Shown here: in pieces, positions 1-64,000 of the stretch
Numbering within the stretch: the first letter of the stretch is position 1
Layout: each line of letters opens with the position of its first letter
Assembly: GCA_044344255.1 (NCBI GenBank)
Contig: JBIJDH010000001.1
Coordinates: 352,001 to 416,000, forward strand
DNA: 64,000 nt
Direction of reading: 5' to 3'
Origin: Myxococcota bacterium
GTDB lineage: Bacteria > Myxococcota_A > UBA796 > UBA2385
Notes under the pieces: generated by a model
What the model was told of the DNA's origin: nothing
Seen by the model: the letters and a program-made list of their open reading frames with translations, nothing else
The model's database searches: none
Position numbers and translations under genes: made by a program

Positions 1-7
1 ACGCCCG

Positions 8-382
8 TTATGGGATGACCACCGGGCCGCCCGCCGCCCGCCAGGCCTTCCAGCCGCCCGCGAGCGAGGCGACGCTGCGGAAGCCCATCTGCTGGAGAGA
101 GTCTGCGGAGAGCGCGCTGCGAAAGCCGCCGCCGCAGTAGAGGACGAGCTCCCGGTCGAGCTCGGGGACCAGCGCCTCGATGTCCCGCTCGAGGACGCCC
201 CGGCCGAGGTAGCGGGCCCCCTCGATGTGGCCGGCGGCCCACTCGCTCTCCTCCCGGACGTCGAGCACGAGCGGACCCGCCCCCTCCTCCGCGCGGCGCA
301 GGAGGAGGTCTTCGACGGTGACCTCCCGCACGCGGGCCTTGGCGGCGTCGACGAGGCGGAGGAAGGCGGGGCTGTGGTTCAT
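8..382 (-). CDS. Rhodanese-like domain protein
   Basis: LDVREESEW-AGHIEGA and active-site loop YCGGGFRS; SLAGGWKAW C-terminal motif. Confidence 0.9.
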   Translation of the reverse strand: MNHSPAFLRLVDAAKARVREVTVEDLLLRRAEEGAGPLVLDVREESEWAAGHIEGARYLGRGVLERDIEALVPELDRELVLYCGGGFRSALSADSLQQMGFRSVASLAGGWKAWRAAGGPVVIP

Positions 383-2869
383 CGGTTGGTCTCCACGGGG
401 CTGGGCTCCACGGGGCTCTGCTCGGTATTCCTGTTCTCGGTCCCTGGAGCCGAGCTTGGAGACGGCGTGTCCGACCGGCCGGGGCCACGGTTGGAGCGGC
501 GGACGACGTCCTCGAGCTGATCAAGGGCCCCACAGACCCGCCCGAAGAGCGTGGCGGGATCGGCCTCGTCGGCGCGGCCCGCCGGCAGATCACAGAGCAG
601 CGCGAGGGCCTCCTCCACGCGCTCCACCGCCCAGACGTGGAAGAGACCCGCGGCGCAGGCCTCGACCACCACTTCGTCGAGGCAGAGGTCGGCGGCGTTC
701 TGCTTGGGGATGATGACCCCCTGCTCGCCGGTGAGCCCCCGCGCGGCGCAGAGCCGGAAGAACCCCTCGATCTTCTCGTTGACGCCGCCGATCGGCTGGA
801 TGAGGCCGAGCTGATCCACGCTGCCGGTGACCGCCCGCCCCTGGAGCACGGGCACAGTGGCCACCGCGCTCAAGAGCACGCAGAGCTCCGCCATGCTGGC
901 GCTGTCCCCATCGATCTTGCCGTAGTGCTGCTCGACGGAGAGGCTGGCGTTGAGGGCCAGCGTGCGGGTGCGCCCGAAGCGGCCGAGGAGGAAGCCCGAG
1001 AGCACCTGCACCCCCTTGTGGTGGATGCGCCCCGAGAGGCCCACCTGGCGCTCGATGCTCACCACGCCCCCACGGCCGGCCCCCGCCGTCGCGGTGATCC
1101 GCAGCGGGCGCCCAAAGTCGTGCCCGCCGGCATGATAGACCGCGAGGCCGTTGACCTGTCCCACCACGGCGCCGTCGGTGCGGACGTGGATGAGGTCTTT
1201 GATCAGCGCCTCTCGGGACCGCCGCTCGGCCCCGCCCTGCCGCTCGGCCCGGAATTGGAGGGCCCGCCCGACGTCCTCCCGGGTGACGAGGGGGCCGGCC
1301 GCGAGGAAGTCGGCCTCGCGCGCGAGGTCGGAGAGGGCGCCCATCGCGAGGCGGATGTGGCCGCTCTGTCCGCCCTCACGCACCGCCCACTCGATGATCG
1401 CCGCGACCGCGTCTCGCCGCAGGGGGCGCTGCTTCTCCCGCACGTTGATGCGGGCCAGGACGGCGGCGATACGAAGCGGGGTGTCGGGGCCGAGCTCGCC
1501 GTCCTCGTCAACCTCCGCCTTGATCTTGAAGATGCTCGGGAAGTCGGGGTCCGTGTTGAAGAGGATGGCGTGGGTGAGGTCGTCGCCGATGAGCACGACC
1601 TTGACGTCCAGCGGGATGGGATCGGGGCGGAGCACGGCGACCACACCGGGGGCGGTCTCGAGGTTCTGCAGACCAAGCTCACCGAACACCATCGCCCGCT
1701 TCAGGGTCTTCCATGAGCCGGACTCCATCAGCAGGTCTGCCGCGTGGAGGACGAGGAAGCCGCCGTCGGCGTCGTGGAGGGCCCCTGCGCGGAGGTGGGT
1801 GTGGTCCGCGGGGCGGCCCTGCGCGCCGTCGTGCGCGATGCCCCCGAACAAGTTCATGAAGGTGGGATCGGGCACCACGACGATGGGGGCCTGTCGGCCT
1901 CGCCCGCCGCGGTGAAGCAAATTGACATGAAAAGCGCCGAGGATCTCAGGCGCCGGCTCGCCGTCTCGCCCGGGCTCCTCATCGGCGGACAGCCGCCCGT
2001 CGCGGAAGGCGTCGAGCTGCTCCCCCACCGCCTCATGGAGCTCACGCAGCCAGGCGCGGGCCGCCTTGACCTTCTCCCCGACGTCGGCGAAGAGCGGCGA
2101 GGTCTCGGCGAGCACCGCCCGCTTCTCCTCCGCCCCCACATCGCGTGTGGCCTGCATCGCGAGGCGCCGCGCGCCGCTGATCACACGGGCGAGGTGGTCT
2201 TCGAGGAGGTTGAAGCCGGCCTCGATCTCCTCGATCGGCCGATCGAGCTTGCCCTCGTGCGCGAGGAGGTAGACCTCGGGGCGCGTCTTGGGCTCCTCCT
2301 TGAGCATCAGCACGATGGTGGGGGAGGCGTCCTCCCCCTCCCCCTCCTCGCCCACCGCGAAGCCCTGCTCCTTCACCCGCTCCTGGAGCTCGATGAGCGG
2401 GTGGCGCTGGGCCTTCTCCATCTCGCGGAGGATCTGGTCCCGCCGCTGTCGCACGGGCTCGGAGTCGAGGATGCGGGGGATCTCGTCAAAGAGGAGGTTC
2501 AGGAGCTCGGTGACCGCCTTGCGGAGGACCAGGCCGGCGCCCGCGGGGAGCTCGAGCAGCTGTGGGCGGGAGGGGTCCCCGAGGTTGCGGACATAGGCGA
2601 AGTCTCGCCGACGACGGCGCTGCGGGGCGAGGTCTCGCAGGATTCGCTCAATGGTGTGCAGGCGCCCGCCGCTGTTGAGCCCGGAGACGAAGAGGTTGTA
2701 GCCGGGGCGCTCCATCGCCACCCCCTGCGCGATGGCCCGCAGCGCGGCGTCTTGCCCGACGATCGTGTGAGAGGGCGCGATCTCACGGGTGTCGGCGAAG
2801 GGCAGCCCACCCTCGGGGACGCGCCAGCGGAGCTTCTCGGCAGGCAGGGACAAGGCCAGCGAGGACATG
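379..2869 (-). CDS. Lon-family (S16) protease, LonC/YcbZ-like
   Basis: IVGQDAA, LRAGALHDADGGFL, Ser-Lys dyad motifs IDGDSAS and IGGVNEKIEGFF; start placed at ATG 2869 (MSSLALS), ORF is open to 3033. Confidence 0.85.
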
Positions 2870-3026
2870 CCGCGCTCAGGCAGGGGAAAGACCAACTCGG
2901 GCACGGCGCCTCCGGAGGCGCCCCCTATCGCGGAGCGCGGTCCACCGGCGGCGGAACCCACTTCGCGGACTGTGATAGGCTCCACGCGACAGGTCGTGAA
3001 GGGTCGGGGCCTCACATGGGGAGCGG

Positions 3027-3533
3027 ATGACACCTTCTTCTGGGGACTCCCCTGCCGCTGGGATCACCGCGCAGGGTCGCGCGACGGGTGAGGATGAGGA
3101 GGCCGCGCCGCGCCCGGTGTCCTGGCGCGTGCTGGTGGTGGACGACGAGCCCGACGTCCGCGAGGTGCTCGCTGACTTCCTGGTCGCGATCGGGCACACC
3201 GTCCGCGCTGTGCCCAGCGGCCGCGAGGCGCTCGACCACCTCGCCCTGGGGGTCCATCCTCCGTACGACCTCGCGCTGGTAGACTGGCACATGCCCGGCA
3301 TCGGCGGCCGGGACGTCGCCCAGGGCATCCGCGACCTCGCCCCGACCACCCGCGTCCTGCTGACCACCGGAGAGCTGACCGAGAGCATTCGGGGCGGCAA
3401 AGAAGGGAAGTGCTGGGTTGACGTGGTTCGAAAACCGTACTCGCTAAGAGACCTTCGAGACCGCATGGCGAAGGCGATGGTGGAGCCCCCGTCGCCCGCC
3501 CCGCCCCTCCCCGACGGCTCCGCACCTCGGTGA
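3027..3533 (+). CDS. Single-domain response regulator (receiver)
   Basis: VLVVDDE, ALVDWHMPG, LLTTG, RKPY receiver motifs; start uncertain. Confidence 0.85.
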   Translation: MTPSSGDSPAAGITAQGRATGEDEEAAPRPVSWRVLVVDDEPDVREVLADFLVAIGHTVRAVPSGREALDHLALGVHPPYDLALVDWHMPGIGGRDVAQGIRDLAPTTRVLLTTGELTESIRGGKEGKCWVDVVRKPYSLRDLRDRMAKAMVEPPSPAPPLPDGSAPR

Positions 3534-3554
3534 CAACTGGAGACGCAATTCTGC

Positions 3555-3583
3555 TTGCCAGCTCACCTGAAGCGGTCTAAGAT
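3555..3583 (+). promoter_or_regulatory. Sigma70-type promoter
   Basis: TTGCCA (3555-3560), 17-bp spacer, TAAGAT (3578-3583) in an AT-rich patch. Confidence 0.65.
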
Positions 3584-3589
3584 AAAAAC

Positions 3590-3873
3590 ATCAGAGGACG
3601 GTCGCTCCCGCACCGCCTTCGACCCGCTCTAACGAACACTCCAGCAGCTCCTCCTCTTCGTGGCCTTCGGGCTCACGCGGCGCGAGAGGGCTCGGATCCC
3701 GGAATATAGTCTCCCCCGCCGGACACCACCTGGCAATCGTCTCAGCGTCTCCTCCATCTTCAATGCGGTGAGGGCCGTTTGGGGGGGACTCTATTCCGGG
3801 GTTTTCGTTTGTTCGTCCTGAGTCGCCGGAGCCCCCGACCACACCCTTCAGGGTGTCGCAGTCGGGGGTTTTT
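3590..3873 (+). ncRNA. Putative structured small RNA, family not recognised
   Basis: Promoter upstream, terminator downstream, no credible ORF; long stem 3698-3717/3781-3800, cUUCGg hairpin 3660-3676, C-rich loops. Confidence 0.55.
3832..3873 (+). terminator. Rho-independent terminator
   Basis: CCCCCGAC..ACACCC-TTCA-GGGTGT..GTCGGGGG followed by TTTTT. Confidence 0.8.
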
Positions 3874-4357
3874 GCTTGGGAGATCCTTCCTCTCCTGTCG
3901 GCTGGGCTCCACCCGGCGGCGGCGCTCCACCCGGCGGCGGCGCTCCACCCGGCGGCGGCGCTCCACCCGGCGGCGGCCCGACGCCTCCACCGCGCTGCCC
4001 AGGGCCGCCCTCCTCTTTCAGGAGCTCCCGGTGCAGGTGGGGACGACCGACCAGCACCCGGCAGCGCTCCTCGAGCGTCTTCTCCTGGATGCGGTCGCAG
4101 TACTGGTAGGAGCTGGGATCGACCTCCCGGGTGACCGTGAGCCAGATGAAGTCGCGGACCAGAGGGTCGCTCACGTGGGACTCCACCGCGCGGACGCCGG
4201 CCTTGGGATCGCCGCGAAAGAGCTCCGGCGCGGCGCTGACCCAGCACTCATCGGCCGACTTACCGGGAGACATCGCCTCACAGTCGGCGGCGCTCGGGGT
4301 GCCGGCGGTGCCGCCGCAGGCGGAGAGCAGGAGAAGGACGAGGGAGTGCTGGCGCAC
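3848..4357 (-). CDS. Hypothetical Cys-containing lipoprotein with Pro/Gly-rich tail
   Basis: Lipobox LLSAC; four further Cys; PPPGGA repeats. Confidence 0.7.
   Translation of the reverse strand: MRQHSLVLLLLSACGGTAGTPSAADCEAMSPGKSADECWVSAAPELFRGDPKAGVRAVESHVSDPLVRDFIWLTVTREVDPSSYQYCDRIQEKTLEERCRVLVGRPHLHRELLKEEGGPGQRGGGVGPPPGGAPPPGGAPPPGGAPPPGGAQPTGEEGSPKQKPPTATP
3906..3977. repeat. 18-bp tandem repeat x4 (encodes PPPGGA)
   Basis: CTCCACCCGGCGGCGGCG repeated. Confidence 0.9.
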
Positions 4358-4477
4358 GCATCACCGGCGGGTGGGGAGGGCGGGGTCGCGGCAGGGGGAT
4401 GGCGCCGCAGGGCAGCTTGCACCGGTGCGCGAGAGGGGGCAAGCGGCGCGTCTCCCCCAGCGGAATAGGAGCGGCGG

Positions 4478-5314
4478 ATGCTGCCCTCACCCTTGACCCG
4501 CGATGCCCCTCGGTCCGCTCCGCCCGCGCTGATGCTGCTGGTCGGCCTCCTCGGCTGCTCCCGCCGCCTGGAGCTCTCGGAGGAGGTCCCGAAGGCAGAT
4601 CCCACCTCCGCCTGGCGCGAGGTGTTGGAGGCGGCCATCCAGCCCGAAGGCCTGAGCTACGCCCACGTCGAGGCCCACCGGGCCGAGCTCCAGCGCTACC
4701 TCGCCTGGGTGGGCGAGCACGGGCCCATCACCGACGGCTACAAGGAGTCGGCGGAGGACAAGCGGATCAGCTTCCTGGTCAACGCCTACAACGCCTGGGT
4801 CATCGAGGCCGTGCTCCAGAACGCGCCCCTCACGAGCGTCCAGGACCTCTCTTTCGCGCCCTGGAGCCTCAAGCCGGGGATGAGCTTCTTCCTCGGGCAG
4901 CAGATCCGCGTCGATTCGAACAACACCACCTTGTACCGCCTCGAGCGTCACTCCATCGTCAGCCGCTACCAGGAGCCGCTGCTGCACGTCGCGCTCAACT
5001 GCGCGAGCCGCGGCTGTCCGCCCCTGCGCTGGTGGCCCGAGTCCGGCCTCCAAGCCACTTTGCAGGCGAGTATCCGGGCCTGGCTCGCCACCGAGACCGG
5101 CATGCAGCCCATGGGCGACGGCTACGGGGTGAGCGAGATCTTCTTCTGGTACGAGGATGACTTCCTCGACTGGACCGACGCCCGGGATCTCTGCGAATTC
5201 CTCGCCCCCTACACCAAGGGAGAGCGGCACGAGTGGCTGGCCCGAAACAGCGAAGACTGCCCGCTGCAGCGGATCCCCTACGACTGGTCGCTGAACGTTG
5301 CCCCCGCGGACTGA
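4478..5314 (+). CDS. DUF547-type lipoprotein
   Basis: FLVNAYNAWVI, LHVALNCASRGCPPL, SEIFFWYEDDF, YDWSLN; lipobox LLGC. Confidence 0.85.
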   Translation: MLPSPLTRDAPRSAPPALMLLVGLLGCSRRLELSEEVPKADPTSAWREVLEAAIQPEGLSYAHVEAHRAELQRYLAWVGEHGPITDGYKESAEDKRISFLVNAYNAWVIEAVLQNAPLTSVQDLSFAPWSLKPGMSFFLGQQIRVDSNNTTLYRLERHSIVSRYQEPLLHVALNCASRGCPPLRWWPESGLQATLQASIRAWLATETGMQPMGDGYGVSEIFFWYEDDFLDWTDARDLCEFLAPYTKGERHEWLARNSEDCPLQRIPYDWSLNVAPAD

Positions 5315-5419
5315 TCTCTGCCCGGCCGCTTCGCCGCCGATCGACCTTCCCCCCCAGCCGAGTTAGAGCGCGACCCCCGCCGCCCCTCGCGAGAGGGTCG
5401 GCCGCCCGAGGGAGGGCCC

Positions 5420-6394
5420 ATGGCCGACATCAAGCAGCCCGAGCTCACCTCCAGCGACCGCCCCAAGGCGGGCCCGCGGCCCCCGAAGCCGCCCTGGTTG
5501 AAGGTCAAGATGCCCTCCGGCGAGCGCTATGCCGGCATCAAGGGCCGAGCCCGCGCGCTGGGCCTGCACACCGTCTGTGAAGAGGCGAAGTGCCCGAACA
5601 TCGGCGAGTGCTGGGGCGGCGGCACCGCGACCTTCATGGTGATGGGCGGGATCTGCACGCGCGGCTGCCGCTTCTGCGCCGTCGACACCCGGCGCACCGG
5701 GATGCCGCTCGATCCCGCCGAGCCCGCCAACGTCGCGGCGGCGATCGCCGAGATGGGCCTCGACTACGTGGTGGTCACGAGCGTGGACCGCGATGACCTC
5801 GAAGACCAGGGCTCCGGCCACTTCGCCGCCTGCATCCAGACGATCCGCGCCCAGAACCCCCACACCCTCGTCGAGGTGCTCATCCCCGACTTCCGCGGAG
5901 ATGAGGCCCTGATCGCGCGGGTGGTGGCCGCCCGCCCCGACGTGCTGGCCCACAACGTCGAGTGTGTGGAGCGCCTCACCCCCACCGTGCGCGACCCCCG
6001 GGCCGGCTACGCCCAGAGCCTCGCCGTGCTGGCGGCGGTCAAGCGGCAGGACCCCGAGCGCCTCACAAAGTCGAGCATCATGGTGGGCGTGGGGGAGACC
6101 GAGGCCGAGGTGGTGGAGACGATGCGCGCGCTCCGTGCGGTCGGCTGCGACTTCCTGACCATCGGCCAGTACCTCCAGCCCACGCAGAAGCACCTCGCCG
6201 TGACCGAGTTCATCCCCCCCGAGCAGTTCGACCGCTACCGCGACATCGGCGTCGAGCTCGGCTTCGCGTATGTGGCCAGCGGTCCGCTCGTCCGCAGCTC
6301 CTATCGGGCCGGCGAATTCTTCATCCGCCAGCACCTCCGCAGCGCGGCCGGCCCGCTGCCCACCGACGCGGCGCCCCTCGAGGACTCTCCGTGA
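5420..6394 (+). CDS. lipA: Lipoyl synthase
   Basis: CEEAKCPNIGEC, CTRGCRFC radical-SAM motif, GPLVRSSY. Confidence 0.97.
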   Translation: MADIKQPELTSSDRPKAGPRPPKPPWLKVKMPSGERYAGIKGRARALGLHTVCEEAKCPNIGECWGGGTATFMVMGGICTRGCRFCAVDTRRTGMPLDPAEPANVAAAIAEMGLDYVVVTSVDRDDLEDQGSGHFAACIQTIRAQNPHTLVEVLIPDFRGDEALIARVVAARPDVLAHNVECVERLTPTVRDPRAGYAQSLAVLAAVKRQDPERLTKSSIMVGVGETEAEVVETMRALRAVGCDFLTIGQYLQPTQKHLAVTEFIPPEQFDRYRDIGVELGFAYVASGPLVRSSYRAGEFFIRQHLRSAAGPLPTDAAPLEDSP

Positions 6395-7257
6395 ACCACG
6401 CCCCGACTCCACCCGTGAACACGCTCCTCCCCGCGGCGCTGCGGGCGCTCCTCACCGATGACCCGCGGGTGCACCTGCTCGGCGAAGCGGTAGACCTCTC
6501 CCCGGCCACCGCGGGGCTGCGCGCCGCCTTCCCGGGGCGGGTGCACCTCCTCCCCGCCGCCGACGCGACCCTGACGGGGATCGCCGTCGGCATGGCCTTC
6601 GGCGGCGCGCGACCGATCGTCGAGCTCTCGGGCCCCGCCTCGATCTGGGGGGCCCTGCAGCAGCTCGGGCAAGAGGCGGCGCCCGCCCGCCGCGCCGGCG
6701 AGTTTCGCTGCGGGGTCGTGCTGCGCGTCCCCGTGGGCCCAGGGGAGCCCCTCCCGCTCGACCTCCTCGCCGGGGTGCCTGAGCTCGGGGTGGCCGTGGC
6801 CTCCTCCGCCCAGGACGCGGTGGACCTCCTCCGCTCCGCCCTCGCGGGTGACCAGCCGGTGGTGATCTTCGAGCCGGCGATGGCCCTCGCCCGCCCCGCC
6901 GCCGCGGGCACCCCGGCGCGCAGCATCGGTGCGGCTCGCCTCGCTCGCGAGGGTGACCGCGCGACGCTGCTCGCCCACGGCGACGGCGTCGCGGTGGCCC
7001 TCGCCGCCGCGGAGCGCCTCGCCGGAGAGGGCGTGGAGATCGAGGTGCTCGACCTCGGGAGCCTCCAGCCCCTCGACCGGGCGGCCCTCTCGGAGCGGGT
7101 GCAGCGGACCGGCCGCGCCCTCGTCGTCGGCGGCCCCCTCGGGCTGCTCTCCACCGTCACCGAGCTCGCCTTCCTCCGCCTCGAGGCCCCGCCGGTCGTG
7201 GTCCCGGCCGAGCTCGAGGCCGTCACCGCCGCCCTCCGGCTGGCCCTGAGTTTCTGA
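6391..7257 (+). CDS. Degenerate 2-oxoacid dehydrogenase E1 beta-like protein
   Basis: DPRVHLLGE, GIAVGMAFGGARPIVEL, EVLDLGSLQPLD..VQRTGR; GTG overlaps lipA stop; catalytic motifs altered. Confidence 0.75.
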   Translation: MNHAPTPPVNTLLPAALRALLTDDPRVHLLGEAVDLSPATAGLRAAFPGRVHLLPAADATLTGIAVGMAFGGARPIVELSGPASIWGALQQLGQEAAPARRAGEFRCGVVLRVPVGPGEPLPLDLLAGVPELGVAVASSAQDAVDLLRSALAGDQPVVIFEPAMALARPAAAGTPARSIGAARLAREGDRATLLAHGDGVAVALAAAERLAGEGVEIEVLDLGSLQPLDRAALSERVQRTGRALVVGGPLGLLSTVTELAFLRLEAPPVVVPAELEAVTAALRLALSF

Positions 7258-7293
7258 ACCCCCGCGCCGCCCGGCGGCCAGGAGCGAGAGCCC

Positions 7294-8610
7294 ATGTTTG
7301 TGTTCGTGCTGCCCGAGATCGGAGAGGGCGTCGTCGAAGGCGAGATCGTGAAGTGGCTCGTCGTCGAGGGAGACACGATCCGTAAGGATCAGCCCGTCGC
7401 CGAGGTGATGACCGACAAGGCCACCGTGGAGATCACCTCCCCCCGCGCAGGCCGCATCAGCCGCCGTCACGGGAGCGAGGGCACGATCATCAAGGTGCAC
7501 ACCCCGCTGGTCGACATCGAGGAGGGGGCCGGCGCCGCGCCCGCCCCGGCCGCCCATGCGCCGAAGGCCGCTCCCGCCGCCCCGGCTCCGGCCCCAAAGG
7601 CCGCGCCGGTCGCCGTCCCCGTGAAGGCGCCGGTCGCCGCGCCCGCCGGGTTGGCCGCGCCGGTCGCCGCCCCGGTGAAGGCGCCGGTCGCCTCGCTGCC
7701 GGTCGCCGAGCCCGCCGCCCGCAGCGGCGCCAAGACCCTCGCCACCCCCGCCGTGCGCTCGCACGCCCGCTCGGCCGACGTCGACATCGCCGAGGTGCCC
7801 GGCTCTGGCAAGGGCGGGCGGGTCACCCACCAGGACATCGAGGCCTTCGTCGCCCACCCCGCTGAGGTCAAGGCCCCGCCGGCCGTGCAGGCGCCGGCCC
7901 CCGTCCAGGGCGACGAGCGGGTGCGCATCATCGGGCTCCGCCGGAAGATCGCCGAGAAGATGGTGCAGTCCTACCAGAGCGTCCCCCACTTCTGCTACGT
8001 GGACGAGGTCGACTGCACGAACCTCTACGCGCTGCGGAAGGAGCTCGCCCCGCTGGCCGAGCAGGGCGGGGTGAAGCTCACCTACATCCCCTTCATCATC
8101 AAGGCGCTCTGCAAGGTCTTCCGGGAGTTCCCCACCGTCAACGCGGTGATGGACGAGGCCGCCTTCGAGCTCGTGCTGCGGAGCCAGGTCAACATCGGCA
8201 TCGCCACCGACTCCCCGGCCGGCCTCTACGTGCCGGTGGTCAAGGACTGCGCGAACAAGAGCATCCTCGAGCTCGCCGCGGAGATCGCCGACCTCTCGCT
8301 GCGCACCCGCCAGGGGAAGGTCTCCCTCGCCGAGCTGCAGGGCGGCAGCTTCACCATCACCTCGGTGGGCAACATCGGCGGGCGCTTCGCGACCCCGATC
8401 ATCAACTCGCCCGAGGTGGCCATCCTCGGCGTGAACCAGATCCACGACCGGCCGATGGCCATCGACGGGGCCGTGGTCATCCGCAAGATGATGTACCTGT
8501 CCCCCTCCTTTGACCACCGCGTCATCGACGGCGCCGTGGCCGCCCGCTTCGTCTCCGCCCTCAAGGCCGTGCTCGAGCAGCCCACCCAGCTCCTCCTGGA
8601 GCTCCGGTGA
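7294..8610 (+). CDS. Dihydrolipoamide acyltransferase (E2)
   Basis: Lipoyl motif MTDKA, Ala/Pro linker, ATPAVR..GSGKGGRV binding domain, SFDHRVIDGA catalytic motif. Confidence 0.95.
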   Translation: MFVFVLPEIGEGVVEGEIVKWLVVEGDTIRKDQPVAEVMTDKATVEITSPRAGRISRRHGSEGTIIKVHTPLVDIEEGAGAAPAPAAHAPKAAPAAPAPAPKAAPVAVPVKAPVAAPAGLAAPVAAPVKAPVASLPVAEPAARSGAKTLATPAVRSHARSADVDIAEVPGSGKGGRVTHQDIEAFVAHPAEVKAPPAVQAPAPVQGDERVRIIGLRRKIAEKMVQSYQSVPHFCYVDEVDCTNLYALRKELAPLAEQGGVKLTYIPFIIKALCKVFREFPTVNAVMDEAAFELVLRSQVNIGIATDSPAGLYVPVVKDCANKSILELAAEIADLSLRTRQGKVSLAELQGGSFTITSVGNIGGRFATPIINSPEVAILGVNQIHDRPMAIDGAVVIRKMMYLSPSFDHRVIDGAVAARFVSALKAVLEQPTQLLLELR

Positions 8611-9209
8611 CCGCCCCGGCCGCAGGCCCCCTCGCCGCCCTGCTGGAGGCGGAGGGGCGGCTGAACGCGCTCGGTCCTCTGCCCTTCCCGCTGCCGCTCG
8701 GGCGGACGGCGCCGGTGGTGGCGGGCGCCTTCACCGGCATGGGGCGCGGCGACTGGGCGGTGACCGGCCCCCGGGAGCGCATCGGCGCCGTCCTCCGCGG
8801 CTGCGGGGTGGAGCGCCTGCTCGACCCCGCCGCGGGGGCCCGGCCCTACAAGCTGCTCCCCGTCTCCGCCGCGCCGGGTAACCGGGCGCTACACGCGGTA
8901 GGCTTGGCGATCCAGAGCGGCGGCCCCGTGCTCTGCATGCTCGGCCTCGCCTCCGCGGCCTCGGGTGCGCTCCACGAGGCCCTGAACAGCGCCGCGCTCT
9001 CCGGCGCCCGAGTGGTCTTCGTGCTGACGGTGATGGAGCTCGGAGATGACGCGCCGATCGGCCCGCAGCTCGCCGCCTCCCCCGCCGCCCTCGCCGCGGC
9101 CTACGGCCTCCCGGCCGAGGTCGTAGAGGGGACGGTCGAGGCCGTGGCCGCCGCGGTCTCCGTCGCCCGCCTGCGCACCACCGCCAGCCTGATCGTCGCT
9201 CGCATTTAG
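8607..9209 (+). CDS. Short degenerate E1 alpha-like protein
   Basis: DWAVTGPRE..LRG, HAVGLA, GALHEALNSAAL..VVFV resemble E1 alpha; GDG motif replaced by GLA; 200 aa. Confidence 0.7.
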   Translation: MTAPAAGPLAALLEAEGRLNALGPLPFPLPLGRTAPVVAGAFTGMGRGDWAVTGPRERIGAVLRGCGVERLLDPAAGARPYKLLPVSAAPGNRALHAVGLAIQSGGPVLCMLGLASAASGALHEALNSAALSGARVVFVLTVMELGDDAPIGPQLAASPAALAAAYGLPAEVVEGTVEAVAAAVSVARLRTTASLIVARI

Positions 9210-9262
9210 AACATATCCGGCGTTACACGCCTGTTACTCATATAAATCTATCGAGGATCATC

Positions 9263-10660
9263 ATGGAAACCCGCAAGTACACCGCCGTCGTCGTGGGCTC
9301 CGGCCCCGGGGGCTACCCCTGCGCCATCCGCCTCGCCCAGCTCGGCGTGAAGACCCTCTGCATCGAGCGCGAGAACTGGGGCGGCGTCTGCCTGAACGTG
9401 GGCTGCATCCCGAGCAAGGCCCTCATCACCGCCGGCAAGAAGTTCGAGGAGCTCAACCACCTCGCCGAGATGGGCATCGCGGTGCCGGCCGGCGCCACCC
9501 TCGACATGGCTCAGCTCCAGAAGTGGAAGGCCGGCATCGTCGAGAAGCTCACGGGCGGCGTCCGCACCCTCCTCAAGGGCAACAAGGCCGACATGCTGGC
9601 CGGTGAGGCGAAGTTCATCGACGCCCACACCCTCGAGGTGGCGACGAAGGATGGCCCCGTGCGGGTCGAGGCCGAGCACATCGTCATCGCGACCGGATCG
9701 CGGCCCATCCAGGTGCCGGGCTTCTCCTTCGCCGACGACCGCGTGATGGACTCCACGAAGGCCCTCGCCCTCTCCGAGGTGCCGAAGCGCCTCGTCGTGA
9801 TCGGCGGCGGCTACATCGGCCTCGAGCTCGGCCAGATGTTGCAGAAGGTGGGGGCCAAGGTCACGGTGGTAGAGATGATGGACCAGGTGCTGCCCGGCTT
9901 CGACCCCGAGGTCGTCAAGATCGTGGCCCGGCACCTCAAGAAGAGCAAGATCGACGTCCTGCTCAAGACGAAGGCCCTCGGCTGGGAGGAGGGCGAGGAC
10001 GGCGCCGTCGTCAAGCTCCTCACCCCGGAGGGCGAGAAGACGGTGGTGGCCGACAAGATCCTCGTCACCGTCGGCCGGCGCCCCAACTCCGAGAACCTCG
10101 GCCTCCCCGGCCTCGAGCTCGAGCGCGGCCACATCAAGATCGACCGCCAGCAGAAGACGAACATCCCCGGCGTCTACGCGATCGGCGATGTCGCCACCGG
10201 CATGATGCTCGCCCACAAGGCGACCCATGAGGGGGAGATCGTGGCCGAGGTCATCGCCGGCCACAAGGCCTTCAACGACGCCCGCACCGTGCCGGCCGTG
10301 GTCTTCACCGATCCCGAGATCGCCACCGCCGGCCTCCAGGAGCAGGAGGCCGTCGCCAAGGGCTACACCGTCAAGGTCGGAAAGTTCCCCTGGGCCGCCA
10401 ACGGCCGGGCCCTCTCGATGATGGACACCGACGGCTTCGTGAAGGTGGTGGTCGACGCCGCCGATGACCGAGTGCTCGGCGTGACCATCATCGGCCCCCA
10501 CGCGAGCGACCTCATCAGCGAGGCCGCCCTGGCGATCGAGATGGACGCCGAGGCCCTCGACATCGGCCTCACCATCCACCCGCACCCCACCCTCGGGGAG
10601 GCGGTGATGGAGGCGGCCAAGGCGGCGCTCGGCCAGGCCGTGCACATCATGAACCGCTGA
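9263..10660 (+). CDS. lpdA: Dihydrolipoyl dehydrogenase (E3)
   Basis: GSGPGG, GGVCLNVGCIPSK, GGGYIGLE, HPHPTLGE. Confidence 0.97.
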   Translation: METRKYTAVVVGSGPGGYPCAIRLAQLGVKTLCIERENWGGVCLNVGCIPSKALITAGKKFEELNHLAEMGIAVPAGATLDMAQLQKWKAGIVEKLTGGVRTLLKGNKADMLAGEAKFIDAHTLEVATKDGPVRVEAEHIVIATGSRPIQVPGFSFADDRVMDSTKALALSEVPKRLVVIGGGYIGLELGQMLQKVGAKVTVVEMMDQVLPGFDPEVVKIVARHLKKSKIDVLLKTKALGWEEGEDGAVVKLLTPEGEKTVVADKILVTVGRRPNSENLGLPGLELERGHIKIDRQQKTNIPGVYAIGDVATGMMLAHKATHEGEIVAEVIAGHKAFNDARTVPAVVFTDPEIATAGLQEQEAVAKGYTVKVGKFPWAANGRALSMMDTDGFVKVVVDAADDRVLGVTIIGPHASDLISEAALAIEMDAEALDIGLTIHPHPTLGEAVMEAAKAALGQAVHIMNR

Positions 10661-10699
10661 CCGGCCGAGGTCGGAGTCGGTGTCTGCGGCGGCCTCGCC

Positions 10700-12664
10700 T
10701 CAGAGGCCGCCGAGCATCGGCAGCCAGGGCCAGGAGCAAGCGGGGGCCTCGCTCATCGCCGGGACGGTCGAGAGGTCCCACAGCAGGGCCTGCTCGTCGT
10801 CGACCACCGGCGGCCCGAAGGCGGCGGTGACCGTGGCGGCGAGCGAGTCGTCGGGGTCGAGCGACCGCGCGAAGTAGACGCCGGCGTAGCCGTGCTCGCG
10901 GAGGGCGAGCACGTCGGCGCGGACGCAGGCGACCCGCTCGGCCTCTGGCGGCGGCGCGGGCACGATGTTCTGGCTGAAGCGGGTGATGGCGTCGAGGCGG
11001 GAGAGGTAGCTCCACGGGAGGGTGGAGTCGCCGGTGGGGCGGACGTTGGCCGAGACCGCGCGCCCGTGCTGGAGCTGCCAGAGGAGGTGGACCCGCTCCA
11101 TCCGCACCGAGATGCGAGGCGGGTAGCTCGTGTTCGGCAGGCCGAGCAGCGCCCCGGCGGGGAGCGCCCGGACGCCCTCCCCGAGCGCGACCGGCAGCTC
11201 CACGGAGAAGGTGGGGCGCGGGAAGGCGTAGGGCGTGGGGTAGCTGAGCTGGTCCGCGGCCACGAGGCCGAGGGCGGCGAGGCCCACCCCCACCCGCAGG
11301 GCGGGGTGCCGGAGCCGCTCTTCGACGGCGCGGAGGCCGAACATCGCCGCGAGGCCCACCGGCACGGAGACGAAGCAGGCGATGCGCAGCCAGTTGTGCA
11401 CCACCCCGGTGAGCGGGAGGGCGGCCAGCAGGGCGGCCGGGGGGAGGTACCAGCGGGACGGCCCGCCCGGGCCGACGGCGGCGCCGGCGCTGAGCATCGG
11501 CCCCAAGGAGAGGAGCACGATCCAGAGGCCGAGCAGCCACCAGCCGAGCCCGCGGCGCCCACGGGAGAGGAGGCCGGCGAGGCCGAGGAGCAGGGCCGCG
11601 AGGCCGGGGTAGCAGAAGGCCGGGTGGAGCTGCCCCGCGTGCGCCCAGGCGTCTCGGCCGGGCCGGGCCTGGAAGCCCTCCCCGAGCGCGCCGGGCAGGC
11701 GGAGGACATCGACGAGGCGGCCGAGGGGCTCGACGAAGGACTGCCCCGCCTGTCCCGACAGGCTCGCCCGCTGGTCGACGCCCGGCCAGGGGTGGGTGGT
11801 GAGGAAGACCGCGAGGGGCGCGACCGAGAGGAGCGAGACCGCGGCGATGATCCCGAGGCGGGCGCCGAGCGAGGCCGCGCCCCGAGCCCCCTCCCGACTT
11901 GCGTCCCAGGCCATCCCGAGGGCGAGCGGCGGCACCACGAGCAGCAGCAGGGGCCCGAGGTAGGGGCCGCCCTGCACGATCGCGCCGAGGAGGAGGCCCG
12001 CCCCGACCGCGACGGCCCAGCCGCCTTCGCGGAAGGCTCGATGACAGAGCAGGATGAACCAAGGGAAGATGGCCGCGGAGAAGTACTCAGCCCGGCCGGT
12101 GAGGGGCTGGGCGACGAGGAAGGGGCCGAGGCCGGCGGTGAGCGCGCCGAGGGCGACCGGTAGGGCGTGGCCGGGGCCGAGCAGGCGGCGGCCGAGCGCC
12201 CCCATCCCGAGCACCGTGAGCGCGATCGAGGCCGCGTGCAGCGCGTTCCAGGCGAGGATCGCCCCCTCCGAGCCGCCCCCGCTGAGCCACCAGAGGGGGG
12301 CGGTGAGCAGGAGGTTGACCGGGTTCGTGGTCGGCTGCTCGAAGGGGTAGGGGTGGTCGATCGGCAGGCGGAAGGCGAAGGGCCCCGTCTCCCCGAGCGA
12401 CTGGAGGGCGGCCCAGGTGGCCCAGAGGTGCGCGGGGGCCTCCGAGGTGGCGCTGCCGAGGGCGAGGCGGCTCGGCGCGGTGAGGGCCGGCCCGCAGAGC
12501 AGGCCCACACAGAGCAGCGCCACGAGGCCGACGGCCACCGCGTCAGCGCCCCACCCGCGCGCGATCGCGGGCGCGGCGGGTGGGGGCACGGCGGGGATCA
12601 CGGCGGGGATCACGGCGGGGATCACGGCGGGGATCGCGGGGCGCTCGTCTCGCAGGTGTTTCAC
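10700..12664 (-). CDS. Polytopic membrane protein, possibly GT-C-like glycan-modifying
   Basis: About 10 or more hydrophobic segments plus C-terminal soluble domain (WQLQHGR); family assignment is inference. Confidence 0.6.
   Translation of the reverse strand: MKHLRDERPAIPAVIPAVIPAVIPAVPPPAAPAIARGWGADAVAVGLVALLCVGLLCGPALTAPSRLALGSATSEAPAHLWATWAALQSLGETGPFAFRLPIDHPYPFEQPTTNPVNLLLTAPLWWLSGGGSEGAILAWNALHAASIALTVLGMGALGRRLLGPGHALPVALGALTAGLGPFLVAQPLTGRAEYFSAAIFPWFILLCHRAFREGGWAVAVGAGLLLGAIVQGGPYLGPLLLLVVPPLALGMAWDASREGARGAASLGARLGIIAAVSLLSVAPLAVFLTTHPWPGVDQRASLSGQAGQSFVEPLGRLVDVLRLPGALGEGFQARPGRDAWAHAGQLHPAFCYPGLAALLLGLAGLLSRGRRGLGWWLLGLWIVLLSLGPMLSAGAAVGPGGPSRWYLPPAALLAALPLTGVVHNWLRIACFVSVPVGLAAMFGLRAVEERLRHPALRVGVGLAALGLVAADQLSYPTPYAFPRPTFSVELPVALGEGVRALPAGALLGLPNTSYPPRISVRMERVHLLWQLQHGRAVSANVRPTGDSTLPWSYLSRLDAITRFSQNIVPAPPPEAERVACVRADVLALREHGYAGVYFARSLDPDDSLAATVTAAFGPPVVDDEQALLWDLSTVPAMSEAPACSWPWLPMLGGL
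12589..12635. repeat. 12-bp tandem repeat x4 (encodes IPAV)
   Basis: CGGCGGGGATCA repeated. Confidence 0.9.
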
Positions 12665-12762
12665 GGCTCCCCCCTATTCAACGACCGGGGCAGGAGCCGC
12701 GCAGGCGGCGGATCCTCGGGCTGCCGGGGCTGTCAAGCCCCGAATGCGGTCACTTTATGACC

Positions 12763-12794
12763 TTGATGGTTCCACGACCCGAACGTAAGTTCAG
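12763..12794 (+). promoter_or_regulatory. Promoter with overlapping LexA-type SOS box
   Basis: TTGATG-N17-TAAGTT; CCGAAC-GTAA-GTTCAG (12779-12794) fits GAAC-N4-GTTC. Confidence 0.65.
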
Positions 12795-12797
12795 TGC

Positions 12798-13511
12798 ATG
12801 CCGCAGGCCGAGACCATCGCCGCCGCCGATCCGGGCCCCCTCCGTGGGGACCGCGGGGCCACCCTCGCCGCCCTCCGGGAGCGCATCGCGCGCATCGCCC
12901 CGGTGCGGGCCCGCGAGGGTCGCCTCTCGACCGGCATCCAGGGCCTCGACGACGTCATCGGCGGCTGGCCCCGCCCCGGCCTCTCCGAGCTCGTGGGGCG
13001 GCCCGGCTCGGGGCGGATCGGCCTCGCCCTGCCCCTGATGGTGGAGCTCACGCAGCGGCGGCAGCTCGTGGTCCTGCTCGACGGGCGCGGCTGGCTCCAC
13101 CCGCCGGGCCTGCCGGGGGTAGACCTCGAGCATGTCCTGCTCATCCGTCCAGGGCAGAGCCGCGCCGGCTGGGCGGCCGAGCAGGTGGCCCGCTCCGGCG
13201 CCGCCCCCCTCCTCGTCGTGGTCGACGGCCCGCCGCTCGGGCGGGGCGGGCGCCGGCTCCAGCACGCCGCCGAAGAGGGCGGCTGCGTCGTGCTCACGCT
13301 CAGCGAGCGCGCCGACCCTGACCTCCCGGCCGCCCTGCGGCTGGAGGTGGCGGCGGCGGATCGGATCTTGATTCGGAAGGACGGCCGAGGGGCGCGGGAG
13401 CGGGTGGTCGCCCTGGACATCGCCCCTCGGTCCGTCCTTCCCTTTCAAGCGCCCGCCCGCCCCCGCGGGGGCGATCGGCCCTACATGCAGGAGTCGGAGG
13501 GGTCGCCGTAG
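12798..13511 (+). CDS. ImuA/RecA-like protein with degenerate P-loop
   Basis: LSTGIQGLDDVIGGWPRPGLSELVGRPGSGR, GVDLEHVLLIRP, WAAEQVARSG, RRLQHAAE. Confidence 0.8.
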   Translation: MPQAETIAAADPGPLRGDRGATLAALRERIARIAPVRAREGRLSTGIQGLDDVIGGWPRPGLSELVGRPGSGRIGLALPLMVELTQRRQLVVLLDGRGWLHPPGLPGVDLEHVLLIRPGQSRAGWAAEQVARSGAAPLLVVVDGPPLGRGGRRLQHAAEEGGCVVLTLSERADPDLPAALRLEVAAADRILIRKDGRGARERVVALDIAPRSVLPFQAPARPRGGDRPYMQESEGSP

Positions 13512-14014
13512 CTCGACTCGGGGCCGCGGTTCACATGATCGAGGAACCACTGATCGAGCACGTCCTCATCGACACACTGGAGCAGCAGCCGGTGCTCCCA
13601 GCTCACAGCGGCGAAGGGGACGCCGAGCTCGCTGTAGGGCGTGAGCAGGGCCCAGACCTCGAGGGACTCGACGAGGCGGGTGAGCGTGGCCACCTCCTCC
13701 GGGCAGCCCTCCGGACAATTGTAGAGGAAGACCACGCCGCCGTGCTCGAGGTTGTGCACCCAATTCTCGTCGGGGACCTCCTCCGTGTGGACGCCCCAGG
13801 GGGCCCAGCAGGGGTTGTGGTCGCCGCCGGAGGGGGGCGGATCGGCGTAGTCGAGGGCCTCCTCGGTGTGCTCGGCGGAGGCCGCGGGGACGACCTCATC
13901 CACGCAGCCGCCCTCGCAGGCGTCGCAAGAGGCGGTGCTCGCGGTGGCGGTGGACTGGTAAGGAGCGTCCTTGCGGCAGCCGAGGAGGGCGAGGAGGGCG
14001 GGGAGGAACCACAT
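13481..14014 (-). CDS. DUF3105-type lipoprotein
   Basis: PPPSGGDH, WVHNLEHGGVVFLYNC; lipobox LLGC. Confidence 0.85.
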   Translation of the reverse strand: MWFLPALLALLGCRKDAPYQSTATASTASCDACEGGCVDEVVPAASAEHTEEALDYADPPPSGGDHNPCWAPWGVHTEEVPDENWVHNLEHGGVVFLYNCPEGCPEEVATLTRLVESLEVWALLTPYSELGVPFAAVSWEHRLLLQCVDEDVLDQWFLDHVNRGPESSYGDPSDSCM

Positions 14015-14085
14015 GGGCCCAGCTTAGCCGCTCCGCCCGCCGCCGACCCGCTCGGGGCCCCCGCGCGCGGTGGTAGCCTCCCGCC

Positions 14086-15111
14086 ATGATCCCGCCGACC
14101 CTGCTCCTCCTCGCCCTCACCGCTCCGGCTAGGTCTGCCCCCCGAGCGGCCACCACCCTACGAGAGTGGCGACACGAGGAGATCGACCCCAAGGTCAACA
14201 CAGACTTCACGGCCTTCACCGTCGGCAAGAAGCACCTGCACCTGAGCCCGCTCGGCATGAGCTATGGGCTGCTCGACAACACCGACGTCGGCACCGACTA
14301 TTTCTACTACTTTGCCCTGACCCCCAACCTGAACGTGAAGATCACGGCGATCCAGACCGAGCACTTCGACCTCTCCCTGCAGGGCGCATGGTACCGCAAG
14401 AACCTCGAGAGTGCTCCTTACAACGTACCGAACGGCGTGGTGGAGCTCACCCCGGTGGGCTTCACCGGGAGCTGGACCGCGACCCCCAAGTTCAGCCTGC
14501 ACGCCGGCGCGAACTGGAACATCGTGCGGATGGTGGGCAGCATGAAGGCCACCGACATGGCCCTGGCCATGGGCAACTTCACCGGGGTGGACGTCAACGA
14601 AGACCTCACACGGGTCCTGCTCGGCAACACGAGCGTCTATGCAGGCGGGACCTTCACCCTGAGCCAGCTCCACCTCGCGACGGAGTACCGCTTCAACCGT
14701 CGCGACAGCATCATCGCCGAGTCGAACACCTACGTCCACATGAACGGTCTGGTCGCCGGGGGCATCGCCGACACCAAGGGGGGCACCGAGATCGAGGTCG
14801 GCCCGTCGGTGCGCTTCGAGCAGGGCATGACCGGCAAGATCCCGACCATCACCTCCTTGTCATACCAGATGTCGCTGCCCCGGCTCAACGTGCGCGTGGG
14901 CGTCCCCCTGCTCCCGCCAGCGAAGAACCGCAAGCAGCTCCTCCAGACCGTGTACGGATACAATCAGGCCTTCGAGGTCTCCTGGTTGATCGGCCCCGAC
15001 CTGCCCCCCTCGCTGCTCAAGGCGCGGCGTCAAAAGGCGACGACCCGTCAGTCCACCACCATCCACAGCGACGAAGAGAGCGATGAAGAGAGCGACGAAG
15101 AGTCGGAGTGA
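14086..15111 (+). CDS. Secreted, probable outer-membrane beta-rich hypothetical protein
   Basis: Signal peptide, alternating beta-strand pattern, host-like codon usage. Confidence 0.65.
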   Translation: MIPPTLLLLALTAPARSAPRAATTLREWRHEEIDPKVNTDFTAFTVGKKHLHLSPLGMSYGLLDNTDVGTDYFYYFALTPNLNVKITAIQTEHFDLSLQGAWYRKNLESAPYNVPNGVVELTPVGFTGSWTATPKFSLHAGANWNIVRMVGSMKATDMALAMGNFTGVDVNEDLTRVLLGNTSVYAGGTFTLSQLHLATEYRFNRRDSIIAESNTYVHMNGLVAGGIADTKGGTEIEVGPSVRFEQGMTGKIPTITSLSYQMSLPRLNVRVGVPLLPPAKNRKQLLQTVYGYNQAFEVSWLIGPDLPPSLLKARRQKATTRQSTTIHSDEESDEESDEESE

Positions 15112-15172
15112 GCGGTCGACCCGCTTGGCAGGGCGGGCCGGAGCGAGTACCCTGCCGCCTCGTGAGGTAGAC

Positions 15173-17152
15173 ATGCGCGCGCCCTTCGGACTGGTCATCG
15201 CCCTCTCAGCCCTCTCCCTCTCCGCCTGCAAGGGGGAAGACTCCGCAGAGAAGGGCGACTCCGAGGCCCCGATCGAGGAGGTCTACAGCGACTGTGATCC
15301 GGTCGCGCCCACCCTCTGCGGCCTGCCCTTCCCCTCCACCTTCTACATGAAGGAGGACAGCGGCAGCCCGACCGGCTGGCGGGTCAACCTCGGCGAGACC
15401 ACGCTGCCCCTCCGCGCCGACATTGACGGCGTGCGCCTCCAGCCCGCGCCCACCTACTGGAACGAGCGCGACGGCTGGTCGGTGGGAACGCCGATGCTGG
15501 CTCACTTCCCGAGCCTCTCCCTCGACAACGTGGTGGGCCATGACCGCCTGGCTGACTCCCTCCTGGACGACAGCACCACCATCGTCATCGACGTCAACAC
15601 CGGCGAGCGGGTGGCCCACTGGGGCGAGCTCGACGTGAGCCTCGGCAAGTCTGACCGCTCGCTCTTCATGATCCGCCCCGCCGCCGCCTTCGAGTACGGC
15701 CACCGCTACGTGGTCGCGATGCGGGCCCTCAAGGACGAGGCGGGCGCCGACATCGAGCCCTCCGAGGCCTTCGCCGCCCTCCGCGACGGCGGCGCCACCG
15801 ACACCTGGGACGTCGAGGGCCGCCGCGCCACCTACGATGAGGTGGTCTTCCCCGCCCTCGAGGCCCAGGGTTGGGCCCGCGGAGAGGTCCAGCTCGCGTG
15901 GGACTTCGTGACCGGCAGCCAGGAGGGCATCACCGGCAAGGCCGTCTTCATGCGCGACGACGCGCTCGCCCAGCTCGGAGAGGGCGCCCCCGCCTACACG
16001 ATCGACGAGGTCATCCCGCTCGAGGACACCTACAAGGCCTTCGAGGTGCACGGCACGCTCACCGTGCCCCTCTACACCGAGGAGGACGGGCCGGGCACCG
16101 TGCTCACCCGCGGCGACGACGGCATGCCCTACCAGAATGGCGAGACGCACGTGCCCTTCACGGTCATCGTGCCGCGCTCGCTGGTGGACGGGGCCAAGCC
16201 CGGCGCGATCGTGCAGTACGGACACGGCCTCCTCGGCGCGCAAGATGAGGTGGGCTCGGGCTACCTCGGCGAGATCGCCGACCGCTACGGCTGGATCATC
16301 ATCGCGGTGGACTGGACCGGCATGAAGGAGGGCGACGCCGGCCAGATCTCGCTGATGCTCGTCAACGACCTCGGCGGCTTCGCCATGCTCCCCGAGCGCT
16401 GTCAGCAGGGCTTCGTCGAGTTCACCTACGCGATGCGCCTCGCCTCGAAGGGCCTCGTGAACGATCCGGTCTTCCAGGTCACCGACAGCGCCGGGGCCAC
16501 CGTGTCGCTGATCGACCCCGAGCGCCGGTACTACTACGGCAATTCCCAGGGCGGCATCCTCGGCGGCGCCTACATGGCCCTCTCCCAGGACATCGAGCGC
16601 GGCACCCTCGGCGTCGGCGGGGGCCCCTACCAGCTCCTGCTGACCCGAAGCAAGGACTTCGAACCGTTCTTCCTTCTCTTCCAGCAGATGTACCCCGACC
16701 CCGCCGACGTCGCGCTCTGGCTCGGCTACCTGCAGACCCTCTGGGACAGCGCCGAGACCACGGGCTTCGCCCGCTCGCTGACCGCGAACCCGCTGCCGAA
16801 CACGAACGCCAAGCAGGTGCTCATGCAGGTGGGCATCGGCGACGCCCAGGTGACCACCCTCGGCGCGGAGCTCCTCGCCCGGAGCACGGGCTCCACGCTG
16901 ATCAACGAGCCGGTGCGGCCGGTGTGGGGGATGGAGACGGTGGTGAGCACGACCACCGGCTCCGGCCTCGTCGAGTGGGAGTACGGCCTCGAGGAGCCCT
17001 ACACCAACACGCCCCCCTCCGACGACCAGGCCGATCCCCACGAGTGGCCCCGACGCGAGTTCAACGGCCAGGAGCAGATGGCCCACTTCTTCGCCACCGG
17101 CGAGATCAAGGACTTCTGCGGCGGCCCCTGTCAGGACCTCGCGCACGAGTGA
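15173..17152 (+). CDS. Lipoprotein with alpha/beta-hydrolase-like domain
   Basis: Lipobox LSAC; YGHGLLG and YYGNSQGG nucleophile elbow; GDAQV and DPH; RBS GAGGT. Confidence 0.75.
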   Translation: MRAPFGLVIALSALSLSACKGEDSAEKGDSEAPIEEVYSDCDPVAPTLCGLPFPSTFYMKEDSGSPTGWRVNLGETTLPLRADIDGVRLQPAPTYWNERDGWSVGTPMLAHFPSLSLDNVVGHDRLADSLLDDSTTIVIDVNTGERVAHWGELDVSLGKSDRSLFMIRPAAAFEYGHRYVVAMRALKDEAGADIEPSEAFAALRDGGATDTWDVEGRRATYDEVVFPALEAQGWARGEVQLAWDFVTGSQEGITGKAVFMRDDALAQLGEGAPAYTIDEVIPLEDTYKAFEVHGTLTVPLYTEEDGPGTVLTRGDDGMPYQNGETHVPFTVIVPRSLVDGAKPGAIVQYGHGLLGAQDEVGSGYLGEIADRYGWIIIAVDWTGMKEGDAGQISLMLVNDLGGFAMLPERCQQGFVEFTYAMRLASKGLVNDPVFQVTDSAGATVSLIDPERRYYYGNSQGGILGGAYMALSQDIERGTLGVGGGPYQLLLTRSKDFEPFFLLFQQMYPDPADVALWLGYLQTLWDSAETTGFARSLTANPLPNTNAKQVLMQVGIGDAQVTTLGAELLARSTGSTLINEPVRPVWGMETVVSTTTGSGLVEWEYGLEEPYTNTPPSDDQADPHEWPRREFNGQEQMAHFFATGEIKDFCGGPCQDLAHE

Positions 17153-17176
17153 CGGGGCCCGGCGGAGGGCGCTCGA

Positions 17177-17617
17177 TCAGGGCTGATCGGCGCGCCGCTC
17201 GTCAATCTCCACGAGGTTGACGAGGTTCCCCTCCGGGTCTTGCGCGGTGAGCAGGCGGGTGTTGCCCTCCTTCCGCGGCTGAAAGACCCGCATCCGATGC
17301 TGCTCCAAACGACGCTTCAGACCGGCCAGATCGGGCACAGCCAGCTCAAGGTAGAAGGACTGGCCGTCGCCGCGGTTGTAGCCCTGCACCTTGACCGCGT
17401 CGAGCAGCACTACCTTGACCGGCCCCGCCTGCAGCAGCAGGTGGTTTCGGCCGCGGCCGACGATCTTGAGCCCGAGCAGATCGACGTAAAATTCCCGAGC
17501 GACCGCGAAATTCCGACACGGGATCGTGACCCCTTTGAGGCGGGTCGCGCCCCGATCAGCCCGCTCGGCGGAGGTGGAGCCGGGGCGTGTGCGGGACCAG
17601 AAGCCGCGGGTGCTCAC
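17177..17617 (-). CDS. VOC/glyoxalase family protein
   Basis: AREFYVDLLGL, LAVPDL, DPEGNLVNL. Confidence 0.85.
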   Translation of the reverse strand: MSTRGFWSRTRPGSTSAERADRGATRLKGVTIPCRNFAVAREFYVDLLGLKIVGRGRNHLLLQAGPVKVVLLDAVKVQGYNRGDGQSFYLELAVPDLAGLKRRLEQHRMRVFQPRKEGNTRLLTAQDPEGNLVNLVEIDERRADQP

Positions 17618-17733
17618 AGGGTGTGGCTCACGGGGGGGTGGCTCACGGAGAGGTGGCGCACGGAGAGGTGGCTCACGGAGAGGGTGCTCACAGGGTGTGG
17701 CTCACGGGGTGACGCTCGGGGTGGCTCACGGGG
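17608..17733. repeat. Intergenic imperfect ~15-bp tandem array
   Basis: About nine GCTCAC-like cores, unit GGTGGCTCACGGAGA. Confidence 0.85.
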
Positions 17734-17792
17734 ACGCGACGGCCGAGCGATGCTACAGCATTCCCCGTCACGGGCACGTTAGGAACGCGCCG

Positions 17793-20282
17793 ATGTCGTA
17801 CCCACGCTGGACGAAGCTCCGCGCCGCGGCGCGCCTGCTCCCCCTCGCCTTGCTCGGCTGCCGCGAGGCCCCGCCGCCGCCGCTCTCGCTGCGCGGGTCC
17901 GGCGGCGGCGCCCCGATGCTCCGCCTGCTCGACCACCGGTCCGAGGCCAACTTGCGCCTGCCGGCGGCGAGCCTGCCCCCCGAGGGGCCCAGCGGGGGTC
18001 GCTTCCGGCTCGATCAGGGTTGGCAGCGGGTCCGTGGGGGTCGGGTGTGGCAGCGGCCGGCGCCGATCCCCCTCCCCCACCTCCACTACACCACCGCGCC
18101 CACCGGGGTCCGCCTCGAGGACGCGGCCGGGGTGTCGCTCCCCTACACGAACGGGCTGCTTGAGCGCGCCACCCCCACCGGCTCCTGGGAGGTGGTGGAG
18201 GGCACGCTCTACCTGAGCTCCCCCACCGACCCGGGCAAGGCCCCGCCGCGACTCCACTCCGCCCCCACCGCCGAGGCGGAGCGCCGCCTCGACCCGACCG
18301 CGAGCGGCCTCGCCCCCGCCGACTACGTGAGCGAGCGGATCACCGTCGCCGGCCACACCCGCGACGCCCTGCTGCTGCCCGCCCCCGCCGAGGTCCGATA
18401 CACCGTCACCCTGCCCACGGGCGCCGCCCACGTGCGCTTCGGGGCGGCGCTCTATCCGCCGCCCGTCTCCGCCTGGGAGGGGGCAGCCCGCCTGTCCGTG
18501 GAGGTCGAGGGGGCCTCCATCTGGTCCCTCGAGGCCCGCGCCGGTGAGCCCTGGACAGAGGTCAGCCTCGACCTCAGCCCTTGGGCAGGACAGACGATTG
18601 ACCTCCGCCTCCAGGCGGAGCGCCTCTCCCCGGACGCCGCCGGCTGGGCCGCCTTCGCCACCCCCGAGCTCTCCGGGACGCCCAGCACTCTGGGCCCGCG
18701 GCGCGTCGTGCTCGTCGGCGTCGACACCCTGCGCCTGAGCCACCTCTCTCGGGAGGGCTATCCGCGGCCCACCACCCCGCACCTCGACGCCCTCGCGGCC
18801 GAGTCGGTGGTCTTCTCCGAGGCCCGCGCGCCCGCGCCCCGCACCCGCCCGAGCTTCCGCACCCTGCTCACCGGCCGCGAGCCCCTGGCCGCGATCGGCG
18901 CCCCCACGCTCGCCGAGGCCTTCGCCGCCGCCGGCTGGAGCACCGCCGGCTTCGTCGCCAACGTGCACCTCATCCCCCGCCTCGGGATGGCGGACGGCTT
19001 CCGCTGGTGGGAGTACCTCGACTCCGCCCCCGCCGCCCACCAGGTCGACCGGACCCTGTCCTGGCTGACCGAGCACCAGGGAGAGGACAGCCTCGTCTTC
19101 CTGCACCTGATGGACCCTCACGTCTTCTACACCCCGCCGCCGCCCTACCTCGATCGGTTCACGACCGGCCTCGACCCTGGCGACCTGCCCGACAACTACA
19201 ACCGCTGGCTGGTGCGCCGCTGGGAGGAGGCCGAGCCCCTCACCCCGGCGAAGCGGGAATTCATGATCGCCCGCTACGACGGAGAGCTCGCGTACATCGA
19301 CGATCAGCTCGATCGCCTCGTGCAGGCGATAGACCGCCTGCCGGGACAGACCACCCTCGTGCTCACCTCCGACCACGGAGAGGAGTTCTGGGAGCACGGC
19401 GGCTTCGAGCACAACCACACGCTCTATGACGAGCTCCTCCGCACGGTGCTCTGGATCCGCCCCCCGAAGGGAGGCGTCGGCGCCGAGATCGACGCCCCCA
19501 CCGCCCTCGCCGACGTCGCCCCCACCCTGCTCGACCTCGCCGGCCTGCCCCCCATCGAGACCGACGGCCTGTCCCTCGCCCCCCTCCTCCAGGGCTCACT
19601 CCCCCCCGCGCCCCTCCTCCAACAACTGATAGACCGGCCCCTGGCCCACGGCCACATGATGTTCGCCCCCGAACAGTGGGCCGTCACCACCCGCGGACAC
19701 AAGTACATCCTGTCGACCGGCAGCGGCGCCGAGCAGCTCTTCGACCTCCGCGCCGACCCCGGCGAGCACCACGACCTCTCCGCCTCCGCCCCGCTCGACC
19801 CCTATCGGGCGGCCCTTCACACCGCGACCGGCTGGCCCGTCGGTCCGGGCTGGCGGATCGTGCTCACGAAGCAGCGCGGCGGCTTCACGCTCACCTTCTC
19901 CGAGCCCCTCCTCGCCGCCGGCGTCATCGACCCCGAGGCCCTCCGCGACCACCGCGCCAACCTCGAGTGGGGAGAGATCCCCCCCTCCGTCCCCACCGAC
20001 GTCGGCGTCGTGACGCTGAGCGCCGACCGGCGGACCGTGACCTTTCGCCCCGGCCCCAAGGGCACCGGACGACTGTACCTGCTCGGCCCCACCGCCACCA
20101 CCACCGCGACGACCGACGCCGGGGCCACCGTTCAGGCCGGGAGCGTGACCCTCGGAGAGGGGGCGGCGGTGATTGAGGTTGGGATCGTGATCGTTCCGGA
20201 GGACAGTGAGGCGAAACGACTGGCCGGGAACCACGACCCGGACGCGATCGAGAGCCTAAGGGCGCTGGGGTATGTGGAGTAG
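17793..20282 (+). CDS. Sulfatase-like (alkaline phosphatase superfamily) lipoprotein
   Basis: GVDTLR, TRPSFRTLLTG, HLMDPH, TSDHGEEFWEHGGFEHNH, LRALGYVE end; lipobox LLGC. Confidence 0.85.
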   Translation: MSYPRWTKLRAAARLLPLALLGCREAPPPPLSLRGSGGGAPMLRLLDHRSEANLRLPAASLPPEGPSGGRFRLDQGWQRVRGGRVWQRPAPIPLPHLHYTTAPTGVRLEDAAGVSLPYTNGLLERATPTGSWEVVEGTLYLSSPTDPGKAPPRLHSAPTAEAERRLDPTASGLAPADYVSERITVAGHTRDALLLPAPAEVRYTVTLPTGAAHVRFGAALYPPPVSAWEGAARLSVEVEGASIWSLEARAGEPWTEVSLDLSPWAGQTIDLRLQAERLSPDAAGWAAFATPELSGTPSTLGPRRVVLVGVDTLRLSHLSREGYPRPTTPHLDALAAESVVFSEARAPAPRTRPSFRTLLTGREPLAAIGAPTLAEAFAAAGWSTAGFVANVHLIPRLGMADGFRWWEYLDSAPAAHQVDRTLSWLTEHQGEDSLVFLHLMDPHVFYTPPPPYLDRFTTGLDPGDLPDNYNRWLVRRWEEAEPLTPAKREFMIARYDGELAYIDDQLDRLVQAIDRLPGQTTLVLTSDHGEEFWEHGGFEHNHTLYDELLRTVLWIRPPKGGVGAEIDAPTALADVAPTLLDLAGLPPIETDGLSLAPLLQGSLPPAPLLQQLIDRPLAHGHMMFAPEQWAVTTRGHKYILSTGSGAEQLFDLRADPGEHHDLSASAPLDPYRAALHTATGWPVGPGWRIVLTKQRGGFTLTFSEPLLAAGVIDPEALRDHRANLEWGEIPPSVPTDVGVVTLSADRRTVTFRPGPKGTGRLYLLGPTATTTATTDAGATVQAGSVTLGEGAAVIEVGIVIVPEDSEAKRLAGNHDPDAIESLRALGYVE

Positions 20283-20581
20283 CGGTGAGTTGGGGTGGTG
20301 GTTGGTCGGAACCTCGACCGACACTCGGCCGCCCCCGAGACAGACTTCGAAGCGAAAAGGAATCGGAGCGAGGCGAACAGACCTCCACCTCAACAAAGGC
20401 GGCAAGGTGCGGACTGCTCGCGGCCCCAAGCTCAGTGCACGCGGTGCGTGCACTCTTGACCTGGACCCACCACCGTGAGCTCCCTCGACCGACGACCCGG
20501 GAAGCTGGCGCTCCCTCGCTCTGGGCGCATTCCAGCTGACTGGGACATTGAGCACGCGCGACGGTATGTGCGTACTGCAGC

Positions 20582-20855
20582 CTGTGCAGCGCGAGGCGGC
20601 CCACCTCCAGCGCATGCGCGAGGCTGACGGCCAACGACTGAGCCCCGAACTCGCGCTCAAGCTCCCTGCAGAGATCCTCGACGCTCCGCTGAAGGGTGAG
20701 CTTTCCGAGCGCCACCTTGATGACGAGCTCCCGGGGGCTCACGACGCTCAGGGGGAGCTCATCGGCCTCGAGGATCGCCTCCCTGGCGGTCGCCGAGAGG
20801 GCTTCGGACCGGAGAGCGCCCAGAGGGCGGCGTGGGTGTCGAGCACCAAACTCAA
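20582..20855 (-). pseudogene. Frameshifted, truncated VapC/PIN toxin
   Basis: TTG start, LVLDTHAALWALSG, frameshift near 20810, then SEALSATAREAI..SVVSPRELVIKVALGKL..LAHALEVGRLALH; DPFDR-type tail absent. Confidence 0.75.
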
Positions 20856-20956
20856 TGGGACCTGAAATCCAAACCCTCGATGGACAGGGGCTCATCGAAG
20901 TCGTCTCGAAGTACCGCGACGCCGGGCATCGTCCCGAAGCGCCGCCTCGGTGTGGT
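20852..20956 (-). pseudogene. C-terminal remnant of cognate antitoxin
   Basis: TPRRRFGTMPGVAVLRDDFDEPL; stop overlaps the PIN start (TTGA); no recognisable N-terminus. Confidence 0.6.
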
Positions 20957-21090
20957 CGCTGAGCCCTCCGCCGGCGGGGCGCCCCCCTCCGGCGCCGATG
21001 CGGCGCCACCTCCCCCCGCGAAACGCGGGAGGAGGATCTTCGGGGAGCAAGCCGAGCTCCCCGCCCCATCACCCAGCGGTGACGTTGGCC

Positions 21091-21344
21091 GCTCAGCCCC
21101 CGTCGGCCAGCCGGGTGCGCCGCCGCAGCCGGTACTCCCGCAGCACGTACTTCACGAAGGTGAGGTCATCGAGGAAGCGGGGGCCCATGCGCTTCGGCTC
21201 CAGGATGACCCGCCAGGTGATCTCCACGCCGCTCGTCAGCATCCAGCGCGGGGCGCGGGTGGTGAGGCCGGTGGCGATGTCGAAGGCGCCGCCCACGCCG
21301 AGCACGAAGGGGACCTTGAGCTCGGCCCGGTTGCGCTCCACGAA
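21091..21344 (-). repeat. Direct repeat copy A: detached 3' end of WecB/TagA/CpsF gene
   Basis: 254 bp matching 23843-24096 with 5 mismatches. Confidence 0.95.
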
Positions 21345-21447
21345 GGACAAGGTCGCCCACTTCACGCTGTACTTCACACCTCCGCCACGTGGCGTTACGG
21401 GAGGCGCAGGCGACCGGGTGTGAAGCCGGACGCCAGAGGGGGTGAAC

Positions 21448-22245
21448 ATGACCGACAGCCCGCTGACCGGCCCGCCGCCGAGTGAGGTGCCGCTACCACG
21501 GGCGCCGCTGGTGCGGGTGATCGCGCAGGTCCGCTTCCCGATCATCGCCTCGGTGGAGAAGCGCGACTTCATCGCGCAGTTCCAGGAGGCGATCCGGGAT
21601 AACTACCCGTTGATGCGTCAGGAGACGTCGAGCTCCCTCGTCAGCACACAAGGCCTGGGCCAGATCGAGGTGCGGTCCAACACCGTCTGGAGGTTCCACG
21701 ACCGGGAGCATCACTGGCGTGTCACGCTCGCCGCAGATTTCATCGCGCTGGAGGCGAACGCCTACAGGAGCCGCAGGGACTTCTTCGGTCGCTTCGAGCG
21801 CCTGATGGTGGCGCTCGCTGAGCATGTCCGCCCCAGCGCACTCGACCGCCTCGGGGTTCGGTACATCGACCGGCTCACGGACCAGGCGTTTGGCGAGCTG
21901 TCCTCGTTCATTCAACCCGCGCTGCTGGGCGCACTCGGAACAACGGTGGGCCGTCACGCGCGGCTCGCCCTCAGCGAGTACGTGTTCGACTTGCCCGACG
22001 AGCGTGGTCAGATGCGGGCACGTTGGGGAATCGTTCCAATGAACGCCACCATTGACCCGACCGCCATAGAGGCGATCGATAAGCCGAGCTGGATCCTCGA
22101 CCTCGACGCCTTCGTGCAGGAGGAGCGAACCTTCGAACCCACGCATGTGGCAAAGGAGGCGACCCGGCTGGCCGCGCGATGTTACGCCTTCTTCCGTTGG
22201 TCGGTGACGGAGCGGTTCCTTGAGTACTTTGCGGAGATGCCATGA
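21448..22245 (+). CDS. TIGR04255-family protein
   Basis: PLPRAPLVRVIAQVRFP, RLGVRYIDRL, WILDLDAF, FFRWSVT. Confidence 0.8.
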   Translation: MTDSPLTGPPPSEVPLPRAPLVRVIAQVRFPIIASVEKRDFIAQFQEAIRDNYPLMRQETSSSLVSTQGLGQIEVRSNTVWRFHDREHHWRVTLAADFIALEANAYRSRRDFFGRFERLMVALAEHVRPSALDRLGVRYIDRLTDQAFGELSSFIQPALLGALGTTVGRHARLALSEYVFDLPDERGQMRARWGIVPMNATIDPTAIEAIDKPSWILDLDAFVQEERTFEPTHVAKEATRLAARCYAFFRWSVTERFLEYFAEMP

Positions 22246-22952
22246 CCTCGATGGTGCATGAAGGCGTCCCGACGTACGGCACCTCCGCGATGGGCGCGCG
22301 GTCTACGCGCCCGGCCCTCATGGTGGTCTTGGTGACGGGGGCGATCACACTCCAGGCGACCACCGCCAGCCGTGAAGGTTGTCTCATCGGCGTTCAAGTG
22401 GTCTTCGACACCAGCGCGACGACCGCCGGGGGTGGGATCGCCGCCTCGGCCGCCGTGTCCGAGCCGGCCGAAGCGGACACGACGGCGCAGGCGCTCTCGA
22501 AGCTCCGTCGGGTATCCGGCTTGACCTGGGAGCAGCTCGGCCGTGTGTTCGCCGTGAGCCGTCGCGCGGTGCACTTCTGGGCGAGCGGAAGGCCCATGTC
22601 CGCCGAACACGAGGAGCACCTTCGACAAGCGCTCGCGCTGGTTCATCACCGTCCGGCGGGGGCCGATCAAGTACGCGGCGCCCTGCTCTCCATCGTCGAT
22701 GGACAGCAGGTGCTGGAGCTCCTCGCGTCGAAGCGCTTCGAGGAGGTGGAGGCTGCGCTGACGTCGAGCGTGGGCGCGAGACAGCGGCCGAATGCACCCA
22801 CACGGGCGCCGCTCTCCCCGTCAGCCAACGCCGCTCGGCGACCACCGCCGCCCGACGTGATGGCGGCGGGCGAGGACGAGTCCGCGCACACCCTCATGGG
22901 GCGCGGGCGAACGGCGCGCACCTCGCGGAGTCGCGGTCGTGGCCAGTCCTGA
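22242..22952 (+). CDS. Xre-like HTH protein with N- and C-terminal extensions
   Basis: LRRVSGLTWEQLGRVFAVSRRAVHFWASG; ATGA overlap with upstream gene. Confidence 0.75.
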   Translation: MTSMVHEGVPTYGTSAMGARSTRPALMVVLVTGAITLQATTASREGCLIGVQVVFDTSATTAGGGIAASAAVSEPAEADTTAQALSKLRRVSGLTWEQLGRVFAVSRRAVHFWASGRPMSAEHEEHLRQALALVHHRPAGADQVRGALLSIVDGQQVLELLASKRFEEVEAALTSSVGARQRPNAPTRAPLSPSANAARRPPPPDVMAAGEDESAHTLMGRGRTARTSRSRGRGQS

Positions 22953-23784
22953 CCACGGCTCCGCAGACATCGACCAGGCACTGGCGTCGTGGCGCCAGGG
23001 CGACAGCGTGCTGGGCCAGCACTGGTTCCTTGGGCGGGCGGATCCATCGCGACCCATCACAGACCAGAGCCGGGAGGACTGCGACCCCGAGACGGGGAAC
23101 TACGAGAGCGAGGTCCCCGGGTTCTCCGTCCTCACGCAGACCTGCGATCTGGTCCGGCGATGCGATCACCGTCCATTCGTCGAGATCGCGCCGCTCACCC
23201 ACCTCGACGAGGAGGAGTGGCGATCCGTGGTCCGGGGGCGCCAGCCGCGTTTCGCGTGCGTGCCGGCGCTGGCCCACCGGCGCCTCGCCGTCGACCTCGA
23301 TCGCGTGATGACCGTGGAGAAGGCGGTCGTTGCCACATGGGAGCGCGTCCCGGGCTGGTCTACGGACGATGAAGCTCGATCCTTCGCGCTCGCGCTGGCG
23401 CGCAAGCGGGCCCGCGCAGCGCTCCCCAATGACTTCGTCGAAGTGGCGCGCCCTCTCCAAGGCCGAATCGTCGAGAGGCATGACAAACAGAGCGAAGAGG
23501 GGCAGGCGCTGCGTTCCCTTCGCGAAATCCGCGTCCGCGCGGCCCCTTCCTGGGAAGCCGCCGATGTGGAGATCGACCTCCTCTTCATCCGAGACGAAAC
23601 AGCCACGGAATTCGCGGGCAAGACCTGGGCGGATTGGATGAGCCAGTGGCTGAAACGCGTTCCGGCTGGCGGGCGCTTTCGGCGCATCGATGGAGTTGTA
23701 CAGACACTCGACGACCTCAGCGCCCGAGACTACCTTGAGAGCGATCCCCTCGACCTCGGGTACCTGTCCGACCGCCCGCCGTAG
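22939..23784 (+). CDS. Hypothetical protein, N-terminal PemK/MazF-like pattern
   Basis: WRQGD, VLTQTCDL, FVEIAPLT, VDLDRVMTVEK; overlaps upstream stop by 14 bp. Confidence 0.7.
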   Translation: MASPDHGSADIDQALASWRQGDSVLGQHWFLGRADPSRPITDQSREDCDPETGNYESEVPGFSVLTQTCDLVRRCDHRPFVEIAPLTHLDEEEWRSVVRGRQPRFACVPALAHRRLAVDLDRVMTVEKAVVATWERVPGWSTDDEARSFALALARKRARAALPNDFVEVARPLQGRIVERHDKQSEEGQALRSLREIRVRAAPSWEAADVEIDLLFIRDETATEFAGKTWADWMSQWLKRVPAGGRFRRIDGVVQTLDDLSARDYLESDPLDLGYLSDRPP

Positions 23785-23842
23785 TGAGCGCCATGTCCCC
23801 GCCCCGCGCCCGATCCACGCATCAGGCCCGATGACGCAGGGA

Positions 23843-24096
23843 GCTCAGCCCCCGTCGGCCAGCCGGGTGCGCCGCCGCAGCCGGTACTCCCGCAGTACGT
23901 ACTTCACGAAGGTGAGGTCATCGAGGAAGCGGGGGCCCATGCGCTTCGGCTCCTGGATGACCCGCCAGGTGATCTCCACGCCGCTCTTCTGCATCCAGCG
24001 CGGGGCGCGGGTGGTGAGGCCGGCGGCGATGTCGAAGGCGCCGCCCACGCCGAGCACGAAGGGGACCTTGAGCTCGGCCCGGTTGCGCTCCACGAA
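23843..24096 (-). repeat. Direct repeat copy B (3' end of the intact glycosyltransferase)
   Basis: See copy A; offset 2752 bp. Confidence 0.95.
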
Positions 24097-24666
24097 CTCC
24101 TCCTTCTTGGGGGAGGAGATGGCGATGAAGAGCATGTCGGCCTTGGAGTCGTTGATCTGGCGGGTGATCTCCGCCTCGTCCTCGACCTTGAAGTAGCCGT
24201 TACGGCGGCCGACGATCTGGATGCCCGGATACTGCTTCTCGAAGTTGTCGGCCGCCTTCTGGACCGACTCCTCCTTCGCGCCGAGCATGAAGATGCGGTA
24301 GCCCTTCTTCTGCGAGACCGGCAGCATCTCGAACATGATGTCGACGCTCGGCACCCGCTCGGGCAGCGCGTCCTGGAAGAGGCGGCTGAACCAGATCACC
24401 GGCGTGCCGTCGGCGGTGATGAGGTCACAGGAGCGCACGATGCGGGCGAACTCGGGCTCCCGCTGCATCTTGAGGAGCTGATCGACGTTGACGCCGATGC
24501 TCTGGTAGACGCGGTCACGGCGCGCGATGTAGCCCTCGACCCGGCGGATGGCCTCGGCCATGTCGACGCGGTCGAAGGGGCAGCTGAACATCTGCACGCG
24601 GTCGAGCTTCTCGCCCGCGGCAGAGGTGTGGAGATACTCCCCAGCGGGGATCCCGGCGCCGTGCAT
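23845..24666 (-). CDS. WecB/TagA/CpsF glycosyltransferase
   Basis: ADGTPVIW, SSPKKEEF, GVGGAFD, RAPRWMQKSG, QEPKRM; RBS GGAG. Confidence 0.93.
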   Translation of the reverse strand: MHGAGIPAGEYLHTSAAGEKLDRVQMFSCPFDRVDMAEAIRRVEGYIARRDRVYQSIGVNVDQLLKMQREPEFARIVRSCDLITADGTPVIWFSRLFQDALPERVPSVDIMFEMLPVSQKKGYRIFMLGAKEESVQKAADNFEKQYPGIQIVGRRNGYFKVEDEAEITRQINDSKADMLFIAISSPKKEEFVERNRAELKVPFVLGVGGAFDIAAGLTTRAPRWMQKSGVEITWRVIQEPKRMGPRFLDDLTFVKYVLREYRLRRRTRLADGG

Positions 24667-24674
24667 GGTCGCTC

Positions 24675-25724
24675 CTAAGCCTGCTCGGCCTTGACCGTCA
24701 TCTCGCGCACCGCGCTCGAGGCGCCGGGGCCGAAGCTGGCGGCGTGATCGATGCGGTTCCAGTTGTCGCGGAACCAGCGGATGTTGGCCTCGAGGCCGAC
24801 CTCGAAGGGCGTGTTCGGGTTGTAGCCGATGAGCTTGCCCGCCTTCTCGACGCTGGCGCAGAGGCGACGCTTGGTGTCCCACTTGCGGCGGGCGGCCCAG
24901 GAGATGCCCGCCTTGTTGCCGACGGCCTCGTTGATCATCTCGGCGAGCTCGCCGATGCGCGTCTCCCGGCCGGAGGCGAGGTTGAACTCCTCACCGATGG
25001 CCTCGGGGAGCACGCCCGAGCGGAGCAGGCCGTCGTTGATGTCGCCCACGAAGGTGAAGTCGCGGGTCTCGGAGCCGTCGCCCGTGAGCGGGAGCGGGAG
25101 GCCCTTCATCGCCCAGTAGATGAAGTTGGGGATGACGTTGCGGTACTGCCCCGGCACTTCGCCCGGCCCGTAGCTGTTGAAGAAGCGGGCCTTCACCACC
25201 GGCACATTGTAGTGGTGGTGGAAGAAGTTGCCGTAGAGCTCTCCCAGCATCTTGGTGATCTGGTAGGGCGTCGTGAGGTGCATGCTCATGAACTCCTCCC
25301 GCAGCGGGAGGGGAGCGGCGCTGCCGTAGATCGAGCAGCCGCTCGAGGCGTACACGAAGCGCTCGACCGGGTGGAGCGTGCTGTACTCGAGGAGCCGCAG
25401 CGTGCCCATGCCGTTGACCATGAGGTCGTTCTCGGGGTGATCCACCGAGTTCTGGTTCGCGAAGAAGGCGGCGAGGTGGAAGACGATGTGCGGCTTCTCG
25501 AAGAAGCAGCGCTTGAGCTTCACCTCGTCGAGGATATCGCCCTCGACGAACAGCACGTTCGGGAGGCTCGGCACGTTCCAGCGCGGCGAGCTCACGAGGT
25601 TGTCGAGGATGATGACCTTGGCCGCGATCGGGGAGAGTGCGCGGACGAGGTTTGAGCCGATGGCGCCAGCGCCGCCCGTGACGAGCACGGTCTTGCCGGC
25701 GTATTGGGAGAGGTGATCGGACAT
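24675..25724 (-). CDS. NAD-dependent epimerase/dehydratase
   Basis: VTGGAGAIG, YQITK, RFFNSYGP, TRDFTFV. Confidence 0.93.
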   Translation of the reverse strand: MSDHLSQYAGKTVLVTGGAGAIGSNLVRALSPIAAKVIILDNLVSSPRWNVPSLPNVLFVEGDILDEVKLKRCFFEKPHIVFHLAAFFANQNSVDHPENDLMVNGMGTLRLLEYSTLHPVERFVYASSGCSIYGSAAPLPLREEFMSMHLTTPYQITKMLGELYGNFFHHHYNVPVVKARFFNSYGPGEVPGQYRNVIPNFIYWAMKGLPLPLTGDGSETRDFTFVGDINDGLLRSGVLPEAIGEEFNLASGRETRIGELAEMINEAVGNKAGISWAARRKWDTKRRLCASVEKAGKLIGYNPNTPFEVGLEANIRWFRDNWNRIDHAASFGPGASSAVREMTVKAEQA

Positions 25725-25876
25725 GGGCGTCTCTCTCGAGGTGGAAGACGAGGGGGTGCTGGGTAGACCGGGATACGCACTGGGCCGTCCCCGGGATCTC
25801 ACCGGCAGCGACCACGGTCCGCTCCTCCGATGAGCCCACGCCGCCTCATGCCCCGCTCCACCCGGCTCGGCACGTC

Positions 25877-26911
25877 ATGGAATGCAAATCCTTGATCAGC
25901 CCCCGAATCGTCACGCCCCCCTTCCGGGGCCCTCTCTTCGTCGTCGGGATGCCGAGGTCGGGCACCAAGCTGCTGCGCGATCTCCTCAACGGACACAGCC
26001 AGATCGGCATCCCCGCCGCAGAGACGGAGTTCCTCCCCGACTGGTGCCGCCGCTGGCCCGAGTTCGGAGATCTGTCAGACCGCGCGACCTTCCAGCGCTT
26101 TTATGACCGGATGCAGAAGAGCGCATACTTTGTGTACCTCCGCGAAGAGCAGCGCTACGAGACCGACCCCCAGCGCTGGTACGAGGCCTGCGCCGGTTGG
26201 GGGGTGGCCGAGGTCTTCGAGGCCCTGATCCGGGAGGACGCCCATTGTCCCTTGGGATCGACGCGCATCTGGGGTGACAAGTCCCCCTCCTACATCGCCC
26301 AGGTGCCCCTGCTCGACCGCCTCTGGCCCTCGGCGCGGGTGGTTCACATCGTCCGCGACGTGCGCGACTACGCGCTCTCCATCCACCACGCCTGGGGCAA
26401 GGACATGCTCCGTGCCGCGCAGCGCTGGGTGGATCGGGTGGAGCAGGTGGCGCAGGAGGGCGCCGCCCTCGGCCCGCACCGCTTCCAAGAGCTGCGGTAT
26501 GAGGACCTCCTCACCGATCCGGCGGTCGCGCTCGACAAGCTCAGCGGCTTCCTGGACATCCCCTTCGAACCCAGCATGACGAAGCTCCAACGCGCCTCGG
26601 AGAACAAGGGGGATGCTAAGGGTGAGATCGGGATCAAGGCGGATAACAGCGGGAAGTTCGGGGCCCGGATGGAGCCCGGGCTCCGCCGCGCCATCGAGGC
26701 CATCGCCGCCCCGACCCTCGCTCGGTACGGCTATGAGGGCGTCCCCTCGACCCCCGCCTCGCGGGTGCCCGCCTGGCGGATGATGGCGGGGCAAGCCGCC
26801 GACGGCGCGGCCCTCGTGCGCTCGGAGGCCGACGAGCGGGGCTGGCTCGGCGCCCTCCGCTTCCGGTGGTCGGTCTTCGCCGAGACGGGGGCCTGGGAGC
26901 GGCTCCGATAA
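25877..26911 (+). CDS. Sulfotransferase
   Basis: GMPRSGTKLL, WGDKSP, HIVRDVRD, RYEDLL. Confidence 0.9.
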   Translation: MECKSLISPRIVTPPFRGPLFVVGMPRSGTKLLRDLLNGHSQIGIPAAETEFLPDWCRRWPEFGDLSDRATFQRFYDRMQKSAYFVYLREEQRYETDPQRWYEACAGWGVAEVFEALIREDAHCPLGSTRIWGDKSPSYIAQVPLLDRLWPSARVVHIVRDVRDYALSIHHAWGKDMLRAAQRWVDRVEQVAQEGAALGPHRFQELRYEDLLTDPAVALDKLSGFLDIPFEPSMTKLQRASENKGDAKGEIGIKADNSGKFGARMEPGLRRAIEAIAAPTLARYGYEGVPSTPASRVPAWRMMAGQAADGAALVRSEADERGWLGALRFRWSVFAETGAWERLR

Positions 26912-26951
26912 GGCCGCGGAGCCCCTCTCCCCGCGCGAGCCGGGCCGTCGG

Positions 26952-27851
26952 TCAGGCCTTCCAGCGCGAGAGGTCGCGGTCGAGCAGGCGCTCCAGGCGC
27001 TCCACCTCGGGCCGGAGCTCCGCCTGGAGGCGGGCCCGCAAGGCGGGATCGAGGGGGGCCCGCTCAAGGTGGCGGGAGTTCAGGCGCCGCACCGATCTCC
27101 GAAGGCGCACCCGGAGATCCGACGGAAAGAGGCCCTTGAGGGGCTCCGGGACGTGGGCGAGCAGCCGCCGGAGCCCGTCGCTGCGCACGGCTTTAGCGGT
27201 GTTGACCTCGCCCTCGGGCGTCGGGGCGGCGTCGAGGCCGAGCCAGTCGAGGAGGCCCGCCCAGGTGGCGGGGAGCGAAGACCGCAGGTCGTCCTGGAGC
27301 AGCACGCGCACACGGTCACGGCCGAAGACGGTGAAGTACCGCTCCACCTGCTCAGCATACGCGGCGACCCGCCGGTAGAGCAGGCCCTCGGGGAGCGGGG
27401 TGCGGGGCGGGAGCTGCTCCCCTCGGCGTCGAGCGGGCTCCGCGGCCAGCGCGAGCGCGAAGTCGCCGATGTCTTCGTCGTGGACGCTGTTGTAGCGGAG
27501 CTGTCCCCACAGCGCATACATCATCGAGACGGGCTCCCGGATGAGCACGATCACCCGCGCATCCGGGTTGAAGGCATGGATCTCGACGGCCGCCCGCTCC
27601 GAGTAGAGGTACCAGACGCTGGAGTCTCCGAGGCGGCGGTGCGCCACCGAGGCCCCCGCGAAGTGAGCGAGGTAGGCGGCACGGTCGGCGCAGGGCCGGT
27701 GCCGGAGCCCGAGATCGCTCCCGAAGTAGTGGAGGTCCTTCCGGGCCGCCATGAAGACCTGGGGGTGGCCCTCGAGGTAGCGCGTGAGCGCCGTGGTGCC
27801 GCACTTCGGGGCGCCGACGAGGAAGAGGTCCGGGAGCCGATGCTCGGCCAT
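26952..27851 (-). CDS. Sulfotransferase
   Basis: GAPKCGTTAL..HP, SVWYLYS, LIREPV. Confidence 0.9.
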   Translation of the reverse strand: MAEHRLPDLFLVGAPKCGTTALTRYLEGHPQVFMAARKDLHYFGSDLGLRHRPCADRAAYLAHFAGASVAHRRLGDSSVWYLYSERAAVEIHAFNPDARVIVLIREPVSMMYALWGQLRYNSVHDEDIGDFALALAAEPARRRGEQLPPRTPLPEGLLYRRVAAYAEQVERYFTVFGRDRVRVLLQDDLRSSLPATWAGLLDWLGLDAAPTPEGEVNTAKAVRSDGLRRLLAHVPEPLKGLFPSDLRVRLRRSVRRLNSRHLERAPLDPALRARLQAELRPEVERLERLLDRDLSRWKA

Positions 27852-27875
27852 GGTCGCGTCCGGGGAAGCGGAGGG

Positions 27876-28337
27876 TCAGCGGGTCCGGGCGAGCATCAGG
27901 CCGAGGAGGATCGCCAGCAGCACCATGCCCCCGTAGACCAGCCACATGAAGCGGCGATCCCGGAGGGTGGGATCGGGCATGGAGTCCCCCCTCCGCTTTC
28001 GGCGCTGGGTGCGCTGGGCGTACTCCTCGGGAGAGAGCCAGACCTCCCGGCCGGTGGAGTCGATGTAGACCTTGTAGCCCTTCTCCTCATAAAATTGCGC
28101 TCGAACACCCTCGCGGATCGAGAAGAGCTCAGAGTGTCGGGCCGCTTGACGGCGCTCCTGGGTCTGCCGCTTGCGGGAGCGGCGCTTCTCGATCGTCTCC
28201 TGGCGACGCGCGTGATCCTCCTCGAGCTGCGCTCGGAAGGCCCGCTCGGCCTCCTCCCGCTCGCCGGGAGACAGGCCGAGCGGGACGGTCGGCAGGTCCG
28301 AGGTGGTCTCCTGCGATTCGGCGGGCGACTTGGGCAT
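27876..28337 (-). CDS. Hypothetical charged-helical protein with C-terminal TM
   Basis: Glu/Arg-rich helix, hydrophobic C-terminal anchor; start uncertain. Confidence 0.6.
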   Translation of the reverse strand: MPKSPAESQETTSDLPTVPLGLSPGEREEAERAFRAQLEEDHARRQETIEKRRSRKRQTQERRQAARHSELFSIREGVRAQFYEEKGYKVYIDSTGREVWLSPEEYAQRTQRRKRRGDSMPDPTLRDRRFMWLVYGGMVLLAILLGLMLARTR

Positions 28338-28468
28338 CCGAGCTCCGAGGGCGCCGTCCCGTGGGGGCCGGCCCCGCCTCATAACCCTGCCCTCTGTTTC
28401 GAGGGGCCGCAACGACCCGCGTTTGACGGCGACGGGCCCCCGGGTGACTCTCCTCGTTCGGAGGGCCG

Positions 28469-29179
28469 ATGATCCCAGAGCTCCTGACCAGCGCCCGGGT
28501 CCGACTGCAGCGCCGCTTCGCGGACCTCGACATTGACGAGAACCGCCGCGCCCGGGAGGACCGCGAGGTGCTCACCCAGCGCATCTCCACGCTGGCCGCC
28601 TGGCCTAGGGAGGCGCCGAAGATCGCCCGGCGCTTCCGCGACGACTACCTCGACTACCTCAACCGCGTGGGCCACCCCAACCACGCCGCCTCCCTCGAGC
28701 TCATCGCCACCCTCTGGCTGATGGCCGAAGCGCTCCAGCCGAAGCGGATGGTCGACCTCGGCTCCGGCTTCACCTCGTTCATCTTCCGAACCTGGGCGGC
28801 CGAGCACCCGGGCGTCGAGGTCTGGTCGGTGGACGACTCCCCCGAGTGGCTGGAGCGCACCCGCGCTTGGCTCGGCGAGAAGCGGGTCTCCACCGAGAAC
28901 CTCGCCGTGTGGGAGACCTTCATCCAGGCCCCTCCCGCCCCCTTTGACCTCGTGCTCCACGACATGGGGATGATGGACACCCGCGCCCGCACGCTCAACC
29001 AGGCGATCAGCCTCGCCCGCAAAGGCGGCTACGTGATCCTCGACGACGTGCACAAGGATGAGTACCGCCGCTACGCGACCGGCGAGCTCGAGCGGGCGAA
29101 CATCCAGGCGCTGAGCCTCAAGGCCTTCACGAGAGACCCGATCTTCCGCTACGCCTGGCTGGCGCTGCCCACGCTGTAG
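28469..29179 (+). CDS. Class I SAM-dependent methyltransferase
   Basis: VDLGSGFTS, FDLVLHD, GGYVILDD. Confidence 0.85.
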   Translation: MIPELLTSARVRLQRRFADLDIDENRRAREDREVLTQRISTLAAWPREAPKIARRFRDDYLDYLNRVGHPNHAASLELIATLWLMAEALQPKRMVDLGSGFTSFIFRTWAAEHPGVEVWSVDDSPEWLERTRAWLGEKRVSTENLAVWETFIQAPPAPFDLVLHDMGMMDTRARTLNQAISLARKGGYVILDDVHKDEYRRYATGELERANIQALSLKAFTRDPIFRYAWLALPTL

Positions 29180-29205
29180 GCGCCCCAGCGCCGCCGGTCA
29201 GCCGG

Positions 29206-30129
29206 TCAGCGAGCGGCCTTCCAGGCCGGCAGCGGGCGGTCGAGCAGCGCCTCCAGGGCCTCGACCCGCGGGCGGAGCTCGGCGGTGAGCCGCGCCTTGG
29301 TCTCGGCGGCCATCGGCGGACGGTCCTCAAAACGAAGGTTCACCCTTCGGAGCACGCGCAGACCGAGGCGAGCGCCCGGGAAGGGCGCGGCGTCGACCCC
29401 CTCGAGCACCCTTCGGGGGCCGGGGCGGATCATCCAGTCGCGGAGCGCGCCGACGCGCACGCCGCGGTTGCTGTTGCGGGAGCGTTCGCTCGCGTCCATC
29501 ACGGCGTCCATCCCTGGGAATTCCGTGCGCACACCGAGGAACTGGAGCAGCCGACGGTACTGTTCGCGGGGGTCCTTCTGTAGATCATCGAGCAGGATCA
29601 CATGCACGCGGTCCCGGCCGAGGGCGTCGAAGTACCGACCGACCTGCGCGGCGTAGTCGGTGTTCTTCATGTAGTGCAGGGCGCAAGCCGGGATCGAGCT
29701 CGGCGGGAGGCGCCGCCCGGCGAGGCGGTCGGGCTCGGCGGCGAGGGCCTCTTCGAAGGAGGCGATGTCCTCGTCGCCCGAGAACACGAGGTGGCTGTGC
29801 AGGGAGTGCAGCCAGCTCGTCGGGTTGCGCAGAAGCATCACCACCCGGAGATCGCCGGAGAAGGCGCGCAGCTCGCCGGCGGCCCGCTCACTGATGAGCG
29901 ACCAGGTCGAGGCCTCGCCCACCCGCCGGTGGGCCGCCTTCGCCCCCCGGAAGAAGGAGAGGTAGTTCTCGAGGGTGCGGGGCGGGTCGTGGTAGCGCAG
30001 ATCCGCACCGAAGTAGTGCAGCTCCTTCTTCGCCATGAAGATGTCGGGGTGACCAGAGAGGTAGGAGTCGAGCAAGCCGGAGCCGCTGCGCGGGTGGCCG
30101 ACGAAGAGGAAGTCAGGGCGGCGGCTCAC
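29206..30129 (-). CDS. Sulfotransferase (paralog of 26952-27851)
   Basis: [29 protein letters not shown]. Confidence 0.9.
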   Translation of the reverse strand: MSRRPDFLFVGHPRSGSGLLDSYLSGHPDIFMAKKELHYFGADLRYHDPPRTLENYLSFFRGAKAAHRRVGEASTWSLISERAAGELRAFSGDLRVVMLLRNPTSWLHSLHSHLVFSGDEDIASFEEALAAEPDRLAGRRLPPSSIPACALHYMKNTDYAAQVGRYFDALGRDRVHVILLDDLQKDPREQYRRLLQFLGVRTEFPGMDAVMDASERSRNSNRGVRVGALRDWMIRPGPRRVLEGVDAAPFPGARLGLRVLRRVNLRFEDRPPMAAETKARLTAELRPRVEALEALLDRPLPAWKAAR

Positions 30130-31211
30130 GGGCGGGCTCCCGGTTGGCGGACACCGTCCCAGAGCGAACGGTGCTGGAGGATGATCACGTCCAACCCAAA
30201 GCGCGCCTCGGCGAGGCGGCGCCCCGCGGCGCCCTGGGCGCGGCGGAGGGAAGCGTCTCCGAGGAGGAGGGCGAGCTGGTCGGCCAGCGCGTCGCGATCG
30301 CCGGGCTCGACCAGGGCGCCCGTCTGGCCCGCCTCCACGGACTCCGGGATGCCCGCGATGGGGGTCGAGACCACCGGCAAGCCCATCGCCATCGCCTCGA
30401 GGATGCTCATCGGCAGGGCCTCGTGGTAGCTCGGGAGGCAGAAGACGTCGGCGCCCGCGTACTCGGCGAGGCGGGCGGCCCCGCTCACCCAGCCCGGCAC
30501 GCTCACGTGGGCCGCGAGTCCGCGGCGGGCCACGGTGTCGCGGAGGCGCTCGACCTCGCCGTTGCCGCAGAAACGAAACTGGGCCTCCGGCACGCGGCGG
30601 AGCACGCGGGGGACGGCGGCCAGAAGATCCCAGGTGCCCTTCCGGTCGCCGATCTCCCCCATGAAGACAACGGTGGGCGCGGGGTGGGCCGAACGATCGG
30701 GGGGCGTGAAATTGGCCAGATCCACGGGGTTGTAGAGGACCACCAGCGGGAAGCCGGGGCCGACCAGGGCCTCGATCACGCCAGCCATCGACCGGGAGAG
30801 CACCACCACCGCCGCCGCCCGGCTGAACATCCAGCGCATCATGCGGCGGTGGACGGGGGAGCCCTCGATGAAGCCCGCCAGATCGGGGATGTGCAGGTGA
30901 ACGATCACCGGGCGGCCGGTGGCGTGCGCCTGCTCGAACCAGACCAGCTTCCGGTAGAAGGAGGCGAAGTAAGACAGGTGGATGTGGAAGACGTCCGGGC
31001 GCCAGCCCCGCGCGAGCTGCCCGGCGAAGATGAGCTCCCGGCGCACCATGCCGGCGGCCTTCCGCCAGCGCGGCCCATTCTTCATGGTGCCGAAGTAGCG
31101 CACCTCGGCGCCCACCCGCGGGGCCGCCTCGACGAGGAGGCGCGCGACCGTGGAGATGCCGCCCTGGGCGTCCAGGTCGGGGCCGATCATGGCGACGGAG
31201 AGGGGGGTCAC
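30126..31211 (-). CDS. GT4 glycosyltransferase
   Basis: RKG, FCLPSYHEALPMSILEAMAMG. Confidence 0.93.
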   Translation of the reverse strand: MTPLSVAMIGPDLDAQGGISTVARLLVEAAPRVGAEVRYFGTMKNGPRWRKAAGMVRRELIFAGQLARGWRPDVFHIHLSYFASFYRKLVWFEQAHATGRPVIVHLHIPDLAGFIEGSPVHRRMMRWMFSRAAAVVVLSRSMAGVIEALVGPGFPLVVLYNPVDLANFTPPDRSAHPAPTVVFMGEIGDRKGTWDLLAAVPRVLRRVPEAQFRFCGNGEVERLRDTVARRGLAAHVSVPGWVSGAARLAEYAGADVFCLPSYHEALPMSILEAMAMGLPVVSTPIAGIPESVEAGQTGALVEPGDRDALADQLALLLGDASLRRAQGAAGRRLAEARFGLDVIILQHRSLWDGVRQPGARP

Positions 31212-33691
31212 GGGGCCCCGTTATCCGAGGGGAGCTGTGGCGGCAGGCCGGCGCGGAGGCGGCTCAAGGTCTCCACCTCGAAGGGGGTGGCCTGCCCCGC
31301 ATCGACGAGCGCCGCCACCTCCACCTCGAGCTCTGCGAAGGGCCGCGCCTGCTCGATGAGCTGCCGGATGAGCAGGCGCCGGAGCCCGACCAAGGCGGGC
31401 TCTTCTCGGAGCAGCGCGCGCAGGAGCTCGATGGCGGCGGGATCACCGGCGGCGGCCTTCGCTCGCGCGAGGCCCACTCGGCTCGGCCGGTCGTCCTTCC
31501 CGCACTTCGCCCGGGCCCGCTGGTACCACTCCACCGCCTCCGCCGCACGGTTGAGGTCGAGGCGGGCCTCGGCCCCGGCGAGCAGCGTGCCGCAATTCCG
31601 GTCCGGCACCGCCTCGATCAGCGCCAGCGCCCGCGCAGGCTCCCCCCAACGGTTGAGGTGGACCGCGAAGGCGAGGCCCATGGTGGGATCGAGGCCGACC
31701 GAGCGCTCGAAGGCCTCCCGCGCCGCGGCCTGCCACTCGGGGCGACCATCGCGGGCGAGCACGCGGCCCGCGTCGCGGAGGCGGTCCGCACGATCGGGGA
31801 TCATCAACTCCAAGCCGCCCGCGGGATCAGGATCTGACGAGAAGGCCTCGACGATGAGGCCCATGGCGTCTACATCCTCGGGGAGATCGAGCGCGAGGCC
31901 GGCAGACCAGGCCGCCCGCGCCGAGGGGGTCTGGCTGAGCTCCGCCTCGAAGCGGGCGAGGGCCAGCCAGGTCCAGGGGTCGCTCGGGTAGACGCGCGTG
32001 GCGATCTGAAGGGCCTCGCGCGCGCGCTCGGTGTGTCCGAGCCCCGCCTCCGCGCGCGCCAGCTTAGCGAGGGCCCACTCCGAGGTCGGGACGCGGAGGA
32101 GGGCCGCCCGCGCCGCGGCCGCCGACGCGCTCGCCGCCGCCGCAGCCTGGGGCTCCCCCTCGGCGAGGAGGACCTCGTCCCAGCGCTGATCCGAGAGGGC
32201 CAGATCTGCAGCGGGTGAGGCGAACAGCGAGCCCGGGGCGAGATCGTCGAGCAGGACCCCCACCGGCGTCAGGAGCGAGAGCGCCCCGAGGACGAGGCCC
32301 GCGGCGAGCCAACCGCGCGGCGCGACAATCGCCGCGGGGCGCTCCACCGCGAACAGCACGCCTGCGAGCAGGGCCGCGAGGATCGCGAGGGCCCCAGCCC
32401 GAAGCGGGAACTCGTACAGGCAGGCGGTGGCGAGCGCCGCGTAGGCGCCCACGAAGGCCGCCCCGAGGCTGCGCCGCCGACCCCGCGGCGTCGCCAGCAG
32501 CCGCCTGATCGCCACCGCGGCCGGCGCGAGGCAGAGAAGGATCCACAGGCTCCCCACGATGAGGCCATGCTCCGCCAGCGCCTGCAACGGCTCCTGGTGC
32601 GCGTGCTCGGTGAGCGAGAAGACCGGGCTCACCTTGACGACCTTCTCGGCCTCGCCGAAGCTCCCTTGCCCCACCCCGAGCAGAGGCGCTCCCTTGGCGA
32701 GCGCCCAGGCGTCCGCCCAGAAGGAGTCGCGATCGCCGAAGACATCCGGGGTGGCCGCCGCGGGCAGGATGTGCAGCGTGAGCCACTCGGCGGCGGGGCG
32801 GAGGCCCACCACCCCGACGCCGAGGCCGACGAGGCCGCCCAGCCCGCTGAGGCCGATCACCACCGGTCGCGGAGACGCCAGCAGCAACATCACGGAGAGG
32901 CCCACCGCCGCCGCGATCAGCCCGCCCCGGCTCGTGGTGGTCCACAGGCCGAGCAGGAGCATCGCCAACGCCAGGGTCCAGCCGAGTCGGTAGGCGGCTT
33001 CGCCGCGGGTCAACAAGACCGCGGCCAGGGGCAGCGCGGTCGCGAGCAAGAAGGCAGCGTGGTTCGGGTTGACGAAGGGGCCGAAGAAGCCGCCCCCGAG
33101 GGAGGCGGGCACACCGCTCGACCAATAGATCGCCTCCGCCGCGCCGAAGCGCTGAGCCCACGCCAGCAGCACCACCGCCAAGGCGGTGACCACCACCGAG
33201 CCGGCGAGGCGGATCATCCGTCGGCGCGAGCGCACGGCGGTGGCGACCGCCGCGGCGAACAGCACGGCCGCCGCGGCCTCCCCGCTGGCGAGCAGGGCCG
33301 ACTGCGGGTGGAGCGCCAGGGGATGCCTCGCGCCCTCCTTCGCCAGGCCCAGCGCCTCCTCTACGACGCGGGCGACGCCGGGCTGGAGGGCGGCGCGGGT
33401 GGCCGCTGAGACGGGCACCAGCGCCACCAAGCCGGCCCCGACAGCGAAGAGCGCCGCGAAGAGGAGCCCGAGCTCCGCTCGACCGACGGAGGCGGAGCGC
33501 TCCCGCAGACCCGCCACGAGGCCGTACAGGCCCACGCTCACCGTGACGACCGCCAGGGCGGCGCGCGGCCAGGGGTGAACCGTGGCAAAGAGGGCCGTCG
33601 CGAGGGGCAGGGGCAGGAGCAACAGCCAGCCCACCACCCGCGCTTCGTCGCGTCGCGAATGGCCGTGTTCCGAATGCTCAGCGGCGTGCAT
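31208..33691 (-). CDS. O-antigen ligase-family membrane protein with TPR tail
   Basis: GPFVNPNH, TTSRGG, PLLGVGQGSF, HAHQEPLQ; Ala-rich helical repeats; start uncertain (open to 33775). Confidence 0.85.
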   Translation of the reverse strand: MHAAEHSEHGHSRRDEARVVGWLLLLPLPLATALFATVHPWPRAALAVVTVSVGLYGLVAGLRERSASVGRAELGLLFAALFAVGAGLVALVPVSAATRAALQPGVARVVEEALGLAKEGARHPLALHPQSALLASGEAAAAVLFAAAVATAVRSRRRMIRLAGSVVVTALAVVLLAWAQRFGAAEAIYWSSGVPASLGGGFFGPFVNPNHAAFLLATALPLAAVLLTRGEAAYRLGWTLALAMLLLGLWTTTSRGGLIAAAVGLSVMLLLASPRPVVIGLSGLGGLVGLGVGVVGLRPAAEWLTLHILPAAATPDVFGDRDSFWADAWALAKGAPLLGVGQGSFGEAEKVVKVSPVFSLTEHAHQEPLQALAEHGLIVGSLWILLCLAPAAVAIRRLLATPRGRRRSLGAAFVGAYAALATACLYEFPLRAGALAILAALLAGVLFAVERPAAIVAPRGWLAAGLVLGALSLLTPVGVLLDDLAPGSLFASPAADLALSDQRWDEVLLAEGEPQAAAAASASAAAARAALLRVPTSEWALAKLARAEAGLGHTERAREALQIATRVYPSDPWTWLALARFEAELSQTPSARAAWSAGLALDLPEDVDAMGLIVEAFSSDPDPAGGLELMIPDRADRLRDAGRVLARDGRPEWQAAAREAFERSVGLDPTMGLAFAVHLNRWGEPARALALIEAVPDRNCGTLLAGAEARLDLNRAAEAVEWYQRARAKCGKDDRPSRVGLARAKAAAGDPAAIELLRALLREEPALVGLRRLLIRQLIEQARPFAELEVEVAALVDAGQATPFEVETLSRLRAGLPPQLPSDNGAP

Positions 33692-33814
33692 GATCGGGGC
33701 CTGCCTGCGGAGGTGGCCGGGGTGGCCCTGGCGGGGCGCCGCGGCGGTTGGGCCGACCCGGGGGGGTGAGGTCACCCCGGACCCGTGTTACCCCTGCCCG
33801 GCTGGAGTTGATCA

Positions 33815-35986
33815 ATGGACTACCCCGGTCGGGTGGACGGCGCGAAAGGGCAGACGGAAGCCGTCCTGCTCCACTACTGGATGATCTTACGGAAGCGCAA
33901 GTTCGTTGTGCTCTTGTTTACGTTCTTCCTGATGAGCACAGTGCTGGTCGCCACGCTGTTGTCTACCCGCTACTACGCGGCGACGGCTGTGATCCAGATC
34001 AGCCCGAAGGCCCCCACGGTCGTCGAGATGGACGAGGTCACCGACGTGGTCCCGAGCAGCTCCTACCAGGAGCTGCAAAACTACTACGCGACCCAATACA
34101 AGATCATCCAGAGCCGCTCGGTGTTGGAGGCCACCCTCCAGTCTCTCCGAGAGAACCACCAGATCACCGACTTTGATGAGGCGCCGCGGCCCGTCGACGC
34201 CTTCCGAAAGGCGCTGATCATCGAGCCCGTCCCCCAGACCCACCTCGTCAACATCACCTTCGAGTACCCCGATCCCGCGAAGGCGGTGCTCTTCGCCGAC
34301 TCGCTGGCCGACGCCTACATCGAGACCAACCACGCCCGCGCCTTTCGCTCGGCCGAGGAGGCCTTGACTTGGCTCGAGACGAAGAGCCGCGAGCTCTCCG
34401 CCAGCGCCGTCGACGCCGACCAGAAGGTGCTCGACTACCGGCGCGAGCACGGCCTCGGCGGGATGGACGAACAGTACAACACCACCGTCACGCGGCTCCA
34501 CAAGCTGCAGGACGCCTGGAGCGCCGCCGCCACCGAGCGGAACCAGGCCGCCTCCGTCTACGGCGAGCTCTCCTCTCTGCTCACGCGGGCGCGCACCTCC
34601 AACGACTGGGATCCACTCACCCAGCATCTCTCTGTCGGGCGCCCCGCGCTCACTGACCTCCTCACCAGCCGCGACGACCTCACCCGCAAGAAGGAGGAGC
34701 TCTCGAAGCGCTACAAGGAGGGTTGGCCCGAGATGACCGAGCTTCAGGGCCAGATCGACAGCATCAACCGCCAGGTGCGCGACCAGGTGAGCTCGATCGT
34801 CGAGAGCAAGCGCGCAGAGCTCGATGTCTCCACGGGCCGCGAGCAGGGCCTCAAGTCCGAGCTCGACGGCGTGCGCAAGGAGGTCGACGAGCTCGACCAG
34901 AAGCTGATCGACCTCAAGTACCTGAAGTCACAGGCCTCTCGCGACGACACCTTCTACCAGAGCATCGCCAGCCGCCGGAACGAGGTGGCGCTCACAAAGG
35001 CGCTGCAGAACAACAACATCCAGGTGGTCGACCGCGCCGTCGCCTCCGACGATCCCGTCCGCCCCGTCCTGAGCGTGAACCTGGCGATGGCGCTGATCTT
35101 CGGCCTCTTCGGCGGCTGCGCCATGGCCTTCGCCATCGAGTACCTCGACTCCACCGTGAAGAGCCAGGAGGACCTCGAGGCCATCCTCGGCGTGCCGATG
35201 CTCGGCGTGGTGCCCGAGATCGACCCCGAGGACTCCCGCTCGCTCGCCTCCGACGTCGAGCGCTCGCTCTACGTCTTCGCGCGGCCCCGGTCCAACGTGG
35301 CCGAGCACATGCGCAGCATCCGCACCAACGTGATGTTCCGGGTGCCTCAGAAGAAGGTCCGCAAGCTGCTCATCACGAGCGCCACGCCGCGAGAGGGCAA
35401 GTCTTTCACCTCGGCCAACCTCGCCGCCATCATCGCGATGACCGGCAACCGGGTGCTGCTCATCGACGCCGACCTTCGGCGCCCGGCCATGCACAAGCGC
35501 TTCGGCCTCTCCAACGACATCGGCCTCGCCTCGGTGCTCTCGGGCGACGAGACCTTCAAGTCCGTGGTCCAGCACAGCCACATCCCCGACCTCGACATCA
35601 TGGTGGCCGGCCCCCCGCCGCCGAACCCCGGCGAGCTGCTCGGCGGCAGCGACATGGAGCGGATCATCGAGAGCATTGAAGGATACGACTTCATCCTCAT
35701 CGACTCCCCGCCCGTGACCGTCGTGGCTGACCCGCTCGTCCTCTCGAGCCTCGTCGACGGCGTCCTCGTGGTGGTGGAGGCCAATCGTACGAACCGCCAC
35801 ATCGTCACGCTCGCCAACACCAAGCTGCGGGAGATGAAGGCCAACGTCATCGGCGCCATCATCAACAAGCTCAGCAACCGCGCCTCGAGCAACGGCTACG
35901 GCTACGGCTACAACTACTACACCTACGGCTACTACTACGCCGAGTCGGAGGACGGCAGCGCCGACGGCCTGCCGCCTCGGTCCTGA
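33815..35986 (+). CDS. wzc: Polysaccharide co-polymerase / tyrosine autokinase
   Basis: Two TMs around coiled coil, TSATPREGKS, LLIDADLRRP, LIDSPP, Tyr-rich tail. Confidence 0.93.
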   Translation: MDYPGRVDGAKGQTEAVLLHYWMILRKRKFVVLLFTFFLMSTVLVATLLSTRYYAATAVIQISPKAPTVVEMDEVTDVVPSSSYQELQNYYATQYKIIQSRSVLEATLQSLRENHQITDFDEAPRPVDAFRKALIIEPVPQTHLVNITFEYPDPAKAVLFADSLADAYIETNHARAFRSAEEALTWLETKSRELSASAVDADQKVLDYRREHGLGGMDEQYNTTVTRLHKLQDAWSAAATERNQAASVYGELSSLLTRARTSNDWDPLTQHLSVGRPALTDLLTSRDDLTRKKEELSKRYKEGWPEMTELQGQIDSINRQVRDQVSSIVESKRAELDVSTGREQGLKSELDGVRKEVDELDQKLIDLKYLKSQASRDDTFYQSIASRRNEVALTKALQNNNIQVVDRAVASDDPVRPVLSVNLAMALIFGLFGGCAMAFAIEYLDSTVKSQEDLEAILGVPMLGVVPEIDPEDSRSLASDVERSLYVFARPRSNVAEHMRSIRTNVMFRVPQKKVRKLLITSATPREGKSFTSANLAAIIAMTGNRVLLIDADLRRPAMHKRFGLSNDIGLASVLSGDETFKSVVQHSHIPDLDIMVAGPPPPNPGELLGGSDMERIIESIEGYDFILIDSPPVTVVADPLVLSSLVDGVLVVVEANRTNRHIVTLANTKLREMKANVIGAIINKLSNRASSNGYGYGYNYYTYGYYYAESEDGSADGLPPRS

Positions 35987-37575
35987 GCCGCGCCCATCGT
36001 CGGGCCCGCCTTCAGCTTCGTCGGGCCGACCTTCAGTGACGGGGGGCTCAGCGGCCCTCGGCGCGGGGTGACGAGGCCGTCGCGGACGAGCTGCTGGTAC
36101 TCGGCGAACATCACGCCGGCCATCGCCCAGAAGAACCAGCCGAGCGTCGCCCGGTTGATGAAGGAGTTGCTGACGAGGTTCGCGGTGGTGGCGGCCACGC
36201 ACAGCGCGGCGGCGAAGGCGCCGAGCTGCCGAGACCAGGCGTCTGGGGAGCGCTTGAAGACGATCCAGCCGCAGCGCAGCACCTGGAGCTGCATCACGAT
36301 GTAGCTGAGGGTGGCGAGCGGCCCCACCTGGAAGGTCATGGTGAGGTAGTCGCTGTGGGTGTCGACGGTCCCGCCCTTTCGCAGGACGAAGGGGTTGAAG
36401 GCCTCGCGAGTGAGCAGCCAGTGCTTGCCGATGCCGAGGCCGAGCAGGATGTCGCCGAGCGGGTAGCTCAGGTACTCGCCGATCGAGGCCGTCCAGATGC
36501 CCATTCGCCCCGAGCCGAGCTTCTCCCGGCTCATCACCGACTCGTCCGGCGCGAAGAAGAGCACGAGGTCCTTGAACCGATCCTGGAGGTCGGGCGTGGC
36601 CACCATCACCACCAGCCCGGCGAGCCCCGCGACGGCGAGCAGCCCGCGGCGGCCGCTGAGCGCGAGCAGGGAGACGAGGAAGACCGCCAGCGCCAGCAAG
36701 GCGGTGCGGACGTAGGTCTGGTAGAGGCAGAGCACCGCCAGCCCGGCGAGGAGCCCGAGGCCGAGCCGATGGCTCCATCGTTTCACGGCCAGGGTCCACC
36801 AGATGAGGAAGGCGCTGAACACCAGCATCATGAGCGCGTGGTTGTGCAGGTTCTCGTAGCCACCCAGCAGGCGCTTGTAGCCCTGCAACATGAAGGCGGA
36901 GCCATGCCCCGTCACGAGGTGGTGCACCGACACCCCGACCGGGATGAGGCTGGTGGCGGCGATGACCTTGGCGAAGCGCACCCGCTCGGCCCGCTCGGTG
37001 TAGTAGGCCGAGACGAGCAGGGTCATCAGCAGGGGGTTGATGTACCGCGCCATGATCTCTGCGGCGGAGCGGAGCTCTAGGTTGCGCAGCCCCCCGATGA
37101 GCAGCACCGCGACGTAGGGCAGCAGCGCCGGGGTGCAGGGGTGGTTCTGCACCCGCCGGAGGTCGAGCACGACCAGCACCGCGGCCATCGCCGTGACGGC
37201 CCCGGTGTAGATCTCCATCAGGTTCAGGCTGCCGAAATTCCCAGGCAGCCACCAGAGGAGGTCCAGGACGAGGCGACCCGCGAAGAAGGTGAGCAGGGCC
37301 TCCTTCGGCCGGCCGAAGAAGTAGCCGACCATCAGCAGGCCGCCGATCCCGGCTACCTGGGCCTTCACCGGCAGCTTGAGCACCGCGACGGTCAGGAAGA
37401 GGATGAGCCCCGCGGCGATGAGCGGCATCAGCCGAAGCCAGAACGGTCGCTCGTCGACGCCGCCCGACCACGCGGAGCGGATCATCCTCCGCAGGCGCTC
37501 CCCAGTGGGCGTGGACCGACGGAGGGCGGGGGCGGGCTCGAGCTCGGCCAAGGCGATGCGTCCTCTCCCTCTCAT
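35935..37575 (-). CDS. O-antigen ligase / Wzy-like polymerase
   Basis: Many TMs, SGRMGIW, LLGLGIG, THSDYL. Confidence 0.85.
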   Translation of the reverse strand: MRGRGRIALAELEPAPALRRSTPTGERLRRMIRSAWSGGVDERPFWLRLMPLIAAGLILFLTVAVLKLPVKAQVAGIGGLLMVGYFFGRPKEALLTFFAGRLVLDLLWWLPGNFGSLNLMEIYTGAVTAMAAVLVVLDLRRVQNHPCTPALLPYVAVLLIGGLRNLELRSAAEIMARYINPLLMTLLVSAYYTERAERVRFAKVIAATSLIPVGVSVHHLVTGHGSAFMLQGYKRLLGGYENLHNHALMMLVFSAFLIWWTLAVKRWSHRLGLGLLAGLAVLCLYQTYVRTALLALAVFLVSLLALSGRRGLLAVAGLAGLVVMVATPDLQDRFKDLVLFFAPDESVMSREKLGSGRMGIWTASIGEYLSYPLGDILLGLGIGKHWLLTREAFNPFVLRKGGTVDTHSDYLTMTFQVGPLATLSYIVMQLQVLRCGWIVFKRSPDAWSRQLGAFAAALCVAATTANLVSNSFINRATLGWFFWAMAGVMFAEYQQLVRDGLVTPRRGPLSPPSLKVGPTKLKAGPTMGAAQDRGGRPSALPSSDSA

Positions 37576-37715
37576 CGCCTGTCCGCGGGCCGGTGGCCAC
37601 CCGATGGGCGGGCGCCGGTCGGCCGGGGGTTCAAGGCCACGGGCGCAAGCCGCCGAAAGCGAGCGCGGGCCGATCGGCCCCGCGCGCGGTTAGGCTGGGC
37701 CCGAAGGACGGGCGC

Positions 37716-38591
37716 ATGATCTCAGGGTCGACACTTCGATGGTCGGGGCGGTGGTTGGGCCGTCTGGCCCCTCGCCTCGCGCATGCTCTCCTGGCCGTCC
37801 TCGTGATGTGGGGCTTGGCGGCGGTGCTCGCCCTCCCGGCGTCGGCGGCCGCCGAGGGGGCGCAAGCCTACCGGATGGGCCCCGGTGACGTCGTCAAGAT
37901 CTCGGTCTACGGAGAAGAGAGCCTGGGCGGCAGCTTCAAGGTGAAGGAGGGCGGCACGATCGACCTCCCCTTGATCGGCCGCATCGAGGTGCTCGGGCTC
38001 AGCCCCGATGAGCTCGACCTCGCGCTCACGAGTCGCCTCGGCCAGGACCTCCTCGTCAACCCGCAGGTCACCGTCGAGGTCGCGACCTACGCGAGCCGGC
38101 CGGTGCAGGTGCTGGGCGCGGTGCGCACGCCCGGCATCTACTACCTGAACGGCCCCACCACCCTGCTCGACATCCTCGCCCAGGCCGGCGGCGTGCTGAA
38201 CGAGAAGAGCAGCCAGGAGCTGCAGGTCAAGCGCGGCGCCTCCACCACCGCTGAGCCCTTCCGGATTGACCTCCCCGCCCTGCTCACCCAGGGCGAGGGC
38301 AACCTCTCCCTAGAGTCGGGCGACGTCGTGCTCGTCAAGGAGGGCGAGTTCATCTATGTGAGCGGCGATGTGTCGAAGCCGGGCCCCGTGGTGTGGCGCA
38401 ATGGCATCTCCCTCTCCCAGGCCATCGCGGCGGCGGGCGGCGCGAACCGGACGGCCAACCTCCGCAAGATCACGCTGCTCCGGAGCGGTCGGCCCACCCG
38501 CGTCAACCTGAAGTCGGTGCTCAAGGGCACGATCGCAGACCCCCCGCTCACGCCGGGAGATCAGGTCGTGGTCGGGGAGTCGGTGTTCTGA
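37716..38591 (+). CDS. wza: Polysaccharide export protein with SLBB domains
   Basis: YRMGPGDVVKISV, IDLPLIG, VLGAVRTPG, VSGDVSKPG; start uncertain. Confidence 0.88.
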   Translation: MISGSTLRWSGRWLGRLAPRLAHALLAVLVMWGLAAVLALPASAAAEGAQAYRMGPGDVVKISVYGEESLGGSFKVKEGGTIDLPLIGRIEVLGLSPDELDLALTSRLGQDLLVNPQVTVEVATYASRPVQVLGAVRTPGIYYLNGPTTLLDILAQAGGVLNEKSSQELQVKRGASTTAEPFRIDLPALLTQGEGNLSLESGDVVLVKEGEFIYVSGDVSKPGPVVWRNGISLSQAIAAAGGANRTANLRKITLLRSGRPTRVNLKSVLKGTIADPPLTPGDQVVVGESVF

Positions 38592-38665
38592 GCCCGGTGT
38601 TCTGACAATGGGGGATCAGCGGGCGACGGCCGGGTCTGGTAGGATCGCCGCGCCCCGGAGCCCCC

Positions 38666-40729
38666 ATGCGCACACCCCTCTTGCTCGCCCCCTTCCTCAG
38701 CTTCATCCTCGCTTGTGGCGATAAGGAGGAGGCCGGCAGCGGCGACGAAGGCGGCGGCGGCGGGACCGACAGCGGCCAGACCGGGGAGTGTGACAAGTCC
38801 GTCGACTTTGACTGCGACGGCGCCGCCGACGACGATGACTGCGCCCCGGACGACCCCTACACCTACCCGGGCGCCACCGAGATCCCCTACGACGAGAAGG
38901 ACAATGACTGCGCCGGCGACGGAGACCTCGTCGATGTAGACGGCGACGGCTTCATCGGCGAGAGCGCGGGCGGTGACGACTGCAACGACGGCAACCCCGA
39001 GATCCACCCCGGCAGCGCGGAGGTCTGCTACGACGGGATCGACCAGGACTGCGACGGGCTGCCGGTCGACAACGACTCCGAGACGAACGACTGCGACGGC
39101 GACGGCCACGAGGGCCGCGGCACCTCGGCGACGGACTGTGACGACGAGGACCCTGCCGTCAACCCCGACGCCGACGAGATCTGGTACGACGGGATCGATC
39201 AAGACTGCGACGTCTCCTCGGACTACGACCAGGACGGCGACGGGGAGGACAGCGACGACTATGGCGGCCTCGACTGCGACGACATCGACGCCGAGACGCT
39301 GTCGACCGCGCTCGAGCGCCTCGACGGCGTCGACCGCAACTGTGACGGCCTCATCGACGAGCTCACCACCTACGACGCGGTCTCCTCCTGGTTCGGCAAC
39401 GCCGCCTCGAGCGACGGCCTCTTCGGCTTCGCCTTCGCCCCCCTCGATGACTACGACGGCGACGGCCTGGTCGAGGTCGGCGTCGGCGGGCCCCTCTCGG
39501 GGAGCGACAGCTCCTGCGACTCGGACTCCACCGCCTGCGGCGGCTGGGTCAGCGTGATGAGCGTGGGCGTCGAGGACGGCATCCCCGCCGAGGTCGCCCT
39601 CTCGCACGTCGAGGGCCGCCGCGCGGTGCTCTCCACCGCCGGGGACTGGCTCGGCTTCGACCTCGCCAACCTCGGCGATCTCGACGGGGACGGCTGGTCC
39701 GAGCTGGCGGTCGGCGCCCCCACCGGCACCGACGACGCCCACCCGGGCGCGATCTACCTCTTCTCCGGCGCCGACCTCGCCGCCGGAGACGTCGCCCACA
39801 CCGACGCCCTCACCACCGTGACCGGCGAGGACTACCTCGGCCTCGACGTCGGCCGGATGGGGGATCTCGACGGGGACGGCCTCTCCGAGCTCGTCGGCGG
39901 CGCCACCGACCCCGTCTACGGCTCCGCCTCCGGCCTCCAGCAGTGGCTCGGCGTCTGGGACGGCGCGACGCTCGACGCCGGAGGCGAGCTCAGCGAGGCC
40001 GACGCCCTCGCCCGCCTCAGCGCCGGCGCGATCGGCGGCACCAGCCTCGGCGGGCAGGACTGGGACGGCGACGGCGCGCCCGACCTCATCGTCTCGGCCA
40101 ACACCGGCGGCAACGGCTACCTCCTCCTCGTCCCCTCCACCGACCTCAGCGGCGGGGCCGAGCTCTCCGCCGCGGACTACCCCCAGGTCGGCGGTGGGAC
40201 CGACGCCGAGCTCGGCGCCCGCCTCTCCGACCAGGGAGACCTCGACGGAGACGGCTACCCCGAGCTCGCCGTCGGGGCGCCCGGGGTGACCACCGACGAC
40301 GAGGGGGGCGGCGAGGTCTATGTCCTGCCCGCCTCCGCGCTCAGCGCCGAGGGCACCGCTGCCGACCTCGCCACCTTCACGGTCCGCGGCGTGCTGCCCT
40401 TCGGCCGCCTCACCGTGACGGGCGACCGTGGCGGAGACGTAGACGGGGACGGCCTCTCCGAGCTGCTCGTCTCCCACGTGGGCGGCTCCTCCTCCGCCGT
40501 CGTCCGCGGCACCAGCTACCTCTTCTTCGGGCCCACCGTCGCCGCGGGGGGCACCGTGGAGGCCGACAGCGGCGAGGCCAGCTTCCCGACCCGCACCGAC
40601 GACGATCAGTACGGCTTCGCCGGCCTCTTCTGGGACGTCGACGGTGACGGCGACGACGACCTCACCATCGGCGCCCCCTACTACCAGAACGTCGGCTCCG
40701 CCCTGGCCTTCCGCTCGGACTTCCCGTGA
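38666..40729 (+). CDS. Lipoprotein with MopE-like Cys/Asp repeats and FG-GAP repeats
   Basis: DC-D---I-PG--E--YDGIDQDCDG repeats; GDLDGDG..ELAVGAP repeats; lipobox ILAC. Confidence 0.88.
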   Translation: MRTPLLLAPFLSFILACGDKEEAGSGDEGGGGGTDSGQTGECDKSVDFDCDGAADDDDCAPDDPYTYPGATEIPYDEKDNDCAGDGDLVDVDGDGFIGESAGGDDCNDGNPEIHPGSAEVCYDGIDQDCDGLPVDNDSETNDCDGDGHEGRGTSATDCDDEDPAVNPDADEIWYDGIDQDCDVSSDYDQDGDGEDSDDYGGLDCDDIDAETLSTALERLDGVDRNCDGLIDELTTYDAVSSWFGNAASSDGLFGFAFAPLDDYDGDGLVEVGVGGPLSGSDSSCDSDSTACGGWVSVMSVGVEDGIPAEVALSHVEGRRAVLSTAGDWLGFDLANLGDLDGDGWSELAVGAPTGTDDAHPGAIYLFSGADLAAGDVAHTDALTTVTGEDYLGLDVGRMGDLDGDGLSELVGGATDPVYGSASGLQQWLGVWDGATLDAGGELSEADALARLSAGAIGGTSLGGQDWDGDGAPDLIVSANTGGNGYLLLVPSTDLSGGAELSAADYPQVGGGTDAELGARLSDQGDLDGDGYPELAVGAPGVTTDDEGGGEVYVLPASALSAEGTAADLATFTVRGVLPFGRLTVTGDRGGDVDGDGLSELLVSHVGGSSSAVVRGTSYLFFGPTVAAGGTVEADSGEASFPTRTDDDQYGFAGLFWDVDGDGDDDLTIGAPYYQNVGSALAFRSDFP

Positions 40730-42036
40730 TCGCCCTGCTCGGGCTGCTGACGGCCACCGCCTGGGCCAACGGTCAGACCGTCCACGTCTGGATCACCCGC
40801 GCCGCCCTCGCCGATCTGCCCCCGGGCGAGATGGCCGATCTGCTGCGCCGCGCCGACCTCGAGCCGATGATCGTCCACGGGACGATGTTCCCCGACGGCG
40901 GCTACCCGCTCGGCCACCCCTACGCCGAGACCGCACACTGGGAGCCCTTCCAGATGCGCTACCTCGAGTGGATCCAGGCCCACTACGAGCCGCCCTGGAC
41001 CGACGAGGCCGCGCAGCACATCGCCTTCCTCTTCGGCATGGCCAGCCACGGCATGGCCGATCAGTCCCATGACGCCTGGCTCTTCGACTGGTCGCAGACC
41101 TACGACGCCGAGGCCGGCTGGGCCGACGGTTACGGCCTCGACGAGGCCAACGACTTTGTCTGGGCCGGCAACATCGAGCCCTCGACCTTCCCCGCGCGAT
41201 GGATCCCCGACACCGTCTTCGTCGAGCTCTTCGCCGACCTCGGGGTGGAGGTGGACGTCGAGACCCTCAACCAGGGCCAGGGCCTGCTCGAGCTGGCGAT
41301 CGAGCTCGTGGCGCTCGGCTCCCAGAACCCGGACACCGTGGACAAGTACGCGGCCCGCTTCCCCTGGGGCTGCAGTCACATCCTCGACGTCGAGACGCCG
41401 GGCAACCCCGAGTTCGAGGCGGACACCCTCGAGCTCTACTGGGGCGACCTCTGGGCCCGGCTCCACGACACCGACGGGCCGGTGGGCCTCCTGCGCACCT
41501 GGCCCGATGAGGGCGGCCACAAGGCCGTCCGCGACCACACGGCCCTCGAGGCGAGGGTCTCCCTCGTCTTCAGCCGGGGCCTGATCGACGCGGAGGTCTA
41601 CCCCGAGCGCTTCACCGTGACGGACCGCGCAGGGCACGCCTACGCCTTCGACACTCGGCTGTTCTACGGGGACAATTCCCACATCGTCCACCTCATCCCC
41701 ACCGAGGACTGGGCGGCCGACGAGGACTTCACGGTGACCGCGAAGGCGGGGCTGCCCGCTCGGGACGACACCGAGCTCGCCCGGGACGTGCTCTTTCACT
41801 TCACCACCCGCGAGCCGCCGCCCGCCGCCGACGGCGACACCGGGGCTACGTCGGGGGCCGGGGACTCCCCCGAGGCGCCCCCCGAGGCCGACAAGGGCGG
41901 CTGCGGCTGCTCCAGCGCCCAGGCGGGGCCGCACGGTTGGACGTTCTCGCCGGCGCTCGCCCTCGGCCTCCTCGGGGCCGCGGCCCGCCGTCGCGGTGCC
42001 CCCCGGTCGCGCCGGTTCAGCCCTCCTCGGGGTTGA
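40726..42036 (+). CDS. Zn-dependent phospholipase C-like protein with Ig-like domain and MYXO-CTERM-like tail
   Basis: H-W..GTMFPDGGY..AHW..GMASHGMAD..H; GGCGC-hydrophobic-RRR tail. Confidence 0.75.
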   Translation: MIALLGLLTATAWANGQTVHVWITRAALADLPPGEMADLLRRADLEPMIVHGTMFPDGGYPLGHPYAETAHWEPFQMRYLEWIQAHYEPPWTDEAAQHIAFLFGMASHGMADQSHDAWLFDWSQTYDAEAGWADGYGLDEANDFVWAGNIEPSTFPARWIPDTVFVELFADLGVEVDVETLNQGQGLLELAIELVALGSQNPDTVDKYAARFPWGCSHILDVETPGNPEFEADTLELYWGDLWARLHDTDGPVGLLRTWPDEGGHKAVRDHTALEARVSLVFSRGLIDAEVYPERFTVTDRAGHAYAFDTRLFYGDNSHIVHLIPTEDWAADEDFTVTAKAGLPARDDTELARDVLFHFTTREPPPAADGDTGATSGAGDSPEAPPEADKGGCGCSSAQAGPHGWTFSPALALGLLGAAARRRGAPRSRRFSPPRG

Positions 42037-43456
42037 AGGCGTCGGCGTCGCGGGCGTGCTGCTCGCCGAGGAGCCGGTCTCCGAGCTCATCCTCGAGGGC
42101 CGAGGCGTGGAGCAGCGTGCGACGGAGGCCGACCGGGTCTTGCACCCGCACCTGCCAGGCCACCGCGATGCGGTACCAGCGGGCGGCCTCTCCGATCTGC
42201 CCGCTGGCGGCGCCGATATCACCGAGGAGCCGCGCCGAGGCGCCCATCGCGCCGAGCTCTCCGATCGGGCGGTAGCCCTGCATGGCCTGGGTGGCCTCGG
42301 CGACCGCGAGGGGGTGCTGGCCCTGGCGGAGGTGCAGCTCGGCGCGGCGGTGGTGAATGCTCGCCCGGAGCACCGCGCTACCGGCGCCGCCGTCCTGCTC
42401 GACGGCCACCGCGGCCTCCCGCAGGCGCTCGGCGGCCTGGCCGAGCTCGCCGCGGGAGAGGGCGAGGGCGGCCTGGCCGAGGCGGAGCTGGGCCTGCTCG
42501 GTGCCGGACAGCGCGTAGCCCTCCGCCTGATCGTAGAGGGTCTCCGCGCTCAGGCTCTCCCCCGCCGCCACCGCCCGATCGGCGGCGGCCCGGAGGGTCG
42601 CGGCCACCCCGGTGGGCTCGAGCCCCTCGCGAAAGAGCGCGCGGGCCTCCCGATCGGCGCCGTGGGCGGCCCGGGCGCGCCCGGCCAGCGCGAGGCGGTG
42701 CGCGCGCCGGTGGTGGAGGCGGGCGAGCAGGGCGAGGGAGCCCGCCTCCCGGAGCCGGTCGGCGGCGAAGCCATAGTGCAGCTCCCCCGAGTCGACCTCT
42801 CCGTGCAGCAGCAGGGCGTCGGCCTCCGCCCAGGAGAGCAGCCCCTGGGCCTCGGCGCTGGCCCCCGGGTTGCGCCGACGGGCGGCCTCGAGGAGGGCGC
42901 GGCTGACGTCGAGCTGCCCCCAGGCCGCGAAGAGGCGGGCGGCGGCGGCGCTGGCCTCGCAGGCGCGGTCGGGATCGGTCACGAGCTCACCGAGGGCCCG
43001 TAGATCGACCGCGCTCTCCCAGCGCAGGCCGGCCGGGATCGCGGCGCCGCGCGCGAGGTGGAGCAGCGCCCAGGGGGGATCGACGTCCGGGCCCGGGCTC
43101 GGCTCGCCGGGGACCGCGACGGGGCCGAGCACGAACACGCCCTCCTCCTCGAGGGGGTTCACCGGCCCCTGCCCCACCCAGCGCAGCGAGGGGGCGAGGC
43201 TGCGGAGCTGGAGCCAGAGCTCACGGAGCCCGAGGCAGGCCCCACCCTCCAGGACCACGACCACCGGCCCCATCGCCCGCAGCGCCGCGCCGACCGCCTG
43301 CTCGTCCCCCGCGGGGGTGGCGTCGGTGGCCTGGCCGAGGGCGAGGGTGAGGTCACGGCTGGTGCGACAGGCCCGCACCGGGAGCAGCAGCACGCGGGCG
43401 CCGGTGGCCTCCTCGACCCGCGCCCGCAGCCCCGCGCCGCCGCTCGCCGAGAGCAC
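42017..43456 (-). CDS. TPR-rich hypothetical protein with degenerate NTPase-like N-terminus
   Basis: Ala/Leu helical repeats; SASGGAG and VVVVLEG segments; start uncertain. Confidence 0.6.
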   Translation of the reverse strand: MLSASGGAGLRARVEEATGARVLLLPVRACRTSRDLTLALGQATDATPAGDEQAVGAALRAMGPVVVVLEGGACLGLRELWLQLRSLAPSLRWVGQGPVNPLEEEGVFVLGPVAVPGEPSPGPDVDPPWALLHLARGAAIPAGLRWESAVDLRALGELVTDPDRACEASAAAARLFAAWGQLDVSRALLEAARRRNPGASAEAQGLLSWAEADALLLHGEVDSGELHYGFAADRLREAGSLALLARLHHRRAHRLALAGRARAAHGADREARALFREGLEPTGVAATLRAAADRAVAAGESLSAETLYDQAEGYALSGTEQAQLRLGQAALALSRGELGQAAERLREAAVAVEQDGGAGSAVLRASIHHRRAELHLRQGQHPLAVAEATQAMQGYRPIGELGAMGASARLLGDIGAASGQIGEAARWYRIAVAWQVRVQDPVGLRRTLLHASALEDELGDRLLGEQHARDADAFNPEEG

Positions 43457-43591
43457 CCAGGCGCTCTGCCCCTCCTCGGCGAGGGCCCCGCGCAGGGCCT
43501 CGGTGTCGGCGGGGGCCCACGGCGGCGCGCGCGGCGCCGGGGGGGCCGGCGACCGCGGGGACAGGGGGCTCGCGGGGTCCTCTCGCGTGGC

Positions 43592-44329
43592 TCAGCCCAC
43601 CCGGACCCAGGCCGCCACCGTGAGCTCTCCGAACCAGGCCTGACCGAGCGTGTCGCGCTCTGCCTGCAGCCGCGCGGCGAGGGTGTCGATCTCGATCTCC
43701 TCCGCAGAGAAACCGGCCCCGATCAGCCGCGGCAGCACGAAGCGGACGCGGTCGACCAGGCAGTCGGGCTGGCCCGGCGAGGCGACGTCGGCCTCGGCGC
43801 GCATCACCGGCATCGGGAGCCCCGCGTCGCCGAAGACCCGGGGGAGCTCCCGCCCGAGCTGCGAGGAGGCGCGCTCCGCGGCCAGCATCCCGACCATCCA
43901 CGCCCGCACCCGGTCGTGGAGCGGCAGGCCCGTGGGCGTGTCGAAGAGGATGAATTCCTGGATGAAGACCAGCCCACCGGGCCGGACGAGCGCCGCGAGG
44001 CGCCGGAGGGCGGCGGCGGGATCGGGCAGGTACATCAGCACCCGCCGCCCGAGGATGGCGTCGAAGGTGCCGAGGCCCGCGGGCAGCGGCAGGGAGAGGT
44101 CAACGGTGAGGAAGGTCGCGTCGCGCCCGGCGTGCTGCGCGCGGGCCTGGGCGAGGTAGCCCTCATCGCGGTCGAGGCCGACGAGGCTGCCGCTCGGGCC
44201 CGTCTGGGCGAAGGCGAGGCGCGCGAGGTTGCCCGGCCCGCAGCCGAAGTCGAGCACCCGCGCCCCGACGCCGAGCCCGGCCTCCCCGAGCCAGCGCAGC
44301 GTGAGGGCCTGACCTTCTTCGTATGTCAC
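43592..44329 (-). CDS. Class I SAM-dependent methyltransferase
   Basis: VLDFGCGPG, FDAILGRRVLMYLPDP, VRPGG; start uncertain. Confidence 0.85.
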   Translation of the reverse strand: MTYEEGQALTLRWLGEAGLGVGARVLDFGCGPGNLARLAFAQTGPSGSLVGLDRDEGYLAQARAQHAGRDATFLTVDLSLPLPAGLGTFDAILGRRVLMYLPDPAAALRRLAALVRPGGLVFIQEFILFDTPTGLPLHDRVRAWMVGMLAAERASSQLGRELPRVFGDAGLPMPVMRAEADVASPGQPDCLVDRVRFVLPRLIGAGFSAEEIEIDTLAARLQAERDTLGQAWFGELTVAAWVRVG

Positions 44330-44469
44330 CGGCTGACCTCGCAGATCCAGCGGACTAACCCGCGCCGCCCCACCCCGAGACGCGCCAACGCCTGACACCG
44401 GCCAGCCCATCGCGGATCGCGGCGGGCGCGGGCGTCGGTTAAGGGCCCGCCCCCGCTCGGAGGCAGCCC

Positions 44470-45345
44470 ATGTCGTCGGTCCACAGCGCAGCTTCAATCC
44501 AGACCATCGGCGTCATCGGCGCCGGCCAGATGGGCAACGGCATCGCCCACGTGGCCGCCCAGGCCGGCTACACCGTCCACCTGATGGACGTCTCCGAGGC
44601 CGCCGCCGCCAAGGGCAAGGCCACGATCGCCGGTAACCTCGGCCGCCAGGTGAAGAAGGGCACGCTCAGTCAGGAGGAGGCCGACGCCGTCCTCGCCCGC
44701 GTCCACCTCGGCACCACCCTCGAGCACGTCGCAGGGGCCGAGCTCATCATCGAGGCCGCCACCGAGAACGTGAACCTCAAGTACAAGATCTTCGAAGACT
44801 TGAGCCGCGTCGCCAACCCGGGCGCCATCTTCGCGACCAACACCTCGAGCATCTCGATCACGGCGATCGCCGCCCACACCGACCGCCCCGCCCGCTTCAT
44901 GGGCATGCACTTCATGAACCCCGTGCCGGTCATGAAGCTGGTCGAGCTCATCCGCGGCCTCGCCACCGACGACGACACCTACGCCCTCGTGCAGGCCGTC
45001 TCCGAGAAGATGGGCAAGACCACGGTGCTCGGGCGCGACATGCCGGGCTTCATCGTCAACCGCGTGCTGATGCCCTACATCAACGAGGCCGTGCAGGCGC
45101 TCTACGAGGGCATCGCCTCGGTGCCCGACATCGACCAGGCCATGAAGCTCGGCACCAACGTGCCGATGGGCCCGCTCACCCTCGCTGACTTCATCGGCCT
45201 CGACACCTGCCTCGCCATCATGAACGTGCTCCACGAGGGCCTCGGCGACTCCAAGTATCGGCCCTCCCCCCTGCTCCGGAAGTACGTCGAAGCCGGCTGG
45301 CTCGGCAAGAAGTCGGGCCGCGGCTTCTACACCTACGGCGCCTGA
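44470..45345 (+). CDS. hbd: 3-hydroxybutyryl-CoA dehydrogenase
   Basis: GAGQMGNG, TNTSSISI, GMHFMNPVP, PGFIVNR, GKKSGRGFY. Confidence 0.93.
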   Translation: MSSVHSAASIQTIGVIGAGQMGNGIAHVAAQAGYTVHLMDVSEAAAAKGKATIAGNLGRQVKKGTLSQEEADAVLARVHLGTTLEHVAGAELIIEAATENVNLKYKIFEDLSRVANPGAIFATNTSSISITAIAAHTDRPARFMGMHFMNPVPVMKLVELIRGLATDDDTYALVQAVSEKMGKTTVLGRDMPGFIVNRVLMPYINEAVQALYEGIASVPDIDQAMKLGTNVPMGPLTLADFIGLDTCLAIMNVLHEGLGDSKYRPSPLLRKYVEAGWLGKKSGRGFYTYGA

Positions 45346-45382
45346 TCACCCGGTCGGGGAGCGCGGCTCCCGGGGAATTCCC

Positions 45383-46162
45383 ATGTCCGAGAGCACCATC
45401 CTCTTCGAGAACCGTGACGGCGTCGGCCTCATCACGCTCAACCGCCCGAGCGCGCTGAACGCGCTGAACAGCACGCTGGTGGCCGAGCTCGACGCCCTCC
45501 TGGACCGCCTCGGCCGCGACGGCGGGATCCAGGCGCTCGTGCTCACCGGCGCCGGTAACCGCGCCTTCGCGGCCGGCGCCGACATCTCCGAGATGAGCGG
45601 CTACTCGGCGATCCAGGCCGAGACCTTCGCCCGGCGCGGCCAGCGGAGCCTCGGGCGGCTCGAGGCCCTCCCCTTCCCCACGATCGCCGCCGTCAACGGC
45701 TTCGCGCTCGGGGGCGGCTGCGAGCTCGCCCTCTGCTGTGACCTCATCCTCGCCGGCGCCAACGCGGTCTTCGGGCAGCCCGAGGTCAACCTCGGCGTCA
45801 TCCCCGGCTTCGGGGGCACCCAGCGCCTCCTCCGCCGGGTCGGTCGCCAGCGGGCCCTCGAGCTCATGATGACCGGCCGCAACGTCAAGGCCGAAGAGGC
45901 CGTCCGCCTCGGCCTCGCCCTCGAGGTGATCGAGGAGGACGTTGTCAGCGCCGCCCTCAAGCTCGCCGCCCGCATCGCCGCCAAGGGCCCCACGGCCGTG
46001 CGCCTCGTCAAGCGGGCCGTCCACGAGACCGACCGCCTCGACCTCGAGAGCGGGCTCGCCGCCGAGGCCTCCCTCTTCGGGCTCTGCTTCACCACCGACG
46101 ATCAGAAGGAGGGCATGACCGCCTTCCTGGCCAAGCGCGCCCCGAAATTCACCGGCCGCTGA
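45383..46162 (+). CDS. crt: Enoyl-CoA hydratase (crotonase)
   Basis: [28 protein letters not shown]. Confidence 0.92.
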
Positions 46163-46251
46163 GCCGCCCGCGCCCTCGCCTGCCCCCGAACCTGCACCCG
46201 AACCTGCACCCCCGTCCTGTGTCCTCCGCCCTGCGCGCCATGGAGCCCGCC

Positions 46252-47391
46252 ATGTTCGAACTCCCCGAAGATGTCCAGGAGATCCGCAAGCTCGCCCGCG
46301 AATTCGCCCGCGGAGAGGTGCTCCCCGGCGCGACCGAGCGCGACCGCAGCCACCGCTTCCCGGCGGAGCTCGTCCAACAGCTCGGCGACATGGGCTTCAT
46401 GGGCATGTTCGTGCCCGAGCAGTACGGCGGGGCCGGCCTCTCGATCCTGTCCTACGTCGTGGCCCTGGAGGAGATCTGCTACGCCGACGCCGGCGTGGGC
46501 GTGATCATGAGCGTGAACAACTCGCTCGTGAGCTGGCCGATCTTGAATTTCGGCACCGAAGCCCAAAAGCAGAAGTACCTGATACCCCTGGCGAGCGGCC
46601 AGAAGCTCGGCTGTTACGCCCTCACCGAGCCGAACGCCGGATCGGACGCTGGCGCGCAGCGCACCAAGGCCGTCAAGAACGAAGACGGCAGCTACGCGCT
46701 CACCGGCACGAAGATGTGGATCACCAACGGTCCCCAGGCCGACTACGCGGTGGCCTACGCGAACCTCGACCCCGACCAGCGCCACCGCACGGTCTGCGCC
46801 TTCATCCTCGAGAACACCTGGCCCGGCTACGCGGTCGGCAAGGTGGAGGAGAAGATGGGCATCCACTGCTCGGGCACCTCCGAGCTCGTCTTCGACAACC
46901 TGAACGTGCCGGCCGAGAACCTGCTCCACACCGAGCGGGATGGCTTCAAGGTGGCGATGGCCACCCTCGACGGCGGGCGCATCGGCATCGCCGCCCAGGC
47001 CCTCGGCATCGCCCAGCGCGCCCTCGACCTCGCCGTCAACCACGCCCGCACCCGCGTGGCCTTCGGCAAGCCGATCAGCGACAAGCAGGCGATCCAGTGG
47101 ATGATCGCCGACATGACCACCCGGATCGAGGCCGCCCGCCTGCTCACCTGGAAGGCGGCCTGGCTGAAGGACCAAGGCGATCGCGGCAGCCGGGCCTGCT
47201 CGATGGCCAAGCTCTACGCCTCGGAGACCGCCAACTTCTGCGCCGACAAGGCCCTGCAGATCCACGGCGGCTACGGCTACAGCCAGGAGTACGAGGTGGA
47301 GCGGCTCTACCGCGACGCGCGCATCACCACGCTCTACGAGGGCACCAGCGAGATCCAGCGCATTGTGATCTCCAAAGACGTGCTCGGGTGA
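46252..47391 (+). CDS. Acyl-CoA (butyryl-CoA-type) dehydrogenase
   Basis: [42 protein letters not shown]. Confidence 0.93.
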
Positions 47392-47789
47392 GCGCGCCCC
47401 CCATCCGGGTGCTCGTGGCCAAGCCGGGCCTCGACGGCCACGATCGGGGGGCCAAGGTGGTAGCGCGCGGCCTCCGCGACGCGGGCATGGAGGTGGTCTA
47501 CACCGGCCTCCACCAGTCCCCCGACGAGATCGCCGAGGCCGCCCTCCAGGAGGACGTCGCCGTGGTCGGCCTCTCCATCCTCTCGGGGGCGCACAACGCG
47601 CTCGTGCCGCGGATCGTCACCGCGCTCCGCACCCGGGGCCTCGATGACGTGCTCGTGCTGGTGGGGGGCATCATCCCCGCCGCCGACGCCGCCGACCTGC
47701 GGGAGGCCGGCGTCGCCGCCGTCTTCCCGCCGGGGAGCAAGATCAGCGAGATGGTGGAATTCATCCGAGAGAGAGCCCCCTCTCGATGA
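47388..47789 (+). CDS. Cobalamin-binding small subunit of an acyl-CoA mutase
   Basis: [36 protein letters not shown] overlap. Confidence 0.92.
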
Positions 47790-47870
47790 TCACCCGTCTC
47801 GGGCTCGCGGGGCCCTGTTGATAAAGTGGCCCCGCGATCCTACGCTGTCCCTTCGCCGCCGGAAGCCTTG

Positions 47871-48548
47871 ATGGACGAGGTCGGGAAGCAGGATCAGGGT
47901 TCACCGTCACCCGAGGGATCAACGCCCTCGGGTCCTCGGCGTTCAAAGCGCAAGAAACCAGAGCCCGCCTTCATCTCGGGCACGAGCGCCGAGTTCCTGG
48001 GCCGCAAGCCGCTGCCGCGCGCGGTGCGCAGCCGGCCCGTCCTGCTCATCCTCGGGCCCGGGGGCGTCGGCAAGACGACCGTGGCCGAGCGCCTCCTCGG
48101 CGAGGGCACCCTCAGCCTGAGCGACAAGGAGCTGCTCGAGCGCATCGCGAACCGCGTGCGCACCCGCCGGTGGGATCCCGAGCTGCTCGAGAGCGCCGCC
48201 CTCATCCTAGAGGGCCCCTGCTTCCTCGACCAGCGCCCCGGCCTCGCGCAGACGTTGGCCACCCTGCTCAAGGCCCGCATCGAGGCCGGGCGCCGCACCG
48301 TGCTGATCGAGGCCCCAGACGGGAGCCTCCTCCGCGGCCTCACCGACAAGGTCGACCCCGACGACCGCGCCACGATCCTGCTCCGCTTCCCCGAGGGTCG
48401 CGGGCGCCGCCGCTTCGCCCTGCTGGTCTGCGAAGAGCTCTCTCTCCCCGCCGAGCTCGCCCGGGCCGTCGTCGAGATCGAACCCTGGACCTACGCCACC
48501 GCCCGCGCCCTCCTGCTCGAGAGCGTCGGGGGGGCCAGGCGACCATGA
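47871..48548 (+). CDS. Small P-loop protein of unknown function
   Basis: LILGPGGVGKTT Walker A; ALILEG Walker B-like strand. Confidence 0.65.
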   Translation: MDEVGKQDQGSPSPEGSTPSGPRRSKRKKPEPAFISGTSAEFLGRKPLPRAVRSRPVLLILGPGGVGKTTVAERLLGEGTLSLSDKELLERIANRVRTRRWDPELLESAALILEGPCFLDQRPGLAQTLATLLKARIEAGRRTVLIEAPDGSLLRGLTDKVDPDDRATILLRFPEGRGRRRFALLVCEELSLPAELARAVVEIEPWTYATARALLLESVGGARRP

Positions 48549-49834
48549 GGGCTACCCTGCCCATCTTCTCGGCCTTGATCTCCCTCCTCTTCACCGCCTG
48601 TGATCCCGGCGGCGCGGCGAGCATGCCCACGGCCACGCTGGCCAGCGGCCCCTTCGAGGTGCGGCTGCCGATCCCGGGAGAGCTCGAGGCCGAGGAGTCG
48701 GTGACCATCACCGCCCCCGACATCGGCGGGAACATCAAGGTCACGATGATCGTGGACGAGGGTGTGCGTGTGGCCGAGGGCGACGTGCTCGCAGAGCTCG
48801 ACCGCACCGAGATCATCCAAGGGGTGCTCGAGAACGACAACGCGCTCGAGGTGGCCACCACGAAGATCACCCAGCAAAAGGCCCAGCTCGAGGTGAAGCT
48901 GCGCAACCAGGAGGACGCCGTCACCACCGCCGAGCTGGCCCTCCAGCGGGCCAACCTCCGCATCACGGACTCGGAGGCGGTGCCCAAGGTCGATCGCGAG
49001 GGGGCCCGGCTCGACGTGGCCGACGCCACCGTCTCGCTCGAGCGCGCCAAGAAGGACCTCCAGAGCGCCCGACTCGAAGGCGAGGCTGACCTCCAGCTCC
49101 TCGAGCTCGACGCCCGCCAGGCCCGCATCCAGGTCGACTCCGCCAAGCGGAAGCTCGACCTCGCCACCGTGCGCTCCCCCGCCGCCGGCCTCGTCGTGAA
49201 GGCCGAGGTCTGGAAGGGCGGCTCGCGCGGCCCGGTGGTGGCCGGCGACTCGATCTGGGGCGGCACCACCCTGCTCGCGCTGCCGAACCTCGGCACGATG
49301 CAGGCGGTGGCCTGGGTGCACGAGACCGACGCCGAGCTCGTGAAGGTGGAGCAGGAGGCGAGGATCATCCTTGACTCCCACCCCGACCACCCCTACGCCG
49401 CCAAGGTCAAGAAGGTGGCCGACCTCGCCGTGAAACGCGACCGGGACGACAAGTCGAAGTACCTCAAGGTCACGCTCGGAATCGAACCCAAGGACGAGCT
49501 CCTCAAGCCCGGGATGACGATCCGGGCCGAGATCCTGGTCGACCACCAGGCGGAGGTGCTCACCGTCCCCCAAGAGGCCGTCTTCTATGACGGGGTGACG
49601 CCGACGGTCTATCGCCGGGCGGCCGTGGGCTGGGACCGCGTCACCGTCACCCTCGGCCGCGCCAATGACACCCACGTGGTGGTCACCAGCGGCCTGTCCT
49701 CGGGGGACGTGGTCTCGCTGGTCGATCCCGACCGCTGGTCGCGCGGAGAGGGGGAGCCCGCCGCCAAGACCGCGGCCGCCGAGGCCCCCTCCGCCGCGCC
49801 CGCCGCCGCCCCGAGCGCGGGCACGAGCCCGTGA
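48545..49834 (+). CDS. Periplasmic adaptor (MacA/HlyD-like), lipoprotein
   Basis: VDEGVRVAEGDVLAELD, coiled coil, VRSPAAG, LKPGMT. Confidence 0.9.
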   Translation: MRATLPIFSALISLLFTACDPGGAASMPTATLASGPFEVRLPIPGELEAEESVTITAPDIGGNIKVTMIVDEGVRVAEGDVLAELDRTEIIQGVLENDNALEVATTKITQQKAQLEVKLRNQEDAVTTAELALQRANLRITDSEAVPKVDREGARLDVADATVSLERAKKDLQSARLEGEADLQLLELDARQARIQVDSAKRKLDLATVRSPAAGLVVKAEVWKGGSRGPVVAGDSIWGGTTLLALPNLGTMQAVAWVHETDAELVKVEQEARIILDSHPDHPYAAKVKKVADLAVKRDRDDKSKYLKVTLGIEPKDELLKPGMTIRAEILVDHQAEVLTVPQEAVFYDGVTPTVYRRAAVGWDRVTVTLGRANDTHVVVTSGLSSGDVVSLVDPDRWSRGEGEPAAKTAAAEAPSAAPAAAPSAGTSP

Positions 49835-51075
49835 TCGACGTGATCGTCGAGGGCCTGGACAGCCTCTGGGCCCGGCGCGGACGCACCCTGCTCTCGACCC
49901 TCGGCATCGTCTTCGGCGTGGCCGCGGTCATCGCCATGATGGCGATCGGCGAGGGGGCCCGCCGCGAGGCCGAGGCCCTCATCGATCAGCTCGGCATCCT
50001 GAACGTCCAGATCCGCGCCAAGGACTTCGAGAAGGACCCCAAGCGCTGGGAGGAGGTGGCCCGGAAGTCCCGCGGCCTGTCCGAGCGCGACGTCGCCGCC
50101 CTGCGCGACGTGCTGCCCGGCGTCACCCACGTCGGCGGGATGCGGATCATCACCGCCCGCGAGACCGTCCCCAAGCTGGAGAACCTGTCCGACATCCGGA
50201 TCATCGGGGCCGAGCCCGACTACATCGCGGCGCTCAACCTCCAGCGCATCGAGGGCCGGGCGCTGGGCCCCGAAGACGAGGCTGGGGCGCGCGCCGTCTG
50301 CCTCCTCGGCCAGTCGGCCCGCCTCCGCCTCTTCGGCAACAGCCCGGCGGTGGGGCAGCGGATCCGCGTGGACTACACCGTGCTCGTGGTGGTGGGCGTC
50401 TTCGGCGGCGCATCGGGGGAGCTCGGCGGCGCCGCGGTCCAGGGGCTCGAGCTCGAAGACCGCACCCGCGACGTCATCCTGCCGCTCGCCACCTCGCTCA
50501 AGCGCTTCCCTGTGACCCGCGACAAGCCCGACCTCAGCGAGGTGCTGCTCGGGGCCCCCAGCCGAGAGGAGGTGCCTGGGATGGCCGCGCTCGCCGGCCG
50601 CGTCATCGACCGCATGCACCACCAGCAGGCCGATGTCGAGGTCACCGTCCCCCTCCGCCTCCTTGAGCAGCACGAGGCCCAGCAGCGCATCTTCAACCTC
50701 GTGATGGGCCTCATCGCCGGCATCAGCCTGCTCGTGGGCGGCATCGGCATCATGAACATCACACTGGCGAGCGTGCTCGAGCGGACGCGGGAGATCGGGA
50801 TCCGAATGGCCGTGGGCGCGGCGCCGCGGGACATCCTCCTCCTCTTCCTCGCCGAGTCGGCGCTCATCTGCCTCGTGGGCGGCCTCGCCGGCATCGTGGT
50901 GGGCTTCGCCATCGCGGCGGGGGTGGGCTTCTTCACCGGCTGGTCCACCGCCGTGAGCCTGTGGTCGGTGCTGCTCGCGGTCGGCGTCTCCGTGGCCGAG
51001 GGCCTGCTCTTCGGCGCCCTGCCCGCCCGACAGGCGGCGATGTTGCCGCCCACCGAGGCCGTGCGCGCCGGGTAG
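49831..51075 (+). CDS. MacB/FtsX-like ABC permease
   Basis: LGIVFGVAAVI, ISLLVGGIGIMNI..ERTREIGIRMAVGA. Confidence 0.93.
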   Translation: MIDVIVEGLDSLWARRGRTLLSTLGIVFGVAAVIAMMAIGEGARREAEALIDQLGILNVQIRAKDFEKDPKRWEEVARKSRGLSERDVAALRDVLPGVTHVGGMRIITARETVPKLENLSDIRIIGAEPDYIAALNLQRIEGRALGPEDEAGARAVCLLGQSARLRLFGNSPAVGQRIRVDYTVLVVVGVFGGASGELGGAAVQGLELEDRTRDVILPLATSLKRFPVTRDKPDLSEVLLGAPSREEVPGMAALAGRVIDRMHHQQADVEVTVPLRLLEQHEAQQRIFNLVMGLIAGISLLVGGIGIMNITLASVLERTREIGIRMAVGAAPRDILLLFLAESALICLVGGLAGIVVGFAIAAGVGFFTGWSTAVSLWSVLLAVGVSVAEGLLFGALPARQAAMLPPTEAVRAG

Positions 51076-51106
51076 GCGAGGGCCAGGCGGGGCCGCCCGC
51101 CCCGGA

Positions 51107-52597
51107 TCAGGGCTCCGCGCCCGCCACCCGTTGGAGCAGCACGCCCTGCACCCGCTCCAGCCGCAACATCGAGCGCTGGAGGTCAACCTCGGCCTGCAGT
51201 CGGGAGGCCTGGGCCTCATCGAGCGACTCGAGCGAGAGGATCACGTCCCGCGACGAGGTGCGCCCCTCGCGGAAGAGCTCCTGGTCCATCTCCAGGGCCT
51301 GCGTAGCGGCCTCGACGGTCTGACGGGCGAGCTCGACGCGGGAGCGGTCTCGCTGGAGCCCGCGCAGGGCCTCCCGCACCTCCACCTCGAGGTCTTGCAG
51401 CGCCGCCTCGTGGCCGATCCGCGCCTGCTCGACCGCGAGCTTCGCCTGTCGCGCGGAGTTCACCGGGGCCCGGCCAGGGATGGGGACGCTGAGCCCCAAC
51501 CCGACCGACCAGCCGGTGGACTGACCCGACAGGGCGTCCCGGCGGGCGGTGTCGGAGTCTGTCGAGAGGCCGGAGGAGTCGACCGAGCCAGAGACGGAGA
51601 GATCGGGCAGGGCCGCGTTCCGGGCCACGCGGAGCGCGTCCTCGACGGCCTCGATCTGGAGCGTGTCCTGGAGGATCCGGGTGTTCCCTCCGAGCGCGCG
51701 CTGGAGGGCCACGTCGAGGGGGACCTCCCCCTCGGGCACGACCGGTCGGTCGATGAGCGTCCAGTCCGGGCAGGCCGACACCGAGCGGCCGAGCAGCCGA
51801 CAGAGGCGGGTCTCGGCGTCCTCCTGGCTGGTCTCGGCGACGACCACGGCCTGCCGGGCCACACCGACGGCTCGCCGCACCTGGAGCAGGTCTCCGAGGG
51901 CCGCGAAGCCCTCGTGATACCGCTCCTCGGTCTCCCCTTGCTGGGCCTCCGCCACCTCCGCCGAGCGGCGCGCCAGGGACAGGGACTCTCGAGCCACGAG
52001 CAGCTCCCAATAAGCGTCCGACACGCTGATCAGGAGGTCCTCGGTGCGAGAGCGGAGGGCCAGCCGCTCGCCCCGCTCCTGGCGCCGGGCCTGGCGGAGA
52101 CCTGCGAGGGCGGGGCCGGGGCCGAGGCCATCGAGCAGGGGCTGGCTCACGGTGAGGCTGACGCCGTCGGACTGCAGCCGGGTGCTCGCAGCGCCGCCGC
52201 CGGTGTCCCGGGTCTCGGTCCAGGCGAGGCCCAGCTCACCGCCGGTGGGGAGCGGCTGCTGGAGGCCGGTCGACCAGCCGAAGCGGCCCGTCTCGTCGCG
52301 CAGCCCCTCCGCGGCGAGGGTGGTGGCGCTGCGGGAGACGTCGGCGCCGACGAAGAGCGAGGGCTCCCAGCCGCCGGCCGCCTCCGCCACGCCCGAGCGG
52401 GCCGATCGGAGGGCGAGGCGCTGCTGCGAGAGCTCGAGGTTGGCCTCCAACGCGAGCTCCCAGGCCCTCCCCACCGAGAGGAGCTCGGCGGCTGCGGCCG
52501 AGGTCAGGCTCGCCGAGGCCCCAGAGGCCGGCTCCGCGGCGTTGACGGGGGGCCCGAGCAGCAGGAGCCACATGATCCGATCCAAGTCAGGGCGCAT
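51107..52597 (-). CDS. TolC-family outer membrane protein
   Basis: Duplicated OEP pattern (QPLLDG, AYWEL, LPDLSV); start may be 52573. Confidence 0.88.
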   Translation of the reverse strand: MRPDLDRIMWLLLLGPPVNAAEPASGASASLTSAAAAELLSVGRAWELALEANLELSQQRLALRSARSGVAEAAGGWEPSLFVGADVSRSATTLAAEGLRDETGRFGWSTGLQQPLPTGGELGLAWTETRDTGGGAASTRLQSDGVSLTVSQPLLDGLGPGPALAGLRQARRQERGERLALRSRTEDLLISVSDAYWELLVARESLSLARRSAEVAEAQQGETEERYHEGFAALGDLLQVRRAVGVARQAVVVAETSQEDAETRLCRLLGRSVSACPDWTLIDRPVVPEGEVPLDVALQRALGGNTRILQDTLQIEAVEDALRVARNAALPDLSVSGSVDSSGLSTDSDTARRDALSGQSTGWSVGLGLSVPIPGRAPVNSARQAKLAVEQARIGHEAALQDLEVEVREALRGLQRDRSRVELARQTVEAATQALEMDQELFREGRTSSRDVILSLESLDEAQASRLQAEVDLQRSMLRLERVQGVLLQRVAGAEP

Positions 52598-52630
52598 CCC
52601 CTATCCGCCCGACGCGCTAGGAGGAGGGCC

Positions 52631-53335
52631 ATGACCGACGCCCCCACGCACCCCGTCATCGAGACCGTGGACCTCCGCCGCGACTATGTGCTGGGCGACA
52701 GCGTCGTCCAGGCCCTGCGCGGCGTGGACATCCGGGTAGACCGGGGTGAGTTCGTCGCCCTCACTGGGGCCAGCGGCTCCGGGAAGTCAACCCTGCTCGG
52801 CATCCTCGGCTGCCTCGACCGCCCCACCGGCGGCACCTACCGCCTCGAAGGGGTGCCGGTCGAGACGCTGAGCCCGGCGGGCCTCGCGCGGGTGCGCAAC
52901 GCACACATCGGCTTCGTGTTCCAAGGCTTCAACCTCCTCAGCCGCCTGCGCGCCGATGAGAACGTCGCCCTCCCCCTCCGCTATGCCGGTTGGCCTCGCG
53001 ACAAGCGCATCGCCCGGGCCCGAGAGCTGCTCGGGCGGGTGGGGCTCGCGGCGCGGGTAGACCACCGACCGACGGAGCTCTCCGGCGGCCAGTGCCAGCG
53101 GGTGGCCATCGCGAGGGCGCTGGCGACCGATCCCGCCTTGATCCTCGCCGATGAGCCCACCGGGAACCTCGACAGCCATACGGGTCAGGAGATCCTCGCT
53201 CTCTTCGAGCAGCTCCACGGAGAGGGTCGCACCATCGTGCTCGTCACCCACGACGAGGGGGTGGCCCACCGCGCCCAGCGCCGGATCCGGATCGCGGATG
53301 GCCGGGTCGAGGCCGCTGCGCAGGGCTCGGCATGA
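52631..53335 (+). CDS. ABC ATP-binding subunit (LolD/MacB type)
   Basis: [46 protein letters not shown]. Confidence 0.95.
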
Positions 53336-53453
53336 TCGATCAGGAAGCGAAATACAAATGCTGATACGCCAATAAATCTACGGTCATCCTCTGTCCGACC
53401 CTCTGCTTACACCCACGATACTGGATGGGTGTTCAACACGCGGAGGGTCTCCC

Positions 53454-53804
53454 ATGACCATCACCCCTGTCCATGTTCAGTGCCCCCTCCCCTCCACCCG
53501 AGCCCAGCGAGAGGAGGACGCTCTGGCGCGCCTCCGCCACCTCTGCGCCGGGCGAGCCGACTGGTGTGTCGGGTGGGACCCCCGGTCGGAGGCGCCGGCC
53601 TACTGTGAGCTTCGCCGAGGGTCGCTGACCTGGCGCTGGTGCGGCCGATCGATCGAGGGCGTGGTCGGCCTCGCCCTCGAGGCGCGCGCCGAGTGGGCCC
53701 CTGAGCTGCCTATCTTCCGCCGTTCGACGGGCGAGACCCTGGCGCTGAGGCCGACCCGCCACCCCTCCCTCCGCGAGATGGAGCTGCTGCTGCCCCCCTG
53801 GTAG
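53454..53804 (+). CDS. Hypothetical protein
   Basis: RBS GGAGG, 116 aa, AT-rich upstream region; no motif recognised. Confidence 0.5.
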   Translation: MTITPVHVQCPLPSTRAQREEDALARLRHLCAGRADWCVGWDPRSEAPAYCELRRGSLTWRWCGRSIEGVVGLALEARAEWAPELPIFRRSTGETLALRPTRHPSLREMELLLPPW

Positions 53805-53838
53805 GCCCCCGCCGCCGATCGGCGTCCCCAAACGGAAG

Positions 53839-53872
53839 AACCCCCCGCCCGGCCGAAGCCGAGCGGGGGGTC
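53839..53872. terminator. Terminator hairpin between convergent genes
   Basis: ACCCCCCGC-CCGGC..GCCG-AGCGGGGGGT; TTCTT follows on the minus strand. Confidence 0.6.
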
Positions 53873-53902
53873 CTCACTCACCTGCCCGAGGGCAGGAGAG
53901 GA

Positions 53903-54352
53903 CTACCAGCGATCGCCGCCGCCGCCACCGCGGTCGTTGCCGCCGCCGTAGCCGCCGCCGGAGCGACCGCCGCCGCCGCCGCCGCCGTAGCCGCCGCGAT
54001 CACCGCCGCCGCCGCCGTAGCCGCCGCCGCCACCGCGACCGCCACCACCGCCGCCGCCGCCGTAACCACCGCCGCCGCCACGACCGCCGCCGCCGCCGCC
54101 ATCACGGCGCTCTTCGGCTTCGTTCACCTTGAGGGTGCGCCCGTCGAGCGCCTTGCCGTCCATCCCGGCGACGGCGCCAGCAGCGGCCTCGTCGGCCGAG
54201 AAGGTCACGAAGCCGAATCCACGGCTGCGACCGGTCTCGCGATCGGTGATGACCTTGGCGTCAACCACGTCACCGAAGCGAGAGAAGGCGCTCTTGAGGC
54301 CTTCGTCCGTCGTATTCCAGCTCAAACCACCAACGAAAAGCTTCTTGCCCAT
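53903..54352 (-). CDS. RRM RNA-binding protein with Gly/Arg/Tyr-rich tail
   Basis: KLFVGGL (RNP2), RGFGFVTF (RNP1). Confidence 0.95.
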
Positions 54353-54685
54353 TTCGATCTTCACCTGAGTTGCCTGCACCAAAAATTGGCGCGTACCTAC
54401 CGTGGGCAAAGCTCGATATATCCAGCCTTTCCGGATCCTATCGAACGCCCTGTCGAAACGGGGTTCGGAAGAACCAACGTCTTGGCCTGGAGGTTGCCCC
54501 CCTTTCGGGGAACGAAATCTGTATAGCCGGTCGCCCTGGGGCTGTCGCATAAAATTGTGAGAAAGAATGCGGAATCCCGGCGACCTCGATCAAGCGCAGG
54601 GCGCTCCCAGAGACACGCACCACCGAATCACCTGTGTCTCGACGGCGCAATTCACGAATTGCGCCGAGCCTCGACCCGGGCGCGA

Positions 54686-56290
54686 TCAACCCCCGCCGAC
54701 CTTCTGCTTCGGGACCTGATTGGTGGCGAGGCTGTCGAAGTAGCGGAGGAACTCCGAGGCGGTGATCGGCTTCGGCTGGTAGCTGCCCCAGGGGTTGAAG
54801 AACTGGAGCTTGTCCTGCTCCACCACCCCTTGGAAGGCGTATGCGTGGTTGCCGATGAGGACCTTCTGAGGGTCGAGCATGCCGTGGTACTGGTAGCGGA
54901 CCTCCAGATCGGCGGCCGAAGTGGGGGCCTTCCCGGACTTGTACTCAAGCTCGAGCTGGCTGCCCTTGTAGTCGATCGAGCCCGCCTTCACGTCGGCGCC
55001 CATCACCGCGCCGGTGGCGTCGCCCTCTTCGCCCTTGTCGCGGGCCCCGGCCACCTTCTTGCCCTTGTCGGTCACGGTCAGGGTGCCGGGCTCGACCTCG
55101 TTCCACTTGTGCGTCTGGGCCAAGCGCCCGCGGTAGGGGCCCGAGGCGGTGCCGGAGAGCGGCGTCTGGACATCCATCTCGCCGGTGTTCCGCACGCCTG
55201 CATAGATGGCAAGCCCATCGGCGCTCGCCGCCTTGAAGTAGGGGATGACGTCGGCCTCCTTCATCGAGGCCGGGTTCTTGGTGCGGCTCTGGCTCCCCGT
55301 GAGCGCGCTCATCGCCTCGTCGCCCGTGCCCCCCTCGCCGAGGACGTCGTAGCCGCCCTTCCACTGGGCATAGGCCTTCTCGAGGATGGCCGGCCAGAGG
55401 GGGCTGCCGGGGTCTGCGGCGTAAGCGGGGTCTCGCCGATCGCCCTCGACCGTCGGGAGGTAGGCGTCAACCTCGATGAAGACCGGCTTGAAGCGCCCCC
55501 GGCCCTGCTCCTCATAGAAGCGGACGGTGTACTTCTTGCTGCGCGGGTCGTACTTCACGGCGTCCTGGATGGCGCCGGGGCTCGCGCCCACCACCGCGGC
55601 CATCGAGGCGATGAAGAAGCAGTCGCCGAGCGCGCCTTGCGCGAGATCGGCCACCTTGGGGTCCTTCGGGGACTGATCGCCGCCGAAGTAGCTGTAGGCG
55701 AAGTCGTCGCGGAGGGCCTTGTCGTCTTCGTCCTGGGAGAGGGTGGGCTGAGTGCTGAACACCGCCCGGTCGACCCAGCCTTCGACGTTCTTGTCACCCT
55801 GGCGCACCTTGACCCGGAGCCGCTCACCGCGCGACTCCTTGACCTCGCAGGCGCTGCCGTCCGGGACCTTCGTGACCACCTTGGCCCGGGCGCTGCTGCC
55901 GCTGTACAGCGTCACCTCCTCGCCCTGCCCGATCAGGGCTCCCGAGGCGCCGCCGCGGGGAGCGGTGGCGGGGCGGGCGGCGGCGCCCACCTCATCGGGG
56001 GAGCTGCCGCGCTTCTTCGGCATCTCGAAGCCCCCGGCAGCGCCCCGCCCGAAGGCCGCGCTGCCGAAGCCCGACCAGGGGGCCGCCAAACCCGTGTCCG
56101 CGCCGCTCTCGAGACCGCTGTCCAGACCGCTGTCGAGACCGTGCTCCTGCCCCTCTCCGAGCTCGGCGGCCGCGGCGGCGTTGCCCGCCGGGGCGAGCTC
56201 TGCGGCAGGGAGGCCGCCGGACTCGGCGCCGGGAGTTCGGAGCGGGCCCTGGCGTTGGGTTCGAAGCGAATGAGCGGCGTGCTGGAGCAT
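54686..56290 (-). CDS. Calpain-like (C2) cysteine protease with SH3-like domain
   Basis: QGALGDCFFIASM, WPAILEKAYA, NHAY, NPWG triad; VEGWV SH3b-like motif. Confidence 0.88.
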   Translation of the reverse strand: MLQHAAHSLRTQRQGPLRTPGAESGGLPAAELAPAGNAAAAAELGEGQEHGLDSGLDSGLESGADTGLAAPWSGFGSAAFGRGAAGGFEMPKKRGSSPDEVGAAARPATAPRGGASGALIGQGEEVTLYSGSSARAKVVTKVPDGSACEVKESRGERLRVKVRQGDKNVEGWVDRAVFSTQPTLSQDEDDKALRDDFAYSYFGGDQSPKDPKVADLAQGALGDCFFIASMAAVVGASPGAIQDAVKYDPRSKKYTVRFYEEQGRGRFKPVFIEVDAYLPTVEGDRRDPAYAADPGSPLWPAILEKAYAQWKGGYDVLGEGGTGDEAMSALTGSQSRTKNPASMKEADVIPYFKAASADGLAIYAGVRNTGEMDVQTPLSGTASGPYRGRLAQTHKWNEVEPGTLTVTDKGKKVAGARDKGEEGDATGAVMGADVKAGSIDYKGSQLELEYKSGKAPTSAADLEVRYQYHGMLDPQKVLIGNHAYAFQGVVEQDKLQFFNPWGSYQPKPITASEFLRYFDSLATNQVPKQKVGGG

Positions 56291-56345
56291 GGAAGACCCC
56301 CGAATCGCCGCAGTGTAGCGCAGTCCGAGGGCCGATGGGGCGCCG

Positions 56346-57125
56346 TTACTTCGCGGCCTGCGGGGGCATCGCCGGGAAGACCCCCACCTCGAGCACGATG
56401 CCCTCGACCCGCGCGGCGACCTTCACGGGGCCCGTGGTGGGGATCCCCATCCGCTCCCCGGCGCTCGGCTGGCCGTCTTCGTCGGCGTCATCGACCACCT
56501 GGAGCACCACCGTGCCGCTGTCCGCGGGCACACGAAGCTCAAAGGGCCCCGCCTTGTCGAAAGAAGCCGAGGTGATGAGCTCGGCGACCTTGGCCTCGGC
56601 GCCGCTCTCGGGGGGCGGAGGCAGGACGCGCACGAGCAGCTTCCCGGTGCAGTCCGCGCAGACCAAGGTGCCGAGGAGGGTCGCGCCCGCGCTGAGCTCC
56701 TCCTGCTTGAACTTCGGGGTGCGCTCCGCTTCGGGGACCGCGCCGCCAAAGACCCCGCCCGCGCCCTCAACGGCGGCGCCGCCCCCCGCCGACCCGCCTG
56801 CGGCGGGCGTCCCCGCCGTGCCGGCGTCTGCGGCACCCTCGGCCGGCGCTCCCGCGGCGCCCTCCGCGGGGACGCCGCCCGCAGAGGCCGGATCGGCCCC
56901 CGCCGCGCCACCTTCACCGGCAGGGGGCGGCCCGCCCGGGCTCCCCCCGACGGAGCTCGGCTCCCCCGCCGTGGGCGCCACGGGCTCCGGGCAGCCGACG
57001 AGCGCGAGGAGCAAGAGGCAGCCGAAGCCGAGGCCCGGATCGCCGCGGCGGGGGCGGGCGGGGCTCTGGACGAGATTCGGTTGGACGAAATTCAGTAGGT
57101 CGAAGCTGGACCGAGACACGGTCAC
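56346..57125 (-). CDS. Hypothetical lipoprotein with Gly/Ala/Pro linker
   Basis: Lipobox ALVGC, CADC, DADEDGQP..GE; start uncertain. Confidence 0.6.
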   Translation of the reverse strand: MTVSRSSFDLLNFVQPNLVQSPARPRRGDPGLGFGCLLLLALVGCPEPVAPTAGEPSSVGGSPGGPPPAGEGGAAGADPASAGGVPAEGAAGAPAEGAADAGTAGTPAAGGSAGGGAAVEGAGGVFGGAVPEAERTPKFKQEELSAGATLLGTLVCADCTGKLLVRVLPPPPESGAEAKVAELITSASFDKAGPFELRVPADSGTVVLQVVDDADEDGQPSAGERMGIPTTGPVKVAARVEGIVLEVGVFPAMPPQAAK

Positions 57126-57176
57126 CTCCGCAGATGATGCCTGGGTGTAGCACAGGGGCAGACCGGTGGGCAGGGG

Positions 57177-60100
57177 CTACTCCTCGCCCTCATCGATGTC
57201 GACCCCCACCTCATCGGGCACCTCGGCTCGCGCGACCCGCCGGGACTCGATCATCGCCTCTCGCGCGAGGTCCTTCCAGCCCTGCAGCGCGCAGACCGTC
57301 GAGCAGCGCTCCAGCAGGAGCCAGAGATCGGGGGAGCGCACGGTGCCGAGGCCGTGGCCCTTCGCGGCGGCCCAGTGGCGGCGCGTGGCGGCCTCGTCCC
57401 CCGCAGCGGCGGAGAAGAGGGCGCGCGCGAGCAGGATCGGCAGCCAGACCCAGTGGTTCTTGTGGGCGGTGAGCAGGCGGGCCGCCTCCTCGAAGGCTTC
57501 CCGCGCGGCCTCGTGCTGCTCCTCGAGGAGCGCGAGCTGGCCGAGGTAGACCTTGGCGACCGCGACCACCGCCGGCCAGCCGCGTTCGACGCCGAGCCGC
57601 GCCGCGCTGCGGTAGGCCCGCGCCGCCTCGCGATAGTCCCCTCGGAAGCGGGCGACCTCCCCGAGGTGGTTCTCCGTGGCGAGGCGGAGGCGATCGGAGC
57701 CGAGGGTGGCGGCGATGGCCCGGGCGGTGAGGAAGTGTTTCTCCGCCGCCGCGATGCGCCGCCTCCGCAGGTGGACGAGCCCCGCGGCGTAGGTCGCGGC
57801 CGCGATGTTGCGGGTGTCACCGCTGGCGAGGGCGATGCGGCGCAGGGTGGCCACGTCGGTCTCGACGTCTCCGAGCCGCCCGGTGGCGAGGCGACACTCG
57901 ACGAGGCCCACCAGGGCCTGCACCTCGGCGCGGGGATCGGCCCCCTGGTTGAGGCGCAGCATGCGGGCATACCGGTCGAGGGCGGCGTCGGGACGGCCCT
58001 CGAGGCGGTACAGGATGCCCTCCCCGTGCGCGGTGTCGACGAGGCCCGCCCAGTCACGCATGGTCTCGAAGGCGGTGGCCGCCTGATCGAGCAGCTTCCG
58101 GCCCCGCTCGAGGTCGCCCTGGGCGATGGCCGCGCGGGCCCCCAGCACGGAGAGGCGAGCCCGGGAGCGGCGGTCGAGGGCGCCCACCTTCTCGGCCTCG
58201 GCGAGGACCTGCTCCGCCTCCTCGGGGCGGTCGAGCTCGAGCAGGGCCTCCGCCATCCGCTGGCGGGCCTCGGCTCGGGCCATGGTGACGCCGCTCTGGT
58301 CTGCGGCGACGCGGGCGAGCGCGGCGGCGAAGTAGGAGAGCGCGGGGCGCCCCTCCACCTGGGTGGTGCGCGCGGCCCGGAGCAGCGGGGTGACGGCCCG
58401 ATCCGCGTTTCCAGAGGCCACCCGGTGGCGGCCGTGGGGCAGATCGACGTCGGCGCCGGTGTACCGGCCGAGGTTCTCCCAGGCGTCGGCGAGGCGCCCA
58501 TGCAGGGCCGCGACGTCGGGGCGACGGACGGCGCGGTCGAAGGCGGCCCGATGGACGCCGGCCCCCTCGAAGACGAGTCGACGCCCCACCTGGCGGACGA
58601 TGCCGGTGGCGAGGAGGCTGTCGAGGCCCTCGAGGTTGAGCCCACGCACCACGAAGGTCGGGGGCTCCGGCCCGGCGAGGGCGGCGCCGGCGAGGGCCTG
58701 CTCGGCGGCCTCGGGGTCCTCGGTGGCCTGGAGCGCCCCGGCGACCCGCCGTTGGTAGAGGTCTTCCCCGTCCTCGGGCAGCAGATCGTCGACGGTGAGC
58801 CCCTCCCGCAGACAGAGCAAGCGGTCCGCCCCACCGACGAGCAGCCCGCGGAGGGCCCCGTCGCGGAGGAGGAGCAGCGCCGTCGAGGGGCTCCCCTGGC
58901 AGACCGGACCGAAGCTGCGGGCGAGCTCCGGATCGAGGCCCACGCCGCTCTCGAGGTAGGTGGTCATCTCCTCTGGGGTGAAGCGGGAGGCGCGAAGCAC
59001 GACCGCGCCCTGCTCCTCCATCCCCGCGACCCGGGCGGCGAGGCGGGGGCTCTCCCCCAGCGCCTCCTCGCTGAGGGTGGCCATGACGAAGACCGGCCGC
59101 TCCCCGACGCTCTGGTCGAGCAGGGCCTCACAGAGGTCGAGGCCATCCCCCTCCACCTCGGCGAGGTGGGCGTCCTCGACGACGAGGCAGGCTCCGCCGC
59201 GCCAGGCCCGGGCCTCGAGGTGTCGGTAGAGGAAGGCGAGGCCCACCGCGGCGTTCACCGGGCGCTCTCCGGGCTGCCCGTAGCCACACCAGCGGGCCAG
59301 GGCGGCGGCCTCACCGGCCACGGCCTCCGGGGTGCTCTGCCGATCTCGAGCCAGCCAGCGCGCCAGCCGGTGCTCGGCCTCGAAGCGGGTGTCGTTCCAA
59401 GGGACAAGCAGATCCTGGACGGCGCCGCGGTAACCGTCGTCTACCCCGGCGGGCTCGTTGTACCGGAGGCAGACCGCCTCCATGTAGCCGCCCTCCTCGA
59501 GGGCGCGCGCCACGGACTCGACGATGCGGCTCTTTCCGCTGTCGGAGGCCCCGATGAGCAGCACCACCGCTGGCTCTCCGCTCTGCACCACCCGCGCGGC
59601 GAGGGTCCACAGCTTCCTCCGCACGGGCTCCCGCACGAGGATGGGGGGCTCGCGGAGGGCGAACAGGGAGGGGCTGGTGCCGGCCCCCTCCCCGAGGCCC
59701 GGCTCGGGGGAGGGCTCCGGCGGCAGCGGCCCCGGGAGGACCCGGTTCCAACGGGGGACGAGGCGGGGATCGGCCGGCGCGCGCCGCGGGGCGGAGACGG
59801 GATCCCGGGCCTCGGGGAGGAGCTCTTCGGGGAAGGTGGTGGTTCGGTTGAGCAGCGAGGCCGTGTGCCGGCTGTCGAGGGCCGAGGCCCGGCTGAGGCC
59901 ATCGGCGCTGAGGGCGCCCCTGGCCACCGCCAGGGCGCGCCGGACGTCCGCGGCGCGATCGTAGCGCTGACGCGGATCCTCTTCGAGGAGGTTCTGAATG
60001 ATCTGGCGGAGCGAAGCGGGCACGGGCCCCGCCACGCCGACGCCCGCGCCCGACAGGGCTTCCCCGGAGCCCGCCGCGCCGGCCTCCGCGGGGCCCAGCA

Positions 60101-60719
60101 CATCCCGGAGGAGCAGGCCGACCGCGTACAGATCTGTCCAGGGGCCGAGCTCCTGGGCCCGGCCCGCGAGCTGCTCGGGGGCCATCCAGCCCGGCGTCCC
60201 CGAGATGCCGCGCCGATCCATCGTGAGCTCGGAGATCGCGCCTGCGACCCCGAGATCCGCCACCCAGGCGGAGGGAGCGGTGAGGTCCTCCCCGTGCAAC
60301 AGCACGTTGGCGGGCTTGAGGTCCTGGTGGACGAGCCCCCGGGCGTGGAGGGCCGACAGCGCGTCCAGCACCTCGTCGATGATCCGCAGCACGAGCTCGA
60401 GCGGGGGCCGCATCCGCAGGAGGTCGGAGAGGCAGCCGAAGCGGGCGTAAGCCAGGGTCACGAAGGGGCGGCCGTCTTCGAGCCGGCCGTGATCGTAGAC
60501 CGGCACGATGCGGGGGTGGACGACCGAGGCCGACAGCGCCACCTCGCGCGAGAAGCGGGCGCGAAAGCGGCGATGAATGGCGAGGTTCGGCCGCACCACC
60601 TTCACCGCGACCGCGTGCTCCAGCAGCAGATCGTCAGCCAGCCACACGGTGCCCGTGGCCCCCTCTCCGAGCAGAGCCCGCCCACGGTAGCGCGGCGGCA
60701 GCGGGGGGAGGGCGTCCAC
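57177..60719 (-). CDS. Ser/Thr kinase - P-loop NTPase - TPR protein
   Basis: LGEGATG, VAVK, HQDLKPAN, DLG, GTPGWMAPE; GASDSGKS; LVVEDAH; TPR C-terminus. Confidence 0.9.
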   Translation of the reverse strand: MDALPPLPPRYRGRALLGEGATGTVWLADDLLLEHAVAVKVVRPNLAIHRRFRARFSREVALSASVVHPRIVPVYDHGRLEDGRPFVTLAYARFGCLSDLLRMRPPLELVLRIIDEVLDALSALHARGLVHQDLKPANVLLHGEDLTAPSAWVADLGVAGAISELTMDRRGISGTPGWMAPEQLAGRAQELGPWTDLYAVGLLLRDVLGPAEAGAAGSGEALSGAGVGVAGPVPASLRQIIQNLLEEDPRQRYDRAADVRRALAVARGALSADGLSRASALDSRHTASLLNRTTTFPEELLPEARDPVSAPRRAPADPRLVPRWNRVLPGPLPPEPSPEPGLGEGAGTSPSLFALREPPILVREPVRRKLWTLAARVVQSGEPAVVLLIGASDSGKSRIVESVARALEEGGYMEAVCLRYNEPAGVDDGYRGAVQDLLVPWNDTRFEAEHRLARWLARDRQSTPEAVAGEAAALARWCGYGQPGERPVNAAVGLAFLYRHLEARAWRGGACLVVEDAHLAEVEGDGLDLCEALLDQSVGERPVFVMATLSEEALGESPRLAARVAGMEEQGAVVLRASRFTPEEMTTYLESGVGLDPELARSFGPVCQGSPSTALLLLRDGALRGLLVGGADRLLCLREGLTVDDLLPEDGEDLYQRRVAGALQATEDPEAAEQALAGAALAGPEPPTFVVRGLNLEGLDSLLATGIVRQVGRRLVFEGAGVHRAAFDRAVRRPDVAALHGRLADAWENLGRYTGADVDLPHGRHRVASGNADRAVTPLLRAARTTQVEGRPALSYFAAALARVAADQSGVTMARAEARQRMAEALLELDRPEEAEQVLAEAEKVGALDRRSRARLSVLGARAAIAQGDLERGRKLLDQAATAFETMRDWAGLVDTAHGEGILYRLEGRPDAALDRYARMLRLNQGADPRAEVQALVGLVECRLATGRLGDVETDVATLRRIALASGDTRNIAAATYAAGLVHLRRRRIAAAEKHFLTARAIAATLGSDRLRLATENHLGEVARFRGDYREAARAYRSAARLGVERGWPAVVAVAKVYLGQLALLEEQHEAAREAFEEAARLLTAHKNHWVWLPILLARALFSAAAGDEAATRRHWAAAKGHGLGTVRSPDLWLLLERCSTVCALQGWKDLAREAMIESRRVARAEVPDEVGVDIDEGEE

Positions 60720-60727
60720 GGCGGCGG

Positions 60728-61078
60728 CTACAGGCGGAAGCGGACCGGGCCGCCCACCTTCTCCGTGAAGAGCCGGCCCAGCACGTCCACGAGGGGCTCG
60801 GCGGTGTCCCGCTCCACCCAAACGCCCCCCGCCCACCGGAAGTGCCAGGCGCGGAGGTTGGCCGAGAGCCAGAGCTCGTGGGTGGGGGTCTGCTGGGAGA
60901 GCACGAAGACCGCGCGGCTGGCCTCGAAGTTGACCTGGAGGTTGCCCTCGCTCAGGCGGGCTTCGACGTCGTCGGAGTCGATGTTGTCCACCTGATCGAG
61001 GAGGCGCCGCAGCAAGGCGCCGACCCCCTGTCGGAAGGCGGTGTCATCGGGGAATTCGGAGTGGGGAATCGTTTGCAT
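60728..61078 (-). CDS. cyaY: Frataxin-like iron donor
   Basis: FVLSQQTPTHELWLSA..AWHF pattern, 116 aa. Confidence 0.85.
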   Translation of the reverse strand: MQTIPHSEFPDDTAFRQGVGALLRRLLDQVDNIDSDDVEARLSEGNLQVNFEASRAVFVLSQQTPTHELWLSANLRAWHFRWAGGVWVERDTAEPLVDVLGRLFTEKVGGPVRFRL

Positions 61079-61171
61079 GGGACCCTCGCAGGGCGACCTG
61101 CCTATCCGAGCCGAGCCGCCTGTCCTCCGGCCGGACACAAGACCGCCGGTTGACCGCTCCGCCTGTAGCAC

Positions 61172-62458
61172 TCAACGACGCGCGAGGGCGGACTCAATCC
61201 GCTCCAGGGCCTGGCTCAAGTCTCGCTCGGAGACCGCGCCGATGCTCATCCGGCACCAGCCGGTGTGCTGCTCGAGGTCAAAGGCCTGGAAGGGGACGAC
61301 GGCCACGCCCGCCTCTTCGAGCAGCCAGCGGGTGATCTGCTGGTTGGTGTCGAAGCCCCGACCGATGAGGTCAAACTGGACGGAGAGGTAGATCGCGCCT
61401 TGCGGGGCGATGGCCCGCACCGGGAGCCCCTTGTGCTGGAGCGCGACCAGGCCGTCGTAGAGGAGCCGCAGGCGGCGATCGACGCGGCCGCGCATCTCGT
61501 CCATGTAGGTGGCCATCAGCGCCGGCTCAGCGAGGTAGGAGGCGGTGGCCACCTGCTCGGCTCGCGGCGCCCAGGCGCCCACGTGGCCGATGAAGGCCCC
61601 CATTCGGCTCGCCAGGTACGGCGGCAGCACCGCCCAGCCGAGTCGTAAGCCCGTCGAAGCGAAACACTTGCTGATGGCGTCGACCTGGACGACGTAGGGG
61701 GCGCACTCCGGCACGAGCGAGACCGGGTTGCTGTGCCGCACGCCCTCTGCGGTGAGCATCCAGTAGACCTGATCGAAGATCAGCATGCAGGGCCGAGCCC
61801 GCCCGCGGTTCTCTTCGACCAAGGCCTCGGCGATGCCCTTGAGCACCTCGGGGCGGATCACGGTGCCCGTCGGGTTGAGGGGCGAGTTGAGGACCACCAG
61901 CCGAGCCCCGCGCATCGCCGCGGCGGCCTGCTCGACGGTGGGGAGGAAGTCGGTCTCAGCGGTGGTCGCGACGAACTCGTGGTTCGCTTGGGTGAGGTGC
62001 GCGTAGTAGCCGACGTTCCAGCTCGGCGCGAAGCTCACGGTGCGGTCACCCGGCTCGACAAAGAGGCGCCAGGCCGCGTAGATCGGCGGGCGAGCCCCGC
62101 TGGCCACCACCACGGCGCGCTCGTCGTAGACGAGGCCGAGGTCCCGCGCGTACCACTCGACGATCGCCTTCTTGAGGGCCGGGACCCCATCGGGGGGCGG
62201 GTAGTTGGTCTCACCGGCGCGGATGGCGTGAATGACACGGTCCGCGAGCTCGGTGGGGATCGGGAACTGTTGCGCAGAGAAGTCACCCACCGTGAGGTTG
62301 CAGACCGGCTTGCCGGCGGCGACCAACGCGCGCACTCCGCCCGCGATCTCCAGGATCATCGAGCCTTGCATCGAGGCGATGGTGGGGGTGAGCGCGGCGG
62401 CGGCGGCGGCGTCTGCCGCGGGACCGACAGGTAGATAGGCGCGGGTGTCGATGGACAT
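61172..62458 (-). CDS. PLP-dependent aminotransferase class I/II
   Basis: NSPLNPTG, FDQVY, ISKCFASTGLRLGW. Confidence 0.92.
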   Translation of the reverse strand: MSIDTRAYLPVGPAADAAAAAALTPTIASMQGSMILEIAGGVRALVAAGKPVCNLTVGDFSAQQFPIPTELADRVIHAIRAGETNYPPPDGVPALKKAIVEWYARDLGLVYDERAVVVASGARPPIYAAWRLFVEPGDRTVSFAPSWNVGYYAHLTQANHEFVATTAETDFLPTVEQAAAAMRGARLVVLNSPLNPTGTVIRPEVLKGIAEALVEENRGRARPCMLIFDQVYWMLTAEGVRHSNPVSLVPECAPYVVQVDAISKCFASTGLRLGWAVLPPYLASRMGAFIGHVGAWAPRAEQVATASYLAEPALMATYMDEMRGRVDRRLRLLYDGLVALQHKGLPVRAIAPQGAIYLSVQFDLIGRGFDTNQQITRWLLEEAGVAVVPFQAFDLEQHTGWCRMSIGAVSERDLSQALERIESALARR

Positions 62459-62494
62459 ACCCACCCCTATTCCGCCTCCCCCGGGCGCGCCCGG

Positions 62495-63154
62495 TCAGCC
62501 CAGCGCCAGCCCCAGCACGCGGAGCCCCGTCACCTCTCGCCCGCCGACGGCCGAGGCCGCGCGGGCGGCGGCCTCCTCGATGTCCCTCGCCAAGAGCACG
62601 ACCTCCTCGCCGCCCCCGGAGAGCTGGAGCGCGAAGGCGTACCGCGGGGCCTCGGCGTTCGCCGCGGCGTTCCCACCGGCGGCCCCATCGGCGGCCCCAT
62701 CGGCGGCGGCGGTTGAGATCGAGCGCGGCGCTGCCGCCGCCGCTCCCCCGGCGTCCGTGCCCGGCGAGAGGCTGCGCCGGCGAAACATGCGCACCGCCTC
62801 TCGCGTCACGCCGGCCCGCTCCGCCACCTCGGCGTCCGTGAGCACGCCGATGAGGTGGCGGAAGGGGCCGAGCTTCGACCGACGGGGGCTGCGGTCCGGG
62901 CCCCGCTTGCCACGCCCGCGCGACGCACCCGGCGACCTCGCCTCCCCGGAGGCCTCCGGGTCGCGCGGCACCTCCGCCCCCTCGCGCTGGCCGAACTTAT
63001 AGCCCTGGTACGCCGGGATTCCGTAGCGCCGTCGGAATCGACCGACGATGGAGGTGCTGGTGCCGAGCAATTGCGCGATCTCGTGGTCCGGGACGGTACC
63101 CAATCGGGGGCGAATTGCCTCAAGCTCAGGGTGGGCTTCAAGGGTGCGAGACAT
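62495..63154 (-). CDS. Protein with two HTH-like repeats
   Basis: LGTVPDHEIAQLLG..VGRFRRRYGI and IGVLTDAEVAERAGVTREAVRMFRRR. Confidence 0.7.
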   Translation of the reverse strand: MSRTLEAHPELEAIRPRLGTVPDHEIAQLLGTSTSIVGRFRRRYGIPAYQGYKFGQREGAEVPRDPEASGEARSPGASRGRGKRGPDRSPRRSKLGPFRHLIGVLTDAEVAERAGVTREAVRMFRRRSLSPGTDAGGAAAAAPRSISTAAADGAADGAAGGNAAANAEAPRYAFALQLSGGGEEVVLLARDIEEAAARAASAVGGREVTGLRVLGLALG

Positions 63155-63348
63155 GGCTGCTCCACTCAGGTTCTTCAGGCCCCGGCGTCTGATCGGAGGA
63201 CAGATGCAGTTTAGTCTCATTAACGCAGGTGTATCACCCGAGCCAGTGAACCGTGACGGGGAATGATGGAGACAACGCATATACGCCCACCGCGCAACAC
63301 ATCCTGCGCGAATGAGGCCCGACCACCAATCCCTGACCGCGGTCAGGA

Positions 63349-64000
63349 CTACAGTCGACGCTGTCTCACGATCTGCGCGTAGTCGGCGCCGAGCGGTCGG
63401 AGGGTGCGCGCCTTGGTCTCGACGTTCACCTCATAGAGGCCGAAGGTCATCGACATCCCGTGGTTCCACTCGTAGTTGTCCGTCAGCGACCACACGTAGT
63501 AGCCCTCCACGTCTGCGCCCTCGGCGATCGCCGAGCGGACCGCCTCAAGGTGGGGCACGAGGAAACGCTCGGTAGCTCCCTCCATGTCGCTCGTTCCATT
63601 CTCGGTGACCCGCAGGGGGAGACCGTACTCGGCCGCCTCCACCAGGACCTCGGCGAGCCCCTCCGGGTACTCGGTGAAATAACCGCCGGCGGGGACGAAG
63701 TCGGTCCACGGATAGTTGACGAAGAGAGGAGCGTCGAGGCCGGTGGCCGTGATCTGTGTGTAGTAGTTCACGCCGATGTAGTCCATCTTCCCGACGAGAT
63801 CCGGGCGCTCCTCCTCCGCCACACCGTCGAGGTCACGGTCGATCCGGCCGCGGATCGTGCCCTCGAGGAAGGCGCGGTTGTAGACGTAGTCGAGGTGCTC
63901 GGCCCCGCGCACATCCGCCTCTCGGGTCGGGTCTTCGGGCCGCACGGCGACGAGGTTGGGCACGAGCCCGACCTGCGCGGTGCTGTCATAGGCGTGCACC
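63349..64000 (-). CDS. Glycoside hydrolase family 1 (3' part)
   Basis: DYIGVNYY, VTENG, YYVWSLTDNYEW..G..FGL; runs off the window edge. Confidence 0.92.
   Translation of the reverse strand, partial: VHAYDSTAQVGLVPNLVAVRPEDPTREADVRGAEHLDYVYNRAFLEGTIRGRIDRDLDGVAEEERPDLVGKMDYIGVNYYTQITATGLDAPLFVNYPWTDFVPAGGYFTEYPEGLAEVLVEAAEYGLPLRVTENGTSDMEGATERFLVPHLEAVRSAIAEGADVEGYYVWSLTDNYEWNHGMSMTFGLYEVNVETKARTLRPLGADYAQIVRQRRL

Follow-up and report, generated by a model that had tools for sequence, protein, structure and literature searches.

A repeat-bounded TIGR04255 cassette from a Myxococcota genome as a candidate mobile helper-antitoxin-toxin system

Results

Three overlapping genes occupy a repeat-bounded islet

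The window, i.e., the whole 64,000-nucleotide stretch of Myxococcota DNA analysed here, contains three consecutive genes bracketed by a direct repeat, with the following layout:

21448-22245, + strand: gene 1, ATG start, TIGR04255 family, 265 aa
22242-22952, + strand: gene 2, 236 aa, start within the ATGA overlap with gene 1
22939-23784, + strand: gene 3, GTG start, 281 aa, 14-bp overlap with gene 2
21077-21344: left copy of a 268-nt direct repeat, a duplicate of the wecB/tagA 3' end; islet boundary
23829-24096: right copy of the 268-nt direct repeat, inside the end of the intact wecB/tagA gene; other islet boundary
23845-24666, - strand: WecB/TagA/CpsF glycosyltransferase, the insertion-site gene (context, outside the system)
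20533-21049, - strand: probable decayed pair of vapBC type, beyond the repeats that bound the islet, recognised by eye in a three-frame translation

A preliminary description of this DNA had noted three co-oriented, overlapping genes, an excess of A/T-ending codons relative to their neighbours and a bracketing direct repeat. The coordinates bear out both overlaps, the GC3 of genes 1, 2 and 3 is 0.84, 0.82 and 0.80 versus 0.90-0.96 in eight neighbouring genes, and the two repeat copies are 96% identical, bounding an islet of 2752 bp. The product of 23845-24666 matches TIGR00696 (E 7.7e-39) and PF03808 (E 4.7e-57), and the window's own genes around the trio are polysaccharide genes. The adjoining decayed vapBC pair, also described previously, stands in part: its pieces are visible by eye (an antitoxin-like piece at 20855-21049, with frameshifted PIN-like pieces below it), but the sole Pfam match of the antitoxin piece is DUF2281 at E 0.054, and the two toxin pieces have no Pfam match.

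In a public DNA run, a single contig (21315-23872) spans the trio at a depth of 12.8, as compared to 12 in the flanks and 22.9 for the repeat, indicating that the islet is not an assembly artefact. No excised or empty islet joint was found in the contigs of three DNA runs, contigs being prone to drop rare variants. In one RNA run, wecB and the epimerase gene were covered and the trio was uncovered, contigs permitting no inference about expression. Among the matches listed, the closest wecB ortholog (81% nucleotide identity) is followed by an unrelated ORF and no trio, and the other wecB orthologs had no trio match in their 1.5-kb flanks.

The trio is conserved and belongs to a family of modular cassettes

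The preliminary description treated the three genes as one unit, and this unit recurs elsewhere: the order gene 1-gene 2-gene 3 was found in 78/80 GTDB loci from many phyla, the two exceptions being a contig end and a locus without gene 1, and in 60/60 metagenome loci, namely those of 80 retrieved whose upstream sequence extended for at least 1 kb. In 77 of 78 loci, gene 1 ends inside an NTGA overlap, with an intact gene 2 following in 75. No conserved fourth gene emerged from the flanks, where 556 ORFs fell into 466 clusters, the largest present in 7 loci. When gene 3 family matches held out of model building were inspected, TIGR04255 was directly upstream in 19 of 22; one gene 3 member without TIGR04255 (L252) forms a plain two-gene pair with a preceding Phd/YefM-like antitoxin (E 1.3e-4, below the cut-off). 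We consider it very probable that the trio is a tripartite toxin-antitoxin (TA) unit.

Missed in the preliminary description was the modularity of TIGR04255 cassettes, which we surveyed in 74 parsed loci from three taxon samples. An adjoining second gene is present in 72 of them. The third genes (n=65) include 34 members of the gene 3 family, 4 PIN, 3 HNH, 1 RES, 1 YhaV (preceded by a PrlF fragment that is extended N-terminally by 85 aa) and 1 weak HEPN; another 16 appear ADP-ribosyltransferase-like by eye only, with no Pfam, NCBIfam or PDB match, and about 50 of the 65 have no Pfam name. On a quick TIGR04255 tree, for which several labels were given by eye or on the basis of the second gene, the different toxin classes are intermingled, with 17 label changes against a minimum of 6. 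What stays constant in these modular cassettes is TIGR04255 as the first gene; the second gene usually bears a Ser/Thr-rich leader and the third is variable.

TIGR04255 cassettes reside on mobile DNA

Cassettes were found on conjugative plasmids, adjoining an integrase or relaxase, on viral contigs and, in one case, between the integrase and portal of a temperate phage, an accessory-slot position. Upon scanning 139 of 146 neighbours for domains, 31 of the 74 Pfam-annotated nearest neighbours were found to carry TA, restriction, nuclease or mobile-element domains, a raw count without a control. Many neighbours of TIGR04255 cassettes are housekeeping genes, and some are transposases.

PADLOC-DB 2.0 (2023 library) gave no defence-system match for the trio, and neither gene 2 nor gene 3 has a PADLOC, Pfam or NCBIfam match above cut-off. 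PDB sequence searches with four profiles yielded matches with E above 0.1 only. The names TIGR04255, CHP04255 and IPR026349 have no main-text description in the searchable literature, in which subscription journals are largely uncovered, and no account of this system was found there. Table S4 of DefensePredictor lists at least eight TIGR04255 proteins as predicted novel defence genes, with log-odds of 4.7-9.3 (PMC13092281).

We lean towards an anti-phage role for the cassette. As for its biological role only, the cassette could alternatively be selfish, an addiction or stress module that keeps mobile DNA stable without acting against phage, which we regard as unlikely: plasmid sites, transposase and housekeeping neighbours, the missing PADLOC match and a 2.75-kb repeat-bounded islet that could be lost by recombination all accord with it, whereas rapid toxin swapping, the prophage accessory slot and the DefensePredictor scores fit defence, and characterised tripartite toxin-antitoxin-chaperone (TAC) systems defend against phage (PMC11618068; 10.1101/2024.02.24.581848).

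Gene 3 combines a MazF-like fold with an additional C-terminal domain

Residues 14-161 of gene 3 form a MazF/PemK/CcdB fold (AF2 model, pLDDT 88). The kinship to PemK/MazF that had been read from motif order alone was recovered by Foldseek (MazF, E 3.5e-4), and the motif parallels hold in a profile-profile alignment to PemK (E 1.2e-4). By VIA, the fold match reached Z 9.8 (rmsd 2.9, 102 residues aligned) and, CcdB and MafI aside, 9 of the 10 best structural rows are MazF/PemK/Kid RNases. CcdB itself (Z 8.8) is level with the MazF matches, and the type III toxins ToxN/CptN, RNases with other catalytic residues, also appear. At the sequence level, PF02452 matched 0/89 gene 3 members at E up to 0.5, the ESM Atlas gave unnamed clusters only, and PADLOC-DB 2.0 gave REase_II alone (E 0.027).

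An RNase of the MazF mechanism, as the motif parallels had implied, fared less well. Arg and Thr are essential for MazF catalysis (PMC10893535), but the columns to which they align in the gene 3 family, as mapped by profile alignment and not structural superposition, are variable: position 60 is R in 21/89 members and position 87 is V in 74/89, the window's protein carrying P60 and T87. Q20, C69, D70 and R159 are invariant in 28 gene 3 proteins, as are E82, R155, K156 and R157 in clade I of the family.

The nucleotidyltransferase-like character of the C-terminal region escaped the preliminary description. Residues 162-278 form an alpha/beta domain closest to minimal nucleotidyltransferases (MNT), with weak matches (2rff, Z 6.6; 8xeh, Z 6.3; 1no5, Z 5.7; range 5.6-6.6) that are on a par with those of unrelated folds; MafI2 has Z 7.0, and CDF C-terminal domains have Z 5.7. 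As to the GS/DxD nucleotidyltransferase motif, no G/S or D pair is conserved at positions 200-213, and the domain gave no profile signal against five MNT sequences.

Judging by its modelled fold, gene 3 is probably the toxin. It is doubtful that it is something other than an RNase, namely a CcdB-like protein poison or an enzyme of new Cys/Asp chemistry, in either case with a nucleotide or partner sensed or bound by the C-terminal domain; such a protein would change the toxin step only and is otherwise compatible with our main explanation. The CcdB score, the unconserved canonical Arg/Thr and the invariant Q20, C69, D70 and R159 speak for it, yet the best structural rows are mostly RNases, the exchangeable partners of TIGR04255 are largely nucleases, and ToxN/CptN show that RNases can employ other catalytic residues.

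A conserved direct repeat upstream of the trio follows the gene 2 clade

Upstream of gene 1 lies a putative operator that had been overlooked previously:

21360-21378, + strand: putative operator/-35 element, CTTCACA-N5-CTTCACA, period 12, one mismatch here
21396-21401, + strand: -10 box position, 17 bp past the repeat; here TACGGG, with the last T missing
21419-21425, - strand: extra inverted operator half-site (TGTGAAG on the + strand), in 3/93 upstream regions and not generally conserved

The repeat was detected in 88/93 de-duplicated upstream regions, in 0/85 downstream controls and in none of the shuffles, and constitutes a single site in the 8.2-Mb genome. TAnnnT occurs at the -10 offset in 47 of the 88 homologous operator sites; a consensus promoter scan found no promoter at the window's own, degenerate -10 box. 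The operator is present in 9/11 clade I, 0/12 clade II and 0/50 other TIGR04255 loci. It follows the gene 2 HTH clade, suggesting that gene 2 is an autorepressing antitoxin, and we infer that the CTTCACA repeat is the binding site of the gene 2 HTH; the autorepression step has, in our estimate, a high probability. That gene 1 reads the operator is disfavoured, since the operator tracks the gene 2 clade and is found at 0/62 other TIGR04255 loci. A type III reading, with the repeat encoding an RNA antitoxin, was set aside because the unit is 7 nt long and precedes the -10 position.

Gene 2 is an Xre-like protein with a Ser/Thr-rich leader

Gene 2 encodes a leader of ~79 aa that is rich in Ser/Thr and has a short hydrophobic core, an Xre-like HTH (about aa 85-130), a helical domain and a conserved C-terminal tail. 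The helical domain resembles, by eye, the C-terminal domains of Xre/MbcA/ParS proteins; the respective Pfam domain had no match in gene 2. HTH_3 is matched by 66/76 members (best E 2.8e-6), mostly below curated cut-offs, and PF20432, an Xre-like HTH, by 52/76 at E up to 0.1 (best 2.3e-5), while the window's own protein scores E 0.013 against NF007481. Of the earlier picture of an Xre-HTH with a hydrophobic N-terminal extension, the HTH and the extension are retained but not a membrane helix: a 19-residue hydropathy of at least 1.6, as a membrane anchor would show, is reached in just 5/69 members.

The leader carries the motifs [GSTA]T[ST][SAT] in 65/69 and TxxG in 57/69 members, and its composition extends to the wider family. 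The Ser plus Thr fraction in the first 70 aa of TIGR04255 second genes is 0.194 versus 0.112 in 385 flank ORFs, with 47/62 second genes and 48/385 flank ORFs at 0.17 or above, and it is still 0.18 (n=40) once the two Xre clades are removed. Aromatic residues are not enriched in the leader (fraction 0.070 versus 0.072 in the rest). In the sole GTDB locus without gene 1 (n=1), the leader and the operator are also lost.

Gene 1 shows no profile relation to canonical SecB and may serve as a helper of the antitoxin

Gene 1 matches TIGR04255 with E 1.7e-41 and 142.7 bits (NCBIfam cut-off 30) over model positions 2-249 of 252. The family comprises about 22,800 clusters at 50% identity and was present in 34/201, 44/301 and 16/151 genomes of three samples. 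In the ESM Atlas gene 1 found TIGR04255-named clusters only, plus one AAA-fused cluster, and its best BFVD match is an unnamed viral protein (E 2.9e-8). The model is a curved antiparallel beta sheet with helices at its back, and by DSSP the elements of its second half follow an order like that of SecB. No internal two-fold repeat was detected at the profile level (probability 2.8%).

We propose that gene 1 is a helper of the antitoxin, either a chaperone/sensor or a modifying enzyme. The chaperone role previously assigned by analogy to TAC systems gains from the family-wide cassette pattern, but no SecB signal accompanies it: SecB is absent from the 50 best structural matches, the probability of a SecB profile relation is at most 0.1% (halves of the 70-sequence profile against 29 canonical SecB), and there is no Pfam match at E up to 1, SecB PF02556 and PF00217 included.

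The sole matches across the whole gene 1 model in the structure search are guanido kinase/McsB catalytic domains (Z 7-8.0, 171-191 residues aligned, rmsd 3.7-4.9). Y106, Y139 and F249 are conserved, as are, across 70 proteins of 9-50% identity, R29, R134, R138, N/D141, D218, D220 and H/R242. Such a fold match together with conserved Arg and Asp suits catalysis as well as binding, and gene 1 might be an enzyme of guanido-kinase/glutamine-synthetase fold that covalently modifies the leader, e.g., by phosphorylation, licensing the antitoxin or marking it for degradation, with nucleotide depletion or inhibition during infection flipping the switch. The polar residues among the conserved set and a leader that shares Ser/Thr motifs, not aromatics, favour this enzyme; however, Z values under about 8 are common by chance for the library used, the N-terminal domain of spermine synthase and TBP-like folds reach similar scores for part of the model, the gene 1 profile has no similarity to the one guanido kinase compared, the NEEDH motif of guanido kinases (PF00217) is missing from the family consensus, and a divergent homolog in the same architecture (L250) lacks RxGLRY by eye. 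We consider the enzyme rather improbable, and equally so its general form, in which TIGR04255 would be a SecB-unrelated class of controllers that modify a portable Ser/Thr leader on many antitoxins through a guanido-kinase fold, thereby gating anti-phage pairs.

Least probable, in our view, is that gene 1 touches the toxin or DNA, be it as co-antitoxin, as co-repressor or as a phage sensor in its own right, the leader being a mere low-complexity degron or linker. For this reading, the weak structural matches include nucleic-acid-binding folds of TBP-like and Rep-like type, and translational coupling shows stoichiometry and not a binding partner. Against it, the leader is common to the cassettes, the operator follows the gene 2 clade and not TIGR04255, and the toxins behind TIGR04255 have unrelated folds, making a single conserved toxin-binding surface unlikely.

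Discussion

We arrived at the hypothesis, to which we give a probability of about 0.5 as a whole, that the trio is a mobile helper-antitoxin-toxin cassette working like a TAC system of mirror order. The cassette would spread horizontally as a three-component TA unit. Gene 3, the presumed toxin, would most likely act on RNA through a non-canonical active site, while gene 2 would neutralise it and repress the operon from the direct-repeat operator over the -35 box. Without gene 1 bound to it, gene 2 would be unstable or insoluble on account of its Ser/Thr-rich leader; gene 1 would be made just before gene 2 by virtue of the translational coupling. In analogy to HigBAC and CmdTAC, a phage competitor for gene 1, or a shut-off of host expression, could then release the toxin and abort the infection. 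That gene 1 acts through the leader of gene 2 we deem fairly likely; that it does so overall by binding rather than catalysis is close to an even call.

This hypothesis proposes a testable role for TIGR04255, a very large family of unknown function, which may constitute a novel type of switch in the control of bacterial defence against viruses. TIGR04255 could also serve as a marker for finding new toxins, including the divergent MazF-fold family. If portable, the leader/helper pair would provide a new conditional-stability tag, and the operator, conserved across phyla, a ready-made orthogonal repressor site, provided that gene 2 binds it.

Comparison with known systems

In Type II Gabija, a validated anti-phage system, GajC, a split MazF into which 5 helices are inserted, is paired with a UvrD helicase (PMC13069673); the trio likewise has a divergent MazF-like effector domain, but no helicase. 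The PADLOC entry PDC-M32 is akin to some TIGR04255 cassettes: some second genes are matched by the C-terminal domain of PDC-M32A (L153, E 1.5e-10), and a single third gene is matched by PDC-M32B (L179, E 2.1e-5), yet PDC-M32, itself only a candidate, has no match to the window's genes or to 23 TIGR04255 proteins. With HEPN-MNT (type VII) systems, the trio shares the weak alignment of gene 3 residues 162-278 to minimal nucleotidyltransferases, although this domain is without conserved GS/DxD and is fused to the toxin.

Xre-RES pairs resemble the locus in having an Xre-like HTH followed by a small helical domain (a resemblance seen by eye as regards the latter), and one TIGR04255 locus (L119) has a RES toxin; they differ from it in that the partner of gene 2 is MazF-fold and its leader long. 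MazEF, PemIK and CcdAB share with the trio the fold and motif order of the toxin N-terminal domain, the upstream antitoxin gene and an operator over the promoter. In contrast to them, gene 3 has no conserved Arg/Thr and a fused C-terminal domain, a third gene appears obligatory, and gene 2 is an Xre-like HTH protein, whereas their antitoxins are of AbrB/RHH types.

The closest comparison is with TAC systems. According to two papers (PMC11618068; 10.1101/2024.02.24.581848), HigBAC, MqsRAC and CmdTAC have an antitoxin with a chaperone-addiction extension, and the characterised tripartite systems defend against phage; the extension, ChAD, is a C-terminal disordered element with regularly spaced aromatics (10.1101/2024.02.24.581848). 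Relative to these accounts, the trio shares the three coupled genes, a swappable toxin-antitoxin pair with a constant third protein, a low-complexity antitoxin extension beside the helper gene, and locations in prophages and mobile DNA. It differs in its helper (240-265 aa, without detectable SecB relation), its order (helper-antitoxin-toxin), its extension (at the N-terminus and rich in Ser/Thr, not at the C-terminus with spaced aromatics) and its toxin (MazF-fold with an extra domain). The trio has the three-gene organisation of a TAC system and falls outside TAC membership as regards the SecB family and the C-terminal ChAD. The TAC systems of the cited papers all have SecB-like chaperones and C-terminal addiction tags (PMC11618068; 10.1101/2024.02.24.581848); if our hypothesis is true, the trio, with its different fold, its opposite gene order and its tag at the N-terminus, would be a second, apparently independent solution and would mean that helper-gated antitoxins evolved more than once.

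An accessory islet within a polysaccharide locus

The preliminary description had placed three overlapping ORFs in the window, and their positions hold, with an ATGA overlap between the first two and a 14-bp overlap between the last two:

21448-22245, + strand: gene 1, ORF of the TIGR04255 family (E 1.7e-41), the proposed helper
22242-22952, + strand: gene 2, ORF with ATGA overlap with gene 1, the proposed antitoxin
22939-23784, + strand: gene 3, ORF with 14-bp overlap with gene 2, the proposed toxin

The reported excess of A/T-ending codons was borne out (GC3 of 0.80-0.84 versus 0.90-0.96 in eight neighbours), as was the direct repeat around the trio, i.e., two 268-nt copies, 96% identical, of the 3' end of a WecB/TagA gene. 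The islet bounded by this repeat spans 2752 bp and contains only the trio and its short promoter region; no integrase was found within it. Since a single contig from an independent DNA run bridges the islet, where the depth doubles over the repeat, and since different sequence, without the trio, lies after the closest wecB ortholog found, the trio is a real accessory insert within the polysaccharide locus. The two repeat copies (window 21077-24096) differ at 10 positions, indicating that the duplication or insertion event was not recent. Of note, the 3' end of a WecB/TagA glycosyltransferase gene is an unusual insertion target for an integrase-less islet.

A decayed vapBC pair had been described next to the trio; a remnant does adjoin it, identified by eye only and lying outside the 268-nt repeat. 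Within its antitoxin-like piece sits a ~60-nt GC-rich palindromic element (20980-21040), which has many copies in the genome, with clustered arrays on two contigs (C15 and C43), and which may have caused the decay. Elsewhere in the window, short tandem 15-nt repeats (GTGGCTCACGGAGAG-like, 17608-17733) lie upstream of a sulfatase gene, and the polysaccharide locus (23845-31211) encodes WecB, an epimerase, several ORFs labelled sulfotransferase-like by eye, and glycosyltransferases, a gene content that suggests a sulfated surface glycan.

The three genes are conserved as a unit

A word-indexed search returned 1667 relatives of gene 3 and 1435 of gene 1. In locus sets picked by gene 3 similarity (~50% identity or more), whose counts therefore describe one clade, genes 1-2-3 stood in order at 78 of the best 80 GTDB loci (277 found), and the trio was complete at 60/60 metagenome loci with at least 1 kb upstream (80 taken of 393 found). 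One GTDB exception lies at a contig end and the other lacks gene 1. The stop codon of gene 1 fell within an NTGA overlap at 77/78 loci, and no conservation was found in the flanks across homologous loci. Recorded GTDB hosts include cyanobacteria, myxobacteria, Gemmatimonadota, Gammaproteobacteria, Chloroflexota, Deinococcota, Acidobacteriota and Planctomycetes. At six homologous loci, one trio gene is interrupted by a frameshift or internal stop, as expected for fast-turnover accessory modules, and some of these may be assembly errors.

Plasmids that are conjugative or mobilisable also carry homologous trios, next to an integrase or relaxase; others were located in a prophage-like region, on viral contigs and in a temperate phage, between integrase and portal genes. 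As a raw share, taken without a control set, 31/74 Pfam-matched nearest neighbours carried toxin-antitoxin (TA), restriction, nuclease or mobility domains. One phage locus is laid out as follows:

L123, 4959-6989: temperate-phage cassette between integrase and portal; TIGR04255, helical second gene, papain-like third gene

The third gene of this cassette displays a His...Cys papain-like pattern (by eye), and a separate toxin-antidote pair comes next; L115 holds a cassette of the same type.

Toxins and antitoxins are exchanged behind TIGR04255

Across three taxon samples, TIGR04255 was present in 34/201, 44/301 (a tally including three unpublished genomes) and 16/151 genomes. Removal of two duplicate, two unpublished and one mis-parsed locus from 79 left 74, for which ORFs were chosen heuristically. 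An adjoining second gene was present at 72 of them (28 with a -4 overlap) and a third gene at 65. The third genes comprised 34 members of the gene 3 family, 4 PIN, 3 HNH, 1 RES, 1 YhaV and 1 weak HEPN, as well as 16 with a common Arg...Ser...His pattern that may be ADP-ribosyltransferase-like, 1 papain-like by eye and 4 without a class. The second genes were also varied (two Xre clades, HEAT repeats, a PrlF fragment, a PDC-M32A-like domain and small helical proteins), and a Ser/Thr-rich start was common to them, with at least 17% Ser+Thr over the first 70 aa in 47/62 versus 48/385 flanking ORFs. At six loci, the second gene shares a domain with the C-terminus of the PADLOC candidate PDC-M32A and precedes the Arg...Ser...His family, which has no name and is likely a new toxin family.

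When 70 TIGR04255 proteins were placed in a quick tree, clade I, to which the window's trio belongs, formed one supported group, and other toxin classes interleaved. For the gene 3 family, 22 hits had played no part in building the model; TIGR04255 lay directly upstream of 19 of them (coordinates matched by hand). Of the remaining three, one had, by eye, a divergent TIGR04255-like gene, and the others had small antitoxin-like partners. At L250 (genome G459), a divergent TIGR04255-like gene scoring under the family HMM threshold occupies the same three-gene layout, and the family is therefore wider than its model.

Gene 2 carries a Ser/Thr-rich leader and has a putative operator

Neither gene 2 nor gene 3 matched NCBIfam, Pfam or PADLOC above cut-off. 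Gene 2 had been read as an Xre HTH protein with an N-terminal extension, and both parts were recovered. The leader is poorly conserved; its median length is 79 aa, Ser and Thr make up 24% of it, and it has a short hydrophobic core between GTSS-like and TxxG-like motifs that is not a membrane helix. After it come an Xre-like HTH, where conservation is high, then a helical domain and finally a tail that is also conserved.

Upstream of gene 1, the direct repeat CTTCACA-N5-CTTCACA (period 12) was present in 88/93 de-duplicated upstream regions (of 127), with none in 85 downstream regions or in shuffles, and the entire 8.2-Mb genome holds one site, at 21360-21378. A TAnnnT hexamer lies exactly 17 bp past the second copy in 47/88, suggesting that this copy doubles as a -35 box. 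In an unbiased set, the motif occurred at 9/11 clade I loci, 0/12 different-Xre loci and 0/50 other TIGR04255 loci; since it tracks gene 2, this distribution makes gene 2 a likely autorepressor at a putative operator. At L068, which lacks gene 1, a helical domain replaces the leader and the operator is missing. A second clade of 13 loci shares the TIGR04255 / Xre / MazF-plus-C-domain layout, with GTGTAA as its operator candidate in 8/12 upstream regions.

Gene 3 adopts a MazF fold

The predicted structure of gene 3 is confident (pLDDT 88), and its residues 14-161 matched MazF, PemK, Kid and CcdB in structure searches (Foldseek E 3.5e-4; VIA Z 9.8 to 8zws, 9.4 to 4mzm and 8.8 to CcdB). A profile of 28 divergent members aligned to a 22-sequence PemK profile with a probability of 54-58% (E 1e-4 to 1e-5), setting QGD on RGD, PLT on PLT and DRVMTVEK on EQIRVIDK, in line with the PemK/MazF motif parallel previously proposed. 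Gene 3 has a MazF fold yet lies outside PF02452. The Arg and Thr essential in MazF, according to PMC10893535, map to variable columns of the family in the profile alignment; its invariant residues are Q20, C69, D70 and R159. Residues 162-278, a domain missing from many family members, bear a weak resemblance to minimal nucleotidyltransferases (Z 5.6-6.6, level with unrelated folds), and no conserved DxD was found there. At L252, a family member is paired with a Phd/YefM-like antitoxin as a two-gene unit, without TIGR04255, which supports the predicted toxin role of this MazF-fold protein.

Proposed mechanism

Operon integrity, the folds, operator conservation, toxin-antitoxin exchange behind a constant first gene, and a common leader are directly supported. 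In toxin-antitoxin-chaperone (TAC) systems, the antitoxin carries an extra disordered element through which the chaperone stabilises it, with phage proteins competing for that chaperone (PMC11618068; 10.1101/2024.02.24.581848). On the favoured reading, the trio would be a helper-antitoxin-toxin unit working in the TAC manner, in which gene 1 would contact the leader of gene 2, gene 2 would neutralise a toxic gene 3 product, possibly an RNase, and phage could act as the trigger.

As the main alternative, gene 1 may be an enzyme that modifies the leader. The gene 1 model is confident (pLDDT 91) and found no clear solved relative in structure searches; it gave partial matches to TBP-like and other curved-sheet folds, and its sole full-length match was to guanido-kinase catalytic domains (Z 7-8, rmsd about 4). 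This match and the conserved Arg/Asp residues of gene 1 would permit catalysis, but Z-scores of 7-8 lie in a range common by chance, and we consider it unlikely that the trio is a categorically new, enzyme-gated class. Separately, an ESM Atlas cluster of 436 aa, mostly from Bacteroidota, fuses a TIGR04255-like fold (TM 0.78) to an AAA_17/18 domain.

Comparison with known systems

No main-text description was found in the literature under TIGR04255, CHP04255 or IPR026349, nor of the system by concept. DefensePredictor (PMC13092281) has eight TIGR04255 proteins among the novel defence genes that it predicts (Table S4), and in its Table S3 the family carries positive weight as a neighbour; the name is absent from that paper's other readable tables, tested units included, and from the supplement of PMC13069673. 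The accessible parts of PMC10440598 and PMC12429752 yielded no description of the trio system, and those of PMC12274833 nothing relevant to it.

TAC systems and the trio would work similarly. However, SecB was not among the structure matches listed for gene 1 and gave no signal in the profile comparison, and the trio has neither a recognisable SecB-family helper nor a C-terminal ChAD, the disordered chaperone-addiction element of TAC antitoxins. For these two reasons we do not file it as a TAC; the trio is probably a helper-gated tripartite TA, a new version of a known kind of system.
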